From NCBI RefSeq assembly GCF_003334785.1, contig NZ_QOWV01000081.1: a stretch of 600 nucleotides of DNA; one strand, written 5' to 3'. The notes under the pieces were generated by a model that saw nothing but the letters and a program-made list of their open reading frames with translations, did no database searches and had not been told where the DNA came from. The translations under genes and the position numbers were made by a program. This document shows, piece by piece, positions 1-600 of this stretch. Within the stretch, counting starts at the first letter, position 1; the number at the start of each line of letters is the position of its first letter. Source of the DNA: Escherichia coli (GTDB lineage Bacteria; Pseudomonadota; Gammaproteobacteria; Enterobacterales; Enterobacteriaceae).

Positions 1-600
1 CCCTCATCCTCGCTGCGGATAAGTTTGCCGGTCAGGTCGTGGTGATAACGCTGTGTGCGGCCGTCAAAGCCGGTTTCCTGTATCAGCCGGTCAAGTACAT
101 CGTAACGGAAGGTGGTGTGGCTGCCGTTTTCACTGGTCAGGCGGATGACCCGTCCGGCAGCATCGTATTCCATACTGCGCGTCAGCCCGCCCTGCGTGGT
201 ACGGACGGCCTTTCCCCACGCATCGTACTGTGTCCCGTTTCTGCTGCCGTCCGGGGCAATGACGGCGGTCAGGTCACCGGCGATGTTGTATTCATACCGC
301 GTTTCATGGCCCTGCGTGTCTTTCACGGCAATTAACTGTCCACGGCTGTCGTATGCGCGGTACTGACTCAGCCCTTCCTCGCGGTGCACCGCCGTCATCT
401 GCTCGAAGCGGTCATGGTCATAACGGGTTACATAACCGGAACAGTCGGTGAAGCTCAGCAACTGACCGTAACGGCTCCACGTCATGGTTTTCCGGCTGCC
501 GGTGGCATCTTCCGTTGCGCAGGGTAAGTCACTGTGTGGATTATCATAACGGTAGCGGGTGATATCGCCGTCAGGGGCAGTTTCCTGAATCAGACGGCCC
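1..600 (-). CDS. Rhs-family YD-repeat core protein (polymorphic toxin shell), internal fragment; partial at both the 5' and 3' ends
   Basis: Seen in sequence: the reverse-complement frame with codons 599..597 down to 5..3 is open across the whole window (199 codons, no stop). Its translation carries YD dipeptides at about 21-residue spacing within motifs such as RYRYD, YRAYDSRGQLIAV, YEYNIAGDLTAV, MEYDAAGRVIRL, FRYDVLDRLIQE and RYHHDLTGKLI, matching the Rhs/YD-repeat consensus (roughly xRYxYDxxGRL). Established knowledge: this pattern defines Rhs/YD-repeat proteins (Pfam RHS_repeat PF05593, TIGR01643). From memory the residue string looks like the E. coli rhsA/B/C/D-type core, but I cannot assign a paralog or species without an alignment, so the gene symbol is left blank. 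No start or stop codon lies in the window, so the true gene extends beyond both edges. Confidence 0.93.

Follow-up and report, generated by a model that had tools for sequence, protein, structure and literature searches.

A mid-core YD-repeat segment of an Escherichia coli rhs gene of the RhsA-B-C-F subfamily, with a rare glutamate codon at position 558

Features and reading frame of the window

The window, meaning the whole 600-base stretch of DNA analysed here (58.8% G+C), carries part of one long protein-coding frame on the minus strand, within which a series of YD (RHS) repeats and one variant codon are located. The features, in window coordinates, are the following.

3..599, minus strand: fragment of an open reading frame with no start or stop within the window, codons 493-691 of a roughly 1,400-codon RhsB/RhsA-type core ORF
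543..599, minus strand: partial YD (RHS) repeat, fragment residues 1-19, clipped by the window edge (PF05593 E 0.0011, model positions 5-23, marginal)
402..404, minus strand: codon 558 (RhsB numbering; fragment residue 66), GAG, Glu, the sole difference from K-12 rhsB
372..476, minus strand: YD (RHS) repeat, residues 42-76, holding the variant codon (PF05593 E 3.6e-6)
243..353, minus strand: YD (RHS) repeat, residues 83-119 (PF05593 E 3.3e-10; the best TIGR01643 stretch covers residues 83-120)
120..227, minus strand: YD (RHS) repeat, residues 125-160 (PF05593 E 5.5e-6)
54..167, minus strand: YD (RHS) repeat, residues 145-182 (PF05593 E 1.1e-10)

The preliminary description had placed the window inside an Rhs gene on the minus strand, on the ground that this frame alone is open throughout, and had named an in-frame stop or a frameshift as evidence that would speak against it. 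Six-frame translation agrees with that description, as the minus-strand frame at offset 1 (window 3-599) contains 0 stops in 199 codons and is the sole stop-free frame, while the remaining five contain 2, 5, 11, 13, and 13 stops; neither a stop nor a frameshift was found in the minus-strand frame within the window. Of 20,000 mononucleotide shuffles of the window, only 149 (0.75%) left one of the six frames free of stops over its full length, so that base composition does not account for the open frame. The G+C content at codon positions 1, 2, and 3 of the minus-strand frame is 0.61, 0.48, and 0.67, respectively. Nei-Gojobori dN/dS was calculated as 0.19 against K-12 rhsD (dS 0.83) and 0.29 against K-12 rhsC; values of 0.19-0.29 against paralogs indicate purifying selection on the minus-strand frame and confirm that it is coding. 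Open reading frames with both a start and a stop inside the window are all short, the longest being an antisense ORF of 98 codons with a GTG start.

At the DNA level, no direct or inverted repeats of at least 14 nt were detected in the window, and the YD repeats are degenerate. A promoter scan of the window identified no promoter-like site, and an Rfam search of it at E <= 1 returned no match. A terminator-like hairpin with a T-rich tail (GGTGGTGTGGCTGCC GTTTTCACTG) lies at window 111-125 on the plus strand; this single site compares with 0.6 ± 0.9 in shuffles and is consistent with chance.

Protein family and repeat content

The translation had been described from the letters alone as textbook YD repeats, with a profile search proposed as a check, and PF05593 (E 1e-10 to 5e-6), TIGR01643, and NF041261 all match it. 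The repeats are tandem and lie above family thresholds, with PF05593 identifying four at E <= 5.5e-6 and one marginally, and TIGR01643 (YD_repeat_2x) reaching 84 bits against a cut-off of 15.8 in five stretches of the 199-residue translation. About nine consecutive strand-turn-strand YD-repeat units are encoded in the window. The NCBIfam equivalog NF041261 (RHS element core protein) matches at E 2e-116 with 390.3 bits, collinear with profile positions 501-699 of 1261; its cut-off of 2,000 bits applies to the whole protein and is out of reach for a 199-residue fragment. In the full-length relative from E. coli strain E423 (1,409 aa), the same profile scores 2,638.7 bits over 1,247 residues, above the cut-off, which amounts to 2.12 bits per residue compared with 1.96 in the fragment. 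TIGR03696 and PF03527 match at the core end of the E423 protein.

Comparison with E. coli rhs genes

Alignment to the rhs genes of E. coli K-12 places the fragment at core codons 493-691 and in the RhsA-B-C-F subfamily, the position and subfamily assignment that the preliminary description had left to such an alignment. The window matches K-12 rhsB at 599/600 (1 mismatch, 99.8%; gene nt 1476-2075, codons 493-691), rhsA at 598/600 (2 mismatches, 99.7%), and rhsC at 585/600 (15 mismatches, 97.5%). Against K-12 rhsD, identity falls to about 80% at the nucleotide and 75% at the amino-acid level, with about 136 nucleotide differences, and K-12 rhsE, a truncated pseudogene without this region, gave no match to the window. 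Near-identity to rhsA, rhsB, and rhsC but 80% identity to rhsD assigns the fragment to the RhsA-B-C-F subfamily, nearer to A and B than to C. This subfamily, as defined by Hill and colleagues, corresponds to clade I of Jackson et al. (PMC2935791).

K-12 RhsB (b3482, WP_000015298.1) and RhsA (b3593) share frame, position, and YD repeats with the window; both carry Gly558 where the window carries Glu, the sole amino-acid difference. At codon 631, the one synonymous site that separates rhsA from rhsB, the window agrees with rhsB and not with rhsA. RhsC and RhsD of E. coli, the latter from the RhsD-E subfamily, have the same core architecture as the window and align collinearly with it.

Among 5,426 complete E. 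coli genomes searched by megablast, 3,897 (about 72%) contain a match to the window, with a median of 4 and a maximum of 7 copies per matching genome, almost all chromosomal. Plasmids hold 6 of the 16,556 matching places in complete E. coli genomes. Among the matches listed, the best genome matches reach 599/600 and fall in coding sequences named RHS element core protein, rhsA, rhsB, or rhsC. In different strains, an equal match of 599/600 to the window is reached by genes bearing the names rhsA, rhsB, and rhsC, so that no single locus or paralog is assignable from the window. Clade I cores at several loci have been described as almost identical, the tips being their main difference (PMC2935791).

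The composition of the window is core-like: the core G+C bins of rhsB range from 0.57 to 0.67, compared with 0.35-0.45 in the tip and 0.35-0.38 in the downstream DNA. A G+C-rich core joined to an A+T-rich tip has been described for rhs elements (PMC2935791) and agrees with the 58.8% of the window. Family profiles and identity to K-12 both bear out the locus type that had been proposed, an Rhs core gene on the minus strand. Judged from sequence comparison, the window is an internal core segment (codons 493-691) of a clade I (RhsA-B-C-F) rhs gene from E. coli.

Gene neighbourhood and delivery

The nearest full-length relatives contain DUF6531 at residues 46-123, further RHS repeats, PF03527/TIGR03696, and a tip, and are followed by a small downstream gene. 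The small ORFs found downstream of them are yhhH, yibA, and yibG, and their other neighbours are nikR, yibF, or ybfA. Downstream of the E423 rhs gene (L006:11605-13209), yibG is followed by a fragment of an RHS core domain and an immunity gene of the Imm57 family, both frameshifted. The E423 yibG, encoding a SEL1-like repeat protein, is likely the immunity gene, and the fragments beyond it resemble a displaced 'orphan' tip/immunity module of C-terminal displacement.

Delivery by type VI secretion through PAAR/VgrG, which the preliminary description had mentioned for Rhs proteins in general, holds for many of them; in the closest full-length relatives of the window, no vgrG is adjacent and the PAAR match is remnant-like only. 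Neither vgrG nor eag adjoins rhsA, rhsB, or rhsC in K-12 or the E423 rhs gene. On the nearest full-length relative, the Pfam PAAR_motif profile gives a sub-threshold match (E 0.24) at residues 2-20, covering model positions 51-69 of 70, and the C-terminal end of the PAAR-like spike-tip chain 9rce_c weakly matches its residues 2-29 (E 0.037). The N-terminal PAAR match looks like a remnant and not a full domain.

The N-terminus 'MSGKPAARQGDMTQY' of the E423 Rhs protein (L006:7364-7500) is identical in K-12 RhsA and RhsB (L001:6526-6660). It resembles the prePAAR motif, AARxxDxxxH (PMC7773334), with Tyr replacing His. After this prePAAR-like N-terminus, no transmembrane region and no Pfam-significant PAAR domain were detected, and DUF6531 starts at residue 46. 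The N-terminal motif looks like a vestige of a PAAR/prePAAR module in an Rhs subfamily without adjacent vgrG. E. coli Rhs proteins of this kind have been described as PAAR-containing, and rhsA-C as orphans whose carrier VgrG, if any, is unclear (PMC7216683). The solved type VI Rhs effectors are proven cargo and bear a PAAR, VgrG, or clade domain, whereas the E. coli A-B-C-F relatives examined showed no complete PAAR domain and no linkage to vgrG. Type VI delivery is therefore not established for the RhsA-B-C-F subfamily.

Structural homology and predicted role

The fragment aligns almost end to end with solved Rhs proteins (E 2e-43 to 8e-23). The matches include Pseudomonas aeruginosa Tse5 (8cp6, E 2.4e-43), an Rhs-Vgr fusion (8qja, 2.3e-34), and Pseudomonas protegens RhsA (7q97, 1.6e-32), together with 8h8a/b, the Salmonella bongori Rhs cores (8qjb-d), Acinetobacter baumannii Tse15 (8uy4), and Photorhabdus Tre23 (7pq5). 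The matches to teneurins have E values from 2.5e-17 to 1e-4. In an AlphaFold2 model of the fragment (mean pLDDT 67; five aligned sequences only), strands of 5-6 residues alternate regularly with turns of 5 residues, as expected for YD repeats.

In solved Rhs proteins, antiparallel YD-repeat strands spiral into a closed cocoon around the C-terminal toxin, and an aspartyl autoprotease severs the toxin at a PxxxxDPxGL boundary (PMC8765631). The solved type VI effectors among the matches (Tse5, P. protegens RhsA, Tre23, Tse15, and S. bongori Rhs) build the cocoon wall from YD hairpins (PMC8765631) and are collinear with the window. The TcB/TcC components of Tc toxins and the teneurins are distant relatives with the same YD-repeat shell fold as Rhs; a Tc cocoon winds through four turns and is docked on TcA, and the shell of a teneurin is a scaffold with nothing inside (PMC8765631).

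By analogy with Tse5, P. protegens RhsA, Tre23, Tse15, and Tc toxin BC, the YD hairpins of the window would contribute to the wall of a hollow beta-cocoon, inside which a variable C-terminal toxin domain would be enclosed. An aspartyl autoprotease may release that domain by cutting at the conserved PxxxxDPxGL boundary, and in the producer the toxin would be neutralised by a small immunity protein whose gene lies immediately downstream. The toxicity of the K-12 rhsA tip is neutralised by the downstream yibA according to Vlazny and Hill, as cited in PMC3150448. The window itself probably encodes structural shell and would contribute neither catalysis nor specificity.

As DNA, the window belongs to the long, almost identical repeat shared by rhs loci, on which recA-dependent unequal crossing-over acts. 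A crossover of this kind between rhsA and rhsB gave rise to the name 'rearrangement hot spot' (PMC2935791, PMC3150448), and the rhsA-rhsB identity across the window (598-599/600) is typical of the homology that supports such an event.

Rare allele at codon 558

The single difference from K-12 rhsB lies at window position 403, which is T on the plus strand and A on the coding strand; this base was absent from the preliminary description. Codon 558 is GGG in K-12 rhsA and rhsB, GGT in rhsC, and GGC in rhsD, all encoding Gly. The residue is the glycine of the YDxxG repeat motif, 'YDHDRF[G>E]QMTAV' (YDHDRFGQMTAV), and it is conserved in RhsA-D and also Gly at the aligned position of the solved Tse5 8cp6 and of 8qja. 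In the AlphaFold2 model (mean pLDDT 67), residues 63-67 form the turn between strands 57-62 and 68-74. At the equivalent position of other repeats in the same protein, D, N, or H is found (YDVLDRL, YDEADRL, YNHHNQL, YDSQHRL), from which it follows that Glu558 is probably tolerated.

With a 71-base query centred on the site, the Glu558 allele was found in 1 of 3,476 matching complete E. coli genomes, that of strain E423 only (NZ_CM173464.1; cloacal swab, China). There it resides in an intact gene of 1,409 codons at the yibF-rhs-yibG (rhsA) locus, whose product, the Rhs core protein WP_488362526.1, shares Glu558 with the window at 599/600 identity. The two differ at codon 576 (window 348-350; base 350), which encodes His in E423 and Asp in the window and K-12; the E423 record is thus not the source of the window. 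Asp576His (L006:9090-9092) is a second private non-synonymous change in E423, 18 codons from Glu558, with no synonymous change in the 600 bases. That both lineage-specific changes of E423 are non-synonymous (2/2) might point to weakened constraint or to errors of assembly, but two changes are too few to decide.

None of the complete E. coli genomes is identical to the window, the best reaching 599/600. An 81-mer spanning both informative sites was absent from one-genome-per-species contigs and metagenome contigs, and a 31-mer around the variant (CATGACCGCTTCGAGCAGATGACGGCGGTGC) was absent from metagenome contigs; each search had no common-allele control and constitutes weak evidence. Exact-protein look-ups returned no record for the E423 protein with His576 reverted to Asp, for K-12 RhsB with G558E, or for K-12 RhsA with G558E.

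Alternative explanations

One alternative reading of the variant attributes Gly558Glu to faulty sequencing or assembly, or to a mutation that arose recently in the laboratory, and takes the window to be plain rhsB (or rhsA) from a K-12-like strain. Such a reading fits the presence of just one transition relative to K-12 rhsB (599/600), the allele is missing from 3,475 of 3,476 matching complete genomes and from genome-representative and metagenome contigs, and the glycine affected is conserved across paralogs and solved homologues. However, the variant base recurs at this site in the independent E423 assembly, in a gene of the rhsA locus, and an identical error arising twice is unlikely; the D, N, or H residues at the equivalent position in other repeats (YDVLDRL, YDEADRL, YNHHNQL) also indicate that an acidic residue is not structurally forbidden. 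An error or laboratory origin is accordingly considered unlikely, and the recurrence of the base in an independent assembly makes a real rare polymorphism likelier than an error. Gly558Glu is most likely a rare polymorphism in a predicted hairpin turn, tolerated or mildly destabilising. That it is non-neutral, affecting cocoon stability, toxin retention or release, or orphan-Rhs decay, or that it tags an unsampled lineage with an undescribed toxin tip, is given little credence.

It is more doubtful still that the window comes from an rhs core that is decaying or has been cut short (a pseudogene or an orphan fragment) and not from an intact expressed toxin gene. Rhs remnants do occur in E. coli, as illustrated by the K-12 rhsE pseudogene, which lacks this region, and by the RHS fragment pseudogene downstream of the E423 gene, and the changes relative to rhsB are all non-synonymous (G558E in the window; G558E and D576H in E423), as under relaxed constraint, with n=2. 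Yet all 199 codons are open, the remnants at the loci examined are 3'-end pieces and none is mid-core, every match listed falls under a full-length annotated CDS, and the one genome with the same allele, E423, carries it in an intact 1,409-aa gene above the NCBIfam equivalog cut-off. The notion of a real gene on the plus strand, whether the 98-codon GTG ORF at 39-335 or the 84-codon ORF at 112-366, is close to negligible. On the plus strand, frame 2 is interrupted by no more than two stops in 199 codons, and there are GTG-initiated ORFs of 84-98 codons, but long antisense ORFs are expected inside G+C-rich genes. Neither K-12 nor E423 has an annotated plus-strand gene over the equivalent region, the window lacks a promoter-like site and an Rfam match, and the minus frame has family matches at 1e-116 with dN/dS well below 1. 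The plus-strand ORFs were rejected as genes on these grounds: no annotation in K-12 or E423, no promoter-like site, and a coding minus frame.

Taken as a whole, the window is best explained as a core segment of a clade I rhs gene on the minus strand, encoding what is by homology a structural shell, with a probability of about 0.96; no observation speaks against this assignment.

Significance

The window is already known in every respect that it can show and is an ordinary clade I mid-core fragment. The variable tip and the immunity gene lie about 1.7 kb further in the reading direction, beyond window coordinate 1; the specific biology of the gene requires that tip and immunity sequence, and the question of delivery for the subfamily lies beyond the reach of the window. 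The Gly558Glu allele is a minor curiosity and at most a lineage marker. A 600-base read from the rhs core region does not map to a unique locus. Beyond annotation the window matters little: it is the conserved part, coding for the shell, of a repeated gene family that ranks among those known longest in E. coli.

Follow-up and report, generated by a model that had tools for sequence, protein, structure and literature searches.

A 600-nt Escherichia coli window within the core of a clade-I Rhs gene, and the toxin tip and immunity gene predicted to follow it

The 600-nt stretch of E. coli DNA that was analysed (the window) comes from the middle of an E. coli Rhs gene of clade I (rhsA/B/C type), lying on the minus strand and belonging to a multi-copy core of about 1,400 aa. 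The explanation that we consider best as a whole, with a probability of roughly 0.85, is that this core would continue below the low edge of the window to a PxxxxDPxGL boundary, followed by a low-GC tip and an immunity gene, the likeliest arrangement being that found in strain E423. The Rhs family of E. coli K-12 is the founding Rhs family and has been described since 1984.

Six-frame translation left minus-strand frame 2 as the sole stop-free frame of the window, with 2-13 stops in the other five, and the 199 residues of this frame were rich in YD-type repeat units, among them RYRYD, YRAYDSRGQL, TRYEYNIAGDL, MEYDAAGRV and FRYDVLDRL (Table 1). A YD-repeat shell within one long open reading frame, a feature by which membership of the clade-I Rhs core is recognised, was thus present in the window itself, and a full-length relative scored 2638 bits against the NCBIfam model RHS_core NF041261. 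The earlier note had described an Rhs gene that runs right-to-left and off the low edge of the window, and the reading frame agreed with this, as it continued through positions 1-2 with no boundary, motif or shift in composition there. GC content was even (0.54-0.64) across the window, and neither edge carried a boundary. Two ORFs on the plus strand (98 and 84 aa) were rejected as genes, being antisense shadows of the Rhs frame. A search of both strands of the window against Rfam gave no match, and the PADLOC anti-phage defence library matched neither the window nor the yibJ-type tip discussed below, and gave an insignificant match only with YibG.

Table 1. Features of the window and of the loci compared with it. 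Coordinates are window positions unless another record is named.
Feature	Coordinates	Strand	Remarks
Rhs core ORF, internal segment	1..600	-	codons 493-691 = nt 599-3; about eight YD-type units, beta-cage shell
Edges of the segment	600; 2-1	-	nt 600 = last base of codon 492; nt 2-1 = first two bases of codon 692
Low edge, to which the earlier note had tied its prediction	1..2	-	GG, first two bases of codon 692 (Gly692 in relatives)
Best-scoring YD-repeat pair	240..344	-	gene aa 578-612; best stretch for TIGR01643 YD_repeat_2x in the E423 full-length protein
Distinguishing base	403		T, against C in the references; coding strand GGG to GAG, Gly558Glu in YDHDRF(G/E)QM
Base differing in E423	350 (E423 extract nt 9978)		G in E423, Asp576His
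E423 Rhs N-terminus	E423 extract nt 11703 downward	-	aa 1-45
yibG of E423	E423 extract nt 7001-7462	-	annotated SEL1-like repeat protein
yibJ-type full-length rhs gene and neighbours, FORC 064	extract nt 3846-8073		annotated frameshifted
'Lyase' pseudogene, rhsB locus	extract nt 5030-5380	-	downstream of yhhH
IS1A insertion, M217 rhsA locus	extract nt 1719-2416		
Start of yibG	+11 nt from stop of rhs gene		gap
Start of yibA	+20 nt from stop of rhs gene		gap
Start of yhhH	-29 nt from stop of rhs gene		overlap
Start of ybfB	-1 nt from stop of rhs gene		overlap

Megablast of the window across 5,426 complete E. coli genomes placed it at 16,556 sites in 3,897 of them, with a median of 4 sites per genome. 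Identity reached 99.8% in the best hits, and the top 30 were all annotated as rhsA, rhsB, rhsC or RHS element core protein. The window was identical at 599 of 600 nt to each of three references, rhsA of J53, rhsB of K-12 MG1655 and rhsC of strain 4/2-1, and occupied gene nt 1476-2075 (aa 492-691) in all of them. The same single mismatch, T403, separated it from each. Since all three reference genes differ from the window at this one base, they are identical to one another over the stretch, which agrees with Jackson et al. 2009 (PMC2935791), and the window therefore cannot tell the paralog, the locus or the tip that follows. No complete genome in this set of 5,426 matched at 600/600. When 61 nt with T403 at their centre served as the query, a single one of these genomes gave a perfect match, at the rhsA locus of strain E423 (NZ_CM173464.1), between yibH and yibF. 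The base may mark a lineage, or it may be due to a mildly damaging mutation or to sequencing error. E423 carries a G at position 350 that is absent from the window, and because of this difference it is a relative and not the source itself.

The substitution due to T403 replaces the Gly of a YD-repeat unit (YDHDRFGQM), and a YD motif loses its D through the second, private substitution of E423, Asp576His (AYDSRGQL to AYHSRGQL). These two, both in YD-repeat units, were the only residue differences between the E423 core and K-12 RhsA. A plasmid origin of the window was also considered and rejected, as the plasmid collection gave 10 records, several of which were tiny Klebsiella or E. coli 'plasmids' resembling stray chromosomal contigs. 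Three of the Klebsiella records, NZ_CP069926.1 (5,191 bp), NZ_CP069827.1 (2,340 bp) and NZ_CP069916.1 (19,343 bp), contained an E. coli-type rhsB/rhsD core at 83-99% identity and are more readily taken for contamination or stray pieces of chromosome than for plasmids.

The layout beyond the low edge was read from four annotated relatives, the K-12-type rhsA, rhsB and rhsC genes and the gene at the rhsA locus of E423, with distances counted down from window position 1. In all four the core went on for 1,666 nt and closed with a PxxxxDPxGL boundary at aa 1238-1247, the motifs being PVTNTDPLGL, PISDIDPLGL, PISNIDPLGL and PVINVDPQGL and the tips behind them 130, 164, 150 and 162 aa long, respectively; TIGR03696 matched aa 1170-1247 of the E423 relative. 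The boundary motif began 1,637 nt and the tip 1,667 nt below position 1, the stop codon came at 2,059-2,161 nt, with the end of the immunity gene at 2,445-2,922 nt. A small ORF on the same strand directly followed the tip in each relative, starting between -29 and +20 nt from the stop (Table 1). In E423, the locus that was profiled, GC content fell at the core/tip junction, near gene nt ~3700, from about 0.6 (0.57-0.68) to about 0.35 (0.31-0.47). Thus the succession of core, PxxxxDPxGL boundary, short variable tip (130-164 aa) and small same-strand ORF that had been predicted in the earlier note was found in four of four annotated relatives, and the sharp fall in GC in the one examined for it. 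The tip and immunity gene had, however, been placed 'just beyond' the low edge, which does not fit distances of more than 1.6 kb, and the accompanying caution, that the window does not reveal how far off the core end is, was sound, the value in relatives being 1.64 kb.

Farther downstream, the relatives carried orphan rhs fragments with immunity genes of their own: yibG beside the yibJ fragment, an Imm57 pseudogene beside another fragment and ybfC beside an orphan. ISAs1/ISEc1 (H-repeat) transposase genes lay there too and, in some strains, IS1A. Orphan toxin/immunity cassettes and IS or H-repeat remnants had likewise been anticipated there, and orphan rhs, ISAs1/ISEc1 and IS1 were what was seen. 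At the rhsB locus, a 'lyase' pseudogene adjoining the ISEc1 transposase gene yhhI was 95.7% identical to YibA residues 1-117, so that it represents a fragment of an rhsA-type immunity gene inside the rhsB locus. IS1A insertions, one of them at the M217 rhsA locus, recurred within tip/immunity modules of several unrelated strains, affecting the yibJ orphan, RhsA-CT/yibA and the RhsB-CT module.

Four modules of tip and immunity gene were counted in the 5,426 complete genomes at a coverage of at least 80%. RhsA-CT with yibA was present in 1,757 genomes, RhsB-CT with yhhH in 2,684, RhsC-CT with ybfB in 2,536 and the yibJ-type tip with yibG in 3,429 (~63%); RhsA-CT corresponds to Pfam Ntox34 and RhsB-CT to DUF4329, and no Pfam family covers RhsC-CT or the yibJ-type tip. 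All four are catalogued sequences and one is characterised genetically. Among Rhs toxin/immunity pairs, RhsA-CT/YibA was, to our knowledge, the earliest to be described. According to the account given in PMC3150448, Vlazny & Hill 1995 reported that RhsA-CT is toxic and that YibA neutralises it. No functional study of the RhsB-CT, RhsC-CT or yibJ-type module was found in the literature, and yibJ and yibG are listed among the uncharacterised or pseudogene y-genes (PMC11551758). The N-terminus of YhhH was hydrophobic, and YbfB resembled a multi-pass membrane protein.

On the evidence of sequence comparison, the tip and immunity gene of the source are very probably one of these few catalogued pairs, some 1.7-2.9 kb past the window edge. 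The earlier note had pointed to the locus as the place of an undescribed toxin-immunity pair. Tips on this core are diverse, a survey of tips joined to this core end giving 22 clusters, 12 of them singletons, among 44 sampled representatives, and tips are exchanged between loci (PMC2935791). Moreover, exact patterns spanning the diagnostic bases of the window had no match in species-representative genomes, metagenomes or viral contigs. Four full-length proteins, constructed by setting the window residues into the backbones of E423, RhsA, RhsB and RhsC, had no exact match in the protein collection, which lacked the E423 protein itself as well. However, the four largest tip clusters were those of the RhsB, RhsA, RhsC and yibJ types, so that common modules dominated the sample, the window shows 99.8% identity to the textbook K-12 rhsA/B/C core of a heavily sequenced species in which each of the four modules occurs in 1,757-3,429 of 5,426 genomes, and the sole genome with the same rare base carries a catalogued tip. 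An undescribed tip and immunity gene downstream thus appear very improbable, and the locus is a poor candidate for the role that had been proposed for it. The earlier note had itself named a pair identical to a characterised Rhs toxin as an outcome that would speak against its proposal, and this applies in the case that RhsA-CT/YibA is the tip present.

As to which catalogued module follows, the arrangement of E423, with the core joined to a yibJ-type tip and then the SEL1-repeat protein YibG, is the one that the source would most likely have, and we regard it as more probable than not. This type of tip is favoured because the very rare T403 is common to the window and E423, and a second, chance hit on the same base is improbable. 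One of the K-12 modules, RhsA-CT (Ntox34)/YibA, RhsB-CT (DUF4329)/YhhH or RhsC-CT/YbfB, could be present instead, T403 then being due to a separate mutation, to sequencing error or to gene conversion. Their frequencies given above, the equal identity of the window (599/600) to rhsA, rhsB and rhsC, and the annotation of all of the top 30 matches as rhsA, rhsB, rhsC or RHS element core protein are consistent with such a source, but in the 5,426 complete genomes T403 occurred in none of these genes and solely in the yibJ-type gene of E423. The K-12 modules are accordingly left as a distinctly weaker, although not negligible, alternative to the E423 type, and some other tip, catalogued or new, as less likely still.

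The rhsA locus of E423 contained a full-length core gene of 1,409 aa with a yibJ-type tip, and yibG directly behind it. Compared with the K-12-type rhsA locus of J53, E423 was without 1,754 nt, which take in RhsA-CT, yibA and the orphan's 5' end, and this difference was bounded by 453 nt of shared, duplicated core-end sequence, from which it follows that the tip of the orphan sits on a full-length core in E423. Up to 927 of the 5,426 genomes (~17%) had the yibJ-type tip attached to a long core, among them ETEC H10407 and ML35; these two share the core-tip sequence of E423, as does FORC 064, whose rhsA locus was also inspected. Recombination between main and orphan rhs has been shown experimentally in Salmonella Typhimurium, in an event over 522 bp of homology (Koskiniemi et al. 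2014, PMC3967940). The geometry in E423 is the same as in this Salmonella orphan loading, an orphan tip on a full-length core, whereas the direction in E. coli may have been either deletion or tip insertion and the E. coli protein is known here from its sequence. Under the C-terminal displacement model (PMC2935791), the fused E423 form could be ancestral and have given rise to the K-12 form when a new tip was inserted.

The source gene might also be a pseudogene, disrupted somewhere beyond the window and before the tip by a frameshift, a stop codon or an IS insertion, and would then yield no functional toxin. The equivalent gene of FORC 064 is annotated as frameshifted, IS1A interrupts tip/immunity modules in several strains, and Gly558Glu alters the glycine of a YD-repeat unit, but all 199 window codons were intact and most relatives are annotated as intact genes, so that we hold this to be improbable. 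In FORC 064 the yibJ-type rhs gene is annotated as frameshifted together with its neighbours (yibF, selA region), which suggests assembly errors in that record and not real pseudogenes.

The yibJ-type tip, which the source would carry if it is of the E423 type, modelled confidently as a caspase-like fold of the clan-CD cysteine proteases. The pair expected of this clan on its alpha/beta fold, a conserved His followed by a Cys, was found in the tip, where both residues were invariant, and His1277/Cys1317 are the predicted dyad. From the AF2 model we infer that the tip is a putative clan-CD (C80/DUF4347-like) cysteine protease toxin. In family searches, the tip had no Pfam match even at E<=10 and no NCBIfam match, the clan models of both collections gave no significant match, and Peptidase_C80 was matched at E<=0.001 by one of 62 family members. 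A sequence search of the PDB with the tip alone returned nothing, and a PDB profile search matched the Rhs core end in the alignment flanks only. Foldseek against the PDB found no match to the tip at E<=0.001; the best matches were again the MARTX protease domain. Gingipain, CHAT, legumain and caspases followed lower down among the matches of a separate comparison. NCBIfam searches of two giant multi-copy relatives of the tip were uninformative. A papain-like toxin of the Cpe1 type was ruled out by the order of the dyad and by the fold.

Tce1 and Tce2 of Pseudomonas aeruginosa are putative cysteine proteases whose His/Cys dyad was aligned to that of TcdB (PMC13323088). The yibJ-type tip was 11-14% identical to Tce1/Tce2 (DUF4347) and to the C80 domains of MARTX, TcdA and TcdB, and differs from them in being without a Pfam match, in being carried on an Rhs cage, whereas the clan-CD toxins compared are borne inside Hcp or a large toxin, and in its pairing with a SEL1-repeat protein; its protease activity is predicted. 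YibG began with MKACLLLFFYFSFICQLHG/ADV, a hydrophobic start that by eye reads like a Sec signal peptide. Immunity, and hence the action of the toxin, would on this basis be periplasmic, which suggests the periplasm as the place where the yibJ-type toxin acts. No experimental test of the yibJ-type tip/YibG pair was found in the literature, nor was any experimentally characterised Rhs toxin that is a clan-CD protease with a secreted SEL1-repeat immunity protein. That the source combines all of these features, a yibJ-type tip and YibG on a full-length core, with a putative protease delivered by an Rhs cage, a secreted SEL1 immunity protein and a periplasmic target, is put forward as a tentative proposal.

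The core and its boundary can be compared with two sets of known systems. The K-12 rhsA, rhsB and rhsC genes, the clade-I genes of the Hill laboratory (PMC2935791), matched the window at 599 of 600 nt in the same gene position and shared with the E423-type relatives the core length, the boundary, the low-GC tip, the abutting small ORF, the orphans and the H-repeat/ISAs1 elements, the K-12-type copies differing from the window in their lack of T403 (Gly558Glu). The window residues also aligned to the YD shells of solved T6SS Rhs effectors (E=2e-43 to 8e-23), namely Tse5 of P. aeruginosa (8cp6), the best match at E=2e-43, RhsA of Pseudomonas protegens (7q97), Tse15 and Tre23, the structures considered including Photorhabdus Rhs1-Tre23 (7pq5) and Salmonella bongori Rhs (8qjd). 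The core ends of the E. coli relatives matched these effectors too, and the logic of cage, autoproteolysis and C-terminal toxin is common to both (PMC8636562). In the solved effectors, however, the N-terminus comprises prePAAR, TMD and PAAR and the gene lies beside vgrG and eag, in contrast to the DUF6531, the insignificant PAAR match and the absence of nearby vgrG or hcp in the E. coli relatives.

The N-terminus of the E423 protein (aa 1-45) reads MSGKPAARQGDMTQYGG and includes PAARQGDMTQY, which is close to the prePAAR motif AARxxDxxxH (PMC8636562) except that Tyr replaces the Zn-binding His. This prePAAR-like start was followed by DUF6531, a significant match at aa 46-123, and not by a TMD-PAAR module; the Pfam PAAR_motif matched aa 2-20 only, at an insignificant E=0.24. 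The upstream neighbours in relatives were yibF/selAB at rhsA, nikR/nikABCDE at rhsB and ybfA/kdp at rhsC, and no vgrG or hcp was present within 6-10 kb of the inspected rhsA, rhsB and rhsC loci. Adjacent vgrG, hcp or eag genes, which accompany T6SS PAAR-Rhs effectors, were not encountered at the loci of the relatives, and the neighbouring vgrG or hcp genes for which the earlier note had suggested looking did not appear. No delivery route was found in the examined loci, all of which were without adjacent vgrG or hcp.

In studied Rhs proteins, the YD shell closes as a beta-barrel round the tip, which is freed inside it by aspartyl autoproteolysis at either end of the shell; PAAR-bearing members ride the VgrG spike of the T6SS, an immunity protein guarding the producer (PMC8636562). 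The window encodes part of the YD-repeat shell, which encloses the C-terminal toxin in the solved effectors, and by analogy the core would run 1,666 nt below position 1 to the PxxxxDPxGL motif, a low-GC tip of 130-164 aa and the immunity gene, as in the relatives. Autoproteolysis at the aspartate of the core boundary, as established for such proteins, would free the tip inside the shell, and delivery might be by the T6SS, as in the studied homologues (PMC8636562).

The architecture predicted here is that of the textbook K-12 Rhs element and is already known. No experimental characterisation or family assignment of the yibJ-type tip was found in the literature and databases searched. With a core that is near-identical and present in multiple copies, a window inside it cannot identify the tip that follows, or even the locus. 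The loose end lies outside the window, in the yibJ-type tip and YibG, a pair carried by ~63% of complete E. coli genomes, whose tip is without a family assignment and models as a caspase-clan protease.

Follow-up and report, generated by a model that had tools for sequence, protein, structure and literature searches.

Nine consecutive YD repeats with a 21-residue period in an internal piece of an Escherichia coli rhs gene

The stretch of Escherichia coli DNA analysed here (600 nucleotides; hereafter the window) carries one long open reading frame on its minus strand, which starts from base 599 and runs for 199 codons with zero stops (1..599, open at both ends); the remaining two minus-strand frames contain many stops. 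At the DNA level, the window is 99.8% identical to genes annotated in complete E. coli genomes as rhsA, rhsB, rhsC or 'RHS element core protein', and 599 of its 600 bases, together with 198 of the 199 encoded residues, are the same as in residues 493–691 of K-12 RhsB, a protein of 1411 residues. The matching MG1655 sequence is part of rhsB, the gene found downstream of the nik operon. The content of the window amounts to nine consecutive YD repeats and half of a tenth, and we conclude, with a probability of about 97%, that the window comes from the interior of an E. coli rhs gene, within the core common to RhsA, RhsB and RhsC, and encodes a YD-repeat β-hairpin segment. The features are listed below, with residues numbered along the 199-residue translation and each unit represented by its anchor, the Tyr–Asp pair or the two residues standing in its place.

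1..599, minus strand: internal fragment of an Rhs element core protein gene (open frame, DNA identity with rhsA/B/C, RHS_core match)
579..599, minus strand: half unit, second strand GRLIQET, with its YD just outside the window (YDELGRLIQET in K-12 RhsB); unit HMM match 481–499; model strand 2–7
543..548, minus strand: anchor of unit 1, Y18-D19; model strand 13–18 ends on Y18
474..479, minus strand: anchor of unit 2, W41-S42 (WSRYGQLL); model strand 36–41 ends on W41; supported by homologues
411..416, minus strand: anchor of unit 3, H62-D63 (RYDHDRFE); model strand 57–62 ends on H62; homologue consensus RYEYDRFGQ
402..404, minus strand: Glu66 codon GAG at the turn-glycine position of unit 3 (GGG in K-12); base 403 is the single difference (HDRF[G>E])
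348..353, minus strand: anchor of unit 4, Y83-D84 (YRAYDSRGQLIAV); the Pfam RHS_repeat match 83–119 begins here
285..290, minus strand: anchor of unit 5, Y104-N105 (RYEYNIAGDLTAV); codon check, strand end and spacing
222..227, minus strand: anchor of unit 6, Y125-D126 (GTQYDAWGKAV); Pfam RHS_repeat match 125–160
162..167, minus strand: anchor of unit 7, Y145-D146 (SMEYDAAGRVIRL); Pfam RHS_repeat match 145–182; 20 residues from unit 6
99..104, minus strand: anchor of unit 8, Y166-D167 (FRYDVLDRLIQET); strand end, homologue alignment and spacing
36..41, minus strand: anchor of unit 9, H187-D188 (RYHHDLTGKLIRS); model strand 182–187 ends on H187; 21-residue spacing

To place the anchors, we combined the published YDxxGRL[I/T] rule with an alignment of 35 homologous sequences, read column by column, and with the points at which strands end in a structure model; these homologues are short or partial proteins only (≤350 aa), fit for alignment but not for domain architecture. 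In the structure of Tse5, which exemplifies the rule, YDxxGRL[I/T] hairpins have a DxxGR turn and a Tyr facing the cavity, with H, R, W and F able to substitute for Tyr (PMC10684867). For E. coli, PMC7259588 quotes a longer form of the motif, xxGxxxRYxYDxxGRL[I/T]xxxx, which recurs about every 21 residues in RhsA (see also PMC4436062). Successive anchors in the window are separated by 23, 21, 21, 21, 21, 20, 21 and 21 residues (mean 21.1), corresponding to 69, 63, 63, 63, 63, 60, 63 and 63 nt. Position −7 from the anchor is Gly in every one of the nine units; Tyr is found in six, Asp in seven and Gly at +4 in six.

All eight codon pairs or groups listed in a first-pass annotation made from the DNA letters are present at their positions in a single minus-strand frame, and most of them proved to be true anchors; those given for units 3 and 9, however, had been misplaced (at 417..422 and 42..47), the true His-Asp anchors lying at 411..416 and 36..41. 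In unit 3, taking Y60-D61 (417..422) as the anchor would imply a two-residue insertion and is ruled out by the homologue columns and the strand ends: Y60 is the upstream Tyr of the RY-x element, followed by Asp, and the H62-D63 register restores the 21-residue spacing. Likewise in unit 9, the YH at 42..47 contains the upstream RY-x Tyr, and the column of H187 holds Tyr in 14 of 17 homologues. The same annotation had also read a 126-nt gap as a two-unit step lacking a YD pair, but this interval holds a unit of its own, anchored by Trp-Ser at 474..479. The homologue column of W41 contains W, R or F, with Gly at +4 in 26 of 26 sequences, and unit 2 aligns with LEWNRFGLL of Tse5. Y44-G45 was considered as the anchor of unit 2 and rejected in favour of W41-S42 on the basis of the Tse5 alignment, the strand end and the homologue columns.

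Two further units depart from the consensus. In unit 1, NPHSDLPCATED follows the YD in place of the xxGRL return motif (525..542, minus strand, residues 20–25), and the model shows an atypical nine-residue loop and a short strand (28–31). The single 23-residue spacing arises because unit 1 lacks xxGRL and has this long loop. In unit 8, the turn Gly is replaced by Asp, as it is in most homologues.

The assignment to the Rhs family is established for the window by both profile and sequence comparisons. Pfam RHS_repeat (PF05593) matches five times with E-values from 1.1e-10 to 1.1e-3, four of them at E ≤ 0.001, and TIGR01643 (YD_repeat_2x) reaches 84 bits, its cutoff being 15.8. The NCBIfam model NF041261 (RHS_core) aligns collinearly at profile positions 501–699 of 1261 (E = 2e-116) with 390 bits, below the 2,000-bit cutoff of this model, which is meant for the whole protein and is out of reach for 199 residues; full-length K-12 RhsB exceeds that cutoff with 2,643.8 bits. 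Among proteins of known structure, the best sequence match is Tse5 (8cp6; E = 2.4e-43, query residues 9–198 against Tse5 410–600), and further matches were obtained to the solved Rhs proteins 8qja, 7q97, 8h8a/b, 8qjb-d, Tse15 and Tre23, with teneurins matching weakly.

An AlphaFold model of the 199-residue fragment, built on the 35-sequence alignment, has a mean pLDDT of 93.8 with zero residues below 50, and predicts 19 antiparallel β-strands, two per 21-residue unit. Strands two apart in the sequence start 19–26 residues from each other, the interval being 21 in 11 of 17 cases. In the model, every anchor, W41, H62 and H187 among them, closes a strand, and about five residues of loop come next. 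In a Foldseek search against the PDB, the top matches were Rhs shells only (8cp6, TMq 0.86; 8qja, 0.85, rmsd 2.9 Å; 8h8b, 0.85), most scoring 0.78–0.86; these were followed by the Tc-toxin BC shells of Yersinia and Photorhabdus and then by teneurins, while generic flat β-sheets such as OspA scored a TMq of about 0.25. The mapping onto a solved shell or an AlphaFold model that had been proposed as a check of the earlier reading therefore returned a confidently predicted run of hairpins, with the best superposition on solved Rhs shells and the next best on Tc and teneurin shells. Each repeat is accordingly predicted to contribute one β-hairpin to an unbroken antiparallel sheet like that of the solved Rhs shells, and for the fragment this fold is established by confident prediction and close homology. 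The earlier identification of the pattern as the β-hairpin repeat of the Rhs shell is borne out by the model and the Foldseek ranking, by the matches to RHS_repeat, TIGR01643 and RHS_core, and by the 99.8% DNA identity. Neither of the two outcomes named beforehand as overturning it, a missing signal near 21 residues or a model lacking the shell fold, was obtained.

The repeat and its statistics were likewise established on the window itself. When the translation was autocorrelated with BLOSUM62 scores, a peak appeared at exactly 21 residues (z = 7.2), as the first-pass annotation had anticipated for this check, with harmonics at lag 42 (z = 6.8) and lag 62 (z = 6.3); by the same measure, every other lag up to 69 gave a z no higher than 2. 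With nine anchors 20–23 residues apart and this lag-21 signal, the fragment contains the tandem motif of about 21 residues that characterises YD repeats. Could the spacing of the YD codon pairs nevertheless be a chance or compositional pattern of a GC-rich coding region? The hexamer ATCGTA occurs at 99, 162 and 222, as had been reported, and nowhere else in the window, yet three identical TACGAT among six YD pairs are what codon usage predicts (P = 0.73), and Tandem Repeats Finder, run on the window with scores down to 30, returned zero arrays, while a direct-repeat scan found short families only, 70–88% identical. These observations would suit a chance pattern. Against it stand seven Y[DN] dipeptides where residue shuffles give 1.5 (P = 0.00015), the lag-21 peak with its harmonics, the curated repeat models matched above their cutoffs, and the predicted strands, which share the period; we therefore see virtually no chance that the spacing is accidental. 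The description of the repeat as visible directly in the DNA holds only weakly. Compared with codon shuffles, DNA autocorrelation shows modest signals at lags 63 (z = 3.1), 126 (z = 3.8) and 186 (z = 3.95), but at lag 63 these come from codon positions 1 (z = 2.7) and 2 (z = 3.5) and not from position 3 (z = −0.6), and they are missed by Tandem Repeats Finder. With that program blank and only short direct-repeat families present, the repeat is therefore undetectable as a DNA tandem array, and the 63-nt rhythm of the DNA is a faint shadow of the protein repeat. The same measurements bear on whether the array is instead a feature of the DNA, either a young tandem duplication or an array whose units recombination has homogenised (concerted evolution). 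Such an origin would fit with Rhs elements serving as substrates for recombination, with the segment's median copy number of 4 per genome, and with the 81% identity of the two end units over 31 nt (direct-repeat family D2). However, identity at third codon positions shows no excess at any of the three lags (z = −0.6, −0.1 and 0.3 for 63, 126 and 186), and the units share about 40% of their nucleotides and 25% of their amino acids. Between units, identity is 0.44 at codon positions 1 and 2 and 0.32 at position 3, where composition predicts 0.30, and the residues shared by two units use the same codon in 66 of 151 cases (0.44), equal to the codon-usage expectation of 0.44. Together with the blank Tandem Repeats Finder result, this makes a young or homogenised array exceedingly unlikely. 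These values bear out the earlier view of the repeats as old and preserved through the protein, and they support units that diverged long ago and selection acting on the protein pattern rather than on the nucleotides. The weight once placed on reuse of ATCGTA across units does not stand, since its recurrence is a chance outcome, and we rejected shared ATCGTA/TACGAT as a sign of common DNA ancestry on the same P-value.

Two other explanations concern the gene instead of the repeat. Antisense open reading frames do exist on the plus strand within the rhs coding region, at 39..335 (98 codons) and 112..366 (84 codons), and either could in principle be the real gene (98 or 84 aa), with the minus-strand pattern incidental. 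Neither spans the window, whereas the minus-strand frame stays open for all 199 codons, has a third-position GC content of 67%, as coding frames of GC-rich genes usually do, and has overwhelming support from homology and family models; moreover, annotated genomes carry only the rhs CDS at this location. We discount a plus-strand gene almost completely, and the plus-strand frames are probably by-products of the GC-rich codon pattern. No RNA families were found by an Rfam scan of both strands at E ≤ 1. A minus-strand gene could still belong to a different YD-repeat family, such as a Tc-toxin C/B subunit, a teneurin-like protein or WapA, and these do share the fold, with significant structural matches (4igl, TMq 0.72; the teneurin-like 9ifo, 0.84; teneurins, 0.35–0.57) and weak sequence matches too. 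The resemblance to Tc-toxin BC and teneurins is nevertheless one of fold, at a sequence identity of only 12–18% (teneurin-4, E = 1.4e-4), which places the fragment outside these families, defined as they are by a TcB β-propeller gate and TcA-binding region or by teneurin EGF, NHL and Tox-GHH domains as well as by sequence, whereas its DNA is 99.8% identical to E. coli rhsA/B/C and the equivalog-level RHS_core model aligns it collinearly at positions 501–699. We give hardly any credence to membership of another family, and retain the assignment to the E. coli Rhs core.

The one non-textbook feature of the window is base 403, at which K-12-like genomes differ from it. The change (G558E in RhsB numbering) places Glu at a position that is Gly in 28 of 29 aligned homologues, a turn glycine on which the torsional freedom of the hairpin is said to depend. 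Among 3,476 complete E. coli genomes with the segment, the base-403 variant occurs in one, strain E423, at the rhsA position; that copy (stretch 4839..5438) matches the window at 403 and differs from it at 350, where GAC is replaced by CAC, so that unit 4 reads YH there instead of YD. Because Glu replaces a conserved turn Gly, the rhs copy in the window could be slightly impaired, although the base-403 change is most likely a neutral polymorphism or an error. It is a long shot that Glu66 marks an rhs copy that is structurally compromised or in decay, or serves as a naturally tolerated probe of how robust the YD turn is, or alternatively that the strong similarity between the end units hints at an eight-unit super-repeat.

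The end units in question, DRLIQETGFDG and GRLIQETAPDG (60..90 and 567..597), lie 169 residues apart and have 81% nucleotide identity over 31 nt. Lag 169 reaches z = 6.0 in the window compared with 3.1 in full-length RhsB, where lags 150 and 191 appear beside it. A higher-order period of 169 residues was rejected on account of this weak signal in the full protein and of the neighbouring lags, and the lag-169 signal is probably the eighth harmonic of the 21-residue period instead of a super-repeat.

The segment is found in 3,897 of 5,426 complete E. coli genomes, with a median of 4 copies per genome and a maximum of 7; identity over the full 600 bases was found in none of the 5,426. As the segment is multi-copy, it is a likely source of assembly collapse and recombination, and not a unique marker. 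Plasmid-borne places make up 6 of 16,556, which is unusual for a chromosomal rhs core.

K-12 rhsB extends well beyond the segment, whose 199 of about 1,400 residues take in neither the autoprotease motif and the toxin tip nor any N-terminal secretion-targeting domain (PAAR-like or other). An HMM of the unit built from the window finds 23 matches in K-12 RhsB, and its strongest contiguous run spans residues 481–706, so the window represents the most regular block of the array. Further along the protein lie the TIGR03696 Rhs-associated core domain (residues 1170–1247) and the aspartyl autoprotease motif (DPxGx18DPxG / PxxxxDPxGL), seen as DPIG-x18-DPLG from 1221 and PISDIDPLGL from 1238. Base composition breaks sharply in K-12 rhsB (rhsB locus stretch 4526..8761), from 61.9% GC in the core to 35.6% over the final 450 nt, the part coding for the toxin tip. 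Downstream of K-12 rhsB are the small gene yhhH, a pseudogene fragment and an ISEc1-family (ISAs1-like) transposase. No vgrG was found near rhs in the stretches covered (nik operon–rhsB–yhhH and yibF–rhs–yibG).

From the model and from homologous proteins, a working scheme for the shell can be proposed. Each unit of about 21 residues, with the pattern xxGxxxRYxYDxxGRL[I/T]xxxx, is predicted to fold as one β-hairpin, whose first strand runs up to the Tyr, or to a bulky residue in its place (Trp, His), while D-x-x-G makes a tight turn and R-L-[I/T]-x-x forms the return strand. A second loop, containing the Gly seven residues before the Tyr that is invariant in the nine units, leads into the next unit, and successive hairpins join edge to edge into a single continuous antiparallel sheet. 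In the full-length protein, by homology, this sheet would wind into a spiral and close as the Rhs cocoon, some 1,000 residues in size, which, judging from homologues, would hold the variable C-terminal toxin after aspartyl autoproteolysis. The toxin would then be delivered to a neighbouring cell, by type VI secretion as in characterised homologues. We infer shell closure, toxin encapsulation and secretion from those relatives of the protein.

The YD motif, the 21-residue period in E. coli RhsA and the structural role of the repeat are all published, and the finding is already known (PMC10684867, PMC4436062, PMC7259588). Because motif, period and hairpin role are in the literature and the window is essentially identical to K-12 rhsA/B/C, its discovery value is low. 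It does offer a usable contrast between an ancient protein repeat, with signal at codon positions 1 and 2 only and codon sharing at expectation, and a recent DNA duplication. It also has calibration value, since codon spacing alone, with no tools, sufficed for the protein-level repeat to be recognised.

Compared with known systems, the window is nearest to E. coli K-12 RhsA, RhsB and RhsC (NF041261), which have the same repeat motif and period at the same place in the core; from K-12 RhsB it differs by the single non-synonymous base at 403 (Gly to Glu in the window). The closest solved structure, by sequence and by structure alike, is Tse5 of Pseudomonas aeruginosa (8cp6; E = 2.4e-43, TMq 0.86), an Rhs toxin of type VI secretion whose cocoon structure has been solved, which follows the same hairpin rule as the window (YDxxGRL, a DxxGR turn and a Tyr facing the cavity) but differs in showing about 37% identity, in coming from another genus and in bearing a pore-forming C-terminal toxin. 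Tse5 is reported to have 40 hairpins, whereas the 23 units of E. coli RhsB are an HMM estimate only. The same β-spiral repeat is found in P. protegens RhsA (7q97), Photorhabdus Tre23-Rhs (7pq5), the Advenella and Salmonella bongori Rhs cores (8qja-d), Aeromonas/Vibrio-type RhsP (8h8a/b) and Acinetobacter Tse15 (8uxt/8uy4). These bacterial Rhs shells other than Tse5 match the fragment with E-values of 1e-23 to 1e-34, TMq of 0.44–0.85 and 17–28% identity over its length, and differ in their N-terminal adaptor or clade domains and in their toxins. More distantly, the YD-repeat shell fold recurs in Tc-toxin BC (4igl, 4o9x, 6h6e; Foldseek probability 1.00, TMq up to 0.74, with 4igl at 0.72) and in metazoan teneurins (6fb3, 6vhh, 7ban; probability 1.00, TMq 0.35–0.57); at 12–18% identity the resemblance is one of fold only, and these proteins serve as insecticidal toxin complexes and eukaryotic cell-adhesion receptors, respectively.

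Follow-up and report, generated by a model that had tools for sequence, protein, structure and literature searches.

The window analysed here, by which we mean the whole stretch of 600 nucleotides of Escherichia coli DNA, is with high confidence an internal piece of an E. coli rhs gene from the RhsA/B/C subfamily, which is read from the minus strand, has a GC-rich core and is accompanied on the plus strand by open reading frames (ORFs) that are by-products (Table 1). Its translation matches the NCBIfam family NF041261 (RHS_core) collinearly from end to end (positions 501-699 of 1261, E 2e-116, 390 bits, where the curated cut-off of 2000 bits is that of the whole protein and is out of reach for a fragment of 199 residues), and it matches the YD repeat family TIGR01643 with E 4e-24 and 84 bits against a cut-off of 15.8. 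The Pfam family PF05593 (RHS_repeat) is found five times, with a best i-E of about 1e-10, and the segment is thus built of tandem YD/RHS repeats. At the nucleotide level, 599 of the 600 bases are identical to rhsB of strain K-12 (WP_000015298.1) and to its RhsA and RhsC paralogues over codons 493-691, and the frame, the YD repeats and the GC level of K-12 rhsB are alike as well (61.7% in its core and 59-60% in the corresponding stretch). Together, the profile matches and this identity show that the first-pass annotation was correct in calling the window an Rhs core. By megablast, the window sequence is carried by 3,897 of 5,426 complete E. coli genomes, at a median of 4 copies per genome and roughly 16,500 copies in all, and the best matches (599/600) lie under genes annotated as rhsA, rhsB, rhsC or “RHS element core protein”; the core sequence does not separate rhsA, rhsB, rhsC or another locus as the place of origin. 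The name RhsA-B-C-F for this subfamily is reportedly that of Hill and co-workers. The window contains no Rfam family (Rfam scan, E ≤ 1) and neither direct nor inverted repeats at the DNA level, so the YD periodicity exists at the protein level only.

Table 1. Features of the 600-nucleotide window, in window coordinates.
Feature	Position	Strand	Remarks
Rhs element core protein gene, internal segment (RhsA/B/C type)	3..599	-	199 complete codons, neither gene end; equals residues 493-691 of the 1,411-residue K-12 RhsB
Partial YD/RHS repeat, residues 1-19	543..599	-	PF05593 i-E 0.0011
YD/RHS repeat, residues 42-76	372..476	-	PF05593 i-E 3.6e-6; holds the rare Gly-to-Glu codon
YD/RHS repeat, residues 83-119	243..353	-	PF05593 i-E 3.3e-10
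Two overlapping YD/RHS repeats, residues 125-160 and 145-182	54..227	-	PF05593 i-E 5.5e-6 and 1.1e-10
Variant base (codon 66, window 402-404)	403..403	-	T here, C in K-12 rhsB and the other best matches; GGG (Gly) to GAG (Glu)
Minus-strand ORFs of the mechanical list	130..219, 182..259, 418..480, 482..547	-	All in the other two minus frames
98-residue antisense ORF	39..335	+	Lies in the codon-aligned antisense frame; taken as a by-product of sense codon usage
84-residue antisense ORF	112..366	+	Plus frame 1, with 11 stops in the window; judged spurious

The coding frame is the minus-strand frame at offset 1 (plus-strand positions 599 down to 3), which has no stop among its 199 codons, as the first-pass annotation had held, while the remaining five frames have 2, 5, 11, 13 and 13 stops. 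Under an independent-base model with the composition of the window, a given frame stays open for 199 codons with a probability of about 0.001, and among 2,000 dinucleotide-preserving shuffles 3% had at least one of the six frames free of stops; it is homology, not length, that validates the coding frame. The more distant comparison is with K-12 RhsD, of the RhsD-E subfamily, which has a collinear core with the same repeats and is 75% identical in protein and 77% in nucleotide sequence over the window. The 136 base differences that separate the window from this different subfamily fall mostly at third codon positions (32, 30 and 74 at positions 1, 2 and 3), an excess characteristic of a translated frame on which purifying selection acts. 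Of the 10 ORFs in the mechanical list, none lies in the open minus-strand frame. The absence had been put down to the lack of both a start and a stop within the window, and only the second half of that explanation survives, as in-frame starts are present (ATG at codons 39, 68 and 143, GTG at codons 71 and 92, and TTG at codon 47). What keeps the coding frame off the list is that it lacks a stop within the window and stays open past both ends, and the ORF finder by design omits ORFs that run off either end.

On the plus strand, the long ORFs had been attributed to high GC, and they are indeed spurious, but GC is not their full cause, as the frame of the 84-residue ORF exceeds the expected number of stops. 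The three plus frames have 11, 5 and 2 stops against 6.1 expected from the independent-base model with the window's composition. In the complete rhsB core, where 34 stops per antisense frame would be expected, the counts are 15, 60 and 34, and rhsD shows the same pattern. Depletion in one of three plus frames only (2 against 6.1) rules out GC alone as the agent that removes antisense stops. The depletion is confined to the codon-aligned antisense frame, where a stop requires a sense TTA, CTA or TCA codon. These codons are avoided here: the 13 Leu and 12 Ser codons of the sense frame include 2 TTA but no CTA and no TCA, whereas 6.3 would be expected if synonymous codons were used uniformly. GC acts through GC3 and is by itself insufficient to deplete the antisense stops. 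We consider it very improbable that either the 98- or the 84-residue ORF is a real overlapping antisense gene. Both ORFs exist, and antisense ORFs in whole cores reach 240-353 residues, but the lengths in the window are typical of codon-shuffled controls, where an ORF of at least 98 residues appears in 20% of the shuffled sense frames. Neither ORF has an NCBIfam match, the 98-residue ORF, which was the one scanned against Pfam, has no match there, and its identity to the rhsD counterpart is 57% compared with 75% for the sense frame. The translations of plus frame 1, which holds the 84-residue ORF, are 71% identical when the window is compared with rhsD. This might seem to favor a gene, but the value is expected because this frame and the sense frame have the wobble position in common; moreover, the frame is interrupted by 60 stops over the core, and the GTG start of the ORF is absent in rhsD. 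An antisense frame with a shared wobble position is thus a trap for conservation-based gene calling.

The single base by which the window departs from K-12 rhsB, at position 403, is non-synonymous. The Glu that it introduces replaces the Gly of a YD..G.L-type motif (YDHDRF-G-QMTAV), a Gly that rhsD keeps. None of the 5,426 complete E. coli genomes matches all 600 bases, and T at 403 in its 61-base context occurs in just one of them, that of strain E423, which was obtained from a cloacal swab in China. The Rhs core protein at the rhsA locus of E423 (WP_488362526.1, NZ_CM173464.1) shares the T at 403 and is identical to the window at 599 of 600 positions, the difference being a G instead of a C at position 350. 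Since a neighboring repeat in the window (YDVLDRLI) has Asp at the position equivalent to the Glu, the change from Gly to Glu may be tolerated. The same change within a repeat motif could also be the mark of a decaying copy. Two frameshifted remnants follow downstream at the E423 rhsA locus (L006, 7858-8967), an orphan “RHS repeat-associated core” fragment and an Imm57 immunity gene, and together they look like a displaced old tip/immunity pair of the kind described at rhs loci.

Direct counting over the whole window gives 353 G+C in 600 bases (58.83%), the same 353 that had been counted by hand, and the level ranges from 54 to 64% across sub-windows of 100 bases. Taken singly, the window is only a mild GC outlier, at 1.4 standard deviations. 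In a background sample of 234 kb from five regions of the K-12 chromosome, windows of 600 bases have a mean GC of 50.9% (sd 5.6%), and 4.6% of them are at or above 58.8%. The departure from the host is evident at the scale of the core. The 3,741 bases of the K-12 rhsB core have 61.7% GC (GC3 72.4%) compared with 36.6% in the 495-base tip and 51.7% in 34 kb of flanks, and the most GC-rich of 2,119 sampled K-12 windows of 3,741 bases has 58.75%, short of the core value. The segment is therefore GC-rich because the whole core of roughly 3.7 kb is GC-rich relative to the E. coli chromosome. The contrast of about 60% with 51% that the first-pass annotation had drawn from general knowledge of Rhs cores holds for the whole K-12 rhsB core, and a host genome near 59%, which would have left no anomaly to explain, is not what the sampled E. 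coli backbone shows (50.9-51.7%). The core of K-12 rhsD is similarly GC-rich at 63.3%, with a tip of 36.5%. Such a combination of a G+C-rich core with an A+T-rich extension has been described for Rhs genes (PMC2935791). At the boundary between the core and the tip of K-12 rhsB the GC content drops abruptly, with about 62% in the core and 32-43% beyond it (L001, 15753-18335), and the AT-rich stretch past the core contains the DUF4329 tip, yhhH (33% GC), a lyase pseudogene and the ISEc1 (H-rpt) transposase gene (41.5% GC).

Resolved by codon position, GC1, GC2 and GC3 are.608,.477 and.673 in the window and.648,.480 and.724 in the rhsB core, compared with means of.599,.408 and.611 for 27 neighboring genes. 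GC2 of both the window and the core is above that of all 27 neighbors, and position 2 carries about half of the window's GC excess over these genes. This GC2 excess arises because the repeat protein is rich in Thr, Arg, Gly and Asp, which make up 11%, 11%, 9.5% and 9.5% of the window's residues, respectively. GC-ending codons are shown to provide a further part of the excess, visible as high GC3, although the GC3 of the window alone lies less than one standard deviation from that of the neighboring genes.

The composition of the repeat protein leads to the question of where the GC excess comes from. A scan with one genome per species gave 39 loci with a homologous segment. Usable flanks were available for 28 non-enterobacterial loci, and in these the segment follows its flanks in GC over a range of 41% to 76% (slope 0.94, r 0.96), being richer by just +1.6 points on average (sd 2.7). 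Flank GC reflects host GC with some noise, and the 28 points are not independent, since many of the distant loci are from Chitinophaga. Four enterobacterial loci (two from E. albertii, one from Trabulsiella and one from Rahnella) show an excess between +5.9 and +10.8 points, and the window, at +7.2 over the K-12 flanks, is like these four. Since the non-enterobacterial homologues track the GC of their flanks, the excess is no general property of YD shells, and it is shown to be specific to the enterobacterial Rhs lineage. No locus in this species-representative scan is labelled E. coli, Escherichia being represented by E. albertii only, although most E. coli genomes contain the exact 8-residue query patterns; either the subfamily may be absent from the representative E. 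coli genome, or the scan may have missed it.

The direction of change within the core was obtained from substitutions polarised in rhs cores only (L001 18335-22075, minus strand; L009 8705-12640, plus strand; and L007 4041-8321, minus strand). On the branches leading to K-12 rhsB and E. albertii, with rhsD as the outgroup, 152 substitutions are GC-to-AT and 59 are AT-to-GC, and with two concordant outgroups the counts are 104 and 26, with deeper branches going in the same direction. Mutation is universally biased from GC to AT, and some such excess is expected everywhere. The rhs core in Escherichia appears to be losing GC at present. We propose that the core would have evolved in a GC-richer background and would now be slowly ameliorating, and a foreign GC-rich origin, without a date attached to it, is the reading that fits best.

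Other explanations of the GC excess can be set against this foreign origin. One is that the core owes its GC-richness neither to one ancient transfer nor to protein composition, and rather to repeated re-seeding by GC-rich donors or to some lineage-specific force. We regard this as doubtful, although it is the least doubtful of the alternatives; if true, the persistence of 60-64% GC at less than 50% identity in spite of GC loss would inform how often toxin shells are exchanged. Slightly less likely still is that GC-richness is intrinsic, meaning that YD shells need Gly, Arg, Thr, Ala and Pro codons and that nothing about origin can be inferred from it. The high GC2, with its half share of the window's excess, and the Thr-, Arg-, Gly- and Asp-rich protein agree with this idea, but the 28 non-enterobacterial segments track local GC throughout the 41-76% range, exceed it by just +1.6 points on average and have GC2 values down to.31-.39. 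In addition, the whole-core GC3 (.724) exceeds that of the neighboring genes (.611), and a composition dictated by the protein is at odds with a core that appears to be losing GC. As the sole cause of GC-richness, amino-acid composition is largely ruled out by the distant homologues that track local GC. A further possibility, which we consider improbable, is that the high GC is no foreign relic and is maintained in Escherichia, either by selection or by GC-biased gene conversion among near-identical rhs copies that form a recombination hot spot. The median of four near-identical copies per genome would provide the substrate for such conversion, rhs was named after recA-dependent exchange between copies (PMC2935791), and enterobacterial cores keep 60-64% GC even where their proteins are 47-56% identical. 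However, on the Escherichia branches polarised changes towards AT outnumber those towards GC by 2.6-4 to 1, opposite to the prediction, and parsimony errors would be expected to inflate the AT-to-GC class, so the AT-ward excess is probably conservative. The apparent loss of GC from the core thus argues against any GC-maintaining force, such as biased gene conversion.

There is next to no chance that the window comes from a GC-rich organism other than E. coli, in which case no compositional anomaly would exist. Near-identical fragments do occur in assemblies labelled as an Oscillospiraceae MAG and as Streptomyces griseoloalbus, but these contigs are 2.7 kb and 544 bases long, contain an rhs core only and are 97.8% and 99.2% identical in nucleotide sequence, which is the signature of contamination or mis-binning, while thousands of E. 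coli genomes carry, at fixed chromosomal loci, copies with 99.8% identity to the window. The two cores are those of the Oscillospiraceae MAG (L008, 1-2726) and of S. griseoloalbus JCM 4480 (L012, 1-544), and a short contig of a Lentisphaerae MAG (L010, 1-3462) also has an E. coli-type rhs core, with 75% protein identity. The rhs cores on Oscillospiraceae, Streptomyces and Lentisphaerae contigs are most likely contamination or mis-binning and not a true distribution.

The foreign GC-rich origin that we favor bears on the statement in the first-pass annotation that the high GC of Rhs cores is a sign of ancient horizontal acquisition. The lineage-specific excess and the apparent decay in GC fit a GC-rich foreign origin. 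The word “ancient” is less secure, as a single acquisition that was truly ancient should have been ameliorated by now. Hill and co-workers (Wang, Zhao & Hill 1998, J Bacteriol 180:4102) are said to have concluded that the subfamilies diverged before their acquisition by E. coli. Among the best non-enterobacterial relatives, which are 38% identical, no donor lineage was identified. The Rhs family has been described as old, mostly predating the Enterobacteriaceae and largely vertically inherited (Jackson et al. 2009, PMC2935791). An ISEc1 (H-rpt) transposase gene is located downstream of K-12 rhsB, and nothing ties mobility of the core to ISEc1.

Rhs cores, the combination of a GC-rich core with an AT-rich tip, and the role as a toxin shell are already known and have been described since the 1990s-2010s, and the window is confirmed as an ordinary piece of an E. 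coli Rhs core, with the earlier reading supported after refinement. The significance of the analysis beyond annotation hygiene is therefore small. An ORF list that drops ORFs running off the edges misses the only real gene in the window, yet it lists antisense by-products of up to 98 residues. The modest additions made here are the GC excess specific to the enterobacterial lineage and the apparent ongoing loss of GC from the core, both of which are consistent with the classical idea of a foreign origin.

The parent gene provides the context in which the segment would function. K-12 RhsB consists, by Pfam, of DUF6531, RHS repeats, RHS (PF03527, residues 1143-1179) and a DUF4329 tip, with the PxxxxDPxGL boundary motif at residue 1238 followed by the 495-base tip, and in MG1655 rhsB lies between nikR and the small gene yhhH, with an ISEc1 transposase gene further downstream. 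Both RhsB and RhsD start with MSGKPAARQGD, which contains a literal P-A-A-R at residues 5-8 (residues 1-12 of RhsB are encoded by L001 22040-22075, minus strand). Pfam finds no PAAR family on K-12 RhsB at E ≤ 10, and DUF6531 comes next, at residues 46-123. No genes of a type VI secretion system (T6SS) lie within 20 kb on either side of K-12 rhsB, and E. coli K-12 is not known to have a T6SS, so that for this subfamily delivery by such a system is at most putative.

By analogy with solved Rhs effectors, the roughly nine YD repeats of the segment would form part of the β-sheet “cocoon” wall of an Rhs polymorphic toxin, and the shell would hold a variable toxin domain at the C-terminus enclosed until it is delivered, for which a T6SS is the usual route. 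This role is assigned to the window by homology and is accordingly a predicted one. In Rhs effectors the shell encloses the C-terminal toxin, which is freed after delivery by the T6SS (PMC8765631, PMC11461821). In a phmmer search, the window significantly matches seven solved Rhs effectors or cores in their shell regions, with nearly the whole window covered and E-values from 2e-43 to 1e-23, and, judged from sequence, the window would thus adopt the β-cocoon shell fold. The solved T6SS Rhs effectors are distant from the family of the window and differ from it in their N-terminal delivery domains and toxin tips, but the cocoon walls themselves are similar. This is seen with the YD-repeat wall of Tse5 (8cp6, E 2e-43), with that of RhsA of P. 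protegens (7q97, E 2e-32) and with those of Tse15 (8uy4/8uxt) and Tre23 (7pq5), while the YD shells of teneurins and Tc toxins bear a more distant likeness to the window.

What the first reader, a model, noticed from the sequence alone, without database searches (positions are those of the whole stretch)
1..600. Likely multi-copy sequence: possible substrate for homologous recombination and assembly collapse
Rhs cores usually occur as several near-identical paralogs per genome (E. coli K-12 has five rhs elements). Such copies mediate RecA-dependent duplications and inversions, and they commonly break or collapse short-read assemblies. If this window comes from a short contig or contig edge, the flanks may be chimeric or mis-joined.
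Basis: established knowledge. Interest (0 to 1): 0.25.

Follow-up and report, generated by a model that had tools for sequence, protein, structure and literature searches.

The report
Multi-copy E. coli Rhs toxin core

Summary
Confirmed and ordinary. All 600 bases are an open reading frame on the minus strand (frame 2). It encodes residues about 492-691 of an E. coli Rhs core protein, made of YD repeats. The window differs by 1 base from K-12 rhsB, 2 from rhsA and 15 from rhsC. rhsD matches at only about 80%, and rhsE has no counterpart of this segment. Among 5,426 complete E. coli genomes, 72% carry the window; the median is 3 near-identical copies (range 1-6), or 4 if rhsD-type copies are counted. 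In K-12, rhsA and rhsB share perfect tracts of 1,811 and 1,214 nt, lie in direct orientation 143 kb apart, and are documented to produce 139-147 kb duplications. Exchange between copies is visible in the data: strain E423 has rhsA identical to rhsB over 3,467 nt, and strain 4/2-1 has a mosaic core at the rhsC locus. Assembly problems are documented in the literature and visible in database records, where small rhs-only contigs are labelled as plasmids. Two parts of the finding are not supported or not testable. Inversions are not expected in K-12, because all its copies point the same way. The window's own source, read depth and flanks could not be examined. The window's single unusual base (T403, Gly558Glu) occurs in only one other genome.

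The parts
1..600 (-). Internal fragment of an Rhs core coding sequence. It corresponds to K-12 rhsB nt 1476-2075 (residues about 492-691 of 1,411), with no start or stop codon inside the window.
   Evidence: Frame 2 of the minus strand is open end to end and the other five frames have stops. NCBIfam RHS_core E=2e-116. 99.8% identity to annotated rhsB. Position in the gene.
543..599 (-). Partial YD (RHS) repeat unit, RhsB aa 493-511
   Evidence: Pfam PF05593 i-E=0.0011; coordinates converted
372..476 (-). YD (RHS) repeat unit, RhsB aa 534-568
   Evidence: Pfam PF05593 i-E=3.6e-06
243..353 (-). YD (RHS) repeat unit, RhsB aa 575-611
   Evidence: Pfam PF05593 i-E=3.3e-10; TIGR01643 best stretch 83-120
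120..227 (-). YD (RHS) repeat unit, RhsB aa 617-652
   Evidence: Pfam PF05593 i-E=5.5e-06
54..167 (-). YD (RHS) repeat unit, RhsB aa 637-674
   Evidence: Pfam PF05593 i-E=1.1e-10
403..403 (.). Rare base T where K-12 rhsA, B and C all have C. On the coding strand it changes GGG to GAG, Gly558Glu. It is the only difference from K-12 rhsB.
   Evidence: A 55-mer centred on this base matches only 1 of 5,426 complete genomes, strain E423, at two places. It has no exact match in GTDB representative genomes or JGI metagenome contigs.
183..183 (.). The only position in the window that separates K-12 rhsA (T) from rhsB (C). It is synonymous (Leu631) and marks the break between the 1,811-nt and 1,214-nt perfect rhsA/rhsB tracts. 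The window has the rhsB state.
169..200 (.). 32-nt stretch identical to K-12 rhsD, the longest perfect tract between the rhsB and rhsD cores, which are otherwise about 80% identical. It is what lets megablast count rhsD-type copies.
   Evidence: longest tract 32 nt starting at rhsB nt 1876. The median count drops from 4 to 3 places per genome when it is left out of the query.
60..90 (.). Internal direct repeat with 567-597 (31 nt, 81% identical). These are two YD units that both encode RLIQET..DG; it is not a separate element.
   Evidence: with the translation

Best explanation
The window is a 600-bp internal piece of the conserved core of an Escherichia coli Rhs gene of the rhsA/B/C type, read on the minus strand. 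It encodes several YD repeats. In solved Rhs proteins these repeats form the shell that encloses the variable C-terminal toxin. Because this core is kept nearly identical at several chromosomal loci (typically three per genome), the DNA also behaves as a long dispersed repeat. That is a by-product, not its function. RecA-dependent pairing between copies gives unequal crossovers; in K-12 this produces the roughly 140 kb rhsB-rhsA tandem duplication. It also gives gene conversion, which keeps the cores alike and makes them mosaic. For sequencing, reads shorter than the 1.2-1.8 kb perfect tracts cannot be assigned to a locus, so contigs break or collapse there and SNP calls inside the core are unreliable. 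Shown here: the identity of the sequence, the copy numbers, the perfect-tract lengths, the direct orientation in K-12, the mosaic or homogenised cores in two strains, and orphan rhs contigs in databases. Taken from papers: the duplications, their recA dependence, and the contig breaks. Inferred: that the window's own source genome is multi-copy.
For: Identity. Copy number: median 4 places, 3,897 of 5,426 genomes; median 3, range 1-6, with rhsD-type copies excluded. In the evenly spread sample rows whose best match is 99.5% or more, every genome has 2-4 near-identical places. Repeat anatomy. Direct orientation and 142,991-bp spacing. Exchange between copies: E423 rhsA and rhsB are identical over gene nt 1-3467, including two private changes, while the K-12 pair differs at 12 sites in that span. 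The 4/2-1 rhsC-locus core is rhsC-type at nt 30-724, rhsB-type at 954-2331 and rhsC-type from 2337. Duplications: PMC4340650, PMC3588905, PMC2935791 citing Lin 1984. Assembly effects: PMC3045373, PMC6703438, and plasmid-labelled rhs contigs. Shell-forming Rhs structures related to this segment: Tse5 8cp6 E=2.4e-43, 7q97 E=1.6e-32 and others.
Against: The source genome was not identified, so its copy number is inferred. A minority of genomes have a single copy (lowest 1; for example strain c1-17 has one place at 99.2%), and 28% of complete E. coli genomes have no close copy at all. Jackson et al. 2009 state that no natural chromosomal rearrangement via rhs had been published, so the rearrangement role is documented mainly under laboratory selection. 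The identity of rhsA and rhsB in E423 could be a polishing artefact rather than gene conversion.
Confidence: 0.9

Rival explanations
1. The window is single-copy in its source genome, so it poses no recombination or assembly hazard there.
For: Some complete genomes have only one place (minimum 1; strain c1-17 has one place at 99.2%). 1,529 of 5,426 genomes have none.
Against: The median is 3 near-identical places. Every sampled genome whose best match is 99.5% or more has 2-4 places. The only genome that shares the rare T403 base has it at two loci and has 4 places in all.
Confidence: 0.07
2. The window is itself a product of collapse or error: a consensus of several copies, or a sequence carrying a sequencing error at position 403.
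For: No complete E. coli genome contains the exact 600-mer; the best match is 99.8%. The T403 55-mer is absent from GTDB representatives and JGI metagenome contigs.
Against: T403 is seen independently in strain E423. The window's haplotype (T403 without E423's G350) sits one step between K-12 rhsB and the E423 allele, as expected for a real allele. All 14 sites that separate rhsB-type from rhsC-type are rhsB-type, so there is no mixed pattern. The reading frame is intact.
Confidence: 0.1
3. Rhs cores are dedicated cis-acting 'rearrangement hot spots' whose function is to reorganise the chromosome.
For: The historical name, and recurrent rhsB-rhsA duplications in laboratory lines.
Against: The segment is an intact coding sequence for YD repeats, homologous to the shells of solved toxin-delivering Rhs proteins. 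No RNA family, tandem repeat or promoter-like site was found in it. Jackson et al. 2009 explicitly reject this role. Any long repeat, such as rrn operons, IS elements or tufA/B, behaves the same way.
Confidence: 0.02

Closest known systems
E. coli K-12 rhsB (b3482), rhsA (b3593) and rhsC (b0700): the RhsA-B-C core subfamily described by Hill and co-workers
   Same: 600 of 600 bases align without gaps, with 1, 2 and 15 mismatches respectively. The reading frame and the YD repeats are the same. The window corresponds to gene nt 1476-2075.
   Different: One non-synonymous base (T403, Gly558Glu) that is absent from K-12 and from 5,425 of 5,426 complete genomes. Which locus the window comes from cannot be told, because rhsB-type sequence for this segment also occurs at the rhsA and rhsC loci of other strains.
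E. coli K-12 rhsD / rhsE (the RhsD-E core subfamily)
   Same: Same protein family and domain layout. rhsD aligns over window positions 1-557.
   Different: Only 80% identical, with 5 gaps; the longest perfect tract is 32 nt; no 75-mer is shared. That is too diverged to confuse reads, and by general knowledge a poor RecA substrate. The rhsE pseudogene lacks this segment.
Other long dispersed repeats in E. coli that drive duplications and break assemblies (rrn operons, IS elements, tufA/tufB)
   Same: Kilobase-scale near-identity at several loci, RecA-dependent unequal crossover, and contig breaks in short-read assemblies (PMC3045373).
   Different: Rhs cores are protein-coding and are not mobile elements. 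Each copy ends in a different toxin tip and immunity gene (general knowledge; the K-12 cores lose similarity after about nt 3,700).
Structurally solved Rhs/YD-shell toxins (Tse5 8cp6; Rhs family protein 7q97; Tse15 8uy4; Tre23 7pq5; teneurins)
   Same: The translated window aligns to the YD-repeat shell region of these proteins at E=2.4e-43 to 1e-23.
   Different: Similarity is at the protein level only. These are not DNA repeats of the window and have no bearing on copy number.

Membership tests
E. coli Rhs core, rhsA/B/C subfamily | Near-identity (about 97% or more) at the DNA level to the roughly 3.7 kb core of K-12 rhsA/B/C | tested here: met
   99.8%, 99.7% and 97.5% over 600 ungapped bases
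E. coli Rhs core, rhsA/B/C subfamily | Match to the curated RHS_core model (NCBIfam NF041261) | tested here: met
   E=2e-116, 390 bits, model positions 501-699 of 1261. The whole-protein cut-off of 2000 bits cannot be reached by a 199-aa fragment.
E. coli Rhs core, rhsA/B/C subfamily | YD/RHS repeats | tested here: met
   Pfam PF05593, four units at E of 5.5e-06 or better plus one partial unit; TIGR01643 E=4.2e-24
E. coli Rhs core, rhsA/B/C subfamily | Complete element: N-terminal domain, end-of-core motif, variable C-terminal toxin tip and downstream immunity gene | not testable with these tools
   These lie outside the 600-base window and the source contig was not found. The best-matching K-12 genes do have variable ends: similarity collapses after about nt 3,700.
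Dispersed repeat able to support RecA-dependent rearrangement | Two or more copies per genome with long perfect homology | tested here: met
   Median 3 near-identical places per genome. In K-12, rhsA and rhsB share perfect tracts of 1,811, 1,214 and 236 nt. For the window's own genome this is inferred.
Dispersed repeat able to support RecA-dependent rearrangement | Relative orientation of the copies (direct gives duplication or deletion; inverted gives inversion) | tested here: met
   All five K-12 rhs genes are on the + strand of NC_000913.3, so they are direct repeats. Duplications are expected and inversions are not. Orientation in other strains was not surveyed.
Dispersed repeat able to support RecA-dependent rearrangement | Observed rearrangements with junctions in the repeat, and dependence on recA | not testable with these tools
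   From the literature only: PMC4340650, PMC3588905, and PMC2935791 citing Lin et al. 1984. Footprints of exchange between copies were seen here.
Assembly-confounding repeat | Read-length k-mers shared exactly between loci | tested here: met
   Within the window's segment of rhsB, 86% of 75-mers, 67% of 150-mers and 48% of 250-mers are also exact in rhsA. For rhsC the figures are 29%, 1% and 0%, and for rhsD all are 0.
Assembly-confounding repeat | Excess read depth or mixed bases over this window in its source assembly | not testable with these tools
   No reads and no source contig are available.

The most novel reading that the evidence does not exclude
The rare Gly558Glu allele (T403) marks an E. 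coli lineage in which rhsA and rhsB have very recently been homogenised by gene conversion over about 3.5 kb, as in strain E423, where both loci share T403 and a second private change. If so, the window samples an intermediate step (T403 without G350). Such private alleles could then be used to time and measure conversion tracts between loci 140 kb apart in natural populations.
Probability: 0.35. Interest if true: 0.2.

Novelty: already known. Interest (0 to 1): 0.08.

Why it matters
The practical value is small. Anyone using this window should know three things. It cannot be assigned to a particular rhs locus. SNPs inside it are unreliable from short reads. Contigs that end in it, or small 'plasmids' made of it, are probably assembly artefacts. 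Biologically it restates what has been known since 1984: Rhs cores are long repeats that recombine. It opens no new question.

Tried and rejected
(1) I tried to find the window's own source so that contig length and flanks could be checked. No complete E. coli genome contains the exact 600-mer. The 55-mer around T403 has no exact match in GTDB representative genomes or JGI metagenome contigs. The question about contig edges and chimeric flanks therefore stays open. (2) I looked for anything else in the window. There are no Rfam matches at E of 1 or less, no tandem repeats and no promoter-like sites. One terminator-like site was found, which is within the chance expectation of 0.6. The plus-strand ORFs (the longest is 98 aa at 39-335) are antisense to a well-supported coding sequence and have no support of their own. 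(3) I considered that T403 might come from conversion by an rhsC-type copy, because rhsC differs at 398, 402, 405 and 408. I rejected this because rhsC also has C at 403. (4) I considered methylation-motif errors in long-read data as the cause of the E423 variants. By my own reading of the sequence, no GATC or CCWGG motif lies at 403 or 350, so this is neither supported nor excluded. (5) I did not use the protein-database searches, structure prediction or the second genome scan. 99.8% DNA identity to annotated genes already settles what the sequence is.

Full report
WHAT IS IN THE WINDOW. Six-frame translation shows one frame, minus strand frame 2, open across all 600 bases; every other frame has stops. 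The 199-residue product matches the curated NCBIfam model RHS_core (NF041261) over model positions 501-699 of 1261 at E=2e-116, and the YD-repeat model TIGR01643. Pfam finds four RHS_repeat units at E of 5.5e-06 or better, plus a partial fifth. At the DNA level the window is 99.8% identical to genes annotated rhsB, rhsA, rhsC or 'RHS element core protein' in complete E. coli genomes. In K-12 it corresponds to nt 1476-2075 of the 4,236-nt rhsB gene, residues about 492-691 of 1,411. Related solved structures (Tse5 8cp6, E=2.4e-43; Rhs 7q97; Tse15; Tre23; teneurins) align to this segment through their YD-repeat shells. By general knowledge, that shell encapsulates the C-terminal toxin. Nothing else is detectable in the window. 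There is no Rfam family at E of 1 or less, no tandem repeat and no promoter-like site, and the one terminator-like hit is within chance expectation. The single internal direct repeat (60-90 and 567-597, 81% identical) is two YD units that both encode RLIQET..DG.

IS IT MULTI-COPY? Yes, in the species it belongs to. The full window matches 3,897 of 5,426 complete E. coli genomes at 16,556 places, median 4 and maximum 7 per genome, almost all chromosomal. That count includes the diverged rhsD-type cores, which megablast reaches only through a 32-nt perfect stretch at window positions 169-200. Searching again with positions 201-600 removes them: 3,881 genomes, 11,287 places, median 3, range 1-6. 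In K-12 MG1655 the window differs from rhsB at one base (403), from rhsA at two (183, 403) and from rhsC at fifteen. rhsD is 80% identical with gaps, and the rhsE pseudogene has no counterpart of the segment. About 28% of complete genomes have no close copy, and a few have only one. Multi-copy status in the window's own genome is therefore likely, not proven.

HOW GOOD A RECOMBINATION SUBSTRATE IS IT? Alignment of the K-12 genes shows that rhsA and rhsB are essentially identical for about 3.5 kb and lose similarity after about nt 3,700, where the variable tips begin. Their perfect tracts are 1,811 nt (gene nt 82-1892), 1,214 nt (1894-3107) and 236 nt. The window straddles the single SNP, at nt 1893 (window position 183), that separates the two longest tracts. 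rhsC shares at most 341 perfect nt with rhsA or rhsB, and rhsD at most 32 nt with rhsB. All five K-12 rhs genes are on the + strand, and rhsB and rhsA start 142,991 bp apart. Crossovers between direct repeats give tandem duplications or deletions, not inversions. The literature agrees. [quoted passage not shown] The name rhs comes from the recA-dependent glyS duplication of Lin, Capage and Hill 1984, as summarised in PMC2935791. The same paper cautions that no natural chromosomal rearrangement through rhs had been reported and rejects a 'hot spot' function. The inversion part of the finding has no support here.

FOOTPRINTS OF EXCHANGE BETWEEN COPIES. Two cases turned up while I chased the window's one odd base. 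First, T403 (coding strand GGG to GAG, Gly558Glu) is absent from every complete genome except strain E423. There it occurs at both the rhsA locus (next to yibF-selA) and the rhsB locus (next to nikR). In E423 the two genes are identical over their first 3,467 nt, including T403 and a second private change (window position 350, Asp576His). The K-12 pair differs at 12 sites in that span. This is either recent gene conversion or cross-copy polishing of the assembly, and I cannot tell which without reads. The window carries T403 but not G350, so it lies one step between K-12 rhsB and the E423 allele. That argues T403 is a real, rare allele and not an error. Second, in strain 4/2-1 the gene at the rhsC locus (ybfA-kdpF side) is rhsC-type at nt 30-724, rhsB-type at nt 954-2331 (covering the window's segment) and rhsC-type again from nt 2337. 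One consequence is that the window cannot be assigned to a locus. rhsB-type sequence for this segment occurs at the rhsA, rhsB and rhsC loci in different strains, and the annotation names do not track loci.

ASSEMBLY CONSEQUENCES. Within the window's segment of K-12 rhsB, 86% of 75-mers, 67% of 150-mers and 48% of 250-mers are also exact in rhsA. For rhsC the figures are 29%, 1% and 0%, and for rhsD all are zero. Over the whole core, 79% of 150-mers are shared with rhsA. [quoted passage not shown] In O157:H7, an rhsC SNP was called from Illumina data but not from ONT data in two isolates (PMC6703438). Public records show the same thing. Ten PLSDB 'plasmids', all typed non-mobilizable, match the window. 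One is a 5,191-bp linear record from a Klebsiella oxytoca assembly that is really E. coli kdpA-kdpF-ybfA-rhs chromosome ending inside the core. Another is a 2,340-bp Klebsiella pneumoniae record that consists of Rhs core from end to end. A third is a 10,245-bp E. coli 'plasmid' that is largely an rhsA locus.

WHAT COULD NOT BE DONE. The exact window was not found in complete E. coli genomes. Its T403 55-mer was not found in GTDB representative genomes or JGI metagenome contigs. Contig length, flanks and depth in the source are therefore unknown. Within the window there is no sign of chimerism: all 14 sites that separate rhsB-type from rhsC-type are rhsB-type, and the frame is intact.

VERDICT. 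It is established knowledge applied correctly to a very ordinary sequence. Novelty: already known. Interest: low. The only mildly interesting by-product is the rare Gly558Glu allele and the fully homogenised rhsA/rhsB pair in strain E423.

Noticed in passing
window 403: A single rare base (T; Gly558Glu on the coding strand) is the only difference from K-12 rhsB. Among 5,426 complete E. coli genomes, only strain E423 has it. Its 55-mer has no exact match in GTDB representative genomes or JGI metagenome contigs.
   Followed up: yes
L007:4471-8700 and L008:14546-18781 (E. coli E423, NZ_CM173464.1): rhsA and rhsB of E423 are identical over their first 3,467 nt and share two private non-synonymous changes (Gly558Glu, Asp576His). 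The K-12 pair differs at 12 sites in the same span. This is either recent gene conversion or cross-copy polishing. The fetched E423 regions also contain several frameshifted or internal-stop genes (for example rbbA), which raises the question of assembly accuracy.
   Followed up: partly
L012:3882-8075 (E. coli 4/2-1, NZ_CP023834.1, rhsC locus): The core at the rhsC locus is a three-part mosaic relative to K-12: rhsC-type at nt 30-724, rhsB-type at nt 954-2331, and rhsC-type from nt 2337.
   Followed up: yes
L009 (NZ_CP069926.1), L010 (NZ_CP069827.1), L011 (CP088628.1): Records deposited as plasmids are really fragments of chromosomal rhs loci. A 5.2 kb linear E. coli kdpA-kdpF-ybfA-rhs piece ending inside the core sits in a Klebsiella oxytoca FDAARGOS assembly. 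A 2.3 kb record that is Rhs core from end to end sits in a K. pneumoniae FDAARGOS assembly. A 10.2 kb 'circular plasmid' of E. coli is largely an rhsA locus. The Klebsiella cases also suggest E. coli contamination.
   Followed up: partly
rows H103, H104, H106, H107: PLSDB holds 'plasmid' records of 1.0-4.8 Mb from E. coli with 1-4 rhs places each. They look like chromosomes or chromosome fragments mislabelled as plasmids.
   Followed up: no
L009:1-2771; annotation column: The gene names rhsA, rhsB and rhsC in RefSeq annotation do not follow chromosomal locus. For example, the gene next to ybfA-kdpF, which is the K-12 rhsC locus, is named rhsB in NZ_CP069926.1.
   Followed up: partly
window 169-200: A 32-nt stretch is perfectly conserved between the rhsB-type and rhsD-type cores, which are otherwise about 80% identical. 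It is the longest such tract in the whole core. It falls in the segment encoding ...GGLTRSMEYDAAGR....
   Followed up: no
window 39-335 (+ strand): A 98-aa GTG-initiated ORF lies antisense to the Rhs coding frame. Nothing supports it as a gene. It is probably a by-product of the composition of the opposite strand.
   Followed up: no
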